Source of the DNA: an uncultured delta proteobacterium
Lineage (GTDB): Bacteria; Desulfobacterota; BSN033; UBA1163
Direction: 5' to 3'
Assembly (NCBI GenBank): GCA_963708295.1
Contig: CAVPSJ010000012.1
Coordinates: 64,001-128,000, forward strand
Length of the DNA stretch: 64,000 nucleotides
Shown here: in pieces, positions 1-64,000 of the stretch
Layout: every line of letters begins with the position of its first letter
Position numbering within the stretch: position 1 is the first letter of the stretch
Position numbers and translations under genes: made by a program
The notes under the pieces: generated by a model
What the model saw: only the letters and a program-made list of their open reading frames with translations
What the model was told of the DNA's origin: nothing
The model's database searches: none

Positions 1-285
1 CATATCGACCATACCCCGCTGGGCTGCCTGCACCTGATCCATGGTCTTTACCGCCTCCGGTCCGCCGATATACTGGATCTTAAGCTCACCGGGAGCCTTC
101 TGAGCAACCATTTGTTCGACGAGATCGGTGAAGATGAAGAACGCCTGGTTGTCTGTCGCTGTTTTTGGCCATGCAGTAACCGCCTTCAAGGTAACTGTTT
201 CTGCCTTAACCGGCTCGCCCGCCATACCTAAGACAGCGAATGTGAATAGGACTGCAACAGATAGAAACATCAACCTCTTTTGCAT
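1..285 (-). CDS. dctP: TRAP transporter substrate-binding protein (5' part, runs off window)
   Basis: Manual translation MQKRLMFLSVAVLFTFAVLGMAGEPVKAETVTLKAVTAWPK...ELKIQYIGGPEAV...QRGMVDM: signal peptide plus DctP N-terminus; lies downstream of dctQ/dctM. Confidence 0.85.
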   Translation of the reverse strand, partial: MQKRLMFLSVAVLFTFAVLGMAGEPVKAETVTLKAVTAWPKTATDNQAFFIFTDLVEQMVAQKAPGELKIQYIGGPEAVKTMDQVQAAQRGMVDM

Positions 286-372
286 AGATAATCCCCCTTT
301 CTTTTATTTTATTCCCATCCTGCGGATGGTGCACAGTGGTCACGCTCGACAGGCAAAGCGTATTCCCGAGTC

Positions 373-440
373 CTTCTCCATTGAGCACTCTCCGTTCTAA
401 ACGCTCTACGCTGTTCAGCCTTGCACTCAACACGATTCAA
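373..440. repeat. degenerate ~7-bp periodic tract
   Basis: ctccattgagcactctccgttctaaacgctctacgctg...; weak member of the heptamer repeat class. Confidence 0.35.
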
Positions 441-451
441 CCCTTCCGGTA

Positions 452-1775
452 CTACCCCACCGCTCCCATGAGGCTCGGGACAATGGTTGCGATTCTCGGC
501 ATGGCCATCACAATGGCAATGCATAGAAGATCCACGATGACATAGGGAGTGACTGCCTTCCAGATATCGGACATCGTTACCTCAGGAGGAGCCACACCTT
601 TCATCACAAAGAGGGTGACGCCGAAGGGAGGGGTAATCAAGCCTGTCTCAAGGGCAATCAGCATCATCACGCCGAACCAGATTTTGTTAAACCCGAAGGC
701 GGTGACGACGGGCATGTAGATCGGTATGGTGATCATCATAATGGCCACGGTTTCCATGAAACAACCCATGATCAGGACGACGACCAGCATCCCGATGAGT
801 ATGATGATCGGCGGAACGGTGAGGTTGGTAATAAAATTCGTCATCCCTGCTGCAGCACCGGTAAAGGCTAATATCTCACCGTATGTGGTTGAGACAATAA
901 TGATCATGAATATCATGACCGTGACTTTGACGGTGCTCATGACCGACTTCTTCATGATCTCCCAGGTCAAACGCCTGTAAAGAATGGCGAGGACAAATGC
1001 CCCAAATGTCCCTGCTGCGGCCGATTCCGTCGGGGTTGCCACACCCAGAAAGATGAGACCGATGACCATAAAGATGATGAAGCCGAGGGGGATCAGGTCC
1101 CGTAAGGTGACCCGCATCTTCTCTTTCAGAGGGACTTTGGGTGCAATATACATGGGCGCCTCTTCAGGTCTGAGGCGCACCCATAATATGACGTAGAGGA
1201 AGTAGAGGCCAGACATGATGATGCCCGCCGGTATGCCGGCCATCAGAAGCTGCCCGACATCGATATTTGCAAGGCTTGCGAGGACGACGGTAAGCGCATT
1301 GGGAGGAATGAGCGCATCGACGGTGCCTACTCCCATCAGCGGACCGAGACTCATGTTTTTGCTGTAGCCTTTTTCAAGCATTTGAGGAAGCAGGATGGAG
1401 CCAAGGAGGGCGCACGTGGCAATGGTGGAGCCGCTCAAAGCGCCGATGATCACACCCATGATAATCGCCAGGAGAGAGAGCCTGCCCCGGAGGTTGCCAA
1501 GCCATTTATCAAGCACGTTCACGGCGTTAAGCCCGAGGCCCGAATGGAATATCAATTCACCCATCAGGACGAAAAAGGGCACGGGAAGCAGGGTAAAGGT
1601 TGTAATGGAAGTGAAGGCTCCCGTCACCACCCCGACAAGACCTGGGCACCCCTCCCAGGAAGTAATAGGCTCCAACCATATTGACGACGAGGAAAGCAAA
1701 GGCAATCGGCAGGTTGGTGAGCAATAGAAAGACCATGCCGCCAAAAAGCAACGAAATAATCAGCCACCATTCCAT
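452..1775 (-). CDS. dctM: TRAP transporter large permease (one frameshift near 1645)
   Basis: ORF 1557..1775 (MEWWLIISLLFGG..LPIAF) joins ORF 452..1744 (LLPVPFFVLMGEL, SGS, LIPP, ATPTESAA, GLITPPFG). Confidence 0.9.
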
Positions 1776-1778
1776 GGG

Positions 1779-2275
1779 TTATCTCCCTGCCCTGATTTCG
1801 CCGAGCTTGCTCCAGGCAATCCTGAAGAACTGGATCGTAAGAAAGAGGCTCCCGATGGGGATAATAATGAAAACAGCCGATTTCGGGACGGTCATTGCCC
1901 TGACGTCCGTTACGCCGTGTAGAATACAGTCACACATATGGACAATTCCAAGATAGAGCAGCAAGCGCACAGGCAAGCCCGCCGACGACCGACATGATCA
2001 GATTGAGATAGCGTCTTGCCCTTCTCATTGAGATGAATGTAGATGATGTCGGTTGTGATATGCCCTCCCTCTCGCAAAAGCCAGGTCGTCCCGAGGAAAA
2101 CGATCCACAAAAGGGCATACTCGCTCATCGGGGTGATCCATATCGTTGTCTGTCTGAATACGAATCGCATAAAGATGGTGTAGCACATCGCAGCCGATAT
2201 CAGGACCAGTAAGACTCCGGCCAAGGTTGCCATGATGTCCGAAAGCTTATCGAAAAACTTCCAGAATCCTTTCAT
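1779..2275 (-). CDS. dctQ: TRAP transporter small permease (frameshifted near 2020 and 1975)
   Basis: Three overlapping ORF pieces; W..E..YAL.W..FLG..W.LREGGHI..D DctQ motif. Confidence 0.85.
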
Positions 2276-2382
2276 TGAAGCACCTCCTCGATGCCATCCA
2301 CAGCCTGAAACGAGCGTTAACCCATATGCCGCATCAATCGTTCACGGAACGCACACGGGCAGGCCGTCCAGAAAGGCTTCGG

Positions 2383-2422
2383 CCTGCCTGCGCCAAGTCC
2401 CGCCTTGCGGGACGAAGGCCGG
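2383..2422 (+). repeat. 40-bp REP-like palindrome, family A
   Basis: CCTGCCTGCGCCAAGTCCCGCCTTGCGGGACGAAGGCCGG; related copies at 3807-3846 (reverse) and 49887-49926. Confidence 0.8.
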
Positions 2423-2631
2423 GGCGAACGCTCAAACCGAACCGCCACTTTCCTCCCAGGCCCTGCCGGAATCCGCTTTCGGTAACGTTCTCATTGCCCT
2501 TAACTTCTCAAATAAACCGCCGTCGGAAGCCTGAAAGGGCGGTTTACCCGTACACATCTGGCAACTGGAGCGTTAACTTATTATTTCGCTACGGATATGT
2601 CAAGAGAAAATATTTCTCTTTAGCCTGTCCT

Positions 2632-3607
2632 CTATGGCGTCCCCGCGTCCACCCGGCAGGCCCCCGGGCAAGGAGGGTTTAGAGAGATTTTCTCCTTTTG
2701 GATCGACGGGGGTGGGGCGGAGTGAAGGGTTGCCCGATATTTCAATTTTTCCCACTCGTCGTCCGCATCCTTCTGAATATGTTTGATTTCGGCTTCTTTG
2801 AGATGTCTGAATCTTCCTTGCTTGGACAGATATTCTTGGACGGGAAGCCGTCGTGGTTCATGGTTGATCGTATACCTGACCCCATCTTCAACTTCGTACA
2901 GAGGGAAGATGTTCGTTTCCACGGCAAGAATGGAGACTTCCGGCGAGCTATCCGTCGGCATCCGCCAACCCGTCGGACACGGAGAAAGGAGATGAATAAA
3001 CTTTGTTCCCCGAATTCCTTTGGCCTTCATGATTTTTTGCTGAAGGTCACGGGGAAAACCGATGGTGGCTGTGGCCGAATAGGGATTATAATGGGCCGCC
3101 ATGATCTCCATGATATTCTTTTTCCGTCTTGGATTTCCCTTGGGCGTCGTTCCTGTCCATGCAAACGAGGGAGTCGAAGAGCTGACCTGAATCCCGGTGT
3201 TCATGTAGGCTTCATTATCCAGGCAGACATAGATAATATCATCGTTGTTCTTCGTCACCCCTGAAAGAGCCGCCAGCCCGATATCAAAGGTTCCCCCATC
3301 TCCCGCGAAGGCCACGACCTGAATATCATCCTTTCCCTGGATCTTAAGGGCATTGGCGATCCCGGCCGCCGTCGGCGCCGCAATCTCGAAAGCAGAGTGA
3401 AAGGCGGGTACGGCATGGGGGGAATTCGGATAGACCCCTGAAATCGGCCCCTTCGCAGGAGGGAACGATGACAACGATGCATCGAGGCCCCATGGCCTGC
3501 ATCACCAGTTTCATGCCGACCACCAGTCCGCAGCCGGCACAGGCCCCATGACCCGGTCGAAGCATATTAGGCTGTTGTTCAGGGTGCCCATACCTATTCT
3601 CCTTCAC
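2632..3607 (-). CDS. porB: 2-oxoacid (pyruvate-type):ferredoxin oxidoreductase beta subunit (frameshift near 3445)
   Basis: GHGACAGCG, TPP-binding GDGGTFDIG, DNEAYMNTGIQ, SPCPTGW. Confidence 0.9.
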
Positions 3608-3663
3608 TCCTGCTGTTATTACAGCATCGCATTAAAATCCCGATATTAAACCCCGAAGTTGTT

Positions 3664-3790
3664 CAAACTCCAAACACTAAACTCTAAATTCTAAACAAAT
3701 CCAAAATATAAAACTCAAACGCTAATTCCTTCGGTTTTGAGTTTTGTGGTTTGAACATTTGAGTTTGCTTAGAGTTTAGGATTTAATATC
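3664..3790. repeat. heptamer-periodic inverted repeat (A/C-rich arm, T/G-rich arm)
   Basis: AAACTCC AAACACT AAACTCT AAATTCT AAAC... followed by ...TTTGAGTTTG CTTAGAGTTTAGGATTT. Confidence 0.75.
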
Positions 3791-3806
3791 TTCGCTTCGA
3801 ACTTCG

Positions 3807-3846
3807 CCCGCCTTCGCCCCGCAAAGCGGGGCTGCGCGCAGGCAGG
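3807..3846 (-). repeat. 40-bp REP-like palindrome, family A
   Basis: Reverse complement CCTGCCTGCGCGCAGCCCCGCTTTGCGGGGCGAAGGCGGG is nearly identical to 49887-49926. Confidence 0.8.
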
Positions 3847-3875
3847 TACTTGAAATTTCGTGCCTTCTCTATCAC

Positions 3876-5024
3876 TCATTCCATGATCCAAATGGGTGTA
3901 TCGACGGGTTCGGTTCTCTTCATGACGTCCAGGGCAATTTTCTCGATCACTTCAGGATCGACATCCGTTCCCCCTATCCCGGCAATATAGCTGAACGTCA
4001 GGGGACGGTCCGAAGAATGAACCAGGGCCGCCCTCAATTCCTGGCAAAAAATCCCTCCGCTTCCGAGGGATATGTTGCGGTCGATGACTGCAATCTTTTT
4101 CTTACCTTTGAGGGCGTGCTGAATCTCTTCCGCTGGGAAAGGTCTGAAGAGACGTATTTTGAGTAGCCCCACCCTGTGTCCCTGCTCGCGAAGGTTCCTG
4201 ATCGCGATCCTCGCCGTACTCGTAATCGATCCGGCGGTCACGATCACGATCTCCGCATCCTCGAGCATCACCGGTTCAATGATTCCATATCCCCTTCCGA
4301 ATTCCTCTCTATATTCGCGATCCACTCGATCCGCAATTTCTTTAACGGAATTCATGGAGGCTTGAGCCATATGCTTATACTTCCGGTATAACTCCGGAGG
4401 AACCACGGGAACTAGGTAACCAGGTTTATCGATATCGAATCGGTGAGGAAGGTTCAGGGGCGGAAGAAAACGATCCACCTGATCCTGGTCGGGAATTTCC
4501 ACAGGCTCCATAAAATGGGAGACCACAAACGCCTCTAAACAGACCATGCTCGGGAGGAAAACCTGTTCCGCTATTTTATAGGCCTGGATGACGCTATCGA
4601 GTGATTCCTGACCGTTTTCGCAATAAATTTGAATCCACCCTGTATCTCGCTGAGAAAGACTATCCTGCTGGTCAGCCCAGAACCCCCATGGCGCAGCCAG
4701 GAGTCGATTGACATTGGCCATGACCACCGGGACCCGACACCCGGCGGCAAAGTGGAGCATCTCATGCATCAGGGCAAGCCCCTGAGAGGAAGTCGCCGTA
4801 AACGTCCTGACTCCGGTCAAGGAGGCGGCAATGCAGGATGCCATGGCCGAATGTTCGGACTCGGTCCGCATCATAATTCCTTTGAGCTCACCCGAGGCCT
4901 CCCATTCGGAAAGTTTTTCGTAGATCGGTGTTTGGGGGGTAATCGGATAAGCCGCAATCAGCGGAGTGCGACACAACCGGACAGCGCGAGCCACGGCATG
5001 GTTGCCAGTAATAAATTCTTTCAT
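3876..5024 (-). CDS. porA: 2-oxoacid:ferredoxin oxidoreductase alpha subunit
   Basis: GNHAVA, AYPITPQT, ESEHSAM, TATSSQGL, RLFRPFP motifs. Confidence 0.95.
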   Translation of the reverse strand: MKEFITGNHAVARAVRLCRTPLIAAYPITPQTPIYEKLSEWEASGELKGIMMRTESEHSAMASCIAASLTGVRTFTATSSQGLALMHEMLHFAAGCRVPVVMANVNRLLAAPWGFWADQQDSLSQRDTGWIQIYCENGQESLDSVIQAYKIAEQVFLPSMVCLEAFVVSHFMEPVEIPDQDQVDRFLPPLNLPHRFDIDKPGYLVPVVPPELYRKYKHMAQASMNSVKEIADRVDREYREEFGRGYGIIEPVMLEDAEIVIVTAGSITSTARIAIRNLREQGHRVGLLKIRLFRPFPAEEIQHALKGKKKIAVIDRNISLGSGGIFCQELRAALVHSSDRPLTFSYIAGIGGTDVDPEVIEKIALDVMKRTEPVDTPIWIME

Positions 5025-5142
5025 GACAGTTCCTTCGTTCCAATCGGTTTTGACTGCAGCACCCCGTCACCGCAGCACGGACGACACATGTTTACCCGTT
5101 TTGGAAGCACACTCATCTGCCGAATGAACCCAACGTTAAGGT

Positions 5143-6890
5143 TTATCCAGCTTCCTTCATCAAAACGATATTCCTCGGGCAGACCTTTGCACAGGTTCCA
5201 CACCCCTTGCAGTGCTCCAGGTCAACGGTTCTGGTTCTATGTTGGGGGTCGAGCGTCACCACGCCTTCAGGACAAAAGAAATAACAGTTATAACAATAAT
5301 TGCACGTTCCACAGGAGAAACACCTCAAGGCAGAGATTCTGGCCTCCGCAGAAGTGAATCCGAGATTGACCTCTGAAAAATCTTTCAGCGCCTTATCCCT
5401 AGGCCAATTTGCCCATTTCCACCCGCTCGCTGTGTTCAAAATAAAGGGTATGGAGCTGTGGATAGGAGATCACCTCTTTGGGTTCAGACCAATTCCCTCC
5501 GTTTCTGCCTGAGAGATAGGCTTCCATTGAAAGAGCACCCTTATTTCCGACCCGAATCTTGGAAAAAACGTCGTCAGGATGATGTCCCCTCAGATACAGG
5601 TCGATCGCGATAGCAGCCTTTTTCCCTGCGCCGATCGCGGTCACGATGGTTCGTGGCTGGTCAACCGCATCTCCCCCTGCAAAGATCTTGGGATGAGAGG
5701 TGGCCAGGGAGGAATTCACATCGATCAGGCCATTCCCGCCGACCGTTTCGGGTATCCATGAAAGATCGACTCCTTCCCCCACCGCCTTGATGAGTCCATC
5801 TGCATCCAGTGTGAGGTAGTCTCCTTCAACGGGGATCGCCTTAGGCCTTTTGCTCCGGTCTTTCCCCCATAATTTCATCCGTTGAAATTTTATCCTGATC
5901 TTGTTGTTCTTAAGAAGGCTGATCTTGACAGGCTGGAGCAGGAATTCAAATCGCACACCTTCTTCCTCTGCCTCTCGAATCTCGTCCTGAATGGCGGGCA
6001 TCTCTGCTCGGGTTCTGCGATAGGCAACCGTCACTTTGGAACCGAGACGCAGTGCCGAGCGGGCAACATCCATCGCCGTATTGCCGCCGCCGATCACAAC
6101 GATCTCTCTTCCTATTTTGATCTTGTCCCCGGAATTAATTCGATCTAAGAAATCCCCTCCCCTCCAAACCTTCTTCAAATCCTCGCCTTCGATGCCCAGG
6201 GATAAACTCAACCCGGCTCCCGGCGACAGAAAAACGGAATCAAACCGGTCTAACTCTTTAAAAAAGAATTCCTTTCCCACCCTCACGCCTGTCTTCACAT
6301 CGACGGAGAGTTGAAGTATTCTCTTGATCTCTTTTTTCAGAATGGATTTAGGAAGCCGATATTCAGGAATCCCCCAGCGCATGACCCCGCCCAATTCCCT
6401 TCTCGCCTCAAAAAGAGTCACCCGATAACCCAAACAGCCTGAGGAAATAGGCAGCGGATAGCCCTGCCGGCCCTGCCCCCACTACGGCGACTCGTTTAGG
6501 ATTTACGGTGCTCGATAGGGGATGAATATCGGGATGCTGGCGAGAAGTCGCATCAAACACACGCCGTTCCATCGCATGGATCGACACGGCCTCATCGTAC
6601 TGAATCCGATTGCAGTCTCTTTCGCAGGGATGAAAACAAACCCTTCCGCAAACCCCCGGGAAGGGGTTTTCCGCCAAGAGGGCCTCCATGGCCTCTTTAT
6701 ATTTTCCTTCTCCCGCAAAATACAGGAATTGGGGAATAGGGTTTCCAGCGGGACAGACTTCCTGACAGGGGGCCGTCATGAAGGCCGCTTCCGGTTTTTC
6801 ATAACCCCATTTTCCCGTCTCAATCACCTCCGAGCTACCGTACGAGATGGGAATGACTAATTCAGATGAAGAATCATATCTTATTTCCAT
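5143..6890 (-). CDS. GltD/NfnB-like FAD/NAD(P) oxidoreductase fused with PorD-type 2[4Fe-4S] domain (frameshifts near 6430 and 5400)
   Basis: TGKWGYEKP; APCQEVCPAG...NPFPGVCGRVCFHPCE..CNR; VVGAGPAGL; GGGNTAMDVAR; YRR; FAGGD; C-terminal CYNCYFFCP...CKGCGTCAKVCP. Confidence 0.85.
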
Positions 6891-6897
6891 GTTCGGT

Positions 6898-7449
6898 TTA
6901 TCCCTCAACCTCAAACACCTTCGCCTGTTCGTAAGCCTCTTTGACAGCTTCAATATTTTGCTCAATTTTTGCGGGGACCATTTTTCTCACCACTTCGAGC
7001 AACGTCTCCATCCTGACCAGATGGGCTAAACGATTATAAGCACCCAGCATGGCCATGTTAAAAGTCCCTCCCAGCCCCACTTTCCTGGCAATCGGACCCG
7101 CGTCGACCAGACCAACTTTATATCTTCTCAGATTCTTAAAAAAATCGATCTCCTTGTTCGAATTGATGAGGATCAATCCATTCGGTTTGAGCTCCTGAAA
7201 TATCTCTTTTTCATCCGTCAAAGACAGATCGAAAATAATCATGTGGTCCGGATGCTTGATCTGACATTTCAAAAGAATCGGTTCCTCATCGACCCGCAAA
7301 AAGCCGGTCACGGGAGCCCCACGGCGCTCTCCTCCGAAGAGTGAAAAGCACTGCGGGAATTTCCCTTCCACGAAAAGGGCTCTTCCCAGAATCTCTGATG
7401 CGACCACCGCTCCCTGTCCGCCACGACCCTTGAATTTGATTTCGATCAT
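6898..7449 (-). CDS. porG: 2-oxoacid:ferredoxin oxidoreductase gamma subunit
   Basis: EIKFKGRGGQGAV, FGGERRGAPV. Confidence 0.95.
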   Translation of the reverse strand: MIEIKFKGRGGQGAVVASEILGRALFVEGKFPQCFSLFGGERRGAPVTGFLRVDEEPILLKCQIKHPDHMIIFDLSLTDEKEIFQELKPNGLILINSNKEIDFFKNLRRYKVGLVDAGPIARKVGLGGTFNMAMLGAYNRLAHLVRMETLLEVVRKMVPAKIEQNIEAVKEAYEQAKVFEVEG

Positions 7450-8180
7450 TCATTCTCCCTGATCTTGAATGAATTAAAGGAGGACGATGAACCTTCAGAC
7501 GACACCTCTGTTTTCGTTGCCTCCTTAAAGGCGTATCTCAATATATCTTTCTTTGATTGTTCAAGATGGACCTTGATCGCCCTGTTGACTTCTTCCAAAT
7601 GACCTTTTTCAATCGCTTCGAGTATGCCTTTGTGGCCCTGGATCGCGCTTAAGACATTCTCTGCCAGATAAATGCTTTGAATTCTGTACCTCAACATGTG
7701 CCGCCTTAATGTCTGACCCAGCTCCTGCAAACGTCTGCTCCCACTCAGCCTTGCGATGATCTCGTGAAATTGAGCGTCCAACTCCACAAAGGCTTTCGGA
7801 TTCCCCCGGGAAGCTACTTCTTCGGAGACTGAAATATTCTTTCTCAAGTCCTCAATCAGTTTTTGAGGGGCCTTCTCCATAGCCCAACGGGCCCCGACTT
7901 CCTCGATCGCTGCCCTGATCTCACAGATCTCTTCGACCTCGTCCTCGCTGATCGGTTTAACCACATATCCCACTCGCGGTATGGATTCGATCAGGCCTTC
8001 CAATTCAAGACTATGGAGAGCTTCTCTAATCGGTGTTCTCGAAATTCCGACTTCCTTTGCAATTTTTGTCTCGACGAGGTGCTGGTGAGGAGGAATCTCT
8101 CCATTCAAGAGTTGCTCGCGAAGGTGCCCATAAATCTTCTGGCGTATCGATTTGGTATTCTTAATAATTAGTCTTCGCAC
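7446..8180 (-). CDS. GntR/FadR-family transcriptional regulator (wHTH + FCD)
   Basis: SRTPIREAL..LE.EGLI...PRVGYVV; D.QFH..I...SG. Confidence 0.95.
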   Translation of the reverse strand: MRRLIIKNTKSIRQKIYGHLREQLLNGEIPPHQHLVETKIAKEVGISRTPIREALHSLELEGLIESIPRVGYVVKPISEDEVEEICEIRAAIEEVGARWAMEKAPQKLIEDLRKNISVSEEVASRGNPKAFVELDAQFHEIIARLSGSRRLQELGQTLRRHMLRYRIQSIYLAENVLSAIQGHKGILEAIEKGHLEEVNRAIKVHLEQSKKDILRYAFKEATKTEVSSEGSSSSFNSFKIRENE

Positions 8181-8190
8181 GATTTGAAGT

Positions 8191-8219
8191 ACTGTACCCT
8201 AGTCTAATTAACTTGTCAA
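8191..8219 (-). promoter_or_regulatory. sigma70-type promoter of gntR-por operon (near-leaderless)
   Basis: TTGACA-17bp-TACAGT on minus strand, ending about 10 nt before the GTG start. Confidence 0.6.
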
Positions 8220-8323
8220 GGTAATTTTTATTAATCTAACATGCCGTAACAACAAGACTTTCATAATTAATGTCGGGTATGTTTGATGGGCGATTACAAG
8301 TACAATAATTGAATGGAGATATG

Positions 8324-8352
8324 TTGACAAACCTTGAAACTCAACATAAAAT
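8324..8352 (+). promoter_or_regulatory. sigma70-type promoter of moaD-like gene
   Basis: TTGACA-17bp-TAAAAT. Confidence 0.7.
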
Positions 8353-8450
8353 AACATGACCTTATGAGCAGAACGTTCGGCGAAACCACGCATTCTTCCA
8401 ACCAAGAAGCAAGGAGTGTGCTGTCTCATGAACAAGAAAAAAGGTGAAGA

Positions 8451-8726
8451 ATGAGTATCCAGGTAAATATTCTCTCCCCCTCCCTGCAGCAGTTTACCGA
8501 TAACCAAGAGGTAGTTCAGGCCGACGGGAGTACGGTCGGTGAATGCCTTGACCACCTCGTGAGGCAGTTCCCAGGTATCGAGAAAAGGTTATTTGATCGA
8601 CACGGTCAACTGCTCAATTATGTTTACTTTTTTATCAATGGGAAAGGCGCCCATCCAACGGATTTAGCCAAGCCGGTCAAGGATGGGGATCAACTCACGA
8701 TTTCACTTTTACTTCCGGGAGGATGA
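8451..8726 (+). CDS. MoaD/ThiS-family sulfur carrier
   Basis: 91 aa ubiquitin-like fold pattern, C-terminal GG. Confidence 0.9.
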   Translation: MSIQVNILSPSLQQFTDNQEVVQADGSTVGECLDHLVRQFPGIEKRLFDRHGQLLNYVYFFINGKGAHPTDLAKPVKDGDQLTISLLLPGG

Positions 8727-8732
8727 GGAAAT

Positions 8733-8947
8733 GAATCAACCCTTCGACTTTCCCCGGTCCGAAGTCCGGGGTTTGCTCAGGGTTGATACTGAGAGACGCT
8801 TTTGACTCCGTCCTAAAGGACGGAGCTCGCCATCGAAATGAAGCTCCCCGCCCACAGGGCGGGGCTTCCCGAAGAGGAAGTTTCGTTCATATTGTACCCC
8901 TTAACCGCGCCTATCCCGATAGGTCGGGACGGGGCACGTTTCGGTCA
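8733..8947 (+). repeat. composite palindromic mini-elements (families B and C, with nested TCCCGA..TCGGGA)
   Basis: CAACCCTTCGACT...GCTCAGGGTTGA (cf. 46705, 49816) fused to GAAGCTCCCCGCC..GGGCGGGGC...GGAAGTTTCG.TCAT..TGT.CCCCTTA...CGGTCA (cf. 42178, 28925). Confidence 0.75.
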
Positions 8948-8963
8948 AGAAAGGAGAAAATCC

Positions 8964-9728
8964 ATGGGGATCGTAGACGGAAAAGTATGTATCGTTACCG
9001 GCGGGGCGGGCAGCATCGGTCTTGCAAGCGCCTCGATTCTTTTGCAGGAAGGGGCGAGGGTCATGCTCGTCGGCCGCAATGAGGAAAATCTGGTCCGTGC
9101 GGCTAAAACCCTGAATACAAAGTCTGATTTTCTGGGAACCATCAAGGCGAATGTCGCGGATACCCAAGAGACACAGAATTATATCAATCAGACGGTGGCC
9201 AGGTGGGGCAAGATCGATGTGCTGTTCAGCCATGCGGGTATCAGCGGCGCGATCAAGCCGATCACCGAATATCCGGAGGACGTCTTCGACGCCGTCATGG
9301 CGATCAACATCCGCGGTTCCTTCCTGGCCTGTAAATACGGTCTGCCTCAAATGAATGACGGCGGCAGCATCATCATCACCTCCAGTATCATGGGCGTAAC
9401 TGCTGACCCCGGGGTCTGCGCCTACGTGACATCCAAACACGCACTCATTGGTCTCATGCGGACGGTCGCAAAAGAAGTGGCGCCTCGTAAAATCCGCGTC
9501 AATGTGGTCGCCCCAGGCCCCATCGACAACTCATTCCAGACGAAGATCGAGGAACGCCTCACCGAAGTGGTCGGGGAGGATGGCACCGAATTTCTCAATC
9601 GTGTGATTCCCCTCGGCCGTCATGGTCGGGCCGAAGAGATCGCGAGAATGGTCCTCTTTCTTGCTTCCGATCAAGGCAGCTTTTCAACGGGGAGCGTCTT
9701 CATGGCAGACGGTGGAATGAACGTTTAG
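8964..9728 (+). CDS. short-chain dehydrogenase/reductase
   Basis: TGGAGSIG, YVTSK, NVVAPG; start reassigned to ATG 8964 after RBS AAGGAG. Confidence 0.92.
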   Translation: MGIVDGKVCIVTGGAGSIGLASASILLQEGARVMLVGRNEENLVRAAKTLNTKSDFLGTIKANVADTQETQNYINQTVARWGKIDVLFSHAGISGAIKPITEYPEDVFDAVMAINIRGSFLACKYGLPQMNDGGSIIITSSIMGVTADPGVCAYVTSKHALIGLMRTVAKEVAPRKIRVNVVAPGPIDNSFQTKIEERLTEVVGEDGTEFLNRVIPLGRHGRAEEIARMVLFLASDQGSFSTGSVFMADGGMNV

Positions 9729-9744
9729 GACGGAACTTCAGAGA

Positions 9745-10719
9745 TCACCTGCATGCAAGAACAGATCGTTGCACCAGGGTCCTGGCAATCTGAACCATAT
9801 ACCGGTTATGGCGAAGTGGTTTTGCCGAGGATGCAACTGCATCTCCCGCCGCCTTTGCCGTCGTCTCGTCAATTCCCCGGCCCGTGATCGATTCTTCAGC
9901 TTTTACCGCACGGTAAGGCGTGGCGTAAACCGCATTGAGGCAGATACGGGCATGGCGGACTTTGCTGTCTGACAGGGTCATCCTCGCAGCACAATTCACA
10001 ATCGGAAAGTCTATCGTCTTCCTGCTGGCAAATTTAACGAAAGAGCTCTTCGTATCAGCGGGGGGCGCTTTCATTTGAATCTCTGTCACGATTTCATCAT
10101 GCTCCAGAACGGTCGTCCTTGTGACCCCGACCTCAAAAAAGTCAACGGCAGGGATCAATCTCCTGGATGTCTTCACTACGGCATCGAGGGCGATCAAGGC
10201 AGGGGCGGTGTCACTCGGGTGGACGGCCAGGCATCCGCCTTTGACGATCGAATCAAAAATAGAGTGATACCGGTTATCCCCTTCAATCGCATAACATCTC
10301 CCGCCCCCTTTCCGAAGGCATGGAAATCGGTTGTGTGGGTTTCGATAGTACCAGCATCGGATGTCCTGGCAGATATTGCCGCCAATCGTTCCCATTTCCC
10401 GGATGTGGGGAGATGCCGTCCTGTGGGCGGCTTCGGCGAGCGCACTGTATTTGGACCGCACGAAGGAATCGGTCGCGATGTCTTCAAGCCGAGTCAGCGC
10501 CCCGATTCGCAGGTTCCCTCCCTCTTCTTTGATAAAATCAAGCCCTGGGATGGTTTTCAGGTTGATGATCGCCTCCGGGTACATCGGCAATATCTCATCC
10601 TTCATTTTCCCGAGCAAATCGGTTCCGCCGGCAATGACGCTCGCCTTGGCCCCGTACCTCTGCAGGACAGAGATCGCCTCATCGATGGTCCGCGCGTTCA
10701 GATGCACAAACTTCCTCAT
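9745..10719 (-). CDS. xanthine dehydrogenase-family FAD-binding subunit (YagS/PaoB-like, with Fe-S insert)
   Basis: AGGTDL, IGAL, IREMGTIGGNICQDIRCWYYR..C..KGG..C, HPSD.APALIAL. Confidence 0.93.
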   Translation of the reverse strand: MRKFVHLNARTIDEAISVLQRYGAKASVIAGGTDLLGKMKDEILPMYPEAIINLKTIPGLDFIKEEGGNLRIGALTRLEDIATDSFVRSKYSALAEAAHRTASPHIREMGTIGGNICQDIRCWYYRNPHNRFPCLRKGGGRCYAIEGDNRYHSIFDSIVKGGCLAVHPSDTAPALIALDAVVKTSRRLIPAVDFFEVGVTRTTVLEHDEIVTEIQMKAPPADTKSSFVKFASRKTIDFPIVNCAARMTLSDSKVRHARICLNAVYATPYRAVKAEESITGRGIDETTAKAAGDAVASSAKPLRHNRYMVQIARTLVQRSVLACR

Positions 10720-10905
10720 CCTTTCCTCCTATGCATCACCTCTTCATTAATTAAGAAATGACTCCACCCAGGACCCTGTCCCCTCGGAGGGGAAAAGAAA
10801 GCCAATTTTCATCGTTCGAGGTTGACGCGGTGGTCATGAAACATACAAGACCGGACGGGTGCGGGTTTGATAAACCTCTGGAAGCGCACCTACCCGCCAG
10901 ACACG

Positions 10906-13317
10906 CTATGCTTTCCCCAAAGCCTGAAGCACTTTATCCGGAGTAATCGGCCCGTCGTCCACCCATTTCCCCAGGGCGTTGTAGACCGCGCTTTCAAGGA
11001 GATAAGTAGTCATCGTGGCAACATCTTCCCCTACCCCGACCGTCCCGTAAGGTCCTAAACCCATCCCGGTTTCCACGATAATCGTCTCCACACTCCCAAC
11101 GTCGAGCAGGGTCGCCCATTTGTAATCGAGGAGGCTGCCGTTGAGCAGCACGCCTGTCACCGGATCCCAAACATATTGCTCCATCAGGTTTCTTCCCATT
11201 CCCATATAGGTGCCGCCATACATCTGTCCTTCCACGGTTTCCGGAGACAAAGCCTTCCCGACATCGTTCACGTTTACGACCTTCTTAACCTCAACCTCCC
11301 CTGTTTCGATGTCCACTTCGATCTCGCAGAAATGGGCTTGTCTGCACAAACGGTGCCGGCCCGGCTCCGTGCCGTACCTGCCCTGCCGGTGATATTCCCA
11401 CGCAAAGACCGGAGCATGCGTCGTGCCCTGGATGGCGGCATAGTCCAAGCCCCAGTTCATGCTCCCCGCCATATCTTTCACCACCTCGGCCACGGTCTTC
11501 CTGACGGAGGGGTCTGCTTTGACGAAAATGACACTCTCCTTGACATCCAGGTCCTCCGGTTTTCGGCCCGGAAAAGCGGGAGGATCTACCCTTTCGATAA
11601 CGTCGACCGCTGTAGTGGCCAGTTCGAGAAGCCTCTCTTTTGCCTTTCTTGCCGCTTTTCTCATGACATACCCATTCGTGGTCAGATTGCAGGAGCCATC
11701 CGGGGACATCATCGGCAGGTAGACGTCGTCCTGCTGCCTGAAAAACACATCCTCCATTCGCATTCCCAATTCTTCCGCCACGACTTCGCAGTACGTCGTT
11801 TCAGCATTGACCCCTTGGTCGCAACGAAACCCGATGATATTGACGGACCCATCTTGTTGAATCAGCACCCCCCCTACCCCGGCACCCCTGTTGTCATCCC
11901 ATTCGTGGCTCCAGATAAATCCCATGCCGTGCATTTTGCCGTTGTCTAGCCTTCTGGCTCCCGGCGCATGCCACTTCTGATCCCAACCGATCGCCTTCTT
12001 TCCTGCGTCGATGCACTCTCTCAGGCTATCCCTGGCAGCAAATCCATGGTCCGCCTTGAACTGGTCAAGATGGGCCATCTCTTTTCCCTCCGTGCCGTCG
12101 TTCTTCAGCGCCACTTCTGTCGGATCCATTCCAAGTTCGCCTGCCACATGGTTGAAGACGTGAGCCATTGCGAAGGCGGCCGGTGTTTGCTCACATCGAA
12201 GGGCAATGACCGGTCCTTTGTTGACCCGCGCCGTTACGTTTTGAGCTCTGATATTCGGGATTCTCGTGTTTTCAAGCAGGTGGCTCTCAGCCCAATACCC
12301 TGAATTGGCATAGATTGCCTTGAGATCGACGGCGCTGATGGTTCCATCCTTCTTGACCCCTATCTTAAAATACCCGACCATGGCATCGGTTGATCCGAAG
12401 ACAAAATCCTCCCTTCTGTTGAAAACCCACTTCACCGGTCTTCCCGTTCTTCTGGCCAGTATCGCACTGAGCCCTTGATCGATTTGACTCGAAGAGATCC
12501 AGTTCCATCCCCCATACATCCCCCCACTGTAGGGAACATTGGTTTTGATCTTGTTCATCGGTACGCCCAAATACTGGTGCAGGGTCCACTTATGCTCATA
12601 CGGGTGTTGATGATGTAACCAGAGTTCCAAGCAATCTCCTTCCCATCGAGAAATGCCCCCCAGCAATTCCGCGTCTGCCCCGCCGTGGTACCGCCGGGTT
12701 GCCTTGAACTCAATGATCTGATCAGCCTCCTTGAAACCTCTCTCCACATCCCCAAATTCCATGACCCCGGAACAGGGAGAAGGGGGTGCTTCCGTGAGGT
12801 TATCTGCTGACAGTTCCGGCCGCACCGGGGGAGCGCCCGGCTTCAGCGCCTCTTCCTGGTCGAGCACGAACGGACGGATCTCCCACTCCACGTCAATCGA
12901 CTTCAGTGCCCGGACGGCGATATCCTCTGTCTCCGCGGCAACGGCAGCCCCCATGTGCTGCCCTTCGAAATAAGCATAACCGGGCAGAAAATCGTCGCTG
13001 CCCCCGTAGGTCGTCACGACCTTTCTGCCGGATACTTCCGGGTCGTCATACCGGAGAACGGCCCACACCCCTGGTAACGCCTCCGCCTTGCTTGTATCCA
13101 TTCTCTTGATTCTCGCATTTGGATAAGGCGAGGTAAAAAACTTCGCATACAGCATCCCCGGCAGTTGAATATCCCTTGTGTAGACCGCTTTTCCGCTTGC
13201 CTTCCTGTACCCGTCGATACGGCGTATTCCACGCTTTCCCAGGATATCAAACGTCTCAGGAGCATACCGGTCATGTTCCATGGGATTGCTGGGCATATCT
13301 TTTATGTCTCGACCCAT
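10906..13317 (-). CDS. xanthine dehydrogenase/aldehyde oxidoreductase-family molybdopterin-binding subunit
   Basis: KASGKAVYTRDIQLPGMLY, GGMYGG, DQG..T, EVDIETGEV, DVGKAL.P..VEGQ..GG, G.G.YG..GVGE. Confidence 0.93.
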   Translation of the reverse strand: MGRDIKDMPSNPMEHDRYAPETFDILGKRGIRRIDGYRKASGKAVYTRDIQLPGMLYAKFFTSPYPNARIKRMDTSKAEALPGVWAVLRYDDPEVSGRKVVTTYGGSDDFLPGYAYFEGQHMGAAVAAETEDIAVRALKSIDVEWEIRPFVLDQEEALKPGAPPVRPELSADNLTEAPPSPCSGVMEFGDVERGFKEADQIIEFKATRRYHGGADAELLGGISRWEGDCLELWLHHQHPYEHKWTLHQYLGVPMNKIKTNVPYSGGMYGGWNWISSSQIDQGLSAILARRTGRPVKWVFNRREDFVFGSTDAMVGYFKIGVKKDGTISAVDLKAIYANSGYWAESHLLENTRIPNIRAQNVTARVNKGPVIALRCEQTPAAFAMAHVFNHVAGELGMDPTEVALKNDGTEGKEMAHLDQFKADHGFAARDSLRECIDAGKKAIGWDQKWHAPGARRLDNGKMHGMGFIWSHEWDDNRGAGVGGVLIQQDGSVNIIGFRCDQGVNAETTYCEVVAEELGMRMEDVFFRQQDDVYLPMMSPDGSCNLTTNGYVMRKAARKAKERLLELATTAVDVIERVDPPAFPGRKPEDLDVKESVIFVKADPSVRKTVAEVVKDMAGSMNWGLDYAAIQGTTHAPVFAWEYHRQGRYGTEPGRHRLCRQAHFCEIEVDIETGEVEVKKVVNVNDVGKALSPETVEGQMYGGTYMGMGRNLMEQYVWDPVTGVLLNGSLLDYKWATLLDVGSVETIIVETGMGLGPYGTVGVGEDVATMTTYLLESAVYNALGKWVDDGPITPDKVLQALGKA

Positions 13318-13451
13318 CTCTGTCCTCCTCTACGTCTCTATCATCTTCCGCGTGCCTAAGAAACACCGAAACGCATACCCAACTGGCTTTTCCAGGCAAC
13401 GTTACTAATGAGTCCATAATTGAAAAAACATATTTGTACCATTGCGATAAA

Positions 13452-13560
13452 TCCCCATCCCCCTCCTTCCCTCCCCCTTGAAGGGGGAGGAAGCTATCGT
13501 TTTCCCTCCCCTTCAGGGGGAGGGAAGGGGTGGGGGTGGGGTTAATCAAATGTCTATTCA
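13452..13560. repeat. G/C-tract REP-like palindrome cluster (family D)
   Basis: CCCTCCCCCTTGAAGGGGGAGG...CCCTCCCCTTCAGGGGGAGGG..GGGGTGGGGGTGGGGTTAATCAAATGTCTATTCA; tail repeated inverted at 32613-32647. Confidence 0.75.
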
Positions 13561-13652
13561 ATCTTAACGTTGCAAGAAGATCTCACTCCATCGACATGGG
13601 TGAATCCCGCGTTCCACGGAATTTGCCCATGGCCGCTTACGCTGCTGCAAGG

Positions 13653-14222
13653 TTAATGCAGTCTCTTCGCCGCTTCCTTCACGGCTTTCACGTGCTGGGG
13701 ATAAGTCCCGCACCGGCAAAGGTTCCCTGCGAGGGCTTCCTTTATTTCTTCCTCCGACGGCCCGGGATTTCTATCCAGCAGCGCCTTCGCCGTAACTACG
13801 AACCCGGGGGTGCAGTAGCCGCATTGCATACAGTGATGTTTGACGTATTCATCGATGAGCGGATGTTCTTTCGCCGCAATGCCTTCGATGGTTTCTATCT
13901 TCTTGCCTTCACACTCGATTGCGAGTGTCATGCAGGAGAGGATCGGCCTTCCCTCCATAATGACGGTGCACGACCCACAGGCGCCCCGATCGCAAAACAT
14001 CTTTGCACCCGTAAAACCCAGTTTGTCGTGGAGAACATGATACAATGTCCATTCCGGCTCTACCCCGATTTCGTATGCCTTTCCGTTGACCCTAAGCGTG
14101 ATCAGTCCCTCCGGAACCGGCAAAGGCTCCTTCCCATGGCCCTGGGTCACGTGTCCCCTGAGGTCCTCAATCGAGTTGAATGCCGTCGCGCAATACGGAC
14201 AGGTGTATTTCGTCTCTTTCAC
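13653..14222 (-). CDS. xanthine dehydrogenase-family (2Fe-2S)2 subunit with N-terminal C2H2 zinc finger
   Basis: CDRGACGSCTV...SC; QCGYCTPG; NLCRCG; N-terminal CPYC-x12-H-x4-H. Confidence 0.92.
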   Translation of the reverse strand: MKETKYTCPYCATAFNSIEDLRGHVTQGHGKEPLPVPEGLITLRVNGKAYEIGVEPEWTLYHVLHDKLGFTGAKMFCDRGACGSCTVIMEGRPILSCMTLAIECEGKKIETIEGIAAKEHPLIDEYVKHHCMQCGYCTPGFVVTAKALLDRNPGPSEEEIKEALAGNLCRCGTYPQHVKAVKEAAKRLH

Positions 14223-14462
14223 TCTCCTATTCCTCCTTCATCCATTCTTTACAATTCCCAGACCTCTCTCAATGGGCAGCAAAATCCTCCTCGATCCCTC
14301 CGAGAGTTTATTCGGGGTGATATCTTTACGCTCCTTTAAAATACCAAACCAATCGCCATCCGAAGTCCTCCCGGGAGCGGGATTTACCCGCGACCGTTTA
14401 TGCAACTGTCAGCTAAAGATTTGGAGACCCATCCGCCTGCCCTCTCGCACATCTTCCGGATC

Positions 14463-15689
14463 TTAAGAAACGCTGAGTTTCTTCAGGTACAGTGATTGGT
14501 GGATCCTGTTTTCGTAATCGCTCCTGAAATACCTCAAGCTGTCCATCACGGGGATGCAGGCGCTCTGCCCCAGTCCGCACAACGAGGAATCCGTCATGAC
14601 CCGCGAGAGATCCTCCAGAATCTCTATGTCTCCTTGCGATCCTTCCACTCTCGCCAGTCTTCCCAGGACCTCAATCAACACCTGAGTCCCCTCCCGGCAG
14701 GGAGCACACTTCCCACACGATTCTTCGGCGAAAAATTCCGCAGTTCGGTAAATCATATCGATGATATCCCTGCTTTCATCGAAAACGGTCACCGCCCCGG
14801 AGCCTAAGACCCTTTCAAAGGAAAGAGGCGTGTCGATCAGGCTTCCCGGGATAATCCTTCCCGCCGCCCCTCCTATTTGAACAGCTTTGACGCCCTTCGC
14901 GCGAGCCCTTTCAAACACCAGCTCCTTTAGGTTACTTCCCATGACCAGCTCATAGATTCCGGGCTTCTTCACATCGCCGCTGACCGAAAAGACCTTGGTC
15001 CCCTTGCTCTTTTCCGTCCCGATCGCGCTGAACCATGAGGCCCCGTTCGAAATGATCTGGGGAATGTTGGCCAAGGTCTCTATGTTGTTAATGATGGTAG
15101 GTTTTCCAAAAAGCCCGCTCACCGGTGGAAAGGGAGGTCTGTAGCGGGCTTCCCCGCGTCCGCCTTCGACGGAATTCATGAGGGCGGACTCCTCACCGCA
15201 GACATAAGCGCCTGCTCCTTCTCGGACCTCCATCGTCAAACCCTTTAACAACCCTTTCCGCTTCGCCTGCTCAATCCCATTTCTGAGTACGGGGATAAGA
15301 ATGCGATATTCCCCGCGAAGATAGACGTAGGCGTTCCGGGCTCCAATCGCGTATGCGGCAATGGCCATCCCCTCAAAAAAGCTAAAGGGATCGTTCTGCA
15401 GGATGTGCCTATCCTTGAACGTCCCCATCTCACCCTCGTCTGCGTTACAAATAAGAAATTTCTCATCTGCCGGGGTTTTTCTCGCCACCTCCCATTTCAA
15501 CCCGCAGGGGAATCCGGCACCTCCTCGGCCCCGGAGTCCGGAGGCCTTCACTTCCTCAATCACCGCATCCGGGGTCATATCGTTCAGCGCCTTTGCCAGA
15601 GCTTTAAAACCTCCCCTCTCCAGGTAAGTATGGATATCCCCGGGGTCGATCACCCCACAATACTTTAGGACAATTCTTTTCTCCGGCAC
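14463..15689 (-). CDS. NuoF/HoxF-type FMN/NADH-binding subunit (short form)
   Basis: SGLRGRGGAGFP.GLKW, CNADEGE.GTFKDR, GAGAYVCGEESAL, ESCGKCAPCREG, SLCGLGQ. Confidence 0.92.
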   Translation of the reverse strand: MPEKRIVLKYCGVIDPGDIHTYLERGGFKALAKALNDMTPDAVIEEVKASGLRGRGGAGFPCGLKWEVARKTPADEKFLICNADEGEMGTFKDRHILQNDPFSFFEGMAIAAYAIGARNAYVYLRGEYRILIPVLRNGIEQAKRKGLLKGLTMEVREGAGAYVCGEESALMNSVEGGRGEARYRPPFPPVSGLFGKPTIINNIETLANIPQIISNGASWFSAIGTEKSKGTKVFSVSGDVKKPGIYELVMGSNLKELVFERARAKGVKAVQIGGAAGRIIPGSLIDTPLSFERVLGSGAVTVFDESRDIIDMIYRTAEFFAEESCGKCAPCREGTQVLIEVLGRLARVEGSQGDIEILEDLSRVMTDSSLCGLGQSACIPVMDSLRYFRSDYENRIHQSLYLKKLSVS

Positions 15690-15707
15690 AGCTGTTCCTC
15701 CCTCAAA

Positions 15708-16814
15708 TTACTTGTATGATTTAAGGATTCCCGATATCTTCCTGGGAGTCAGGTTCCCATGAAGATCATCATTGACCAGCATCGCCGGCGCTTGGTCACA
15801 GGCCCCGATGCAGTTTGTCCATTCAAATGAGAACTTCCCGTCCGCCGTCGAAGCACCCGGCCTGATCCCGATCTCCTTCTCCACACGAGCAGCAATCCTG
15901 CCCCCATTCTTCATGTAGCAGGGCAGACTCTTGCAAATTCTGATCACGTTCCGGCCCCGGGGTTTTACCGAGATAAAAGCATAAAACGTTGCCACTCCAT
16001 AAACTTCACTCAAGGGCAGGCTCAAGCTCCGGGCAGCAGCGGACATCGCCTTCTCAGAAAGATAACCCGATTTCCTTTGGGCACCGATGAGCCTTTCCAA
16101 CAGCGTCTCACGCTCCCGGTTTCCGACGGAAGTTTGCATACGGATTTTCTCGACTTCAGCCGGCTTCCGTTCCTTTGCGCCACCCGGGGATGTCAGGGCG
16201 GAGGTCGGACAATAGTCGATACAGATGCCGCAGTCTTTGCATACCTCTTTGTTCAGTGGGACGTCGCAGTCAACGACGACCTTGGAAGAGAACCCGCGAT
16301 AAGCCATGCTGTAAATATTTTGTCCGGCAATCTCGCTGCAGGCCTTGATACACCGGTAGCACAAGATGCACTTCGACAGATCCCGCCTCACATAGGGGCT
16401 GACATTCTCCACGGGATAAAAGCGCGGCCTTCCGAGAGGAAATCTGGGAGGTCCAACTTCCAGATCGGCGGCGATGACGTGAAGCTGGCACGCCTCGACC
16501 ACGCCGTCTTTGACGCACGGCCCGGTGTGCCCCGCGAACAGAAGCTCGACGATGGCCCGACGCGCCCCCAAAACCCTTGGAGACCGGGTATGGATCGTCA
16601 TCCCTTCCGTGATCGGCGTATGGCAGGAACCCACCAGTCTCCCGGAGCCCTCCACTTCAACCACGCAAATACGACAGGACCCTGAAGGTGTCAGGCCGGG
16701 GATGTGGCAGAGCGTCGGAATATCGATGCCACCCTGCCTGGCGGCCTCAAAAATGGTCATTTCTTTCCGCCCCCCCACCTCCGTACCGTCGATGACGACG
16801 CTTACATCACTCAT
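15708..16814 (-). CDS. fusion of NuoG/HydA N-terminal Fe-S module and NuoE [2Fe-2S] domain
   Basis: IPTLC..GSCRIC..SC; KCILCYRCIKAC; CKDCGICIDYCP; then GVATFY..ICKSLPC...CIGACDQAP. Confidence 0.88.
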   Translation of the reverse strand: MSDVSVVIDGTEVGGRKEMTIFEAARQGGIDIPTLCHIPGLTPSGSCRICVVEVEGSGRLVGSCHTPITEGMTIHTRSPRVLGARRAIVELLFAGHTGPCVKDGVVEACQLHVIAADLEVGPPRFPLGRPRFYPVENVSPYVRRDLSKCILCYRCIKACSEIAGQNIYSMAYRGFSSKVVVDCDVPLNKEVCKDCGICIDYCPTSALTSPGGAKERKPAEVEKIRMQTSVGNRERETLLERLIGAQRKSGYLSEKAMSAAARSLSLPLSEVYGVATFYAFISVKPRGRNVIRICKSLPCYMKNGGRIAARVEKEIGIRPGASTADGKFSFEWTNCIGACDQAPAMLVNDDLHGNLTPRKISGILKSYK

Positions 16815-17104
16815 AGGGCTCAGTCCTTTTGTTCAAGAGATTCTTGCAGTCGTTACAAATCTTCCTTCCCATTATGGGCCTGTACAGGCCTTTTTACGGG
16901 CCGTATTGTACCTGTACCCCAGGTTAGAAACCTTGTCAAGACGTTTCCACCAAAATGGATCTTTGAATACAGTCCATGCTTTTCCCCAGAGCAATTTTTT
17001 TCTGGGATAACGAAATAACACCATTTGGATCAAAAGAAGCAACGCGAAAACTTCATCATTAGCCTCAACCGTCTCTTATTTGTCCTCTTAACCAAGTATT
17101 CTCC

Positions 17105-17133
17105 TTGACAAATTTACCCGCTTCTAATATATA
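17105..17133 (+). promoter_or_regulatory. sigma70-type promoter
   Basis: TTGACA-17bp-TATATA upstream of SDR. Confidence 0.5.
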
Positions 17134-17236
17134 AAACCCCAGATTTTGCAGCGGTGTTTCAAGTGTAGGGTGTATCCCACATTATTTCGACCCAAGACAT
17201 ACCTGAGAGCAATTCAAGCGCACGAGGAGGATCCCT

Positions 17237-18019
17237 ATGAAAGAGTCGATCAAGAACCTGTTCAGCTTGGACGGTAAGGTGGCACTTGTGACTGGCGGAA
17301 ATGGAGGTATTGGCAAAGGCATTGCGCGGGGGTTGGCTGGAGCCGGGGCGGACATTGTCATTGCAGCCCGGAATGAGGCCAAGACAGCTGCAGCCGTGCG
17401 CGAGATCAAGGAAGAATTTGGCGTGAAGGTGGTGGGGGTGAAAGTGGATGTAAGGCAAGAGCCCCAGATTCATGCGATGGTGAAAAAGGCCCTCGATTCC
17501 TTCAAAAAAATCGACATCCTGGTCAGTAATGCCGGCATCGCCATCCATAAGATTCCTGAAGAGATGTCCACTGCAGAATGGGATGAGAACATCGAGGTAA
17601 ACCTCCGTAGTTTCTTCATTGTTGCCAAGGCTGTTTATCCGGTGATGAAGAAAGCCGGCGGAGGAAAGATCATCAGCATCGGTTCGATGTTCGCATTCTT
17701 TGGCTCTGAGGCCCTCCCAGCCTATGGGGCGAGCAAGGGTGGGATCGTCCAGCTGACCCGTAGTTTGGCCGTGGGCTGGGCCCACGAGAACATCCAGGTC
17801 AACTGCATCCTTCCAGGATTCATCAACACCGATCTTTCTGCGGACGGAAAGCGGGATATCCCGGGGTTAGAAGAGGGTGTCAAAGCCCGGACCCCGGCCG
17901 GCCGCTGGGGCGAGCCCGAGGATATGGCAGGAACGGCCATTTTTCTGGCGAGCCGCGCGTCGGACTTCTTAACGGGCGCGGCTATCCCTGTAGACGGCGG
18001 ATTTGCCGTGAAAGTGTGA
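17237..18019 (+). CDS. SDR oxidoreductase (KduD/gluconate 5-dehydrogenase-like)
   Basis: LFSLDGKVALVTGGNGGIG, YGASK, IQVNCILPG, RTPAGRWG. Confidence 0.92.
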   Translation: MKESIKNLFSLDGKVALVTGGNGGIGKGIARGLAGAGADIVIAARNEAKTAAAVREIKEEFGVKVVGVKVDVRQEPQIHAMVKKALDSFKKIDILVSNAGIAIHKIPEEMSTAEWDENIEVNLRSFFIVAKAVYPVMKKAGGGKIISIGSMFAFFGSEALPAYGASKGGIVQLTRSLAVGWAHENIQVNCILPGFINTDLSADGKRDIPGLEEGVKARTPAGRWGEPEDMAGTAIFLASRASDFLTGAAIPVDGGFAVKV

Positions 18020-18104
18020 AGAAGCAGCGAACATTATTTTTAATGGGCCAAAACCGGAGGGAATGTTTTATAATGGAAGCATCTCGTCACGGTGGGGAGG
18101 CTCC

Positions 18105-19388
18105 ATGAAGCACTACGTCAACTATGGGAATCAGAGGAAAGAATTCTCACTCCCGAGGGGATGGAATCCGATTTCTGCTGTGGATAAGCCTCCTATTCCC
18201 GGAGTAAACGACCCCATCCAGGAAATCAGACGCGCCCTGGATCATCCGATCGGATCAGCCAAGATTGAAGAGCTAGCACGCCCGGGGATGGAAGTGGTTC
18301 TACTCTTTGACGACTTGCAGCGGCCCACTCCGGTTCATCTTGCCCTGCCCGAGATCCTGAACCGCCTGAACCGGGCGGGGATCCCCGATGAGCGGATTAC
18401 CGGAATCTGTGCCGTGGGGACTCACTCTGTTCTCACATCGGAACAACTTGAGAGGAAGGTGGGAAAAGAATTTTTTTCCCGCCTGGAAAGCCGCGTCCTT
18501 TCCCATGATCCCCATGCCTCTGATAATGTGACCATTGGGAAAACCCATCGAGGAACTCTGGTGGAAGTCAACCATCGGGTGGCCTTCGCCGATCTGATCA
18601 TCGGGGTGGGAGAATGCATGCCTCACCCCATCGCCGGATACGGAGGCGGATGCAAGATCATCCTGCCCGGGGTTTGCTCTTATCGATCCGTAGCCGACCA
18701 TCATTATACATGGATGCGCCACCGAAGCAGCAAAGTGAACGTGATGGATGGAAACTCTTTTTACGAAGAGATCGTCGACGGCGGAAAGCTGGCAAGGCTG
18801 GCCTTCAAACTCGATTTCATCATCAATGAAAGGAAGGAAGTCATCCGGGCCTTCGCAGGAGATCCCGTCGCGGAGCACCGGGAAGCCTCACATCATGCGG
18901 CCTCTCTTTATCTGGTCCCCTTGCCAAAAATGGCGGACGTGACGATTACCGCTGCTTTTCCGATGGAAATCGGGGTGCAATCCACGAAGGCATTGACCAT
19001 GGCGGGATTTTGCACGAGATCCGGAGGAACGATCATCTGGGTTGCCCCGCAGAAAGAGGCCGGTCCGATTATGCCTTTGATCAAGGAAATGGCCAGCCCG
19101 GAAAGTGCGGGAGATTTCCACCGCCGGCTCATCCGAGGGGACGTTCCCGACCACCTCAAATCATTCGGAATCTCGTACATCATGCAGGTCGTTTACTTCA
19201 AAGAGCTGGCCGAAAAATTTAACGTCGTCCATGTGACGGAGGGACTTTCCCCGGAGCAGGTGAAGATGATGAAATTCTCCTATGCTCCGGATATGCAAGA
19301 AGCGATCAAACAGGTCTCCGAAATAATGGACAAGGCCGACGTCGCGATCCTTCCCTCCGGTGGCAATGTCATTGCGGAGGTCGGGTAA
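18105..19388 (+). CDS. larA: LarA-family nickel-pincer-dependent racemase/epimerase
   Basis: ALDHPIGS, DDLQRPTP, AVGTH, HDP, PH.IAGYGGGCK.ILPG. Confidence 0.85.
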   Translation: MKHYVNYGNQRKEFSLPRGWNPISAVDKPPIPGVNDPIQEIRRALDHPIGSAKIEELARPGMEVVLLFDDLQRPTPVHLALPEILNRLNRAGIPDERITGICAVGTHSVLTSEQLERKVGKEFFSRLESRVLSHDPHASDNVTIGKTHRGTLVEVNHRVAFADLIIGVGECMPHPIAGYGGGCKIILPGVCSYRSVADHHYTWMRHRSSKVNVMDGNSFYEEIVDGGKLARLAFKLDFIINERKEVIRAFAGDPVAEHREASHHAASLYLVPLPKMADVTITAAFPMEIGVQSTKALTMAGFCTRSGGTIIWVAPQKEAGPIMPLIKEMASPESAGDFHRRLIRGDVPDHLKSFGISYIMQVVYFKELAEKFNVVHVTEGLSPEQVKMMKFSYAPDMQEAIKQVSEIMDKADVAILPSGGNVIAEVG

Positions 19389-19570
19389 CGCTTGGCGTAA
19401 AGCGAACAGCGTCAAATCCACAGACCCCGTTAACGGATCGCTCCCACCTGATCGCCTTCGACCTTTGCAGATGAATCAACGCTCGCCTTGAAAATCGCCC
19501 TATCGAATGTTACAGAGTTTTTCGTCACCTTCTTCATCTCCATCAATAAAGGCATGGCCTGAGAGAATTC

Positions 19571-20551
19571 ATGTACAAGTTTATCTTTGCCTTCGGTTTG
19601 ATTGTTTCCGGACTGTTGATCGGATACGGAATCCAGACACTCGTCAGAAGAAAGGTCCTCGATCTTCCTCTACCCCTATTAGATCGACTCAGAAGATTTC
19701 TGGTGATGCTGGTTCTCCTGTTCATCAACCCGGTCACGATTGTGGGTGCTCTATGGACCATCAGAATGAATGACGGACGCCTGATGGCTTTCCCGGTCCT
19801 GGAGGTTTTCGCCATCCTTCTGGGAGGATTCCTGGCACTCGGGGCCTCAAAGATCTTGAAATTGGAACGGAGAAAAATCGGCTCAATGTTTGCCTGCGGT
19901 TTTTTTACCAACACGCTTTCCATCGGAGGACTGATCTGCTTTGTCTTTCTCGGGGAGATGGGGTTTGCCCTCGTCGCCTTTTACAGGATTTTTGAGGAGT
20001 TTATGTATTATGGCGTAGGCTTTCCTATGGCGAAACTCTACAGCACCGATACTCATGAGAAGGAGGTCTGGCAGGACAAACTCAAAAGGTTGGGGACGGA
20101 CACCTTTGTCCTTGTTTCTCTCAGCAGTCTTTTCACAGGAGGGTTACTCAATCTTTCCGGACTGAGAAGACCCGAAGTTTACCAGATCATCAATTCGATC
20201 CTGATTCCTCTTGGAACATTGGCCCTGCTTATTTCGATTGGACTCGCCATGAGGATCAAGACGATTCAAGACTACCTGAAGGAGTGCATGGTCATATCAG
20301 GGATCAAATTATTGATTGTCCCTGTCATTCTGACCCTAACAGCCTTCCTTCTGGGTTACGGAAAGATTGAAGAGGGGTTGCCATTGAAAGTGGTCATGAT
20401 CCTTTCGTCCATGCCGGTGGCATTTACTGCCTTGGTCCCTCCTTCCATTTACGGTCTCGATATCGACCTGGCAAATTCATGCTGGTTATTCAGCACCGCT
20501 CTGTTGGCCGTTGTCCTGCCGGTTTTATATATCGCCACCCAGTCCCTTTAG
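19571..20551 (+). CDS. AEC (auxin efflux carrier)-family transporter
   Basis: About 10 TM helices; F.NT..IGG, IKLLIVP, SSMPVAF motifs. Confidence 0.8.
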   Translation: MYKFIFAFGLIVSGLLIGYGIQTLVRRKVLDLPLPLLDRLRRFLVMLVLLFINPVTIVGALWTIRMNDGRLMAFPVLEVFAILLGGFLALGASKILKLERRKIGSMFACGFFTNTLSIGGLICFVFLGEMGFALVAFYRIFEEFMYYGVGFPMAKLYSTDTHEKEVWQDKLKRLGTDTFVLVSLSSLFTGGLLNLSGLRRPEVYQIINSILIPLGTLALLISIGLAMRIKTIQDYLKECMVISGIKLLIVPVILTLTAFLLGYGKIEEGLPLKVVMILSSMPVAFTALVPPSIYGLDIDLANSCWLFSTALLAVVLPVLYIATQSL

Positions 20552-20601
20552 TCCATTTTTTGCCGCCTCTCTAACCGCTTTTTCGAAATCAGCGGTGGCT
20601 A

Positions 20602-20697
20602 TCAACCATCGACGTTCTTTGTCGCCTGGTCACAGCCGATGCATAAAAATAGGATCAGGATTGCGAAAATGAATCTCATTCGTGTCGAGTGTCGCAT
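20602..20697 (-). pseudogene. N-terminal remnant of signal peptidase II (LspA-like)
   Basis: MRHSTRMRFIFAILILFLCIGCDQATKNV.. (DQ.TK motif) then premature stop. Confidence 0.55.
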
Positions 20698-20702
20698 GTT
20701 CG

Positions 20703-21191
20703 TTACTCCCTCGGCCGTCGCTGACCGGTGTTGCTCACCTGTTGGACGAGCACGTAGGCCATGAGACCCCCCATATACAGCACTCCTAACAGAAAAGAGA
20801 GACCCGCTTGAAGCCACGTGATTCGGTGCGTAGAGAGAAACATGAAGTACGCGTAAAGCACGAGCGGGATGTAGATCAGCGCGCCTGAGATGACACCGGG
20901 ATAGTACCTCTTCGTTACGATGGCCCCGCGAATGTGCAGAACGGCATTTGTGAAGACGAGGCTGAAGACTGACAAGCTCAGAACAAGGTTCGCCTTTCCG
21001 ATGAACGCGCTGAGAAGACACAACAGAACCAAGAGACCGTTCACCGCCAGATGAAACTTCAGCGTGAAAAGAGCCGTCGCCCTTGGAAGCAGTCTCTCAA
21101 GCGCACCTGCGAAGCCTCCGGGATAGACGTATTCTTCCAAGATGTGTACGACCGCAGCGCCCGGCAGCGCATCAAATACCCAATCCCCCAT
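20703..21191 (-). CDS. HXXEE-domain membrane protein (cassette)
   Basis: VHILEEYVYPGGF, NA.LH, YYPGV. Confidence 0.88.
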   Translation of the reverse strand: MGDWVFDALPGAAVVHILEEYVYPGGFAGALERLLPRATALFTLKFHLAVNGLLVLLCLLSAFIGKANLVLSLSVFSLVFTNAVLHIRGAIVTKRYYPGVISGALIYIPLVLYAYFMFLSTHRITWLQAGLSFLLGVLYMGGLMAYVLVQQVSNTGQRRPRE

Positions 21192-21233
21192 ATTTCCTCC
21201 TCCTCTCGTTTTCGCCCAAGAATCGCAAGATCG

Positions 21234-21316
21234 GGCTAACGCAAAGGGTGAGGCGGGGAGGTCGCCCTTACGATGAGGCCGGGCTACGCACGCTCGCCTC
21301 GAACCGCTTGCTAGCT
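21234..21316 (-). other. attC site (R'' degenerate)
   Basis: Minus strand AGCTAGC AAGCGGTTCGAGGCG...CGCCTCACCCTTTGC GTTAGCC. Confidence 0.75.
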
Positions 21317-21326
21317 GAATCGTTTC

Positions 21327-21686
21327 TCAGCAATAATTTATCCCAATTTTCTTAGTAATCTTGTCCAAGGTTTTATCGAAGGTCCAAAGAGGAACATCCG
21401 TTAGTAGAGCCGCGGCAATCAGATGAACATCTATATAGCCTAACCCCTTTCCCATAAGTTGATGATTCTCAATTAATTTTAAGACTTCTCCATCTTCGGC
21501 TAAGATTGTCATAGGAAGTGATTGAAGATATATAAGGATTTCATGCCTATTTTTGAGATTCCCACAGGCAAGCTCACCAACAATGAATGGATGGCATACA
21601 ACTTCCCCATCATTCAATAATTTCTCAAGGCCCACATTTCCATCACGCAGGTGAGACACCCATACGGAGGTATCAACAAGAACCAT
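21327..21686 (-). CDS. vapC: VapC PIN-domain toxin
   Basis: MVLVDTSVW, HPFIVGELACG, GLGYIDVHL, LWTFDK. Confidence 0.93.
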   Translation of the reverse strand: MVLVDTSVWVSHLRDGNVGLEKLLNDGEVVCHPFIVGELACGNLKNRHEILIYLQSLPMTILAEDGEVLKLIENHQLMGKGLGYIDVHLIAAALLTDVPLWTFDKTLDKITKKIGINYC

Positions 21687-21687
21687 T

Positions 21688-21885
21688 TTATTTCTCTGCT
21701 ATTCTCCGGCGGGGTATCATTTTCAATCCCTTTTCGGTTCCGCCCAGTTTCGCAAGCCTCTTACTACTTTCCATTGCAATTAATGCCTCTAACCCAAGCT
21801 TGACGAGTGTTGTTTTTTCTTTAATGCCTGTCAGTTTTGAAACCTTCTTAATTAGGTTGTCTTCGATGTTTAAGGTCGTCCTCAT
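21688..21885 (-). CDS. vapB: VapB antitoxin
   Basis: MRTTLNIEDNLI...TGIKEKT.LV..GLEALI..ES.KRLA.LGGT. Confidence 0.92.
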   Translation of the reverse strand: MRTTLNIEDNLIKKVSKLTGIKEKTTLVKLGLEALIAMESSKRLAKLGGTEKGLKMIPRRRIAEK

Positions 21886-21912
21886 ATAATCCTCCTGTAT
21901 CATATATGTATC

Positions 21913-21942
21913 AATATGCATGATTAGTGCATACATTGTCAA
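21913..21942 (-). promoter_or_regulatory. vapBC promoter with palindromic operator
   Basis: TTGACA -35 box; perfect inverted repeat TATGCA-N7-TGCATA (21915-21933) over the spacer/-10. Confidence 0.65.
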
Positions 21943-22004
21943 GACCTTCCCGAGATAACGGCAGGCTATTCACGCTTCTTGAGAGATCATTTTGTGGAGC
22001 GTAT

Positions 22005-22149
22005 GGGGTCAGGTCTTGAATTATCAGTTTTGTTTATCCCTGTTCATAATCTTGCTGACCGTAGTATAATGCACCCTTAAATGATCGGCAATCTGTTTTA
22101 AGGTGTAACCATGGGTGACATGTGCATGATAGATGGCCCGGTCTCTTTG
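22005..22149 (-). pseudogene. 3' remnant of a second Y1/RAYT-like transposase element (C-terminal HTH + end motif)
   Basis: QRDRAIYHAHVTHGYTLKQIADHLRVHYTTVSKIMNRDKQN* followed by AATTCAAGACCTGACCCC; same layout (HTH, stop, end ending in CCCC) as the 25-26 kb element. Confidence 0.65.
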
Positions 22150-22153
22150 CGGT

Positions 22154-22682
<529 letters not shown>

Positions 22683-22706
22683 TTACTTGTCGCAGTTATT
22701 ACTGAG

Positions 22707-22769
22707 GCCGAACATAGGCGTCACCCGGAGCCGGTTGTTTCGGCGATCGGGTGCACGCACTCGTTCGGT
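22707..22769 (-). other. attC site
   Basis: ACCGAAC GAGTGCGTGCACCCGATCGCCGAAACAACCGGCTCCGGGTGACGCCTAT GTTCGGC; L boxes pair with an extrahelical base. Confidence 0.85.
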
Positions 22770-22941
22770 CGCCTTTTCCTGAAGGGCCAATTGGCTATGG
22801 CGAAAATAACGGCAAAATAGCTTGCCAATGCTGCCGTGATGTCCAAACCCTCGAAGGAGGAATGTGTGTCTGGGACGATGTACGTCTGCTTCAAGCCGAG
22901 CACACTACCGAAGCAAAGTGTAGAAACCATGCAATTGAGCT

Positions 22942-23313
22942 TCACCAAGTTTGAGTAGCAGTTTCGATTGTAACAGCCAAGGTGGCACGTAGCCAGCTGA
23001 ACCTTTCCTTCATGAAATCAAAATCAGGGCCGGACGTCACGAACCTTGCCGTTCCCTTGATCAAGAAACCGGCACCCGGCCCATGCAGGCCCTCGACCTT
23101 ACTGCTCCCCAATGTAATCAACACATTCGGATTATGGGCAATGTTGGCCTCCGTCTTGTGCATGTAACCTGCGGGGATAAACAGCCGTTCATCTTCTGAT
23201 ATCCTGAGGTAACTATTCCAGGTATTGACCAAGTGGGGGCCATCAGGTCCCAGGGTGGCGATCGCAACAACTCCGTCCTTCTTCATGATTTCCTTCAGTT
23301 TCTCCGGGATCAT
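22942..23313 (-). CDS. FMN-binding split-barrel protein (pyridoxamine 5'-phosphate oxidase family)
   Basis: GVVAIAT...GPHLVNTWNSY, PAG.M.KTE.N, LGS..VEG..GPGAGFLI.G. Confidence 0.9.
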   Translation of the reverse strand: MIPEKLKEIMKKDGVVAIATLGPDGPHLVNTWNSYLRISEDERLFIPAGYMHKTEANIAHNPNVLITLGSSKVEGLHGPGAGFLIKGTARFVTSGPDFDFMKERFSWLRATLAVTIETATQTW

Positions 23314-23349
23314 CGTGTTCCTCCTTTTTTGTTTGGTTTGTTATTATGC

Positions 23350-23415
23350 GACGAACGAAAAAGGTCACCGGGAGCCAGATTTATCGGCGCTGTCGCCTCG
23401 ATTTTTTTGTTAGGG
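23350..23415 (-). other. attC site (apparently chimeric)
   Basis: CCCTAAC AAAAAAATCGAGGCGAC...GGCTCCCGGTGACCTTTTTC GTTCGTC; the two L arms are not mutually complementary. Confidence 0.7.
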
Positions 23416-23416
23416 G

Positions 23417-23896
23417 CTATTCGTCTTTGCATTTATCGCCTTTCAATATTCTTTCCTCTGCATATTGCGAAAGATAGCCCGAACCTCGAACAAACTTGGG
23501 AAGTGGTTCGATGCCGATTAATGGTATACATCTCTTATACTCCCTGATCAGCGAAAGCATGCGCTTACCGCGATTAATGACTTCACAGACTAATTCCTCT
23601 CCGGGATGTTCACCCATGTACACATTAAGTAAGTATGCCACTGCCTCATCGCCAGCTTTAGATCGGTTTTTCAAAATAGAATAAAAGCGCTTTTCGACGT
23701 CAGGAGTATATTGAGATTCACCACGCCAACGACCGTCTTCGGTAAACTGTTCTTTGTTCTGTTTTACACGTAGCTGCATCAATGGCTTAATCAGTTTCAT
23801 TGCTTTGTCTGAGAATTTTGCAGGTTTGCAATCATCAGCAATGGCAGCAGACACCAACAAAAGCATGCAGATAATAATATTCGTTATTATTCTCAT
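23417..23896 (-). CDS. secreted hypothetical protein (cassette)
   Basis: Signal peptide (..LLLVSAAIA); AT-rich; bounded by matching GTTAGGG/CCCTAAC boxes. Confidence 0.8.
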   Translation of the reverse strand: MRIITNIIICMLLLVSAAIADDCKPAKFSDKAMKLIKPLMQLRVKQNKEQFTEDGRWRGESQYTPDVEKRFYSILKNRSKAGDEAVAYLLNVYMGEHPGEELVCEVINRGKRMLSLIREYKRCIPLIGIEPLPKFVRGSGYLSQYAEERILKGDKCKDE

Positions 23897-23903
23897 TTTA
23901 TTG

Positions 23904-23962
23904 CCCTAACGTTACTCCTCAGGCGCGGCCTTTGGGACGCCGCCTGGAGGAGCTTGTTGGCC
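23904..23962 (-). other. attC site (59 bp)
   Basis: GGCCAAC AAGCTCCTCCAGGCGGCGTCCCAAAGGCCGCGCCTGAGGAGTAAC GTTAGGG. Confidence 0.9.
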
Positions 23963-24538
23963 TTTCTTTTCCTTGATGCAGTGCTTTGAGTGCGTCAGAC
24001 CCGTGAGAGCTGTTATTACTGCCCCACCGAGAAAAACAGTAGAGCCTGTGAAGAGATAGACAACCAAAAAAAGGACCGCAAAGCTAAGGAGTTCAACGAA
24101 AGATATTCGGTAACTCAACCATTTTTCATAGCGAATCTGCCCCGACAGCCCTCGATGCTCCTTGGCAATGCGAAACAGCGAGATGTTTCTAATATGTCTG
24201 ACAAGAATGGCGGCTTCTCTCAAAATAAGCCCGCCACATAGAAAACGGAAGAAGTACGATGCGATCAAATCTTCTTTGGAAACATACCAAAGGAACACGA
24301 TGATGATTGAGGTTATAGCTGCCGCGCGGAAGAACCGCGGGCTGAACATGCGGAGCACGTCGATATCCTTCTGGAATTCGGGAGTAAGTTCGTAGCTACC
24401 TTCGAACACGAAATGATCCCTCGCTCCAGCGGTTAGGTATCGCGCCCCGAGAATCGTCAGATAGTAATCCGAGATGTAAAGCATGACCCATAGCGGAAGA
24501 ACAACCCAAAGCTTCTGGAATATGAATTCTTCAAACAT
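23912..24538 (-). CDS. hypothetical multi-pass membrane protein (cassette; reads through its attC)
   Basis: 208 aa, about 5 TM segments; last residues encoded by the attC. Confidence 0.8.
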   Translation of the reverse strand: MFEEFIFQKLWVVLPLWVMLYISDYYLTILGARYLTAGARDHFVFEGSYELTPEFQKDIDVLRMFSPRFFRAAAITSIIIVFLWYVSKEDLIASYFFRFLCGGLILREAAILVRHIRNISLFRIAKEHRGLSGQIRYEKWLSYRISFVELLSFAVLFLVVYLFTGSTVFLGGAVITALTGLTHSKHCIKEKKGQQAPPGGVPKAAPEE

Positions 24539-24550
24539 CGTATCTCACAA

Positions 24551-24639
24551 GGCCAACGAAAGAAATAAGGCGCGGGGGCAACCACCCTCGCTAAATGGCG
24601 ACGGGGCTATTCCCCGTCGCCTTGATTGACTGGTTGGCA
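24551..24639 (-). other. attC site (89 bp)
   Basis: TGCCAAC CAGTCAATCAAGGCGACGGGGAATAGCCCCGTCGCC...CGCGCCTTATTTCTTTC GTTGGCC. Confidence 0.88.
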
Positions 24640-24640
24640 G

Positions 24641-24934
24641 TTATTGTCTTGCCATCTGGACTCGGGAGACGACCATTGCTGCCCAAAGGATAAGGATGAC
24701 CACCAAAATAATCTTCTCTTTCAGTCTCGATCTGGCCTTCTGCTCGTCCGGAATCAGCTCAAGATCACGGAAGAATAGAATACTTACAAGGGCAATAGGA
24801 AAACCGAAGGCCCCGGCAACCCACCATAAGGCGCGACTGCGGTGCTTTCGTTTTGCTAGGACGCCAGGGATTGCACCCAGACCGATAGAAATCAAGATGA
24901 AGATCAGAAGCGGCAGAAACATCAATAAGTTCAT
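24641..24934 (-). CDS. small membrane protein (cassette)
   Basis: MNLLMFLP..; LA.RK.RS..LWW..G..G motif; RBS GGAG; 3 TM segments. Confidence 0.75.
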   Translation of the reverse strand: MNLLMFLPLLIFILISIGLGAIPGVLAKRKHRSRALWWVAGAFGFPIALVSILFFRDLELIPDEQKARSRLKEKIILVVILILWAAMVVSRVQMARQ

Positions 24935-24946
24935 TTCATCATCTCC

Positions 24947-25017
24947 TGCCAACGCGCGAGTTGACCGACTTTTTGCCCTGGCAATGGGCGCGTGACGCCC
25001 GATTGACGGCCGGGAAT
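24947..25017 (-). other. truncated attC (L'/R' half), cut by the Y1 element
   Basis: ...GGGCGTCACGCGCCC...GTCGGTCAACTCGCGC GTTGGCA; R' matches R'' TGCCAAC at 24633-24639. Confidence 0.75.
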
Positions 25018-26111
25018 GGGGGACGTCCATAAAAATATAAGATTCTACCCTTCCATCAGTTGGAGATGTCTTTCTTCGATGATTCTCGCCCCCCGTTTTA
25101 CCGCCTGACTCACCGCTGGCTGTGTCACACCCAGCCTCCTTGCCACCTCCGTCCCACTCACGCCCAGCTCCCTCACCGCCCAGTAACTCACCACACTGCG
25201 GGCGGCCACCCCCCTCGGGGACTTCCCCTCTGTCTTGACCTCCTCCACTCTCATCCCAAACAGCTCTGCCACCCTTCCGATGATTCCCTCCAGATTCAAT
25301 CCTTCCGCTCTCAATCCGTATCGCCGCTCCATCGCCTCTTCCGACGCCTTAAGCACGTCCCCCACAAATTCGCTCTCCCCTAAAATCCGCTCATCTCCTT
25401 TGAACCGGCCTCTCCACCTCCCCAGTCCCTCAACTCCTTCCCATCCCCCTAGACTCCGAATCAGCCCTCCTCCCATCAGATCCGGCCTTCGCCCCCTCCG
25501 TACCCCCTGTTCGACATACTCCCGGTACTTTCTTCTTGCCACTTTCACCCTGCGCCCGAAATACGCTAATACCGTGTCCACATCCTGCCACTCTCTCTTC
25601 CGAAACCCCATGATCACACTGTGTCCGCTGTACGGATAGTGGTCCAGCGCATCTAAACTCTCCACCATTTTCCCCCGGAGTGCGTTCAGGTGAATATAAC
25701 GGACCAGTTCCAACAGATATCGATCCTCCTGACACAGAATCGATTTGTAACGATTCTGAAATAACACCCCATGTCTTCGGTGCCGTCGATTGTAAGTCAC
25801 GGCGTAGCCGGTCAGAAGCCGCCGCATCAGTCCTGCCACGGAAATTACTCCGCTCCGTACCAGAAGATGGACATGGTTGGGCAGCAGAGCCCAGGCAAAA
25901 CAGGATGTTTTCGTTTCCAAAAGAAGAAGTCCCAGACGGTCGAGAAACACGCTACGATCCTCATCGTCCTGGAAGATTCGCTTCCGCTCGATTCCTCGCA
26001 CAATGAGATGCTGCACTCCGCCAGGATAATCGATCCTTGCTTTCCGAGGCATGAAAACACCCTATCAACTCCCAACCAACATGTCAACTTATAATTTTAT
26101 GGACGTCCCCC
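25018..26111 (-). mobile_element. HUH/Y1 (RAYT-like) transposase element with 24-bp inverted repeats
   Basis: GGGGGACGTCCATAAAAATATAAG (25018-25041) and CTTATAATTTTATGGACGTCCCCC (26088-26111), 23/24 complementary; no obvious target-site duplication. Confidence 0.88.
25045..26052 (-). CDS. Y1 tyrosine transposase (RAYT/TnpA-like) with C-terminal HTH
   Basis: MPRKARID.PG..H.I.RG, HUH motif PNHVHLL, LFQNRYKS, catalytic RYIHLN, YPYSG, C-terminal EVARRLGVTQPAVS. Confidence 0.93.
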   Translation of the reverse strand: MPRKARIDYPGGVQHLIVRGIERKRIFQDDEDRSVFLDRLGLLLLETKTSCFAWALLPNHVHLLVRSGVISVAGLMRRLLTGYAVTYNRRHRRHGVLFQNRYKSILCQEDRYLLELVRYIHLNALRGKMVESLDALDHYPYSGHSVIMGFRKREWQDVDTVLAYFGRRVKVARRKYREYVEQGVRRGRRPDLMGGGLIRSLGGWEGVEGLGRWRGRFKGDERILGESEFVGDVLKASEEAMERRYGLRAEGLNLEGIIGRVAELFGMRVEEVKTEGKSPRGVAARSVVSYWAVRELGVSGTEVARRLGVTQPAVSQAVKRGARIIEERHLQLMEG

Positions 26112-26443
26112 TTGTTTCCCATGAATATTAAATACCAGTGTCCCGGGAAAACCCACCATGTAAGCAGTGTGGAGTAACCCGCTCCAATAATTAATATTCT
26201 CTTTCTCGTCTCAGGAATATACCAATAACGGCGGCAGATAGCCTCAACCGGCATTGCAATTAAAATAATAAAAAGTAGCGGGAACGAAAAAAAATAGTAC
26301 GCAATTTGCGGTCCCATGTTAGGGTGGTAATCCATGTATTTGTAATATTCTACTCTCAAATAGAGAAGAATGAATAAACCGACTAAAGCGCCTATTACGA
26401 TGAATGGCATGGCCGACCAATATTTAATTTCTTTTGATGTCAT
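26084..26443 (-). pseudogene. cassette membrane protein gene truncated by the Y1 element
   Basis: ORF runs into the inverted repeat (..GNKGDVHKIIS*); starts right after R' GTTAAAC. Confidence 0.65.
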
Positions 26444-26452
26444 TTTATTTTG

Positions 26453-26522
26453 GTTTAACGATTTGCATAACCTGCGCGGGCAGTCACCATGCCCAAAACC
26501 TGACGCGGCTATTCCGCGTCAC
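26453..26522 (-). other. truncated attC (L'/R' half)
   Basis: GACGCGGAATAGCCGCGTCAGG...CGCGCAGGTTATGCAAATC GTTAAAC; same internal hairpin style as attC 24551-24639. Confidence 0.7.
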
Positions 26523-26696
26523 CATTAAGAGTTGAGGCATTATATTTATTGCAACCCGGACACAAATGCCGGGGCTTTCTAACGGGGTCAAAAGCCCGGT
26601 GGATACCTAAAGGAAACGATAGACAATGATATGGTGCAGGTTGTCCGGGGCGTCAAGATATTCTAGCACAAACGCATTTATTTCTTTGACATAAGC

Positions 26697-26885
26697 TCCC
26701 CTCACCCTTCCCCCCTCCCCACTGGGGAGAGGGTGGGGTGAGGGAGGATTGAACCTGGCGGGGTTGACTATGATTCAAGTAACATCATTCCGAACCTTGC
26801 TCTGGAGCAAGGAACGGCGCCCCTCTATGTTGTAAATAGTCTCATCACCCCCACCCTCACCCTCCCCCGTCGAAGGGGGAGGGGA
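26697..26885. repeat. G/C-tract REP-like palindromes (family D)
   Basis: CCCTCACCC..CTCCCCACTGGGGAGAGGGTGGGGTGAGGG; CCCCCACCCTCACCTCCCCCGTCGAAGGGGGAGG. Confidence 0.7.
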
Positions 26886-26956
26886 TTAGGTTAAGGCGCG
26901 AGGGCCGATTTTTCGATTCCCTTTGTTTAGCCTGAAAACTGTTTTATCATTTGTTC

Positions 26957-27580
26957 ATGTGGACCAGAAGAAAACTCCTGAGAACGTGGTTTTGGGCTGC
27001 TTTATCAAGCTTCATTTTTCATCCCCTCTCCATCGGCTGGGCCGAGACAAAGAAGATCCTTCCAAAGGGATTCTCAAAAAACAAGCTCAAGGACATGAAC
27101 CCGGCTGAAATTGACGACCGAAATCTTGAGATTGATCCCCTTGGAAAATTCGGAACGATGGGGCCGACGGACGTACCCATCGATCTAAAAACGTATCGAC
27201 TCAAGGTCACGGGAAAGGTGGAACGCCCTCTTTCGCTCAGTTACGATGAAATTCTCAAGTCTCCCCCCTTGACGGAGACGGTCCTGCTCATCTGTCCTGG
27301 CTTCTTTGCCAATAACGGACGCTGGACTGGCTTCAATTTGAAGAGCTTCTTTGAAGAGGCGCAGATTAAGAAAGAGGCTCAATTTATCGACGTTGTGGGA
27401 GCCAGCGAAAAGCGAGTTAGAATTCCGTTAAAAGATCTCGACCAGAAAAAGATCTTTCTGGCCTACCGGGTGAACGGTGAAGCCCTTCCCCAAAAACACG
27501 GGTTTCCGTTGAGACTGGTTTACGAAGACGCCTATGGGTATGATTGGGTGAAGTATGTGGATGAAATCGTCGTCTCATAG
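26957..27580 (+). CDS. sulfite-oxidase-family (MsrP/YedY-like) molybdopterin oxidoreductase, Tat-like leader
   Basis: WTRRKLL; L.VTG.V..PL.L; LICPG; WTG; LAY.VNGE.LP.KHGFPLRLV....YG..WVKY. Confidence 0.88.
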   Translation: MWTRRKLLRTWFWAALSSFIFHPLSIGWAETKKILPKGFSKNKLKDMNPAEIDDRNLEIDPLGKFGTMGPTDVPIDLKTYRLKVTGKVERPLSLSYDEILKSPPLTETVLLICPGFFANNGRWTGFNLKSFFEEAQIKKEAQFIDVVGASEKRVRIPLKDLDQKKIFLAYRVNGEALPQKHGFPLRLVYEDAYGYDWVKYVDEIVVS

Positions 27581-27618
27581 ATAGTCGGCGGTTGAAATAT
27601 GACCATCCGTAGGAAAAG

Positions 27619-27642
27619 GGAACGCATATATGCGTTCCCTAC
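27619..27642 (-). repeat. GTAG-type REP
   Basis: GTAG+GGAACGCA-TATA-TGCGTTCC; identical copy at 30650-30673 with shared flank ATTTCGGAAGTCCCCG. Confidence 0.75.
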
Positions 27643-27887
27643 AAAGGATTTCGGAAGTCCCCGTGAACGGGATTTCGAAGACTCAACTCGCATCAACTGA
27701 GCGGATATACGCTTTGAAAAATCTCCCCTATCCCCTCTTTGCCAAAGAGGGGAATTTCGTCCCTATTTCAGAGGTAGTCTCTCACGTCTGAATAATTACG
27801 CATTGATTAATATTAGCAAACCATTGAGCAGAAAGCGGAGACGGCGGACTCAATTTTCGGATCATCCGGTTATTGAGTCATTGGAAT

Positions 27888-28934
27888 TTATTTGGGGTTT
27901 GAAATTTGGGATTTGGTTATTCCGTTCTCCTGGGCGGTTCCATTTTCGGCTAAAAATTCCAAAACAAGGGCGGCGACGTCTTCCGGTTTCTGCAACTCCA
28001 AATCGTGAATGCCATCATTAAACCGGACAATCCTGGCATTTCGAAGGTGGGCCCTCAAGAACTCCGCATTCGTCACTGCCATCCCGTGATAATAGGAATT
28101 CCCCCCGTAAAGGTAAAGAACAGGGGTTTGAATGGTTTTGGCCTGATCCGTGAAATCTCTCGATGTCTCGAGGGTCCGGGAGATGAGATGCCATGAAACG
28201 GCTGAAGCGGTTTTGTTATTTTCGGTGATGATCTCAACAACTTCTCTCTTTTCTGCCTCGGTCATCTGCTCCCATGCCTTGCCCATGACCGATTTTGCAA
28301 CGATCCTGGAGGCAAGGCCCAAACGAATCACCCCGATCGAAAGCTCTCCAACCACAGGCCATCCTAAGAGTCCCTTCATCGGCCGATAGGGAATATCCTG
28401 ATTTCTAATGCCGTTTCCTTCAATGGAGATGATCTTGTCCACCTTCTCCGGGTAACGAGCGGCAAGATTTAAGGCGATCGCTCCCCCATAGGAAACCCCG
28501 AAAATCTGAGCCCTCGGGATCTGCAAGGCCTCGATCATCTTCACGATCAAATCGGCCTGCTCTTCGATAGTGTACCCAAACCCGGACCGGGGTTTGTCGG
28601 AATCTCCCACACCGAGGTAATCGACACAAAACAGTTTATAATGGTTGGAAAGATATGGGATGATCCTGTTCCAGTGTCTGTAGGTGCTAAAGGCCCCCGG
28701 GATGAGAACGATGGGCTCACCCTCCCCCGCCTCGACATAATGAATATTGTAGCCCTGAACGACAACGAACTTATCCACACCGTATTGAGGCTTCGAATAA
28801 ACTTTGTGTTGGTCATTTTTGACCATGTAGCTGCAGCTACTGATCAGGAAAACGCAACCGGACATGAGAAGAACGGCGCCCATCCGGCCAAATTTGACGT
28901 TCGATATCATCCTCTTCATCACGGTCACCCGCAA
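27888..28934 (-). CDS. alpha/beta hydrolase (possible lipoprotein; start uncertain)
   Basis: HYVEAGEGEPIVLIPG, D.LG.GDSDKP, GVSYGG nucleophile elbow, catalytic His region GIHDL. Confidence 0.88.
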   Translation of the reverse strand: MRVTVMKRMISNVKFGRMGAVLLMSGCVFLISSCSYMVKNDQHKVYSKPQYGVDKFVVVQGYNIHYVEAGEGEPIVLIPGAFSTYRHWNRIIPYLSNHYKLFCVDYLGVGDSDKPRSGFGYTIEEQADLIVKMIEALQIPRAQIFGVSYGGAIALNLAARYPEKVDKIISIEGNGIRNQDIPYRPMKGLLGWPVVGELSIGVIRLGLASRIVAKSVMGKAWEQMTEAEKREVVEIITENNKTASAVSWHLISRTLETSRDFTDQAKTIQTPVLYLYGGNSYYHGMAVTNAEFLRAHLRNARIVRFNDGIHDLELQKPEDVAALVLEFLAENGTAQENGITKSQISNPK

Positions 28935-29025
28935 AGGGCGGAGCTCGGCATGGTGTTCCCTTTATATTGTACCCCTTGACCCCGCCCGAAGGGCGGGGAT
29001 TCGGGGAATCTGTCAAAAAATTCAA

Positions 29026-29352
29026 TTACCAACCTCCAAGCAAATGAAGATGAAGATGGAAAATGACCTGGCCGCCCCCACGCTCGACATTAAAGAGCAG
29101 CCGATAGCCCGACTGAGCAATCGATACTTCTCTTGCCATCTCCTTCGCCCTGACGATCATTTCTAACACAATACCCTTATCTTTTTCCTCTAAATCGTTG
29201 AGGCTTCGAATATGTTTCCTGGGAACAATGAGAAGATGAACCGGTGCATGGGGACGGATATCCTTAAAAACAACCAAAGACTCATCCTGATACAGGAAAT
29301 CGGCTGGCTGTTCTCCTTTTATGATTTTACAGAAAATACATTTTTCTTCCAT
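29026..29352 (-). CDS. hinT: histidine triad (HINT) nucleotide-binding protein
   Basis: CIFCKII, FKDI.P.AP.H.LIVP, GQ.IFHLHLHLLGG. Confidence 0.95.
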   Translation of the reverse strand: MEEKCIFCKIIKGEQPADFLYQDESLVVFKDIRPHAPVHLLIVPRKHIRSLNDLEEKDKGIVLEMIVRAKEMAREVSIAQSGYRLLFNVERGGGQVIFHLHLHLLGGW

Positions 29353-29534
29353 AGAACCGGGCGACCGGCCCGCACAGGCCCGGTTTTCAATCGACTATCT
29401 TTAATATGCCTAAGACGATATGTCAATAAATAGTCCAATAAATATTATTACTGCCCGGTTTAAACGGAAGTCTTAAGCCGTCGCATTGATTTTATTCGCC
29501 TTTTCGATCAATATGCGTATCTATTAAATCCAGG

Positions 29535-29764
29535 TTCATCGCAGAGACGCAAAGAACGCTGAGGGAATTTTCTTATGATCCGATCGGGAGACGGCGATCT
29601 GATCATAAACCCTCACCTTTCAGGGATAGATTCAAAGTTGCGTTTCATCACTATGGGCTGCGAATAATGCATGTTTCAACGTGGAAGAGAGCTTTTTATT
29701 TGGCGGCCTCTCCCCGCCAAATGGAAGAGTCATTCCTCTGCGCCCTCTGCGCCTCCGCGGTGAA
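29535..29764. repeat. MITE-like element with 9-bp-periodic ~29-bp inverted ends
   Basis: TTCATCGCAGAGACGCAAAGAACGCTGAG ... CTCTGCGCCCTCTGCGCCTCCGCGGTGAA; partial right end again near 32970-33000. Confidence 0.7.
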
Positions 29765-29795
29765 ATTTCTATCCTGGACAAGATTGATAAATTAT

Positions 29796-30554
29796 TTAAG
29801 GCAAGAACGGGATTCCGAAAAGGTGCGAGGCGTTGGCTGTGGTCTGCTCTGCTACGATCGAACGATCCAATTTTTTCAGCCGGGCTACCTCTCCCAGGGA
29901 TACGAGCACATCTTTAGGCCTTGCCTCCCTTCCCTGATACCTCACAGGGGTGTCCGTCTCCAGCAGAATCCTCTCGATCGGTGCCCGTTTGATTGCCTCT
30001 TGATGAGGGGGGCTGTAAACCAAAGCAGGGGTCGCTGAAATAAAGTAGCCTCTAGACAAAATTTTATCCAAGAGGTCAACAGAGCCCGAATACCAATGAA
30101 AAACCACTTTCTCGATCTTCTTTTCCTTCACCATCTCAAACGTCCGCTGATGGGAGTATCGACAATGAATAATGACTGGCTTGTCATATTCACGGGCAAT
30201 CTCCAGAAGCTTCCCGAAGACCTCCCATTGCAGACCCTTCCTGACCTTGATTCTATAATCCAATCCGACCTCACCCAAAGCCACCCCTTCCTTCAGATGA
30301 TTCCGGATGAAGGAAAGGTTTGTCTCCACCTCTTCTTCTTTAATCTTCCATGGGTGATAGCCCAGGGCCGGATAGACGTACCGGGTATTCGATCCGGCGA
30401 TCCCGAGAGCTCTTTGATTCGATTCGATATCCATTCCTACGGCGACGATGCCGCATACACCCGCTTCCTTGGCCTCTCGAAGAGATGTCGGGAGGTCATC
30501 CAGCTCCTCCAGATGAGCATGGCCGTCTATCAAATATAATTCTTTTGTAGCCAC
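29796..30554 (-). CDS. tatD: TatD-family DNase
   Basis: IDGHAHL, LGYHP, GEVGLDY, IHCR, VFHWYSG, LLETDTP. Confidence 0.95.
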   Translation of the reverse strand: MATKELYLIDGHAHLEELDDLPTSLREAKEAGVCGIVAVGMDIESNQRALGIAGSNTRYVYPALGYHPWKIKEEEVETNLSFIRNHLKEGVALGEVGLDYRIKVRKGLQWEVFGKLLEIAREYDKPVIIHCRYSHQRTFEMVKEKKIEKVVFHWYSGSVDLLDKILSRGYFISATPALVYSPPHQEAIKRAPIERILLETDTPVRYQGREARPKDVLVSLGEVARLKKLDRSIVAEQTTANASHLFGIPFLP

Positions 30555-30649
30555 CTGGTATCAATCCTTAGTCTCACAGGCTGTAGAAAAACGTAGAAAA
30601 ACCTTGATCTGCTTCGGTTCCCTCATCCCTTGCTATTGCAGCACGGTCA

Positions 30650-30842
30650 GGAACGCATATATGCGTTCCCTACAAAAGATTTCGCGGACATTTCGGAAGT
30701 CCCCGCCCTATGCCACTCGGTTTCCCCTCCTCACCCGCAAGTCGTTGCAACTCGATTCCCTTCCCTTAACCCCGCCTCGCCTCCCCTTAATTTAAGGGGA
30801 GGTAGGGAGGAGTTAAAGGGATCCCGCCAAGGGGGAGGGAGA
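30650..30842. repeat. GTAG REP plus family D palindromes
   Basis: Second GTAG REP copy; CCTCCCCTTAATTTAAGGGGAGG nested in a larger inverted repeat. Confidence 0.7.
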
Positions 30843-30858
30843 TGAGCTCGCCTCGTCC

Positions 30859-32538
30859 TCACCCTTTCCCTTCCCCCTCCATATCGTAGCACCAGCAGAG
30901 AATCCCTCCATCAACGTTCTTTACATTTTCAAACCCTTCGTGCTTAAGATTGAGACTGGCTTTGTAAGAACGCTGGCCGGAATGACAGTGAACCGCAGTC
31001 TCCTTTTTCTTATCGAGCTCCCCCGCCCGTTTCTTCAGCTCTCCCAGGGGGATCCAGATGGAGTTTGGGATGCGTTGTTTCTTGACCTCCTCTTCTTCCC
31101 TCACATCCACCAGCTGAAAAGATTCTTTTGAAGTCTTCATCCTCTCCCGCACCTCTGAGGCTTGAATCCCCTCTACCTTCCCCTCCAATTTATTCATCAA
31201 CACATTGGCCGCCACGATCACCGGCGAGAGAGCGGGACTGAACGGAGGAGCATAGGCCAGATCCACGCTGGCCAGCTCCCTGCACGTCATTCGTCCGTGG
31301 AGCGCCATCGCCAGAATATCGATGAATTTATCTGAAGGGCCTTCACCGACCGCCTGGCCTCCCAGAATCCTTCCTGTCTCCTTCTCTGCGATGACCTTCA
31401 GGGTGGATTCTTTGCCTCCCGGGTAATAGTGAGCCCGGTCATATCCCCGGACAACGGCCTGAATGGGACGAAAACCTTCCTTCTCGGCTTCCCGCATACT
31501 CAGTCCGGTCTTGGCGACGTTGAAATCGAAAGTCTTAAAGATCGTTGTTCCCATCACCCCCGGAAAGGTAGCATTCCCGCCGCAGACATTGGCTCCCACC
31601 ACTCTCCCCTGTTTATTGGCAGTCGACCCCAGGGGAACCCAGACCCTCTTCCCCGTCACGAGATGCGTCGTTTCCGCACAGTCTCCGGCGGAATAAATCC
31701 CTTCAGCGCTTGTCTCCATCTTCTCATTGACCCAGATTGCCCCTGTCTCCCCGATCTTTAATCCTGTTTTTTTTGCCAGTTCAACCTGGGGACGAATCCC
31801 CAGGCTCATCAGAACGACATCTGTTTTCAACTCACGGGCCGCGGTCTGCACGCGGGTGACCTTTCCTGCTTCACCCTTCAAGGCCTGAATCCCCTCCGAG
31901 GTGAAGATCTTCACCTCTTTCTTCTCCAGGTATTGCTGCAAGATGCCCGCAAAATCTTCGTCGAAAAGTGTCAGAATTTGAGGAGCCAGCTCAACGATCG
32001 TTACGCTCTTACCCAAACGGACAAGCGACTCAGCCATCTCAAGCCCGATGTAGCCTCCTCCTGCAATCACGACGTCCCGAATCCTTTCAGACCGAATTTG
32101 CTGGGTGAATGCATCGGCATCGAAGATCGACCGGAGGTAAAAGATATTATTTAGATCTATTCCTTCAATTTTAGGCCGGATGGGAGAGGCGCCCGTTGCA
32201 ACAACCAGCCGGTCAAAGTGATCCGTAAAAGGATCTCCCGATCCCATTTTTTTCCCCGAGACGCGATGGTTCCGGACATCGATCTCCTCAATCCGGCGAT
32301 TCTTCAACACCCGGATCCCATCCAGGGCAAACTGCCCGGGCGTTCGCGAAATCAACTCATCCCTTCCTCCGATGACACCGCTCGCATAGTACGGCAACCC
32401 ACATCCTGCGTAGGAGATTTCATCCTCCTCCTGGTAAATGACGATTTCCATCTCAGGATCACATCGCCTCGCCTTCGCTGCCGCCTTGGGTCCTGCGGCC
32501 ACTCCTCCAATCACAACCAGTCTCTTCGTCATTTTCAA
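30859..32538 (-). CDS. CoA-disulfide/persulfide reductase with C-terminal rhodanese domain
   Basis: IGGVAAG, SYAGCGLPY, GGGYIGLE, DLAYAPPFS, rhodanese DVRE...HCHSGQRS. Confidence 0.92.
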   Translation of the reverse strand: MKMTKRLVVIGGVAAGPKAAAKARRCDPEMEIVIYQEEDEISYAGCGLPYYASGVIGGRDELISRTPGQFALDGIRVLKNRRIEEIDVRNHRVSGKKMGSGDPFTDHFDRLVVATGASPIRPKIEGIDLNNIFYLRSIFDADAFTQQIRSERIRDVVIAGGGYIGLEMAESLVRLGKSVTIVELAPQILTLFDEDFAGILQQYLEKKEVKIFTSEGIQALKGEAGKVTRVQTAARELKTDVVLMSLGIRPQVELAKKTGLKIGETGAIWVNEKMETSAEGIYSAGDCAETTHLVTGKRVWVPLGSTANKQGRVVGANVCGGNATFPGVMGTTIFKTFDFNVAKTGLSMREAEKEGFRPIQAVVRGYDRAHYYPGGKESTLKVIAEKETGRILGGQAVGEGPSDKFIDILAMALHGRMTCRELASVDLAYAPPFSPALSPVIVAANVLMNKLEGKVEGIQASEVRERMKTSKESFQLVDVREEEEVKKQRIPNSIWIPLGELKKRAGELDKKKETAVHCHSGQRSYKASLNLKHEGFENVKNVDGGILCWCYDMEGEGKG

Positions 32539-32612
32539 GACCCCTTTCTCAGCGTTCTCTGGGCTAACATCCTATTAGTACTCAGCTGTCCAAATTGCTA
32601 GCCGCTCCATAA

Positions 32613-33000
32613 CTGAATAGACATCTGATTAACCCCACCCCCACCCCCTGAACCATGTAAGGTTCAGGGCATTGTCCTGCACCCCGCGTGGTGCAGGGCT
32701 TTCCCGCCCTCTGAAGGGGAGGGGCGGTCGGGTGGAAAAGATTTAGAGCGGCAACCTTTAGACGTTCGTATTCGGGCGTCCCAAGTCTATGAATGCATTC
32801 GGCTTTATACAAGCGACGATTTTCCATAACCTAAGAAACCCGCGTTCTAAATCTTTGGAGCCCGACTACTCCTCCCCTCAAACTGCTATTACGACACAGT
32901 CCCTGAAGGGGAGGGGAACTCTTATATTCCTCCCTTTTCAAGGGGGAGGTTAGGAGGGGGATGGGGTCCCTCTGCGGTGAGAATCCTATTTTGGACAAGC
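32613..33000. repeat. cluster of nested palindromic mini-elements
   Basis: Inverted copy of the 13527-13560 tail, interrupted by CCCTGAACC..GGTTCAGGG and CCTGCACC..GGTGCAGG; further family D units. Confidence 0.7.
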
Positions 33001-33327
33001 TTCTGAATCATAGTGCAGGGCTAACCAGATGGTCTTTTGCTTGGCGTCCGTCCATTCAACGCGATGGCGCTTATGGGCCGGGATATGGACATAATCCCCC
33101 GAACGCATCACGCACGCTTCTGCCTCGCCTTCAAAGAGCACACCCGCCTCTCCACTGAGCAAGATCACCCATTCACTCGTATTTTGATCATACCATTTAC
33201 CCGGCGGCGTTCTTTGCCCCGCCGAAAGAATACGTTCGAGTCTGAATTGCTGGGTATCGAGCAGCGCCTCGGACGTTTCTTCCATCATCACTTCAGGCAG
33301 ATCTCGAAATAGATTCCTAATCCTCAT
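32986..33327 (-). CDS. cupin-domain protein
   Basis: RLERI.S.G..TP.G.WYDQ..EWV.LL.G.A, IPAH.RHRVEWT. Confidence 0.9.
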   Translation of the reverse strand: MRIRNLFRDLPEVMMEETSEALLDTQQFRLERILSAGQRTPPGKWYDQNTSEWVILLSGEAGVLFEGEAEACVMRSGDYVHIPAHKRHRVEWTDAKQKTIWLALHYDSEACPK

Positions 33328-33910
33328 GGACGCCTCTCTCCCCCCCGGGTGCTTTTAAACCCTGCCACCACTCCTTGGGCTCTGTTTTGAGGCATTCCGC
33401 CGCTATCCTCTTTGCCGATTCTGTTGCCAGCGCGGCCTGAGCATTCAAGATCCAATCGGCGACGTCACGACATCCCAAAGCCTGATATTCACGGGCCTGT
33501 ACCAAGCATTCCAGGAGATCGGCATCACGGGCCAGCCTTGCCTCCGGTGAGGCTTCCTTTTCGAATTCCTCAAAAAAAGAGACGACTTCATTCGCTACTC
33601 CCTCGGGAAGCCTCTTACTCTGTTCGCTTATGGCCTTCTTATCAACGTCTCTCCAGTCCGCGTATCTCCTGACGATTCGATGGGCATCGTTCGTCCTGGC
33701 TTCCGGGAGATCATGAAATAACGCCATGAGAACAGCTTTCCCGGTATCCGCTCGTTCCAGACGGGCAAGAAGATAAGCAATGATCGCCGTCCTGAAAGTG
33801 TGTTCTGCCACGCTTTCAGGATCTTTTACGCCGGCGATCCACCATCCCGAACGTTTCACCTTCTTGAGCTGACCCACCTCATACAGAAATTTTGCAATCT
33901 CATTTTTCAC
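33317..33910 (-). CDS. HD-domain phosphohydrolase (YfbR/HDDC2-like)
   Basis: LK.V.RSGW, ESVAEHTFR, ALFHDLPEAR..D, DAD.LE; start set at GTG 33910. Confidence 0.9.
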   Translation of the reverse strand: MKNEIAKFLYEVGQLKKVKRSGWWIAGVKDPESVAEHTFRTAIIAYLLARLERADTGKAVLMALFHDLPEARTNDAHRIVRRYADWRDVDKKAISEQSKRLPEGVANEVVSFFEEFEKEASPEARLARDADLLECLVQAREYQALGCRDVADWILNAQAALATESAKRIAAECLKTEPKEWWQGLKAPGGERGVHED

Positions 33911-34025
33911 AAACTTGCCCTCCCGAGCCCATCGTAGTGAATACAAACTAACTCCCCCACCCTCCCCCTCCCCCATCAAGGGGGAGGGAAGATTAAGTGG
34001 TCATATTTTCATGGCCGTTCGGTGC

Positions 34026-34391
34026 TTAACCGAGCCCGTATTTCAGTCTTGCCCTCTTCTTTCTCTTTGATTTTTGCCGCCTCGCCTTGTCCATGAGGAT
34101 ATCTTCAGGCGTCGGGCGACCCAACCCCTCTTCGACCTTCCTGACGAGCTCACGCCTTGCAAGAAACCGATTGAGAGATTGGCTCCTCTCCTTCATGCAT
34201 TTTATCTCAAACCCTGTTGGGATGTGCCTGAGATAAACGCAGGTCGAGGTCTTATTCACCTTTTGCCCTCCCCTGCCGGAGGACCGGACGAATTTTTCTT
34301 CGATGTCCTTTTCATAAATTCCAAGAGCCTCCATTCTTTCCTGAAGCCACTTATTCTTCTCTTCGCTCACGGCAAATAGAGCCACGTTCAT
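34026..34391 (-). CDS. stand-alone RF-1 (GGQ) domain protein, ArfB-like peptidyl-tRNA hydrolase
   Basis: EEKFVRSSGRGGQKVNKTST.V.L.H.PTG...RSQ..NR..A; basic C-terminal tail. Confidence 0.9.
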   Translation of the reverse strand: MNVALFAVSEEKNKWLQERMEALGIYEKDIEEKFVRSSGRGGQKVNKTSTCVYLRHIPTGFEIKCMKERSQSLNRFLARRELVRKVEEGLGRPTPEDILMDKARRQKSKRKKRARLKYGLG

Positions 34392-34675
34392 TCTTCCTTC
34401 AAGACTTCAAATGATTTCGCGTTCAGACTTTTCTATCTTCTTCTATTCCCTTCTATCCCTTTTATATTCATGATACCAGATAAGTCACCCATCCAAAAAG
34501 AAAAATCGAGCAGAACCCTAAAACTTCCTTCATCGACTGTGTCTTAGCCAATTTTCCAGAGTCCGTATCCTGCTCCCAGCCACGCCTCCCTATTTATTCC
34601 ATCTCCCTTGACATAGCCAGTTCGAATTCTTAAACTTGCTTTGAGTCGATAAATGCACCCTAAGGAGAACCACAG

Positions 34676-34801
34676 ATGAATAAGAGGCAGATTCGCTTCC
34701 TGTCAGGGGTTCTGATGGTTTTTATTGTTCTCTCCGGCCTGCACGGATGGGCTCAACCGACGGACGAATTCCCTTGCTATTCGACCGGGAATGGTTTATA
34801 G
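34676..34801 (+). pseudogene. 41-aa signal-peptide ORF, probable truncated exported-protein gene
   Basis: Promoter TTGACA-17-TAAACT (34608-34636), RBS AAGGAG, MNKRQIRFLSGVLMVFIVLSGLHGWAQ.. Confidence 0.45.
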
Positions 34802-34892
34802 TGGAGTCAATTTTGACTTGGAGAGATTGAAACACTGATCATCCTGCTTGCTTGACTGAACCCTTCGCCACGTTCCATTAAGAACAGGTTGA

Positions 34893-36551
34893 ATGCGCAG
34901 AAATTGGAAAAAAGAGAAAAGCTTGGAAGAAGGGGTTTCAGAAAAAGCCTACCTATTGGATCCGACCGAAGATCTCATCTCCCTTTCCGACGAATTGGAT
35001 ATCGACCTATCCGCTGAGCTGCCCGAAATGGAGGCAGAGAATGAACACGCTCATCCCCTGGAGGAGGAAGACATTGAGGTTGGATACCCGTCTTTCGCCG
35101 GAAAGTTGGTCGATCCCGTTCGGATTTACCTGAAGGAGATGGGTTCCTTTCCTCTTTTAACCCGCGAGGGAGAGGTCGAGGTGGCTAAGAAAATCGAAAA
35201 CGGACAGCAGGGGCTTCTCAGTGTGGTGCTCAGTTGCCCCATTTCGATCAAGGAAATCACCACCCTGGGAAAGGCTCTCCGAAGCGGAAAGACGAAAATC
35301 AGCGAGGTCACGAACGAGATCGAGGAGGAGGAAACAAATCCGAAAGCGGAGAAGCTTCAAAAAATGAGAGTCCTCCATCTCGTCGAGCGGGTCGGGAAAG
35401 AGGGAAATAAAGTCCAATCTCTTCGGAAGAAGCTGAAGGATATAAAAAGGAAATCTTCTCGGAAGAAGATCGAAGGAGAACTGTCCAAGACAAACGCTCA
35501 AATACTGGATGCCTTTAAGCGGATTAACTTGAGAGAAGACCAGGTCAACAGGATCATTCAAAGGTTGCGGCAGTGGAACCTTCAACTGGAAATGGCCCAG
35601 CAAGAGTTAAAGAGAATTGGCGGAGATCCGGGGAATCCGATCCAGCGGACCCAAAAGTCCTCGAAGGCCAAAAAGGCTGGCGAGAAGCGAAAAAAACTGC
35701 ACGATAGGAAGGCGATTGCCCGAAATTTCAAACGTCGAATCAGCAGGATGGAGATCGAGTGTGGTCTATCTTCAGAGCAGCTGAAAGAGGCGCTGAAGGC
35801 GATAGAGACGGGGGAAACCAGCATCAGGGAAGCAAAGGCTGAGTTGATCAAGGCGAATCTGAGATTGGTGATTTCGATTGCCAAGAGATACCTGAACCGG
35901 GGGCTCCAGTTTCTGGATTTGATTCAAGAGGGAAATATTGGGCTCATGAGGGCGGTGGAAAAATTCGAATACCAAAGGGGATATAAGTTCGGGACTTATG
36001 CGACGTGGTGGGTTCGCCAGGCCATCACCCGTGCCATCGCTGACCAAGCCCGGACCATTCGCATTCCCGTCCACATGATCGAGGTCATCAATAAGCTGAA
36101 CCGGGCCTCTCGATCCCTCGTTCAGCAGATGGGAAGGGAACCCACGCTCGAAGAGATCGCAGAAAAAATGGGAGTGCCCCTTCATCATGTTCAGAAGATT
36201 CTAAAGGTAAGCAAGAAGACGATCTCCTTAGAAACCCCTGTCGGCGAGGAAGAGGATGGCCGCCTGGAGGATTTTATCGAGGACAAGGGATCCATCTCTC
36301 CCCAGGATGCCGCCATTAATTCCAACTTGATCAAGCAGACTCGAACGGTTCTCTCGACGTTGGATAAGCGGGAGGAAAAGATTTTGAGAATGCGGTTCGG
36401 AATCGGTGAGAACCACGACCATACCCTCGAAGAGGTGGGACAGGACTTTAATGTGACACGGGAGCGCATCCGGCAAATTGAGGAGAAGGCCCTCAGGAAG
36501 CTAAAGCATCCCAGCCGAGCGGAGAAACTGAAGACTTTTGTCGAGTATTAA
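34893..36551 (+). CDS. rpoD: RpoD-like sigma70 factor (probable paralog; region 1.1 degenerate)
   Basis: [85 protein letters not shown]. Confidence 0.9.
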
Positions 36552-36566
36552 AAGAGGAGGAAGACG

Positions 36567-36881
36567 ATGAACATCTATGTAGGGAATCTGTCGTTCGACG
36601 TGAAAGAGGAAAACCTTCAAGCGGCGTTTCAAGCGTTCGGACAAGTGAGCTCAGCGACCATCGTAAGAGACAAGTATAGCGGCCAACCCCGGGGTTTTGG
36701 GTTCGTCGAGATGCCTGATCAGAATGAGGCTCGAACAGCCATCGCAAACCTGAATGGAAAAGAACTGCTGGGTCGGCAGATGAATGTGAATGAAGCTCGT
36801 CCTCGCCCCGATCGGGGAGGGCCCGGAAGGCAAGGGGGCCGGGGGGGAAGACCCCCTGAGGGAGGTAGGGGCCGTTATTAA
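36567..36881 (+). CDS. RRM RNA-binding protein with Gly/Arg tail
   Basis: MNIYVGNLS, RGFGFVEM, VNEARP. Confidence 0.95.
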   Translation: MNIYVGNLSFDVKEENLQAAFQAFGQVSSATIVRDKYSGQPRGFGFVEMPDQNEARTAIANLNGKELLGRQMNVNEARPRPDRGGPGRQGGRGGRPPEGGRGRY

Positions 36882-36980
36882 GAAGGGCCTGTGCTCGTCT
36901 CGTCCCCAAAAAGCGTTTTGCGCTCAGATTCGGCCTTCTCATTTTGATAAATATCGGAAAATGAAGAAGGCAGAGGAAGA

Positions 36981-37742
36981 TCAGAAAGTAAAGAGTTCGA
37001 TCCCGCCCGAGACATTGAGCACGATCCCGGTAATGTATTTCGCATGATCCGAAGCTAAGAAAACAACGGCATGGGCCACATCTTCAGGCTCCCCAGGCTT
37101 TCTAAAAGCCGTCCGTTTGATTAATCTCTCTCTCATTTCAGCAGGGATGAGTCGAAAAGACTCGGAGTTTATAATTCCCGGGCAGACCACATTACAGTTA
37201 ATCCCATACCTCGCCCCTTCGAGAGCCAATGTTTTTGTAAAACCGATGATGCCTGCCTTGGTGGTTGAGTAACTCGCCTGCCCAAACCCTCCGAGCGTCC
37301 CTGCCACAGACGCCATATTGATAATCCTCCCCCAACCCTTTTCTTTCATATAGGGCCACACCACCTGGGAGCAGTGATAGGTGCCCGTCAAATTGACCCG
37401 AAGGTCCCTTTTCCAGAGGTCCTCTTTTTGTTCCAGGATCTGACCGAGGTGGTCCAGTGTGGCCGCGCTGTTTACCAGGATATCGATGGATCCGAATTCC
37501 TTGTTAATTCTCGCAGCCCCTTCTTTCACCTCGTCGATCTTGGTCACATCCATACGAACGGCAAAAGACTTTCTTCCCCGGGCCCGGATTTCCTGCGACG
37601 TTTTTTCAGCCCCTTCCATCACGATGTCTGCGATGACGACATCCGCGCCCGCTTCGGACAAAGCGAAGGCATCCACTTTTCCGAGCCCCCTTGAGCCCCC
37701 GGTGACTAACGCCACTTTACCCTCTAACAGCATTTCTCCCAT
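36981..37742 (-). CDS. SDR oxidoreductase (FabG/3-hydroxyacyl-CoA dehydrogenase-like)
   Basis: TGGSRGLG, WGRIINMASVAG, GQASYSTTK. Confidence 0.92.
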   Translation of the reverse strand: MGEMLLEGKVALVTGGSRGLGKVDAFALSEAGADVVIADIVMEGAEKTSQEIRARGRKSFAVRMDVTKIDEVKEGAARINKEFGSIDILVNSAATLDHLGQILEQKEDLWKRDLRVNLTGTYHCSQVVWPYMKEKGWGRIINMASVAGTLGGFGQASYSTTKAGIIGFTKTLALEGARYGINCNVVCPGIINSESFRLIPAEMRERLIKRTAFRKPGEPEDVAHAVVFLASDHAKYITGIVLNVSGGIELFTF

Positions 37743-37777
37743 CCTCCACCTTTGCTTTGGATATATTATCGAAAGAT

Positions 37778-37920
37778 AAAATTCGAAATCCGAATATCGA
37801 AACTCGAAACAAATCCGAATTCAAATTTCAAAATTCAAAACTACTTCTATCTGTTTAGGTCATTTGTATTTCGAAAATTCGTGTTTGTTTCGAATTTCGG
37901 ATTTCGTGCTTCGGATTTAG
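37778..37920. repeat. heptamer-periodic inverted repeat
   Basis: AAATTCG AAATCCG AATATCG AAACTCG AAAC ... GTTT CGAATTT CGGATTT CGTGCTT CGGATTT. Confidence 0.85.
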
Positions 37921-37955
37921 AAATCCAAACTCACCACTGACGCTATCCATAAAAA

Positions 37956-38399
37956 TCATGACGAGACAGGTTCCAATATGATGGTCACCTTGCCATCCGG
38001 AAGCGTTTGCGGGGAGGCCTTCATTTTCATCCCAATGTTGATCTTCTTCAGATCCACCTTCGGTATCCAGCCCATAATCCGCAATCCACCTTCCACCTCC
38101 AGAAGCCCGATGGGGCACGGCTCAAATTGGATGCTCGAAAAAGGCATCAGAGGCTGCCGGACGGCGAAATGTTCGGGAGGGACATGGATCTTCGTAAAAG
38201 TGACCAGACTCCCTTCGCCCTTCAACGCTTTCCACTCCATGTCGCTCGACATACATTCCGGGCAATCCGCCTGCGGAGGATAGTACGACTTTCCGCATTT
38301 CTTGCAGATCGTTGACATAATCTTCCCTGCGGCCAGATCTTCTGCGAATCGAGCCACCTTTGTCTGTGAGATGGCTAAAGAGAAATTCTTGAAATCCAT
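37956..38399 (-). CDS. DUF35 Zn-ribbon/OB-fold protein
   Basis: CKKCG..YYPPQADCPEC, G.L.TFT; directly after the thiolase. Confidence 0.9.
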   Translation of the reverse strand: MDFKNFSLAISQTKVARFAEDLAAGKIMSTICKKCGKSYYPPQADCPECMSSDMEWKALKGEGSLVTFTKIHVPPEHFAVRQPLMPFSSIQFEPCPIGLLEVEGGLRIMGWIPKVDLKKINIGMKMKASPQTLPDGKVTIILEPVSS

Positions 38400-38400
38400 T

Positions 38401-39558
38401 CTACTCCCTCCTGAAGATGTGGACGGCGACGACCTGTCCGGTCCCGCCGACGTTGTGGCTAAGTCCCATCGCTGCACCCTTCACCTGTCTTTCGCCTGCC
38501 TCCCCTCTTAACTGCTTCGTCATCTCGACGGCCATGGAGACCCCCGTGGCCCCGAGGGGATGGCCTTTTGATTTCAGTCCCCCGTCCACGTTGACCGGGA
38601 TCTTCCCCCCCACATAGGTCTCCTTTGCCTGGATTAATTTTCCCCCTTCTCCTTTTTCGCAGAAACCCAGGTCCTCATAAGCCACGATCTCCGCGATGGT
38701 AAAACAGTCATGGACCGTCGCGACATCGATATCGGACGGCCCGATCCCCGCCATCTTGTAGGCCCCCTTCGCGGCTTCACGGGCTGAAAGGATCGAGGTT
38801 AAGCTCTTTCGGTCGCCGATCCTCATCGTATCCGTGGCGAGCCCCAATCCTGCGATCCAGACCGGTTTTTTGGATACGGCCTTTGCTTTTTCTTCGGAGG
38901 CAAGAAGCACGGCGGCAGCCCCATCCGTAATGAGGCTGCAATCGAAAAGCTTCAACGGGTGAGCCACCGTAAAGGAGGTTAAAGCTTTGTCCAGAGTAAT
39001 GGGTTTCTGCATATGGGCGTACGGGTTGAGGCTTCCATAGTAATGATTCTTCACCGCCACCCCCGCCAGCTGCTCCTCGGTGGTGCCAAACTCAGCCATG
39101 TGGGCATTGGCAATCATCGCATAGTAGCCGGGGAAGGTCGTCCCAAAAGGATATTCCCAGGTCGCATCCCCCCCTCTTCCCATGATGTCCGTCGCCATGC
39201 TGGTCGGCACTTCGGTCATCTTCTCCACGCCAACGACCAGAACGAAATCGGCGAGGCCCGATGCCACATTCATCCACCCCGTTCTCACCGCCATGCTTCC
39301 CGTGGCGCAGGCTCCTTCCACACGGAAATTGGGTTTCGGATGAAACCCGATATAGTCATGAACCTGGGCGGAAGGCTGGAGGGCGATGGAGAATTCATCT
39401 CCCGCAATTCCTGTCACCATACTCTCCACTTCTTTGAGCGAGACCCCCGCATCATCGAGACAGGCTTTCACCGCTTCAAAGGCAAGTTCCCGCAATGAAG
39501 CATCCGATCGGATCCCAAATTTTCCATGACCAATTCCGACGATTCCCACCTTTCTCAT
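38401..39558 (-). CDS. SCP2/archaeal-type thiolase
   Basis: VEGACATG, VGVEKM, HDCFT, VN.DGGL.SKGHPLGATG, HNVGG. Confidence 0.93.
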   Translation of the reverse strand: MRKVGIVGIGHGKFGIRSDASLRELAFEAVKACLDDAGVSLKEVESMVTGIAGDEFSIALQPSAQVHDYIGFHPKPNFRVEGACATGSMAVRTGWMNVASGLADFVLVVGVEKMTEVPTSMATDIMGRGGDATWEYPFGTTFPGYYAMIANAHMAEFGTTEEQLAGVAVKNHYYGSLNPYAHMQKPITLDKALTSFTVAHPLKLFDCSLITDGAAAVLLASEEKAKAVSKKPVWIAGLGLATDTMRIGDRKSLTSILSAREAAKGAYKMAGIGPSDIDVATVHDCFTIAEIVAYEDLGFCEKGEGGKLIQAKETYVGGKIPVNVDGGLKSKGHPLGATGVSMAVEMTKQLRGEAGERQVKGAAMGLSHNVGGTGQVVAVHIFRRE

Positions 39559-39567
39559 ATCCCTCTC

Positions 39568-40722
39568 CTATCCTTTCTTTCCGATCACCACACCGGCGAT
39601 GGTATTTTTCTGAATTTCTCGCGTCCCTTCGTAAATCTCAGTGATTCTGGCATCCCGATAGTATCGCTCCACTTCATACTCCAACATATAGCCGTATCCA
39701 CCGTGAATCTGAACGGCCTCTTGAGCCACTTCCACCGCCACCCTTCCTGCCATCATCTTCGCCATGGAGGTCCATTTCGGTTCAATCCTTCCCTCGTCAA
39801 AATTCCAGCCGGCTTTGTAAACCAGACACCTGGCCGCTTCAATCTGAGTCGCCATGTCCGCCAGCTTGTGCTGTGTCACCTGGAAATCGACTAACCTCTG
39901 ACCAAACTGTTCCCTTTTCTTAGCATAATCGAGAGCGCGGTCGAAGGCTCCCTGGGCAATTCCCAGTGCCTGAGCTGCCACCATCACCCTGCTCTCATCA
40001 AAGAATTCGAGCACCTGATAAAACCCCTTGTGAAGATCTCCAACGAGATTCTCTGCGGGGACTCGAACTTGGTCAAACGACATTTCTGTCGTGGAGGTCA
40101 TTTTAATCCCCATCTTCTCTCCGAGCTCACTCACCTCGAACCCTTTGCTTCCCTTTTCAACAACCAAGGTGGACATCCCTCGATAACTCGGCTCGACCCC
40201 GGTGTCGCTCTGGCAGAGGACGATCACGAAATGGGCGATCGTCCCGTTGGAAATAAAGGTCTTCACTCCGTTGAGCAGATATCCGCCTCCGTCTTTCACT
40301 GCGGTGGTTCGAACCCGGGTAATATCGCTCCCATGATCCGGTTCGGTGAAACCGCCCGCAGAAATGGCCTCTCCCTGTGTGAGAGGGATCAAATACTTTT
40401 TCTTCTGAGCTTCGTTTCCAAATCTCAGAATGATCTCTGATGCAAAGTTGGCGATGCTCAGGCAGATTCCAACTCCCGAATCTCTCCTGCAGAAGGCTTC
40501 AACGATCAATGCGTTTTCAAGGATTCCATACCCCTGCCCGCCATATTCCTCTGGGTAATGAATCCCGATAAACCCGAGTTGACAGGCCTTTTTCAGGAAG
40601 GCCATAGGAAATTCATGGTTTCGCTCGAGGTTCAAAATGACCTCTTTGTCAAATTCTCCCCTGGCAAATCCGTCCGCGGCCTTCTGGATTTCTTTCTGCT
40701 CTTCGGTCAAATCGAAATTCAT
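39568..40722 (-). CDS. acyl-CoA dehydrogenase
   Basis: FTEPDHGSD, NG.KTFISNG, R.QFG, Q.HGGYGY..EY.VER.YRD, IYEGT. Confidence 0.95.
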   Translation of the reverse strand: MNFDLTEEQKEIQKAADGFARGEFDKEVILNLERNHEFPMAFLKKACQLGFIGIHYPEEYGGQGYGILENALIVEAFCRRDSGVGICLSIANFASEIILRFGNEAQKKKYLIPLTQGEAISAGGFTEPDHGSDITRVRTTAVKDGGGYLLNGVKTFISNGTIAHFVIVLCQSDTGVEPSYRGMSTLVVEKGSKGFEVSELGEKMGIKMTSTTEMSFDQVRVPAENLVGDLHKGFYQVLEFFDESRVMVAAQALGIAQGAFDRALDYAKKREQFGQRLVDFQVTQHKLADMATQIEAARCLVYKAGWNFDEGRIEPKWTSMAKMMAGRVAVEVAQEAVQIHGGYGYMLEYEVERYYRDARITEIYEGTREIQKNTIAGVVIGKKG

Positions 40723-40852
40723 GCCACTCTTCTCCTTCGGAAACGAGGGTCTGTCGTCGGGTTCTAATATCTCAAAAATTCTGGATGTTTGTCAACCCTT
40801 CAACTTGAGGCCTGCTCCCGACTTCGGTCGGGATGGCTTAAAGGATGGTTAT

Positions 40853-41620
40853 TCAGGATTGAGGATGGGCGGCGGACGGGTTCATTCGATAAGGTCCACG
40901 AAAAAACACTTTTCTTCTCTCAAAAGGGAATCTCAAAGAAATGAGCGTTTTCCCCTTCCTCTCGTCTGCTTCAAAATCCATTTTTCCCCAATGCTTCAGG
41001 ACGATTCTCTTTACCAGGAGCAGCATGAAATCCAGCATTTCACCCTTTTGTGGAATTGGGATTTGTACCCATGCCCCTTCGGGATGCCCCGCCACCTTCC
41101 GTTTGCCCGGGAAAATGACCGAAATCTCCACATATCCTCCATACCTTTCAAAAAACGGCTGAAACTCCGATCCCTCCCTCTGAAAAACGGAGGATGTCGT
41201 CCAAAATTCAATGCTCCCATCGGGCGGTGTTGACAGGATGACATACTGGAGGATGGAATTCAGAATATATTTCAAAGGCTCATCAGGAACGGTGATTTCT
41301 GGCAGACCTTCTTCAAGTCTCTTGAAGAGGTGTACTCTTTTCTCTTCCAGTTCAGCTTTGTTTTTCTTCAGCACCTCTTCGATAAGAGCATGGACGGTGT
41401 TCGCTCTCTTGATCGCCGCGGTGACCTGGAAATAATTAAGAAGGCTGCTCAGGAAAAAATCGGTCTGAGTGATCTCCTGGGTCATCATCCGGTAAAAAAA
41501 CTGACCGGCTTCCTTTTCTCTGAATCTGCCCTGAGAAGACTCCGTGAGGTTTCTAACCGATTCCAGAACCTTTTTGATGTAATGAATCGACCCGGCCCAT
41601 AAGGCATGTTCCTCTAGAGA
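40853..41620 (-). CDS. degenerate histidine-kinase-like (HisKA/HATPase) protein or remnant; start unclear
   Basis: SIHYIKK (H-box-like), LPEI.V..E.L..IL..IL (N-box-like), LL.VKRIV.KH.G.M.F....KG.T...L.FP; G1/G2 glycines lost. Confidence 0.55.
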   Translation of the reverse strand, partial: SLEEHALWAGSIHYIKKVLESVRNLTESSQGRFREKEAGQFFYRMMTQEITQTDFFLSSLLNYFQVTAAIKRANTVHALIEEVLKKNKAELEEKRVHLFKRLEEGLPEITVPDEPLKYILNSILQYVILSTPPDGSIEFWTTSSVFQREGSEFQPFFERYGGYVEISVIFPGKRKVAGHPEGAWVQIPIPQKGEMLDFMLLLVKRIVLKHWGKMDFEADERKGKTLISLRFPFERRKVFFRGPYRMNPSAAHPQS

Positions 41621-41946
41621 CTCTCGAGCCCTCCCGCCGACGGAGGCGGCGGAGCGAGGAATTTGAACGGGCCAGAAGATAAAAAAGGGTCGCTTTGATT
41701 TCCCACCTCGTCCTTGGAAGCAATCCCAACATAATAAGTTCCTGGTTCGGAGGGGAACTCCGGCCACTCGTCAGGGATGACTATTTCGGTCTTCCCGGTA
41801 ACGGGTTTGGAGATGATCCCGGGAGTCGTCTCCCACGAAAAGCGATTGGGATCAAAACTCCCCCCGTCTTTGCCGACATAGATCATGTAGCTCGTTGCTT
41901 CGGGAACGGGTTCCCACCAAATTCGCCGCTTACGGACAAAACCCAT
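41614..41946 (-). CDS. small fibronectin-III-like beta-sandwich protein
   Basis: W.PVPEA.SY.IYV...GTYY.GI.S.D..GN.SD. Confidence 0.6.
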   Translation of the reverse strand: MGFVRKRRIWWEPVPEATSYMIYVGKDGGSFDPNRFSWETTPGIISKPVTGKTEIVIPDEWPEFPSEPGTYYVGIASKDEVGNQSDPFLSSGPFKFLAPPPPSAGGLESL

Positions 41947-42177
41947 CACGATTCCTCCTCTCTCATCATTTACCAGCGACTTCATCCGGTCCTTCTTATT
42001 CTCAAGCTACAATGATTTGAAAGGCAAATCAAGCGAAATCTCCATGCAGAGCCGATCAGAAGCCCTGTGAAAATCTACTCCGGACCGGGCGAGGAAAAGC
42101 CGGGGGCAAAAGGCGTCGTAGCGGTTGACTTCCTTGAAAAGGTCTGCTACAACAATTGAGGCTTTCTTAAAGCCTAT

Positions 42178-42335
42178 TGAAGCTCCCCGCCTAAAGGGCG
42201 GGGCCGTTCGACAGAACTCACGGCTCTGAGCTTGTCGAAGAGCCTCCCGGGCACGCAGTGGCGAGCAGGATGCGAGCAAAGGAAGTTTCGCTCATCCTGT
42301 GCCCCTTACCCCCGCGGGGCATGTTCCGGTCAAAA
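42178..42335 (+). repeat. family C mini-element with nested insert
   Basis: GAAGCTCCCCGCC..GGGCGGGGC[CGTTCGACAGAACTCACGGCTCTGAGCTTGTCGAAGAG]..GGAAGTTTCGCTCATCCTGTGCCCCTTA..CCGGTCA. Confidence 0.75.
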
Positions 42336-42427
42336 GCCTGCGGGGGGGGAGGTATGTTTTTTGGATTTGCCTTTCCGGAAGAATACAGTCAGGAAAGATT
42401 GGGCTCAGGCAAACGGAAGGGCAGGAC

Positions 42428-43066
42428 ATGGAATTAATGAAGGGTCTTATTGACATTTTATTGCATCTCGATACGCATCTCGATTGGGTGATTCGGAGTT
42501 ACGGCTTTTGGACCTATGGTATCCTTTTCTTGATCATTTTCTTGGAAACGGGATTAGTCGTCACCCCTTTCCTCCCGGGAGATTCTTTGCTTTTTGCCGG
42601 CGGAACTTTCGCCGCCCTTGGCTCATTGGATGTAAAGTGGCTCATTATTCTTCTCACGATTGCCGCCATTGCCGGGGATACGGTGAATTACTGGATCGGT
42701 CACGCAGCGGGACCGAGGGTTTTTCACGGAGAGAAATCACGCTTTTTTAATAAGGAATACCTTCGCCGCACTCACGAATTCTATGAAAAATATGGTGGAA
42801 AAACAATTATTATTGCTCGATTTATCCCGATCATCCGTACTTTCGCACCCTTCGTAGCCGGTATCGGGAGTATGACCTATGGACACTTCATCACTTACAA
42901 TATTACAGGTGGGATTGCTTGGGTCGTGATTCTCGTTTTCGGAGGCTATTTCTTCGGCACCATTCCTCTGATTAAGAATAACTTTTCATTGGCTATCGTT
43001 GCGATTATTTTCCTTTCGATTTTGCCCGGAATCATTGAATTCCTGCGTCACCGAAAAGGCTCCTGA
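42428..43066 (+). CDS. dedA: DedA-family membrane protein
   Basis: F.ETGL...PFLPGDSLLF..G, GD.VNY.IG, ARFIP.IRTFAP..AG. Confidence 0.95.
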   Translation: MELMKGLIDILLHLDTHLDWVIRSYGFWTYGILFLIIFLETGLVVTPFLPGDSLLFAGGTFAALGSLDVKWLIILLTIAAIAGDTVNYWIGHAAGPRVFHGEKSRFFNKEYLRRTHEFYEKYGGKTIIIARFIPIIRTFAPFVAGIGSMTYGHFITYNITGGIAWVVILVFGGYFFGTIPLIKNNFSLAIVAIIFLSILPGIIEFLRHRKGS

Positions 43067-43249
43067 GGAAATGGAGGAAAATGTTTACATTTATACATTG
43101 TTTCAATAAGTGATGTGTGCCTCCTTTTTAGGCGAAATGGTGAAGAGGGCTTCCTGCAAGAGGAAGAAGGGTTGATTCCACAACAATTCAACATTTTCTT
43201 GTGGATTTGGTTTTAGGCCCCTGAAAAAATTTAGACCGGGAGAAATTCA

Positions 43250-43636
43250 ATGGGAGCAGAAGAGAAAAAAGTAAAACCCCGTTATGGAACTGTGAATTTT
43301 GAAAAGAGAAAGCATCCCAGATTCAGTGTTGACCTGCCTGTAGAGTATAGTCGAACCGACCTGGCCGTCGAACAGGGCCGTGCCATGAACGCCAGCCAAG
43401 GGGGATTGCTTCTCTATCTTCCGGAGCGGATGGGGATGGGGCACCACCTGACATTGAAGCTCTTTTTCACGATGGGTTCTGAGTTGAATACGATTGAGAC
43501 GGTCGTTGAAGTGGTCTGGGTAGATATCCACCTCGATAAGGAACGGGGAGATTATCGAACGGGAGTGAGGTTCGTTCAAATTTCCGAGGAGGATGTGAAC
43601 AGGCTCCAGGAGTTCTTGAAGAGTCTCTCGGCGTAA
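43250..43636 (+). CDS. PilZ-domain protein
   Basis: EKRKHPRF, NASQGG, VVW, G.RF. Confidence 0.9.
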   Translation: MGAEEKKVKPRYGTVNFEKRKHPRFSVDLPVEYSRTDLAVEQGRAMNASQGGLLLYLPERMGMGHHLTLKLFFTMGSELNTIETVVEVVWVDIHLDKERGDYRTGVRFVQISEEDVNRLQEFLKSLSA

Positions 43637-44043
43637 TTGCCATCGCCACCTCGGGTGGTCAGATCCGAGAGGGTCTCCACAACTTGTCCGGGCGATACCC
43701 CCAAGAACAAAAGATAGGATCATGTGGCTCTTATTCTAAACCTACTACCTCCAAGCTCTCTCTCAGTCGAAAGGCAATTTTTTCAAATACCGCTCATCGA
43801 TTGAGGGCAGAGATTGTTGTTAGCACCCTGCTCGATTCGGATAACCTCCCCGACCAAATACAGCACCCCGGATTTAAAAATACAGTCTCGCACCCATACG
43901 TTTTCCAAGACGTTATGTTAGAATAAGTTTTAAGATTGCGATCGGGGGCATTCCAGGCTGCCCAACCTTTGGAGAATGTCTCGATCGACTCGAACCCAAT
44001 GTTATCCCGGATGACATTTTCTTCAACGAGGTGAGGCTGATTC

Positions 44044-45460
44044 ATGGTACTTCCAAAGAAGCTCCCTATAAATAACCCGGACAGTGCCTCGGAAAGCGAT
44101 TTTGTGCCAAAGCTGATTGTCGGAAAATCACCGGCTGCCGCCGAACCGCTTCCCAAAATTCCAGATTGGATCTTCAAGGGAATCATTATCTTCATCCTTG
44201 CAACGGTTGTCTACTTTACCTTTGCAGGCCGTCTCTTCCAGCCCTTATTCCAGGCGGCCAAGGCGGCTCATTGGTCTAAGTTCAGTTGTCCGCCCAAGCC
44301 TGTTGTGGGGGATGATGGGGATTGTCCTTCTTACTCTTCCGCACCATCGCCTGGTTTCTCTACCGGCCCGTTCCCTTCCGTCGAGATGGCCGATTCGCCC
44401 TCACTGACGGTCATTATCCCGGCTTACAATGAAGGGTCGATGGTAAGAAAATCGATTGATTCGGTGGCGGCAGCCCTTCTATCCACACGATCGTTTGGAG
44501 ATCTTTGTTGTGGATGATGGGAGCAAGGACGACACGTGGCTCCATATCCAGGCTGCAGCCAAGAACCATCCTCGATCTCGTGACGCCTCTTAGATTTTCG
44601 GAGAACCGGGGAAAGCGTGCGGCACTCGAGGCGGGATTTCCGACGGGCACGCGGTGAAATCGTCGTGACCATTGATTCTGACAGCGTGATCGACCGGGAT
44701 ACTCTTGCTGGCCATGACCGGGCCTTTCCGTGATCCCAAGGTGGGTGCGGTCGCAGGGAAAGGTCGTTGTCTATAACGAAGCCAAGGCGTCATTCCAAGG
44801 ATGCTTCAGGTGAGATATGTCTTGTCGTTCGACTTTCTGCGTGCCGTCCAGTCATCCTACGGAACCGTCTACTGCTGCCCAGGTGCTCTCGCGGGATACC
44901 GTCAATCGGTGGTGCGTGAAGTGTTAGACCAGTGGATGGGACAGACATTTCTGGGCAGGCCAGTGCACCTACGGCGAGGATCGTGCATTGACAAACTATC
45001 ATTCTGGACCGGGGATACAATACCGTTTACCAGCGTTCTGCTGTCGTGCGTACGATTGTTCCGTGGACATACAGGAAATTGTGCAAAATGTATCTCCGTT
45101 GGGACAGGAGTTACGTCCGCGAGGAAATCCGATTAACGCGGATCATTTGGAAGAGACCGCCCAAGGCTCTCGCGATCGCACTCCTGGATAAATTCGTAAC
45201 GAATCTTCGATACCCCATTGGGTACGTGAGCCTTAGGTCTGCTCGTGATCCTGTCGTTTCATGATCCGATGACGATCGTGCGGTTTCTCTTTGCGATGGG
45301 AATGATGTCATTCCTGAATATGTTTTACTATCTCCTGCGAGAAAAGTCCTGGGACTTTCTCTATGGCATTTTCTATTCCTATTTTTCTTTCTTTACCTTA
45401 CTCTGGATATTTCCTTACGCCGTCCTCACGGTGCGGTCGAAATCGTGGATGACCCGATAA
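44044..45460 (+). pseudogene. hyaluronan synthase/NodC-like processive GT2 (multiple frameshifts; real or assembly artefact)
   Basis: Pieces across frames: VIIPAYNEG, VVDDGSKDDT, NRGKRAAL, VTIDSDS, CCPGALAGYR, YGEDRALTN, YLRWDRS, W.TR C-terminus. Confidence 0.8.
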
Positions 45461-45605
45461 GAAACGCATAGGAAGCTCTTCTGAGTCATGTGAATCGCAA
45501 AAACATAGACGGAGTGAGGCCATTCTCTTGGGACTGGGGGGCGTTTTACGCCTGCAAAAGATGCTTCCGGGGGAGACTTATTCGGGCGTCGCCTTCACCG
45601 GTTTA

Positions 45606-46671
45606 CTAGGGTGCTACCTTGTTGAGTTTCTCGAACAGGCTACGATAACAATGAATCATGACTCCGCCAATGGCCGGGTCTCGTTCTTGCTGCCTCCATC
45701 AACTCGAGGAACAACCTTCCAAAACTCTTCATTAGGTAATCCCCAAAAGCTGACGTGCGGATCCTGCTTCAGTTTAACCGTCTCAAGGGACGGGAAAATG
45801 ACCTTGCTTTATCCGCTGTGCATACTTCCGTTCATCTTCCACGCAGTCTAAGACCTTCGTGCGATGAACGCCGATATGACATAATGGTGATGAAGTCCGT
45901 CAGATCCTGTACGTGCTCGTTGAACCGTTTTCTCTTTCCCTCGAACTCCAGAGCAAACTCTGTCTTTGTCCCACCAAAATGGCGTAGTCCGCCGCGAGCC
46001 AGAGATCGGGGTGCTTCTTTCTCCAAAACGGATCGTGCCTTGCGGAGGAAGAGTAAGGTAGTCATGCATCATCGGGTAAAGAGGCGTCCCTCCAGCCTTC
46101 CATTCTTTGTGCAATAGGGTTCAACATCGTACTTTATTCCTTTGAACAAAGTGTCTCGGGGCAGTGTTTCGCTAAAAGCGACGATGGCCCGCAATTCTCG
46201 CAGCGTCCGCTCATGGTTCTCGGAGAAGAACATCTTCGGATTGCCACGAAGGGCGGCTGTCGTGATGTTGTGTTGCCCGGCCAACGAGAATGAGGTCCTT
46301 GAAGAGCTTCTGCATCTTTCAGGATCGGCTCGCTGCTGTCGTGGGACATTTTCATGTGGACATCGAGATGACGTGATACGATGCTTTACGCAAAAATCAA
46401 CGAGTTGTTGCCTCGCCTCCTGTGTTAAGTAAGATGAATTTGACCATACCCACATCCCGAGACCCTTTGTCTGTTCAGCATTTGAAGATATCGGCGTTGC
46501 CAGGATTGCGACAAACAAGGATATTACGATTGTGAACTTACGGATACACGCTGTCCGTGCGAATCGGAAGTGAATCCCGCACGGGAACCGGCCGGCTCTT
46601 TCTCCCCAAATAGAAAGGCGACCAGGATCATCCCCATAAAGAAGTATCCGCACCCCCATCCTGTGGATCAC
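45606..46671 (-). pseudogene. secreted TIM-barrel/glycoside-hydrolase-like protein (frameshifted; start uncertain)
   Basis: Signal peptide, GMWVW, GIKYDVEPY, D.PFWWD, TD.ITIMSYR, spread over several frames. Confidence 0.55.
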
Positions 46672-46704
46672 GGCTTGGAATATAGATCATTTAGAAAAAA
46701 TAGT

Positions 46705-46787
46705 CAACTCTTTGACTTCCCGGCCTGAAGGCTCGGGTTGCTCAGGGTAGGCGCTGAGCGGTGCCAGGTGCCTCCGAACGGGTCACC
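46705..46787 (+). repeat. family B mini-element (short form)
   Basis: CAACTCTTTGACTTCCCGG..GCTCAGGGTAGGCGCTGAGC..CCGAACGGGTCA. Confidence 0.65.
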
Positions 46788-46862
46788 GGAAATTTTCAGC
46801 AGCTTTCAGAAGGAAGCAGTCCACACCGACGTGCAGCGACTGCAGTCTCCCGGCCCCATCGA

Positions 46863-47717
46863 TTAATACAAAATCCCCGCATATCCCACAAAACTGTCAT
46901 CCGGCATAATATCGTAACTCGTGTAGTAGTCGAGAAGGACTCCCTGATCCGACCCAAGGGCCTTGCAGGTGGCTATGGCAGAAATGGCTGCCCCCGCGCT
47001 GCAGGCGCTACCATTTTCCAGGGCATGCTTCAGAAGGCCTTCTGCATCCATCTTCAAGGCTCGGTCAATAAATCCCTTGTCGTTTTCTTTCTTCACCCAC
47101 TCCACAGAGGGCCCTCCAACCCCCTTTCCCAAGAAACCGTAGTTGGGCCCGTAGTGAGTCAAATCCGTCGACCCAATGGCGAGGAGAGAGATTCCCTCCT
47201 TCTTTGCAACATCAGCAACCTCCTTCCCCAGGACCTCCGCTTTCAGGGAAAGGGGGGATCGGATCCCAACCACCTTCGCTTCCGGGAAAAAATATTTTAC
47301 CATCGCCAGGTGGATCTCGATCGTATTGTCCCCGCTGTTCGAACTCTCTTTACTCATATCGATACGCTTCATCAGGGTTCTCACAAAGTCTGCAGGAATC
47401 TCGACGTCCCCCAGAGGAGTCTCCCAGGCTTCTTCTGTCACGATCCGGGGAACATCCTGGGTGGAAAGGTGGCCCCCGTAAAGGACGACGACTTCCACGT
47501 TCCCTTTTGATGCCAAAGAAGAAAATACCCGGGCCGCAAGCTTTCCGGAAAAATACCAGCCCGCATGAGGAATCATACCGCCCCGGCCTATACTCGAAGA
47601 GAGCTCCGAAGGGGACCATCGCTCCAAATAAGACTCGATCTCCTGTTTACAATCTTTCCCGTCATACGGATACCAACCTCTGGGCAGGGTTCTTTTCCTT
47701 CGGTTCACAGCGTTCAT
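46863..47717 (-). CDS. amrB: AmmeMemoRadiSam system protein B (MEMO1 family)
   Basis: GWYP, PHAGWYFSG, WETPLG, STDLTHYG, CSAG, FVGYAG. Confidence 0.9.
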   Translation of the reverse strand: MNAVNRRKRTLPRGWYPYDGKDCKQEIESYLERWSPSELSSSIGRGGMIPHAGWYFSGKLAARVFSSLASKGNVEVVVLYGGHLSTQDVPRIVTEEAWETPLGDVEIPADFVRTLMKRIDMSKESSNSGDNTIEIHLAMVKYFFPEAKVVGIRSPLSLKAEVLGKEVADVAKKEGISLLAIGSTDLTHYGPNYGFLGKGVGGPSVEWVKKENDKGFIDRALKMDAEGLLKHALENGSACSAGAAISAIATCKALGSDQGVLLDYYTSYDIMPDDSFVGYAGILY

Positions 47718-47725
47718 CCTCCACT

Positions 47726-47795
47726 TCGTTCGGAGTATTGAGTTCGGTGTTCGGAGCACTCTTCTTGAAACTCCGAACTTCGGGCTCCGAACTCA
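47726..47795. repeat. heptamer-periodic inverted repeat
   Basis: TTCGGAG TATTGAG TTCGGTG TTCGGAG .. CTCCGAA CTTCGGG CTCCGAA. Confidence 0.7.
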
Positions 47796-47803
47796 TCACT
47801 TGT

Positions 47804-49762
47804 TTATATTCTTTCAAGCGCCGGCATCCCCATCAGGTTCAGCAGATTTTCCATCACGGTTTGAAATCCCCTCACCAAACAGAGCCGAAAGGTTCTGAGT
47901 TCCGGATCTCGAAGGTGAATAAACGGCGTCTGGACATCGGCCCCCGGATCCGGATGCTCGTAGAAATTCGTAAAAGAGGTCGCCAGATCAAAGGCATACT
48001 CTGCCAACTGAGAAACTCTCAGCGTCTTACCCGTTTTAGCCACAGAAGACGAAAACCTCGACAGGGCGTCCAGAAGCCCTCTTTCTGTCTCGGTTAATCG
48101 CTCGGGAATGCAATCCCTCTCCCATTGGAATTCGACCTTCTGCGCCTCGGCTTTTCTCAGGATGCTGCATGCCCGGGCGTGGGCATATTCTAGATAGACC
48201 CCTGTGTCCCCCGTCGTTTTCAGGGCTTCATCAAAATCGAAAACGATCTGGCTTTCTAATGTGAATTTAATTAAATAATAACGGATCGCCGCCGAGGCGA
48301 GAGCGGCCGCAACGTTTTCTTCTACTGGATGGTCGGACCTCTCGATCACCCTCCGCTTCACCATCCCTATAAAATCCTTCGCCTTCACCCCTGTTCCGGA
48401 GCGCCCCGACATGGCGTAGGCCTTTTTTTGCTCTGCCTCCTCCATCCCCAGCAGCCGCGCAGCCTGTGGGGAAAGGTTGACGACTTCATAGGCCAGATGT
48501 ACGGATTCCTTCGCTTCCCTCTCAAAGCCCATCTGCCGGAGGCACTCGACGACCACTTGCTGAGGATAACTCTGCCGGGTGTCAATTACATTGATGACCG
48601 TTTCCGCATGGCCAAACCGCTGAGAGAACTTTTCTGCCGGCTCGCCCTCCTGGGACGTTGTCCAGAGCGTCTCTCCATTGGCCTGGAGGCCCCAGGGTTT
48701 GTACAAAAAATCTTTCTCGATCAGGCCAAACTTCCACAGCTGATAGGCCACATCTTTCCCCGTATAGGTCACACTCCCATTTGACCGAACCAGGATCTTG
48801 TCCAGACTCTTCAACCCTTCAGCCGTTTCAACGATCCCGCCAAAAGGAACCGTCCAACACCCTTCATTCGGGCCTTCTGTCTCTAATCGAAGAGCTCCCT
48901 TTTCTTTGAGGAGCTCGAACGTCGTTCCCCAGAAACCCCGGCCAATGATGTCCGATTCCCAGTTGAGAAGGTCGTAGAAGATAGAGAGTTGAGCTACCGT
49001 TTCCAAATGGGAGTGGACAACTCTTGTGGCGAGCTCTTTCGAAAAACCGGCCACAGGAGAGGTTCCCTTTTCGATCTTGTGCAGAATTTCTTCTCTTTTC
49101 TCAAGAAGCGAGGGATTCTTCTCAAGCTCATTTTCGAAACGGGCATAGAGATCCCAACAGAAATAATCAAAGGGCTGACTTGCGGGGACCTTCTCCCAGA
49201 TGGCCCGAAAGTCAGCGCCCTCCTCGTAAAAAGGAGGGGTGAGATAAAGCAGGGCCGTCACCACATCCACGACCTGAAGGCCTGTATCATCAATGTAATT
49301 GCACACCTCTGTTGAAAACCCGAGCCATTCGAGAACCCGGGCCACGGTGTCTCCTAAAACCGAGTTCCTGAGGTGGCCGATATGCATCGCCTTATTGGGG
49401 TTGACACTCGTATGCTCGATGAAAACCTTTTTATTGGGCGGCAGGGCAGGCTTTCCAAACTTCTTGCCTTCTTGAAGGACTCGGGGAACGAGGTCTCGGG
49501 CCAATCCAGGCCAATCCACCTTGAAATTAAGGTATCCGGGAGGAGAAATGCCTATCTCTTGAATATAGGGAGGGAGGTTTGATCCCAGCCGCTCGGCCAC
49601 CTCCAGGGCGATCTTCATAGGAGATTCCCTCCGGCGCTTTGCCATGGACAGGCAGATGGCGCTCGACAGGTCCCCCAGCTCCCGCCGAGGAGGCACATTG
49701 AGCGGAATGTCTTCAATGTCTAAGAGCTCTCTTAATACTCTGGCCAGTCCTTCTCTGATCAT
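47804..49762 (-). CDS. argS: arginine--tRNA ligase
   Basis: EHTSVNPNKAMHIGHLRN, D.RQ, MSGR.G, YL.YAHARACSIL DALR domain. Confidence 0.95.
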   Translation of the reverse strand: MIREGLARVLRELLDIEDIPLNVPPRRELGDLSSAICLSMAKRRRESPMKIALEVAERLGSNLPPYIQEIGISPPGYLNFKVDWPGLARDLVPRVLQEGKKFGKPALPPNKKVFIEHTSVNPNKAMHIGHLRNSVLGDTVARVLEWLGFSTEVCNYIDDTGLQVVDVVTALLYLTPPFYEEGADFRAIWEKVPASQPFDYFCWDLYARFENELEKNPSLLEKREEILHKIEKGTSPVAGFSKELATRVVHSHLETVAQLSIFYDLLNWESDIIGRGFWGTTFELLKEKGALRLETEGPNEGCWTVPFGGIVETAEGLKSLDKILVRSNGSVTYTGKDVAYQLWKFGLIEKDFLYKPWGLQANGETLWTTSQEGEPAEKFSQRFGHAETVINVIDTRQSYPQQVVVECLRQMGFEREAKESVHLAYEVVNLSPQAARLLGMEEAEQKKAYAMSGRSGTGVKAKDFIGMVKRRVIERSDHPVEENVAAALASAAIRYYLIKFTLESQIVFDFDEALKTTGDTGVYLEYAHARACSILRKAEAQKVEFQWERDCIPERLTETERGLLDALSRFSSSVAKTGKTLRVSQLAEYAFDLATSFTNFYEHPDPGADVQTPFIHLRDPELRTFRLCLVRGFQTVMENLLNLMGMPALERI

Positions 49763-49815
49763 CTTCTCTCTTCCCCCTTACTCCGTTCAATTATGATGAG
49801 GATAAAGCCGAAAAG

Positions 49816-50053
49816 TCAACCCTTCGACTCCCCCAGGGTGAATTCCACGGCTTTCATTCGACCCGAGCCAAGGCCGAGGGGTTTTGCCTGCCTGCGCGAA
49901 GCCCCGCTTTGCGGGGCGAAGGCAGGGGTTGACCCTGCCCTGCGATGGACTCAGGGCCTTGAGCTTGTCAAGAGGCGCTTCGACGGGTCGATGCAAGTGG
50001 CGCTTCGTCAACCCATCCTCATCGGTGGAGTCTGGCGCCGCCGAACGGGTCAA
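49816..50053 (+). repeat. family B mini-element carrying nested family A and CTCAGGG/TGAGCTTGTC inserts
   Basis: TCAACCCTTCGACT...[family A 49887-49926]GGTTGACCCTG[..]...CCGCCGAACGGGTCA. Confidence 0.75.
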
Positions 50054-50234
50054 GGCAACCGAAAATTGACAGTGAAAAGGCTTCAGGAATATAATGACTT
50101 GATGCGAGGCGTCCTATGCTTTGTCTCTCATGCAGGAGAAAGCATGGGAAATAAAAAGGGTGTGGATGCCCAGTGAAGCCAGTAAAGAAAAACATCAGCA
50201 GGGAAATGAGAAGGCCAGAAGGAGGACAGGAGCC

Positions 50235-51149
50235 ATGGGTAAAAAGAGCCCGATAAAGGTTTCGATTTGTAATGAGCTTTTTCAGGGGTGGCCGATCGAA
50301 AAAGTCTTTGAATATGCCGCTCAATTGGGCTACGACGGGGTTGAGATTGCCCCTTATACTCTGGCGGACTCCGTCACTGAAATCTCTCCACGGAGGCGAA
50401 TAGCGATTCGGCAGGCAGCGGAAGAGAGGGGGATCGAAATCGTCGGCCTCCATTGGCTGCTGGCAAAACCGGAAGGGCTCTACATCAACCATCCCGATGA
50501 GATCATCCGCATCAAAACCCAGGAGTACATCGAGGCTCTCATCCACTTCTGCGCCGATATCGGAGGGAAGATTCTGGTTCATGGTTCTCCACATCAGAGG
50601 ACGATCCAGGAGGGGTGGGACGATCAAGAGTCGTGGAATTTTGCCAAGGAAACCTTCGAGGTATGTCTTAAGACAGCCCAGAAAAGAAATGTTTTCTACT
50701 GCATCGAACCGCTTGCCCATCCGGCCACCAACTTCATCAACACGGTGGCCGAAGCCATTCAACTCGTCAAGGAGATAAGACATCCCCATTTCAAATTGAT
50801 TTTCGACTGCCGAAGCGCTTCGGCCCAGGAGAAATCGCTGCCTGAGGCGCTTGTCTGGGCCCTGGAGTCTGGATACCTCCGCCATGTTCATGTCAATGAT
50901 TCAAACGGAAAAGGGCCCGGATTCGGAGAAATCGAGTTCGTCCCTATTCTAAGAACCCTGGTCAATAGCGGTTATCAAGGCTATCTCTCTGTAGAGGTTT
51001 TTGATTTCACTCCGGACCCTCAAACGATTGCCAGCCGAAGCATTGGTTATCTGAAAGGAATTCTCGAGACTTTGTCCGAAAAGGGCGTGCCACCAGGCAA
51101 AGGATTCTTGCCATCCGCAAAGAAGGTGCTAAGAGAAGGGAAACCTTAA
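50235..51149 (+). CDS. sugar phosphate isomerase/epimerase (ketose 3-epimerase-like TIM barrel)
   Basis: GYDGVEIAP, IEPL....NFINT, HVHVND, GPGFG, GY.GYLSVEVF. Confidence 0.9.
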   Translation: MGKKSPIKVSICNELFQGWPIEKVFEYAAQLGYDGVEIAPYTLADSVTEISPRRRIAIRQAAEERGIEIVGLHWLLAKPEGLYINHPDEIIRIKTQEYIEALIHFCADIGGKILVHGSPHQRTIQEGWDDQESWNFAKETFEVCLKTAQKRNVFYCIEPLAHPATNFINTVAEAIQLVKEIRHPHFKLIFDCRSASAQEKSLPEALVWALESGYLRHVHVNDSNGKGPGFGEIEFVPILRTLVNSGYQGYLSVEVFDFTPDPQTIASRSIGYLKGILETLSEKGVPPGKGFLPSAKKVLREGKP

Positions 51150-51175
51150 ACGACAGGGGGGAGTGGAATTTCTTT

Positions 51176-51640
51176 CTATCGAACTTCACCCGTCTCTCTC
51201 AACAGGGTTTTCAACTTCCGGACATCTCTTTCTTGGAGCCTTTCAAATTCCAACCCATACCTGTACTCCCCCCAGATGACCTTGGGGGCCAAATGAGACC
51301 AGATCACTCTCGCCCTCGCCCTGACCGAACTCAATTCAAATCCATTTGCAAAAATAATCTCTATATTCAATAAGGTCCCTACGGTGATGGCTACGGGTAA
51401 ATAGGCAACCAGGCCTCCTCTGCTTGCATTGGCTGCAACTCCCCCGTAGTGCTCCTCATTTTCAATGGAATAGTCCAGAGGAAGTTCAACGCTGAACCGA
51501 CGGTGTTTTCTCCTCTCGGAGATAAAAATCCCCTTTTCAGACCCCGGCTGGGTCTGGCCTCTTTTTCTTCTCTCCGTCGTCGAGTTTTTCCCCGGACTCA
51601 TTGGACTTCCATTTTCGTTAAAATGTATTAAACTTCTCAC
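51176..51640 (-). CDS. PilZ-domain protein (start uncertain)
   Basis: ERRKHRRF, NASRGG, VIW, YGLEF. Confidence 0.88.
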   Translation of the reverse strand: MRSLIHFNENGSPMSPGKNSTTERRKRGQTQPGSEKGIFISERRKHRRFSVELPLDYSIENEEHYGGVAANASRGGLVAYLPVAITVGTLLNIEIIFANGFELSSVRARARVIWSHLAPKVIWGEYRYGLEFERLQERDVRKLKTLLRETGEVR

Positions 51641-51788
51641 AGGAAAGTCAATGAAAATTTTTTGGAATCCGCGAGTGCAAGAAACACTTGATAAGAAGAA
51701 GGCAACTTGGTAAAATAGTTCGCATCGGAGAGATGAAAATCCAAACTGAATTTGGCCGGACGAGTTATTGAGGTCTGAGGGGGGCTCG

Positions 51789-52154
51789 ATGGTGGACTCA
51801 AGTTCATCAAGAGAAAAAAGGAAGTCTGCACGGTTTCAGTTGAGTTTGCCCATTGAATTTAAGGTGACGAGTGATAAAAATGTCCATGGAGCAATGATCG
51901 TTAACGCCAGTGAAACTGGCCTTCTTGTTCAATCTCCAAGAAATCTGCCTGTCGGGACCAAATTAAATATTGCTGTCTTATTCTCGAAAGGGTTCGAATT
52001 GGCCAATTTTGAAGTGGTCGCCGAGGTGGTTTGGGCAAACCCCCGTCCGAATGAAGGTCGGGAAGGATACGAATTTGGACTGAGATTCGTTCACATACTG
52101 GAGGAAGACCGTCAGAAGCTGCAGCATCTTCTCGGTGAGGGGATTTTAATATGA
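51789..52154 (+). CDS. PilZ-domain protein
   Basis: EKRKSARF, NASETG, VVW, FGLRF. Confidence 0.88.
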   Translation: MVDSSSSREKRKSARFQLSLPIEFKVTSDKNVHGAMIVNASETGLLVQSPRNLPVGTKLNIAVLFSKGFELANFEVVAEVVWANPRPNEGREGYEFGLRFVHILEEDRQKLQHLLGEGILI

Positions 52155-52421
52155 TGAGGGATACATGGGGATAGGAATTCTCTGATCTCCCAGGGATGTT
52201 TGGCCACCTCAGCATTCACCCTCCCACCCCCCGCCATTCCATGCTTCGAACCCGTCCAATTGTTCCCACCCATTCATCGCTGTCCGGATGAAAACTCCTC
52301 CTCATCAAGGGGCTTGATTTTTTGCGAAGAAGGCTTACATTCTTATTGACAGGGTTTAAGAGGGGAAGAAAAATGATAAGGGGGGCCACTCCAGGATGAA
52401 TAAAGGTGGTCAGGAGGCGCG

Positions 52422-53495
52422 GTGAATCTCACAAGGCCTGGAGGCGAAGACAAGATCCAGCCGGAGTTTAAATCGATCGCGCTCAAAGGCCTTTTTGTTA
52501 TGGCCTTTTTCTACACCCTCTATTTCGCTCGCGCGTTGATCCTACCGTTCATTTTAGCGTTGCTCCTCAATTTTCTACTGAGACCCGTCGTTCGTATCCT
52601 TAAGAAGGTCAAAATACCGGAGCTGGCAGGGGCTGCTTTAGTCATCATCGCCCTGCTGGGAAGTGCGGGCTACGGAGTCATCAGGCTTTCTGGCCCTGCC
52701 GCCGAGTGGATCAACAAGGTACCGGAAAGTTTGCACCAAATGGAGTCAAAGGTCGTTTTTTTCCGGAAGCCGATCGAAGGGGTGAATAACGCGGTTGAAG
52801 AGCTGAAGGGGATCGCGCGAATGGGCGCGGAGAAAAAACCTGAGGTTGAAATAAAGCCACCGGGGATTACCGACGTTGTTCTATCCGGCACGAGGGAAGT
52901 CCTCGTGAAAAGTTCGGTGATGTTTATCCTCCTCTACTTCCTTCTTGCCTCCGGAGATTTATTCCTGCGCAAGCTGGTCAAGCGGATCCCCACCCTTCAC
53001 AAAAAAAAGGAGATCGTGAGAATCACCCGAGAAGTCGAACACCACACCTCCCGCTACCTTTATACGGTCACAGGGATTAATATTGTGATGGGGACTTTCC
53101 TCGGTGCCAGCATGTATCTCATCGGTATGCCGAACCCTCTGCTCTGGGGCGTGATGGCCGGATTTCTCGTTTTCCTTCCCTACATTGGCCCTCTGATCGG
53201 AATCTCCATTGTCACCATCGTCGCCTTCCTCACTTTTGACAGCCTTGGCCGCATCCTGCTGGCGCCCGCAATCTATATCGCTCTGGAAACCATTCAGGGC
53301 CAAATTGTCACGCCGTTGGTCCTTGGTTTGCGTTTCACCCTGAACCCTGTCGCGATCTTCGTATGGCTCATTTTTTGGGGGTGGATGTGGGGTATCGTTG
53401 GCGCCATGCTGGCATTTCCAATGCTCATGATCTTCAAGATATTTTGCGACCATATCCAGCCCCTCGCACCCGTGGGTGAGTTCCTCGAAAAATAG
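52422..53495 (+). CDS. AI-2E-family transporter
   Basis: P..LA.LL...L.P.V, F.PYIGP, QG..VTP...G....LNP, WG..WG..GA.LA.P. Confidence 0.92.
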   Translation: MNLTRPGGEDKIQPEFKSIALKGLFVMAFFYTLYFARALILPFILALLLNFLLRPVVRILKKVKIPELAGAALVIIALLGSAGYGVIRLSGPAAEWINKVPESLHQMESKVVFFRKPIEGVNNAVEELKGIARMGAEKKPEVEIKPPGITDVVLSGTREVLVKSSVMFILLYFLLASGDLFLRKLVKRIPTLHKKKEIVRITREVEHHTSRYLYTVTGINIVMGTFLGASMYLIGMPNPLLWGVMAGFLVFLPYIGPLIGISIVTIVAFLTFDSLGRILLAPAIYIALETIQGQIVTPLVLGLRFTLNPVAIFVWLIFWGWMWGIVGAMLAFPMLMIFKIFCDHIQPLAPVGEFLEK

Positions 53496-53747
53496 TCCCC
53501 TGAGAGCGGGAGAATAGATGTTTTATCGACTGCCTGCCCCAATCTTCTTACTTCTTTCCCGAGGATTCCTTTCTGATATGTTCAACCTTCGGGTGCTGCT
53601 CTTCCCAAAAGTTAAGACGATCGACTCGAATGATCACCCTTTCTGTCAATAACCCCCTTTACGGGATCGGACTTTTCCTGCCGTAATCAGGGCATCGTCG
53701 GGGTATCCCCGCTGTTCCCAGAATCCGGGTATATAATGGTGGTGGTT

Positions 53748-54005
53748 GCAAGTAAGCCTTTCAGATAGACCCGTATTTTGAGCTGGGTTAAACGGATAAG
53801 CTCTTAGTCAGGGACCTCTTTTTAATAAGAGGTGTTGTTAAACTTTTCACAGGACTTGCCTTTTTAAAGAAGGATAAGCATTTTTAAATTAAGAGGGAAG
53901 CGCATATTATTTCAGTTTTTTTGCGCGGCGATGCTTGCTGCTGTTAAGCGGAGCAAATGGTTCTCCGGGGTTGGCAATCTTCACGGTGCCAGGGGCCTTA
54001 TTTTT
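53748..54005 (+). ncRNA. candidate structured RNA / long leader (unnamed)
   Basis: TATAAT at 53732; seven or more complementary pairs in an ORF-free region, ending at a U-tract. Confidence 0.4.
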
Positions 54006-54149
54006 GTGAACTGAACTAAATCATTTCCCGATCTTACTAAACGAGTTTGTGAAGGATAAAAGAGGGAAATGATTATTTACAAATCAAGAAGATTCTTTAT
54101 TCAACCGATCTAATCACAGAATTACAGACGGCTTCTTTACCGCTTTTTT

Positions 54150-54431
54150 ATGGCGAAACCAAAGCCCCTTTTGGAGACTAAGATGGCGGTTACAAAGCGA
54201 GGCGACAGGAGAAAAAGGAATAGAAGGCAGAGCGGCCAAAAACAAGGTGATATAGGAAAGATCACAATTCAAGAGGAAAGGGATAAGGAACAGGAAGTCG
54301 TTGTTCACCATGAACCTGTCCGGGAAAAGAAGGTAGGCTCCGTGTGGAGCTGGTATGAAGAGTTTGCAGCAGAATTGAGCGAGACTTATATAACAAAGAA
54401 AAAAAGAGGAAAACCCAAACAAGGAAAATGA
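54150..54431 (+). CDS. hypothetical basic protein
   Basis: 93-aa ORF, Lys/Arg-rich, no recognised motif. Confidence 0.3.
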   Translation: MAKPKPLLETKMAVTKRGDRRKRNRRQSGQKQGDIGKITIQEERDKEQEVVVHHEPVREKKVGSVWSWYEEFAAELSETYITKKKRGKPKQGK

Positions 54432-54526
54432 ATAGGAATAGAGGCAGGAAACTTGCGATAGGATGTAGCCAGATGAGACTCTATAAGATACGGAAAGAAC
54501 TTCAACATTTCAGGAGGAAACAGGCC

Positions 54527-55117
54527 ATGAAAGGTTTGATGTGTTTAATTTTAGTAGTTTTCGCCCTTATGATCCCAGTTTATACCCATGCAGCCACCTG
54601 GCAGATCGATCCGGACCATTCTAATTTCCAATTCAAGGTCCGTCACATGACTGTCTCCAACGTCAGAGGCGAATTCAACAAAGCAAGAGGCGTTGTCACC
54701 ATCGATGACAACGATATCACGAACCTGAAGGTCGAGCTTACCCTCGATGCCGCCTCTATCAATACGGACCATGCCAAGCGAGATGACCATCTGAGAAGTG
54801 AAGACTTTTTCTATGCGGCCAAATATCCAACCATCACCTTCGTTTCCAAGAAGGTGACCAAAGTGGATGAAAACCGGTTGAAGGTGATCGGAGATCTTTC
54901 CATCCGAGGGGTTACCAAGGAGATAGCAGTGGATGTAGAAGGACTAACCCCTGAAGTAAAAGACCCCGGCGGAAATATCAGAAGGGGGGCAACCGGGACC
55001 TCAAAGATTAACCGAAAGGACTTTGGTATTGCCTGGAATAAGGTTCTTGACAGCGGAGGTCTGGTCGTGGGCGACGAAGTGAATATCTCCGTTGAGGTTG
55101 AGATGGTTAGAAAGTAA
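54527..55117 (+). CDS. yceI: YceI-family periplasmic polyisoprenoid-binding protein
   Basis: Signal peptide; WQID..HS..F.V.H, SI.T...RD.HL...DFF....YP.I.F, G.L.I.G.TK, INR.DFG. Confidence 0.95.
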   Translation: MKGLMCLILVVFALMIPVYTHAATWQIDPDHSNFQFKVRHMTVSNVRGEFNKARGVVTIDDNDITNLKVELTLDAASINTDHAKRDDHLRSEDFFYAAKYPTITFVSKKVTKVDENRLKVIGDLSIRGVTKEIAVDVEGLTPEVKDPGGNIRRGATGTSKINRKDFGIAWNKVLDSGGLVVGDEVNISVEVEMVRK

Positions 55118-55160
55118 GGGATATCGTGTGCTTCAGTAAAGAGGAAGTGTCAGCACTCGA

Positions 55161-55195
55161 AGGTGGGTAGGGCCAGAAATGGCCCCGCCTTTTTT
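55161..55195 (+). terminator. intrinsic terminator after yceI
   Basis: GGGCCA-GAAA-TGGCCC hairpin within AGGTGGG..CCCGCCT, followed by a T-tract. Confidence 0.65.
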
Positions 55196-55500
55196 GTTTA
55201 TTTCTTTCGGTAGCCATCAACTCTCAGATCGTCTTCTCATTACAGAATAGGAGATGAGGACGACAACATTTTCTTCACCCTTTTCTTTCTGAAGTCGTGA
55301 TTCTAAATCTCTCCCCTCAATACGACATTTCAACTGGTAATAAAAAGCATGAGATTACGTTTCCCAGTGACCCTCATGGCACGGTTAGTACTCTCTTTTT
55401 TCTCGTTGTGAGCTTTTTTTTGGCGTCCAAGGTGGGTCGGCTTTATAGCTTTGCCGTTTGGCATATATGCTCTGAATTTGGCAATGATAATAATGTAATT

Positions 55501-55558
55501 GCCCAACCAGGCACTTCAGCCGATCGCTCATAGCGCCCGCCGAGCTTTTTCGTTATAC
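55501..55558 (+). other. solitary attC-like site
   Basis: GCCCAAC CAGGCACTTCAGCCGATCGCTCATAGCGCCCGCCGAGCTTTTTC GTTATAC, just after the stop of a hydrophobic ORF fragment. Confidence 0.6.
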
Positions 55559-55623
55559 TCGATTTCAATCGTAAATCTTCAAATCCTATAGAAAGCCGTC
55601 TTCACTCTTTGTGGGTCTATCCC

Positions 55624-56490
55624 TTATTTTTCGGTTAACTGACCCACGCGCGATGGGTACGGTTGATTCTGGGCCTCTTCACTCCCGGACATCGTCCGCA
55701 CGGGCGCTCCTGTCTGTTTTCTTGACGTCCCTGAAGTCCGTACAAGTACGTCCACCACATTGCGGACGAACTGTTCCTCCGTGATTCCGTCGATGGCTTC
55801 CTGGGGAAAAGAGACGATCTTCCTGAAATGCGCCGCAATCTGCGCAGAAAAGCTCGACCCGGGATATGGGGTCCAGTTCATTCCTTCGAAGCAGGGCCTG
55901 GAGGGCGATGTTCGCTTCCCGAGGGGAAGTGCGCTGCCTCAGACGCGCTACCAGGTGGGGATAATCCCGGAGTGAGTTGTACTTGTGGGTCAGGATCTGT
56001 TCCAGATCCGGCCTGGGGATCTTGGGTTCCCGGGTGACGATCGTATTGGCGGCGAGATCGCCCAGGCGCTGGGACTTCGGGCTGAGAAGGCAGGAGAGGC
56101 CCCCGACCAGGTAGCATGCCGGAAGGCTGTCGATGAACCGCAACAGATTACGAATCACGATCTGGCTGAACTGCAACCGCAATCCCTGGACATCCATCAC
56201 CCGGAGGGACATCAGCCGTTTTCCAACGGTCTGGCCTTTGTAGGTCCATTCGCAGAAGATGCCGTACCCGATGGAAACAAAAAAATAGGAGAGGATCGCT
56301 GCCGCCTGTGCGAAATCCGCTGCTGACGATCTGGGTCATCTGTATCCCGGTATTGGATGACCATCATGATCGCAAAGACACAACCAAAGTCGATGACCCA
56401 TGCCAGAAAGCGAGCCACAGGGCCGGCCAGCGGAAGAGCAAAGGTGATCCCCTCCGGTGTCTTGATGTGAAGGGTGTTCGTTCTTTCCAT
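55624..56490 (-). CDS. RDD-family membrane protein (frameshifted)
   Basis: TPEGI.F.L.LAGP..RFLAW.ID, GQTVGKRL, RNLLRFID, QRLGDLAA.TIV. Confidence 0.85.
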
Positions 56491-57493
56491 CAGGCTTTTC
56501 CTTCGATCTGCCCGACAATCCTAAGAACAGGATCAGGGCGGTAAGCTCTAGGGTTCCAAAAACGATTTTTGCATGATAGGGAATCACAGGCTCGTGGTAC
56601 TGGGAGAAAAAGGCCTCGACGATCCCTGCCCAGACCAGCATGATCGCCAGGCCGCACAGGAGTGTGACCAGTTCGGGAGCGATCGCGCGTAATCGCTTTT
56701 TGAATGAGATGCGCCGTCCCCGGCCAATCAGCGCCCCGGCCAGGATGAAGCCTGCCTGACCTGCCAGGACAACGGCGGGTATCTCGATGGCGCCGTGCGG
56801 CAGCAGCCATCCGAGGAGAAACGTCGACTGACCTCCCTGGACGAAATCCAGGGCGGTGGCACCCAGGATGATCCCGTTGTAGAAGAGGAGGACGACGGTG
56901 CCGATCCCCCAGGTGAAGCCCATGGCGAAGGTGAACAGGGATACCCTCGTATTATGGGTCATGAGGAAGGCAGAGAAGGTAGCCTTTTTCCCTTTCAAGC
57001 GGTCCTTCATCGCCCCGGTCTTTTCTTCGTAAGCCACCCTTTCGGACGGGTCCATCTGAAGGTGAGAAAAAGGCAGAATGACGCTCTTGGCCTCCCTGTC
57101 GATGCTGATCGCAATGCCCCCGATCGAGAACCCAAAAGTCGTGATGCCAAGGGCGAGCACGAACGCATGCATATGACGACGGAACGTTTGAGGAAAAACC
57201 TGGAAAAACCAATGAAGTGGGGAAAAGCGACGTGATTTTTCCCTGATCTCATGGACCTCGGCATAGGCGCGCCCCACCAGGGATTCGAGATAACGGCGGA
57301 TCTCCGTCTCCGTGGAGAAGCCCATGACTCTTGCCAGGCCCGACGAAGTCCGCTGGTAGAGATAGTGGAAGCGCTTGATCTCCGAAAGGTTCATTTTCCT
57401 GAGCGGGTCCCGGTCCAGTTTGTCGAGGATCGACTCCAGCTCTGTCCAATATCTCTTTTCCTCATCGATGAAGCGCTCGAGATCGATGATCAT
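56490..57493 (-). CDS. stage II sporulation protein M (DUF95)-family membrane protein
   Basis: LYQR.S..LA, THN.RV, NG.ILG, LLPHG.IEIPA, AG.VEAF. Confidence 0.88.
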
Positions 57494-58863
57494 AAGAGCT
57501 GCCTCTGTTTCACATTCATATACTGGGAGACCAGATCAACGCACAGCCGTTCACGATCAAGGAGCGCAAAGTGTACTCCATGACGGGCCAGGGTACTCTC
57601 GATCTCCCGGAGGTGATGCCAGAGAATATGTCCGCTCAATTCATGGTAGATCTCTTCCGGTGATCCGATGCTCGGGTTTGAAAAGACAGGCCGGGCGCCG
57701 TCAGGCCTGAGCATGTTGACCATCACCAGGTGATGACGACCCATCAGATCCACCGTGCGCATGAAAGGACTCTGACAGGACAGGATCATCCAAGCTTGTC
57801 AACACGATGATCAGAGCCCGGCGCCGTAATTTGAGCCGGATAAACGTGGAGAGCTCTTCATAATCCGGATTGACCATCCGGGGATGGAGGTTGAAGAGTA
57901 TGTTCGCGGCAGGCGCCATAGTGAGACTTGCCCCCGCGAGCCCGCAGGAATTCATGGACGGAATCACTGAAGGTGAGCAACCCGAAGAGATCGCCCTGTT
58001 TCTGTGCGGCCAGGCCCACCACCAGGGCGGCCGCAATAAATCGCTCCAGGCACGAGTCGCTGCCGTTGAGATCGCCAGGGGGCATCGCTCACGGAACCCT
58101 GCTTTACCGCTGCAGGAGCGGGCACTGAGTCGAGAGGCGTCGATCACGACATAGACCTCCTGGGTCCTTTCGATCTGGAAGACTTTGGTGATGGGATGAC
58201 GGCGCTTGGCGGTGGCCTTCCAGTGGATTTCATCGAAACCGTCGCCGGGGATATATTCGCGCAGTTTCTCGAACTCCCTTCCCTTGCCGTGCTGACGCCG
58301 AACATGAATGCCGTAGCCGCCCCGGTTGAGGAAGAGCGCGGCCAGGTTGTTTCTTTCCTCGCGCCAGGTTCGGATAAACCCTGATCTCGCACGCGACCTC
58401 CCTGACTCCCCGGAAGGACCAGAGGCCCAAGAAAGATTTCGTTTCGAGATAACACCTTTGGATAAGAAACTGACCGCGCCTCAATGGGGTACAGGGCCAC
58501 TGGACACACACGTGTTCAGCATCCTTTGGGAGGAAGGCGAGAAGGTCTTCCTGAGGGCTCGAAATTTCGCGAGGGAAGGGAAGCCCCAGGCGCAGCGCTC
58601 GTGCCCGCATGTCTGAATGGGTCACGCCGAGTTCAATTGCGCTTTCGCGGTCCCTGGTCATCCGGACGATCGTCGGCAGGTCCACACCGATGTTTCGTAA
58701 ACAGAAGGAGCCGGCCGCGGCGTCCAGGAGAGCGATCAAGATGAGGGTCACGCCTGCGGCAAAAGCAGGGATGGCCGCCCCGTCTGTCAAAACTGGCAGG
58801 AGCGGTCAGAAAGGGCACGGTCAGGCCGTAGAAAACGAGGAGGCGGTGCGTAGGAACAATCAT
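57490..58863 (-). CDS. DUF58 (VWA-like) protein (multiple frameshifts)
   Basis: P.RRG.F, VYPNL, G.G.EFE.LREY.PGD....IHWKATA, ER.QEV...IDASR, RR.LIIVLT. Confidence 0.85.
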
Positions 58864-59827
58864 CGCGGGACAGCGACCTCCTTGAGAATCTGTTGAATGA
58901 CCTCCGGCACCGTATACCCTTCGATCTCAAACTCGGGTCGGAGGATGATGCGGTGTTCTAGAACAGGACCTGCCATCGCTTTGATATCATCGGGAATCAC
59001 AAAATCCCTTCCGGCCATGGCCGCATGGGCGCGCCCGGAGAGGAGCAGGGCCTGGGTGGCACGCGGCCCGGCACCGACATGCACGCTCCCGTGAGTACGC
59101 GTCGTGCGGACGATGTCCACCAGATAATCCATCAGCTCGGAGCGAAGGGTGATCCTTTGCAGGCATTGACGTAAGGTGTCGAGTTCCTGGTCGCCTGATG
59201 ACCGGATTGACATGCCCGAGAGCCAGCACGGCTTCCGGAGAATCCTGGCCGAGCATACGCCGCGCCAAAGTCAATTCTTCCTCGCGGGCCGGGTAATCCA
59301 TCGTGATCTTCAACATGAACCGGTCTTTCTGCGCCTCGGGAAGGGGATAGGTCCCTTCGTATTCAACCGGGTTCTGGGTGGCAAAGACGGTGAAATTCTT
59401 TGGCAACGGGTAGGTCACCCGGTCAATGGTCACCATGCGTTCCTGCATGGCCTGCAGTAGGGCGGACTGGGTCTTGGCCGGCGCCCGGTTGATCTTCGTC
59501 GGCAAGGAGGAAGGTCGTAAAGACCGGTCCCTTGGCCAGGGTGAATTCTTCACTTTTAAGGTTGAACACATTCGTCCCGACGATATCGGCCGGCATAAGG
59601 TCCGGGGTGAACTGGATTCGGTTAAACTCGCAGCCCAGCACATGGGCCAGGGTCCGCACCAAGAGCGTTTTCGCGATACCGGGGACTCCCTCGACCAGCG
59701 CATGATGATTGGTAAAAATGACGATCAGTGCCTTATCCACCACGTCCTCCTGGCCGATGATGACCTTCGCGACTTCCTGTCTTGCCCGAAGGAGCACTTC
59801 ATGCAGTCGATCCAACATGCCATCCAT
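58860..59827 (-). CDS. moxR: MoxR-family AAA+ ATPase (frameshifts near 59495 and 59210)
   Basis: [60 protein letters not shown]. Confidence 0.92.
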
Positions 59828-59916
59828 AAAACCTCCTTTGTAACGGAAACATCGTGTCAGTGAATAGTATCAGTGTCAGAAAAAACCGCCTTAAAACTTA
59901 AACTGACACTGGGTAT

Positions 59917-61161
59917 TTATCGCCGCCCTCCCAGGCCACTGATCTCCCGATAGGCCTGCACGGCGTTGCGCTTCTTCTTCGGCTTAGTACGATCTTCGGC
60001 AATGATCTCTTGAATGCGAGGCAGCAGGGCTGAAAGGTTCTGTCTGCCGTGTGTAAAGGAGTGCTTCCATTCCTCCAGGCAGGCGGTAAGGATACGTTCA
60101 GGAGAAATATTGCGACGCAGCAGATTCGTAAACCCGGTGACCGCATCCTTTTCCGGATCGACAGAGGCCCTTTCCTCTTCTACATCGGCGGGAACGAGCC
60201 TGGCGGCTTGTTTCCAGACCGTGAGCAGGGCCAGCCCAATGAGCGAAATGAAGAAAGGAGCCAGCCCATATTTTCGAAGGAGCGTGGCGATTCCAGGGCT
60301 CTTGGACACGCCGAGATGGGTTTCGTCAAAAACGATCTTTCGACGAGTGCCGCATAACCAGGAGAGAAGCTTCGGATATCGTCTATTCTTCATCGCCTCG
60401 TTGCTGAGGAAAAAGGAGTCGGAAGACAAAACAATGCTGCCCTTGCCGTAGGATCGTTCGATGAGCACCGGCTTGCCCGCTCTGGCATAAAGAGTCCGCC
60501 AGGCATCATCCTGGGGTTCAAAAAACAGGGTGCTGTGCCAGGCAAGCGAGGCGGGCAGGTCTTTCTCCGGCCTGCTCAAGTTTGCCTCTGCGTTCTTTTC
60601 CTTTGAAAACTCGGTCAACACGGACCAGCGCCTGGAAAGATCGACATATCCTTTGCGGTTGAGTCCCTGCTCTTCTTCCTGGTCTTTTTCTTCGTCTTTT
60701 TCTTCGCCTTTTTCTTCGCCTTTCTGTTTATCCGGATTCTCTTCTAACTTGGAATCTTTCTTCCCCTTATTCTCTGAACCTATGGCGGGCTGGGCTTGGG
60801 TAGGAAAAAAGGAGATGACAACGCGTCCTCCACCCAGGGCAGCCTCCTCGATCGCCTTCGCCGATGCCTGTCGCATTGCGAAGAAGCGGGATGTTCGAAA
60901 GCCAAAGAGAAAGAGGGTCGCCTCGGATAATCCGGATGCCTTCTGCAGAGGTTCAACATTGCGCGTCGTTTCGACTCCCGGCAGGAGACAGAGGGCTTCA
61001 TAAAAGGCTTGGGTCCCCAGTGGATCCGGACGATACGAGGAATAACGCGGATAGGCGTCGCCCTTCTCGAAGCGCAGCGTCAGAAGATGGATCATCCCAT
61101 AGATGAAGAGGACGGTGACGATCAACAGGAAAAAAGCCCGTAAGAGCTTACCCTTGTGCAT
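59917..61161 (-). CDS. DUF4350-like membrane-anchored protein
   Basis: YSSYR.DPLGT.A, G.G.IVL.SD...LSNE, FDE.H.G; acidic KGEE repeat. Confidence 0.75.
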   Translation of the reverse strand: MHKGKLLRAFFLLIVTVLFIYGMIHLLTLRFEKGDAYPRYSSYRPDPLGTQAFYEALCLLPGVETTRNVEPLQKASGLSEATLFLFGFRTSRFFAMRQASAKAIEEAALGGGRVVISFFPTQAQPAIGSENKGKKDSKLEENPDKQKGEEKGEEKDEEKDQEEEQGLNRKGYVDLSRRWSVLTEFSKEKNAEANLSRPEKDLPASLAWHSTLFFEPQDDAWRTLYARAGKPVLIERSYGKGSIVLSSDSFFLSNEAMKNRRYPKLLSWLCGTRRKIVFDETHLGVSKSPGIATLLRKYGLAPFFISLIGLALLTVWKQAARLVPADVEEERASVDPEKDAVTGFTNLLRRNISPERILTACLEEWKHSFTHGRQNLSALLPRIQEIIAEDRTKPKKKRNAVQAYREISGLGGRR

Positions 61162-62943
61162 GGCTCTTGATCCTCTCCTGATTTCGTCAGAAAGCGGTCC
61201 ATGATTCCCGGAGTGACTTCGTGCAAGCCGTACCAGGCACCTTCAAAGACGGCTCTGTTTTCTGCAAAGACTCCCGCCAGCTGCGGTTGGGTATGAGAAC
61301 GGCGCCGAAGCTCCAGCTCATACTCCCGATCGGACTTGTATTTAGCGATCGTGATCAACTCCTGGCGCGCCAGGCAGGCCAGGGTTGCCAGATAGAGGGC
61401 GCGCAGCGCCAGCCTGAGTTCTCCCTTTTCCATCAACTCCTCCGGCCAGATGGAGCCAGTCCTCTTCGGGAAGTGCCGTAGCATCCACGTCTTCCCGGGT
61501 GATGTCAGGAACGATTTTGACAGAAACGTCTGCCGTGACCCTTTCGGGCCTTCTATGTCTCCATGCCCGCCACGCAAGAAAGGCCAGCACGGCTGCGATG
61601 CATGCCAATGGGATGATGATGAATGCCCGCGAAAAGGAGGTCCAACGGGAGTCCGGCTTCTCCAGCTGGGGCAAGGACGGAATGATGACGGGAGAGAATG
61701 TCCCTGATAAAGTCCCAGAGCCTTCACCCACCCCTTTTTGACATAGCTCCACCCCGTCCTCAAGGGTGCTCATGATTGAATCGAGAAAATCGTCGACTGC
61801 AGTGTGGCTGCGTACAACGTGCGGAGGTTTTTCGCGCGGCATGCGCCAGCTGTATTCAGGGTTGTGCATGACGCTCTCAATGGCGGAATCGAGCTGTTGG
61901 GCCGAGACAGAGGCGCCAGCATCGCTCATCGCGGTTGGTCCCGGTTGTGCGAAAGCCTTGCCGCAGGAGCCGAAAACAAGAAAAACAGCAATGACGACGG
62001 CGGCCATAGACTCCGGCCGGGCACATGAGCGAAGCTCTACCTTGAGGTCTTCACCGGTCCGCAGAGATTCCCCGTAAAAACAGCGCAGACAGTAGGAGGC
62101 CTTCATGAGCGGGTCGAGGCAGAGATAGCTTAAACTGCAGACAACAGCATAAAAAGTGCATGTTCATGTGGACTCCGCTGATGGAGAAGACGGTTTCGAC
62201 GTCAAAGAGGGTCTTCAGGAGCCAGGGAAGCAAGAGCAAGGCGATGCCGATATTCAAGGCGGTGATCATCCCCAGGGGACAGAGGGGAACGACCACCAGC
62301 GCCGCAAGGATCATGAGGAGGGGGACGGATGCCTCGGGATTGAGCGAAGACGATACGGGAACGATGACAAAGATAAAGAATGCGGCAAGCACGAGGAGAA
62401 AAGGGCTCGTCAGCCAGAGGATCAAGGTATTCTGCATGGGCCAGAGCGAGGCCTGACGCCAGGATTTCCGCACGACGGCCCTCAGGTTGCCCTCGTCCCC
62501 GCTCCCCATCAGACTGACATTCTGAAAAAAGGCGAATGCCTGAGGGAAAGGAAGCATGATGATGAAGGCGACGGGCAGAATAAGAATACTCCACGGTTGG
62601 AGTGGCGGTTTGAATAGCGGCAGCGCGCAGCCATGCGGCGTAAACCCCATCCGGGGGACGATTCCCCCCTGATCCTCTCGAAGAGACGGCGTGCATACAG
62701 GCTCTGCCAGGTTTTCATCCAGATGAACAAGAGAGTCAAGCCCCAGGAGGCTTCAGGACAGTGCCTCCAGGCATCGGCGCCGGTGCTCATGTCGGTCCAG
62801 AAGTAGAGGAGTCCCAAAATAAAGGGAAGGCTGCCGAAATAGTAAGGTGCGAGGAGGACCGGATTCGCACGCAGCAGGTGCGTGGCTTCTTCCAGGATGT
62901 CAACCGCCGACTTTCCGCCGCGATCTCTGCTCTTGTGCTTCAT
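61122..62943 (-). CDS. membrane protein with C-terminal DUF4129-like domain (multiple frameshifts)
   Basis: TM pieces plus G..R.ALRALYLA.L..L....LI......SD.EY..EL, F...WYG. Confidence 0.7.
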
Positions 62944-63257
62944 GGATCCGCCGATTCCTCCTGCCCGATCGCCACCTCATGGAAGGAGGATGGGATGGTG
63001 AGTAAAGCCTTGCCGAGCAGGTAGAAGGACGACCAGAGCAGCAGCACGCCCACGAGGACCTGGGCGAGCCGCGCGAGCCAAACCAGCCGGTATCGTCTGA
63101 CCGTCTTTGGGCTGAGACGTTTCAGACAAGAAGCGCAGATGACCCGATCGTCGTGCTCGCTGATGCATTCCCGGCAGAAGGTGCGTCCGCATTCCGGGCA
63201 GCGTGCGACGGCTTCACGAGAGGCATGATTGAAACATCGCTCCTGGGCGATACTCAT
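62940..63257 (-). CDS. B-box-type zinc-finger membrane protein
   Basis: CFNH..REAVARCPECGR.FC.EC..EH...ICA.C plus a TM helix. Confidence 0.8.
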   Translation of the reverse strand: MSIAQERCFNHASREAVARCPECGRTFCRECISEHDDRVICASCLKRLSPKTVRRYRLVWLARLAQVLVGVLLLWSSFYLLGKALLTIPSSFHEVAIGQEESADP

Positions 63258-64000
63258 TCCTTGACTTCACCCCCTGAGTTCTGACCGGGGCGAGAAGCGC
63301 TTGCCGAATCATCACGGTGCCTTTTCACCCTGACGAGGCCAAGTGCGCCCAGGACAAGGGAACAGGCGGCTGCGAAGGCATAGACACCCATGACCAGGGG
63401 CGAGTCTTGAGGCGACAGATCAAGCATGACCCGGTACATGTCCCATTGCGTAATCATCCTATCAGGTCTTGCTGGTCATCAACGTCGTCATCATGAGTAC
63501 GTAGCTCAGAAGAAAGGAAACACAGACAAAGCCCAGCGATGCCCAGGTCATCTTTCGAACGGTGCTTGGGATATCGCTTTCATGCTGTTTTACAAGGGCG
63601 ACAATGACAAGAATGGAGTATGTTAGCGTCAACACAGAGGAAACACCAGTCATGGTTGCGGTGTGATAGAGAAGAAGGATGCCGGTCAGAATGCCATCCA
63701 GTCAGAATGAGGCCAAAGGCCATCAAGTGTACGGTACCGTCGTCATGACGGATCTGGTGTCCTCTGGCATGGGGCTGTCGCAATGAGCGCGTACGGTACG
63801 GATGCGAAATTCCTTGATTTTGGTCGATGCTGACTTCTTCAGGGCCGAGTCTCCCCTGGGCCCTTTCGATAGCCGGCCGAAGCGTTTCAATCACTTTGCG
63901 TGCTACCCGCAGGCGATTGAGCGAGGGAAGTTGGTCCTCTTGCACGGCAGTCATGATATGACAGATGCAGGTTGGACCTCTCAAGGATATTGATCAGCAG
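63254..64000 (-). CDS. hypothetical membrane protein (3' part, frameshifted)
   Basis: Consecutive hydrophobic ORF pieces 63580..63984, 63462..63653 and 63254..63457; stop overlaps the next ATG. Confidence 0.55.

Follow-up and report, generated by a model that had tools for sequence, protein, structure and literature searches.

The window analyzed here is a 64,000-nucleotide stretch of contig CAVPSJ010000012.1 from an uncultured delta proteobacterium. Between positions 25018 and 26111, it carries a 1.09-kb element with a transposase gene of 335 aa on the minus strand (25045-26052). This ORF is intact and matches Pfam Y1_Tnp (E=3.9e-8, 33.9 bits compared to a cut-off of 23). The protein has an N-terminal Y1/HUH nuclease domain, in which H60, H62 and Y119 are invariant across a 17-sequence alignment. 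When the single sequence was searched against solved structures, nothing relevant was found and a profile search was required. With a profile of 17 relatives, the N-terminus matched E. coli TnpA_REP (4ER8, E=1.7e-4) and the C-terminus matched DnaA domain IV structures (E=3.5e-7), pointing to a DnaA-domain-IV-like helix-turn-helix. The Bac_DnaA_C-type match is made by the family profile; that of the single transposase sequence reached 20.7 bits, under the 31.5 cut-off. The Y1 HUH transposase with a C-terminal helix-turn-helix described in an earlier, sequence-only reading of this locus was therefore recovered. A scan for promoters and terminators gave no candidate for the transposase gene, and an Rfam scan of 19000-29000 gave microRNA and sRNA matches at chance level only.

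The element is bounded by terminal inverted repeats, which were detected by an inverted-repeat search as 24-nt arms matched at 23 of 24 positions (96% complementary). The L-type end (25018-25041), on the 3' side of the transposase gene, begins GGGGGACGTCC, and the R-type end (26088-26111) is on the 5' side. Both are conserved in a second genomic copy (G000:C14:290202-291294, 83% nucleotide identity) that aligns over the entire unit. Since this copy aligns end to end, with similarity stopping at the repeats or no more than about 13 nt from them, the unit is real and not a chance repeat. The 1094-bp unit proposed by the sequence-only reading thus stands, both in its arms and as a whole that recurs. 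The same is true of the lack of a target-site duplication: none was found at the window copy, and 0 of 46 related elements had a direct repeat of at least 4 nt. The element ends did not contain a hairpin that folds better than shuffled sequences (z-scores +0.4 to +2.5). A TTGACA hexamer lies just within the R-type repeat; it is kept in four copies and was unscored by the promoter scan.

Elements of this family, which is very large, have ends that start with GGGG(A/T)C. Copies at 87-89% identity were found in G005, in G019 and at locus L143. Comparison of the copies shows that the unit recurs with conserved ends at unrelated locations, both in this genome and in other genera. In 40 relatives, inverted repeats were called at 56 of 76 places that encode this type of transposase (TIRYT), essentially all with a GGG(A/T)C core that lies at the tip or close to it, with a few of the called arms off-register. 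The C20 and C4 paralogues (46-47% amino acid identity) are each bounded by 26-bp repeats of their own, equally far from the start codon as in the window element. The genome contains 14 copies of the end motif with two or fewer mismatches, including solo ends. One copy in a relative, G003:C4:277185-277380, joins the element's two ends without the interior, and both repeats were found in L045. There is no sign of recent movement in this genome because its two copies differ by 17%. Partial copies of the repeat tip were found in the outer flanks of 6 of 91 ends, a modest excess over the 1.15 expected, and this count was reached in some of 200 control sets. Short tandem duplications of flank plus repeat tip were also seen.

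Judged by these features, the window element is a TIRtron, a described but little-studied kind of element, and not a new site-specific class. TIRtrons, their TIRYT transposases and the GGGGWSAS motif found in the majority of published cases were described by Di Nocera, De Gregorio and Rocco (2013, PMC3733652), and a subclass of TnpA_Y1 proteins linked to Bac_DnaA_C, subclass 2.1, was defined by Quentin et al. (2018, PMC6006769). The earlier remark that such Y1 families had been noted in surveys was correct with regard to both papers. Like TIRYTs, the window protein is a RAYT-like Y1/HUH protein of about 330 aa that has the catalytic Tyr and a C-terminal Bac_DnaA_C-like helix-turn-helix. Like TIRtrons, the element has terminal inverted repeats that start with a G-run at fixed distances from the gene, instead of REP hairpins, and moderately repeated solo ends. 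Subgroup 2.1.2 is distinguished by a C-terminal extension resembling Bac_DnaA_C or HTH_23/HTH_28 (PMC6006769), and the window protein carries such an extension, as judged by domain match. TIRtron/TIRYT is equated with subclass 2.1, subgroup 2.1.2, and with the "group 1 RAYTs", 291 of 292 of which Quentin et al. place in subclass 2.1 (PMC6006769). The repeat tip, GGGGACGT, agrees with GGGGWSAS at 6 of 8 positions; the GGGGTCAG tip of more distant relatives agrees at 8 of 8.

Two other systems resemble the element in part. The REPtron (E. coli RAYT, TnpA_REP, 4ER8) has a homologous catalytic domain, and its gene also lies between inverted copies of a repeat that is dispersed in the genome. However, REPtrons are flanked by REP/BIME hairpins, whereas the window element has no GTAG-tagged hairpins and moves as a whole unit. 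Its protein is twice as long, with an added DNA-binding domain, and scored 55.7 bits against the NCBIfam REP-associated tyrosine transposase equivalog NF047646, under the 80-bit cut-off. The IS200/IS605 elements (IS608, ISDra2) share Y1 HUH chemistry and the lack of a target-site duplication and, much more tentatively, a reliance on single-stranded DNA and an orientation that follows replication. In contrast to the window element, with its 24-bp terminal inverted repeats, lack of hairpins and 335-aa protein, they have a short TnpA and hairpins at subterminal positions, and lack terminal inverted repeats.

The element lies in an integron cassette array. Five attC sites were called with a covariance model built here (R1) at 21234-21316, 22707-22769, 23904-23962, 24551-24639 (94.5 bits) and 26453-26537 (59.3 bits, E=2.8e-14). 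All are on the minus strand, as is the transposase gene, so the co-orientation of element and cassettes seen earlier holds. The site at 24551-24639 belongs to the next cassette (ORF 24641-24934), and homologous sites adjoin intI in relatives, lying downstream of it in G021:C399 and G006:C149. The site at 26453-26537 is upstream of a truncated cassette. The remainder of the array (21234-23962, minus strand) contains VapBC, BrnTA, PNPOx-like and orphan genes. The repeats are integron attC sites, with R''/R' AAC/GTT boxes and an L''/L' stem with an extrahelical base, and each co-oriented cassette has one. Pairing in the L helix is 95.8% across 39 sites, with compensatory changes in 5 of 8 pairs and one bulged column. 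Similarity between alleles stops at the GTT. A hairpin-loop search for further attC copies returned only the two already seen. No integrase was found near the five-attC cluster, and a search of the whole genome gave none above the cut-off, with a best match of 86 bits compared to 265.

One end of the element falls within an attC. What is left of this site (24947-25009, minus strand) is the R' core GTTGGCA (24947-24953), the L' arm and the central part, while R'' and the L'' arm are missing. The X1 and X2 contigs match the window up to 25009, and X3 up to 24992, and then diverge. Pairing judged by eye shows that the continuation in the uninterrupted allele provides a GTT/AAC R box and the L'' arm absent here, which completes a 15-bp stem in which a single base is bulged. 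Covariance model R1, run on 24925-25017, left the remnant unscored even as a truncated match, and its identity is therefore settled only by these alleles. They supply the half of the attC that the sequence-only reading had reported as gone. At the other end of the element is a cassette gene for a small membrane protein of no family (26121-26443, minus strand), which is short of roughly 20 codons at its 3' end and has also lost the R'' box of its own attC. Its truncation, also proposed earlier, is supported by six homologous proteins that extend about 20 residues further and by the intact gene end, overlapping its own R'' box, in five metagenome loci and one X1 contig. None of 54 genomes from the same bacterial family yielded a homologue of this gene.

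A few nucleotides separate each repeat from these two features. The 8 nt CCGGGAAT (25010-25017) next to the attC remnant are absent from the uninterrupted attC allele and could be either filler at the junction or an uneven extension of the element's end. The 9 nt TTGTTTCCC (26112-26120) lie between the other repeat and the truncated gene. X1 record 6 is identical to 26077-26119 before it diverges, so that 26112-26119 accompany the repeat in another context, and X1 record 7 and loci L048-L052 bear the native gene end from 26121 on. Because both stretches are missing from the uninterrupted alleles, they are not host DNA. The GGGAA that had been noticed on both outer flanks is present, and it consists of these same non-host nucleotides. 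GGRAAT flanks like that at 25010-25017 occur at other copies in the genome. We also considered GGGAAACAA at 26112-26120 as the R'' box of the interrupted attC; this candidate was dropped because divergence from the intact gene allele sets in at 26121, and because 26112-26119 accompany the repeat elsewhere.

The uninterrupted alleles of the flanks exist only separately, and no contig joining the two outer flanks was found. None of the sequencing runs had more than one fifth of the window. Since no contig joins both flanks, this is not a clean insertion but one combined with a deletion or rearrangement. Lost from between the flanks are the final ~20 codons of the gene, R'' and the L'' arm. The empty allele that had been proposed as a check was thus obtained for each flank but not across both, and the competing scenario named beforehand, insertion elsewhere followed by an unrelated deletion, is borne out in part. 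An X3 joint (25040->26089) without the interior was also seen, with a shorter side of only 22 letters that does not make it firm.

IS1111-attC insertion sequences and group IIC-attC introns insert at one defined attC position. The window element resembles them, since it lies inside an attC of an array and is co-oriented with the cassettes. The enzymes differ, with a DEDD transposase in IS1111-attC, a reverse transcriptase/ribozyme in group IIC-attC introns and HUH in the TIRtron. In addition, the position of TIRtrons varies and most family members are outside arrays. Among eight array-resident copies with measured junctions, only the window copy is inside an attC, and the other seven lie 8 to 458 nt away. 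Four of the eight are within ~25 nt of an R box (8, 21 and 23 nt in L207, L191 and L132) and four are 95-458 nt from any attC, so there is no fixed insertion point. An attC match within ~6 kb was present at 9 of 75 related loci in relatives (E<=1e-3; 66 without) and at 9 of 79 in other genomes (E<=0.01; 70 without). The sequence-only reading had suggested a class of HUH element that recognizes folded attC sites. This is not supported, given that the group has been described, most relatives have no attC nearby and one of eight junctions falls in an attC.

Compared to random placement, which would put ~1% of TIRYT places within 6 kb of an attC, the family is clearly enriched, as 6 of 50 are this close (binomial p=1e-5). 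Compared to a control rve transposase in the same bacterial family, the enrichment was not significant (9 of 49 TIRYT loci and 6 of 60 control loci; Fisher one-sided p=0.16). In these proximity counts, the related genomes are non-independent samples and the distance thresholds were chosen post hoc. In the window genome, two of nine TIRYT loci are inside arrays and a third is 3.5 kb from one. The close copy in G019, of the same subfamily, is also in an array, of at least nine attC sites, while G000:C14, L142 and L143 are members of this subfamily outside any detectable array. Integrase gene fragments adjoin TIRtrons at G000:C4, L145, L167 and L110.

Where a TIRYT gene lies near attC sites, gene and sites share the same orientation at 18 of 19 loci (E<=1e-3) or 21 of 22 (E<=0.01), whereas co-orientation with flanking ORFs in general is ~60%. 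All 16 attC matches in 79 independently sampled loci are on the transposase strand. The control transposase was co-oriented with attC in 4 of 6 cases, a difference from TIRYT that is not significant (p=0.13). Eight of the nine TIRYT loci in the window genome show positive GC skew on the coding strand. Co-orientation could stem from cassettes and transposon both following the direction of replication.

The explanation that we consider probable is that the TIRtron, an IS-like element of ~1.1 kb with TIRYT as its sole gene, inserted in a tolerant array, and that its position in an attC is an accident of the window copy. Cassette arrays would then be tolerant places that gather mobile elements, with attC not being the target of the family. 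The co-orientation with cassettes counts against such a passive sink, which does not predict it. A less likely explanation, which we regard as doubtful, is that TIRtrons are strand-specific colonizers of arrays, which they would enter preferentially and in one orientation because the transposase acts on single-stranded cassette DNA with many hairpins, or on the strand that forks expose, that they erode attC sites, and that the attC junction reflects targeting. The co-orientation, the enrichment over random placement, the junctions close to or inside attC and the integrase fragments at four loci all favor this. However, the lack of a fixed insertion point, the many family members without a nearby attC and the enrichment and co-orientation of the control family speak against it. 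The comparisons also rest on non-independent genomes with thresholds set after seeing the data, and the direction of replication, in view of the GC skew, could explain the co-orientation.

Another possible explanation, which appears very unlikely, is that the gene is a domesticated, non-mobile RAYT-like gene, with inverted repeats that form a REP-like family and an array position that results from dispersal of these repeats. The few copies per genome, the divergent paralogues, the dispersed solo ends, the annotation of relatives as "REP element-mobilizing transposase RayT" and the overlap of subclass 2.1 with the group 1 RAYTs would agree with this. Recurrence of the whole 1.09-kb unit at 83-89% identity in non-homologous places, with similarity ending at the repeats, would not, nor would the interruption of genes, the sub-threshold REP-associated score and ends that are not hairpins. 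The least probable account is that the element did not transpose here but was carried in by an integron integrase inside a gene cassette or a composite one, with odd junctions produced by integrase-mediated or homologous attC recombination. It draws on the neighboring cassette (24552-24947), which occurs in another array with a joint (X4, 24947->24552) exactly at the R' core, which marks the cassette boundary, on different attC types joined to the same cassette gene among metagenome alleles and on the presence, in 12 of 41 related genomes, of integrases that score above the family cut-off. The breaks at the window copy, however, are at the element ends plus 8-9 nt and not at R-box crossover points. 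The subfamily members outside arrays and the absence of an integrase above the cut-off in the window genome also oppose it.

By analogy with IS200/IS605 and RAYT biochemistry, the HUH/Tyr center of TIRYT would nick one strand near the GGGGGACG tip, and the C-terminal domain may bind the double-stranded repeats. The tandem duplications suggest a cut after GGGGGACG. Movement could take place via single-stranded DNA at replication forks, as for IS200/IS605. At this locus, insertion into a cassette would have been followed by a neighboring deletion or by recombination between copies that removed the attC arm, and a cassette with half an attC could no longer fold its attC and would be frozen in the array. 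Remodeling of cassette DNA without IntI, which the sequence-only reading had put forward, is compatible with the lost arm.

As a single case, the locus is ordinary, a described element type in a tolerant region. The insertion accompanied by loss of an attC arm is nevertheless a concrete route by which a non-integron element may immobilize a cassette. A published census of TIRtrons and integron arrays was not found in the literature searched, and the word "integron" occurs 0 times in the main texts of PMC3733652 and PMC6006769, which thus mention neither residence in arrays nor co-orientation with cassettes. On a wider scale, it is possible, though rather unlikely, that TIRtrons make up a third category of mobile elements associated with integrons, as HUH single-stranded DNA transposons that preferentially enter arrays in one orientation and then erode attC arms, fusing and freezing cassettes without integrase. 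Preferential entry in one orientation could reflect the exposure of structured single-stranded DNA in arrays, or the alignment of transposon and cassettes alike with the replication fork. The co-orientation, the tandem duplications of flank plus tip and the GC-skew bias are hints of action on one strand, as in IS200/IS605.

The unit at 25018-26111 is 1094 bp long and holds a single minus-strand ORF (25045-26052, 335 aa); an inverted repeat of 24 nt forms each boundary, and the two agree at 23 of 24 positions. A second full copy lies in the same genome, G000 (C14:290202-291294; 83% nucleotide and 85% amino acid identity), and its similarity to the window copy reaches only as far as the repeat at one end and about 13 nt beyond the repeat at the other. 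Copies with 87-89% identity were found in other genomes (G005:C57, G019:C15 and locus L143). Two G000 paralogues, on contigs C20 and C4 (46-47% amino acid identity), have their own 26-bp inverted repeats, which start AGGGGACGTTGG and are spaced from the start codon just as in the window element. The end motif GGGGACGTCCATAAAA occurs in G000 six times exactly and 14 times with at most two mismatches, and solo ends are present on C4, C8, C16 and C17. At G003:C4:277185-277380 (locus L045), one end contributes about 70 nt and the other about 127 nt, joined directly and with the interior absent; this locus, with both ends and no gene, is a miniature, non-autonomous derivative. Judged by sequence comparison, the 1094-bp unit is real and mobile in kind. 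As single strands, its ends fold no better than shuffled sequence (z +0.4 to +2.5). A contig from sequencing run X3 has a possible interior-less joint of the window copy (25040 to 26089), with only 22 letters on its shorter side.

RAYT-like genes located between terminal inverted repeats have been named TIRYTs and the units TIRtrons; their repeats have a GGGGWSAS motif in common and solo repeats form moderately abundant families (Di Nocera et al. 2013, PMC3733652). A later classification places 20 of 26 published TIRYTs in subclass 2.1, whose subgroup 2.1.2 has a Bac_DnaA_C-like or HTH C-terminus and is described there as being without REP-like structures nearby (Quentin et al. 2018, PMC6006769). 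Apart from the motif, which its repeat tip fits at 6 of 8 positions, the window element has the TIRtron and TIRYT features that the two papers describe, and is a fresh example of this known, poorly understood type; the two terms were not found beyond these papers in the literature searched. Inverted repeats were detectable (score 14 or more) at 56 of 76 TIRYT places in 40 relatives, nearly all with a GGG(A/T)C core (GGGGACGT... or GGGGTCAG/A...), with a few arms called off-register. A flanking direct repeat of at least 4 nt was seen at none of the 46 elements with anchorable ends.

The 335-aa protein matches Pfam Y1_Tnp (E=3.9e-8, 33.9 bits, cut-off 23). It scores 55.7 bits with the NCBI REP-associated tyrosine transposase model, below the 80-bit cut-off, and its C-terminal region gives weak helix-turn-helix matches, including Bac_DnaA_C at 20.7 bits (below the cut-off of 31.5). 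When aligned with 16 relatives of 30-70% identity, H60 and H62 of the HUH motif and Y119 (within RYIHLN) are invariant. A single-sequence search of solved structures found nothing relevant; the alignment profile matched E. coli TnpA_REP (4ER8) over positions 42-145 (E=1.7e-4) and DnaA domain IV structures over positions 225-311 (E=3.5e-7). The family is very large, with at least 8000 candidates scored, every one at E<=1e-3. We confirmed 581 relatives in genome contigs; the best 80 of these are 53-89% identical, and their records are mostly labelled Thermodesulfobacteriota or Deltaproteobacteria.

The element lies in an integron cassette array that lacks an integrase. Repeats at 24551-24639 and 26453-26537 flank the region and have many homologues in relatives. 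Aligned copies stay conserved between a YTAAC box and a CGTT box, and similarity is lost directly past GTT, as expected for attC sites at cassette boundaries. Across 39 sites the AAC and GTT boxes are nearly constant, and the proposed L''/L' stem is 95.8% paired, with compensatory changes at 5 of 8 pairs and one bulged column. At G021:C399 and G006:C149, homologous sites are found downstream of genuine integron integrase genes and are oriented canonically. Such integrases scored above the family cut-off in 12 of the 41 genomes searched; G000 has none above it (best match 86 bits, cut-off 265). A covariance model of these 39 sites detects five attC sites across the window, from 21234 to 26537, all on the minus strand like the transposase gene, with small co-oriented genes between them, including VapBC and BrnTA pairs. 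A contig from run X4 joins 24947 to 24552, so that the cassette downstream of the element is bounded exactly at the GTTGGCA core; there it sits in another array at about 98% identity, and the attC ahead of it is of the same type but a different copy. This joint within the 7-nt R' core is direct evidence of past movement of cassette 24552-24947.

Toxin-antitoxin cassettes are common in chromosomal integrons, and two are found at 21327-22637 (VapB/PIN; BrnT with a small partner). A short, 59-nt attC at 23904-23962 overlaps the 3' end of ORF 23912-24538, which places the stop codon of that cassette inside its own attC. C-rich and G-rich palindromic repeats unrelated to attC (CCCTCACCC... opposite GGGTGAGGG...) lie at 26668-26744 and 26845-26888 and are multi-copy in G000 and many relatives (80-98% identity). 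Metagenome alleles of the gene at 26121-26443 (loci L048-L052) carry this one cassette gene with at least two attC types, and their similarity breaks directly past R'' (GGGCTTAACAA), which resembles an exchange of attC sites at this box.

The sequence-only reading had one end of the element inside an attC lacking its R''/L'' half and the other truncating a cassette gene, and its description of the element was correct in nearly every detail. On the right, a 119-aa ORF (26084-26443) runs into the inverted repeat; six homologous proteins extend about 20 residues past the truncated end (...WYLIFILNPLTIRWILGL...), and in five metagenome loci the intact gene ends overlapping the R'' box of its own attC. 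Similarity of those loci and of one X1 contig to the window ends at 26121, so the 9 nt at 26112-26120 are not of host origin. Another X1 contig is identical to the window over 26077-26119 and diverges beyond, which indicates that 8 of these 9 nt travel with the repeat. On the left, X1 and X2 contigs match from 24951 or 24956 to 25009 and then differ, and X3 contigs differ after 24992. The uninterrupted continuation in the X1-X3 contigs provides 24960-24978 with a 15-bp pairing partner that has a single bulged base, and then a GTT box. The allele is a complete attC of a longer type, so the window retains R', L' and the centre without L'' and R''. The remnant received no score from the covariance model of 39 sites, so its attC reading rests on the uninterrupted alleles and pairing by eye. 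The 8 nt at 25010-25017 are not in the uninterrupted allele. No contig joining the two flanks was found; the present locus combines an insertion with a deletion, or arose by a more complex rearrangement.

GGGAA, reported by the same reading just outside both repeats, is indeed present and belongs to a ragged, element-associated zone. Outer flanks are purine-rich toward the repeat at both ends. In several copies a few flank bases and the repeat tip ending GGGGGACG are duplicated in tandem directly outside the repeat. At G000:C14:291295-291330 and G000:C16:7098-7130 the block holds flank bases and the first 8-12 bases of the repeat and ends exactly after GGGGGACG, which may be a nicking site. 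Among window variants, an X3 contig has 20 nt inserted in tandem at 25013 and X2 has the TTGTTTCCC flank doubled at 26109. Tip matches of 7 of 8 bases in the 30-nt outer flank were observed 6 times, compared to 1.15 expected (91 ends).

If the element belonged to a new class that recognises folded attC sites, as was proposed, its relatives should cluster at these sites. Read as exploratory, like the orientation counts below (related genomes are not independent and thresholds were set after the data were viewed), 6 of 50 TIRYT places in 24 same-family relatives lay within 6 kb of a match to the attC model R1, against about 1% predicted from length (binomial p=1e-5). An unrelated control transposase, Pfam rve, gave 3 of 82 (Fisher one-sided p=0.07). 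With a broader model, R2, based on 74 sites with short attC types among them, 9 of 75 TIRYT loci matched at E<=1e-3, all among the 49 from the same bacterial family. In a random draw of 60 size-matched rve loci, 6 matched, and the difference from TIRYT (9 of 49) has p=0.16. Loci from other genomes matched in 9 of 79 cases at E<=0.01. In G000, two of nine TIRYT loci are inside arrays (C12 and C4) and one (C6) is 3.5 kb from an array. Within the subfamily, the G019:C15 copy (88% nucleotide identity, a pseudogene) is in an array too, one with nine or more short attC sites; C14, L142 and L143 have no match at E<=0.01, and L142, whose stretch is also numbered L062, has a single weak match, co-oriented, at E=0.017. 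Among eight array-resident copies, only the window copy has a junction inside an attC. Others lie 8 nt (L207) and 23 nt (L132) past the R' box, 21 nt (L191) and about 95 nt (G000:C4) before the R'' box, and 172 nt (L107), 231 nt (L129) and 458 nt (L073) from the nearest attC; with positions that differ in this way, there is no fixed target within attC sites. The proposed class is therefore not supported: junction position is not fixed, and the enrichment is mostly common to rve, which fits arrays and their surroundings collecting mobile DNA.

Such passive accumulation leaves the shared orientation unexplained. With attC matches called at E<=1e-3, TIRYTs near attC were co-oriented with it at 18 of 19 loci; relaxing the threshold to E<=0.01 gave 21 of 22. 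Among 79 independently sampled loci all 16 attC matches were on the transposase strand. Background co-orientation with neighbours is about 60% by crude ORF calls (227/363 and 202/350; p=8e-4 for 18/19). The rve control gave 4 of 6, too few to tell from TIRYT (p=0.13). The orientation of IS200/IS605 elements is linked to replication. GC skew (±50 kb) is positive on the transposase coding strand at 8 of 9 TIRYT loci in G000, with the C4 copy as the exception, which makes a replication-linked orientation a plausible common cause and hints that TIRYT orientation in G000 is tied to replication direction. The co-orientation of TIRtrons with cassettes is a lead that deserves a proper census.

Outside the window, G000:C4:1007421-1011488 (loci L003 and L007) is a decayed integron, with an integrase fragment matching only the last ~66 residues on the opposite strand, followed by at least six attC sites. 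The TIRtron there, of another subfamily (46% amino acid identity), lies within the cassette between the first two attC sites and is co-oriented with them. Integron integrase fragments (44-69% identity over 55-78 residues) were also seen no more than about 0.5 kb away from TIRtrons of three further genomes (L145:5353-5565, L167:2480-2692 and L110:6923-7087).
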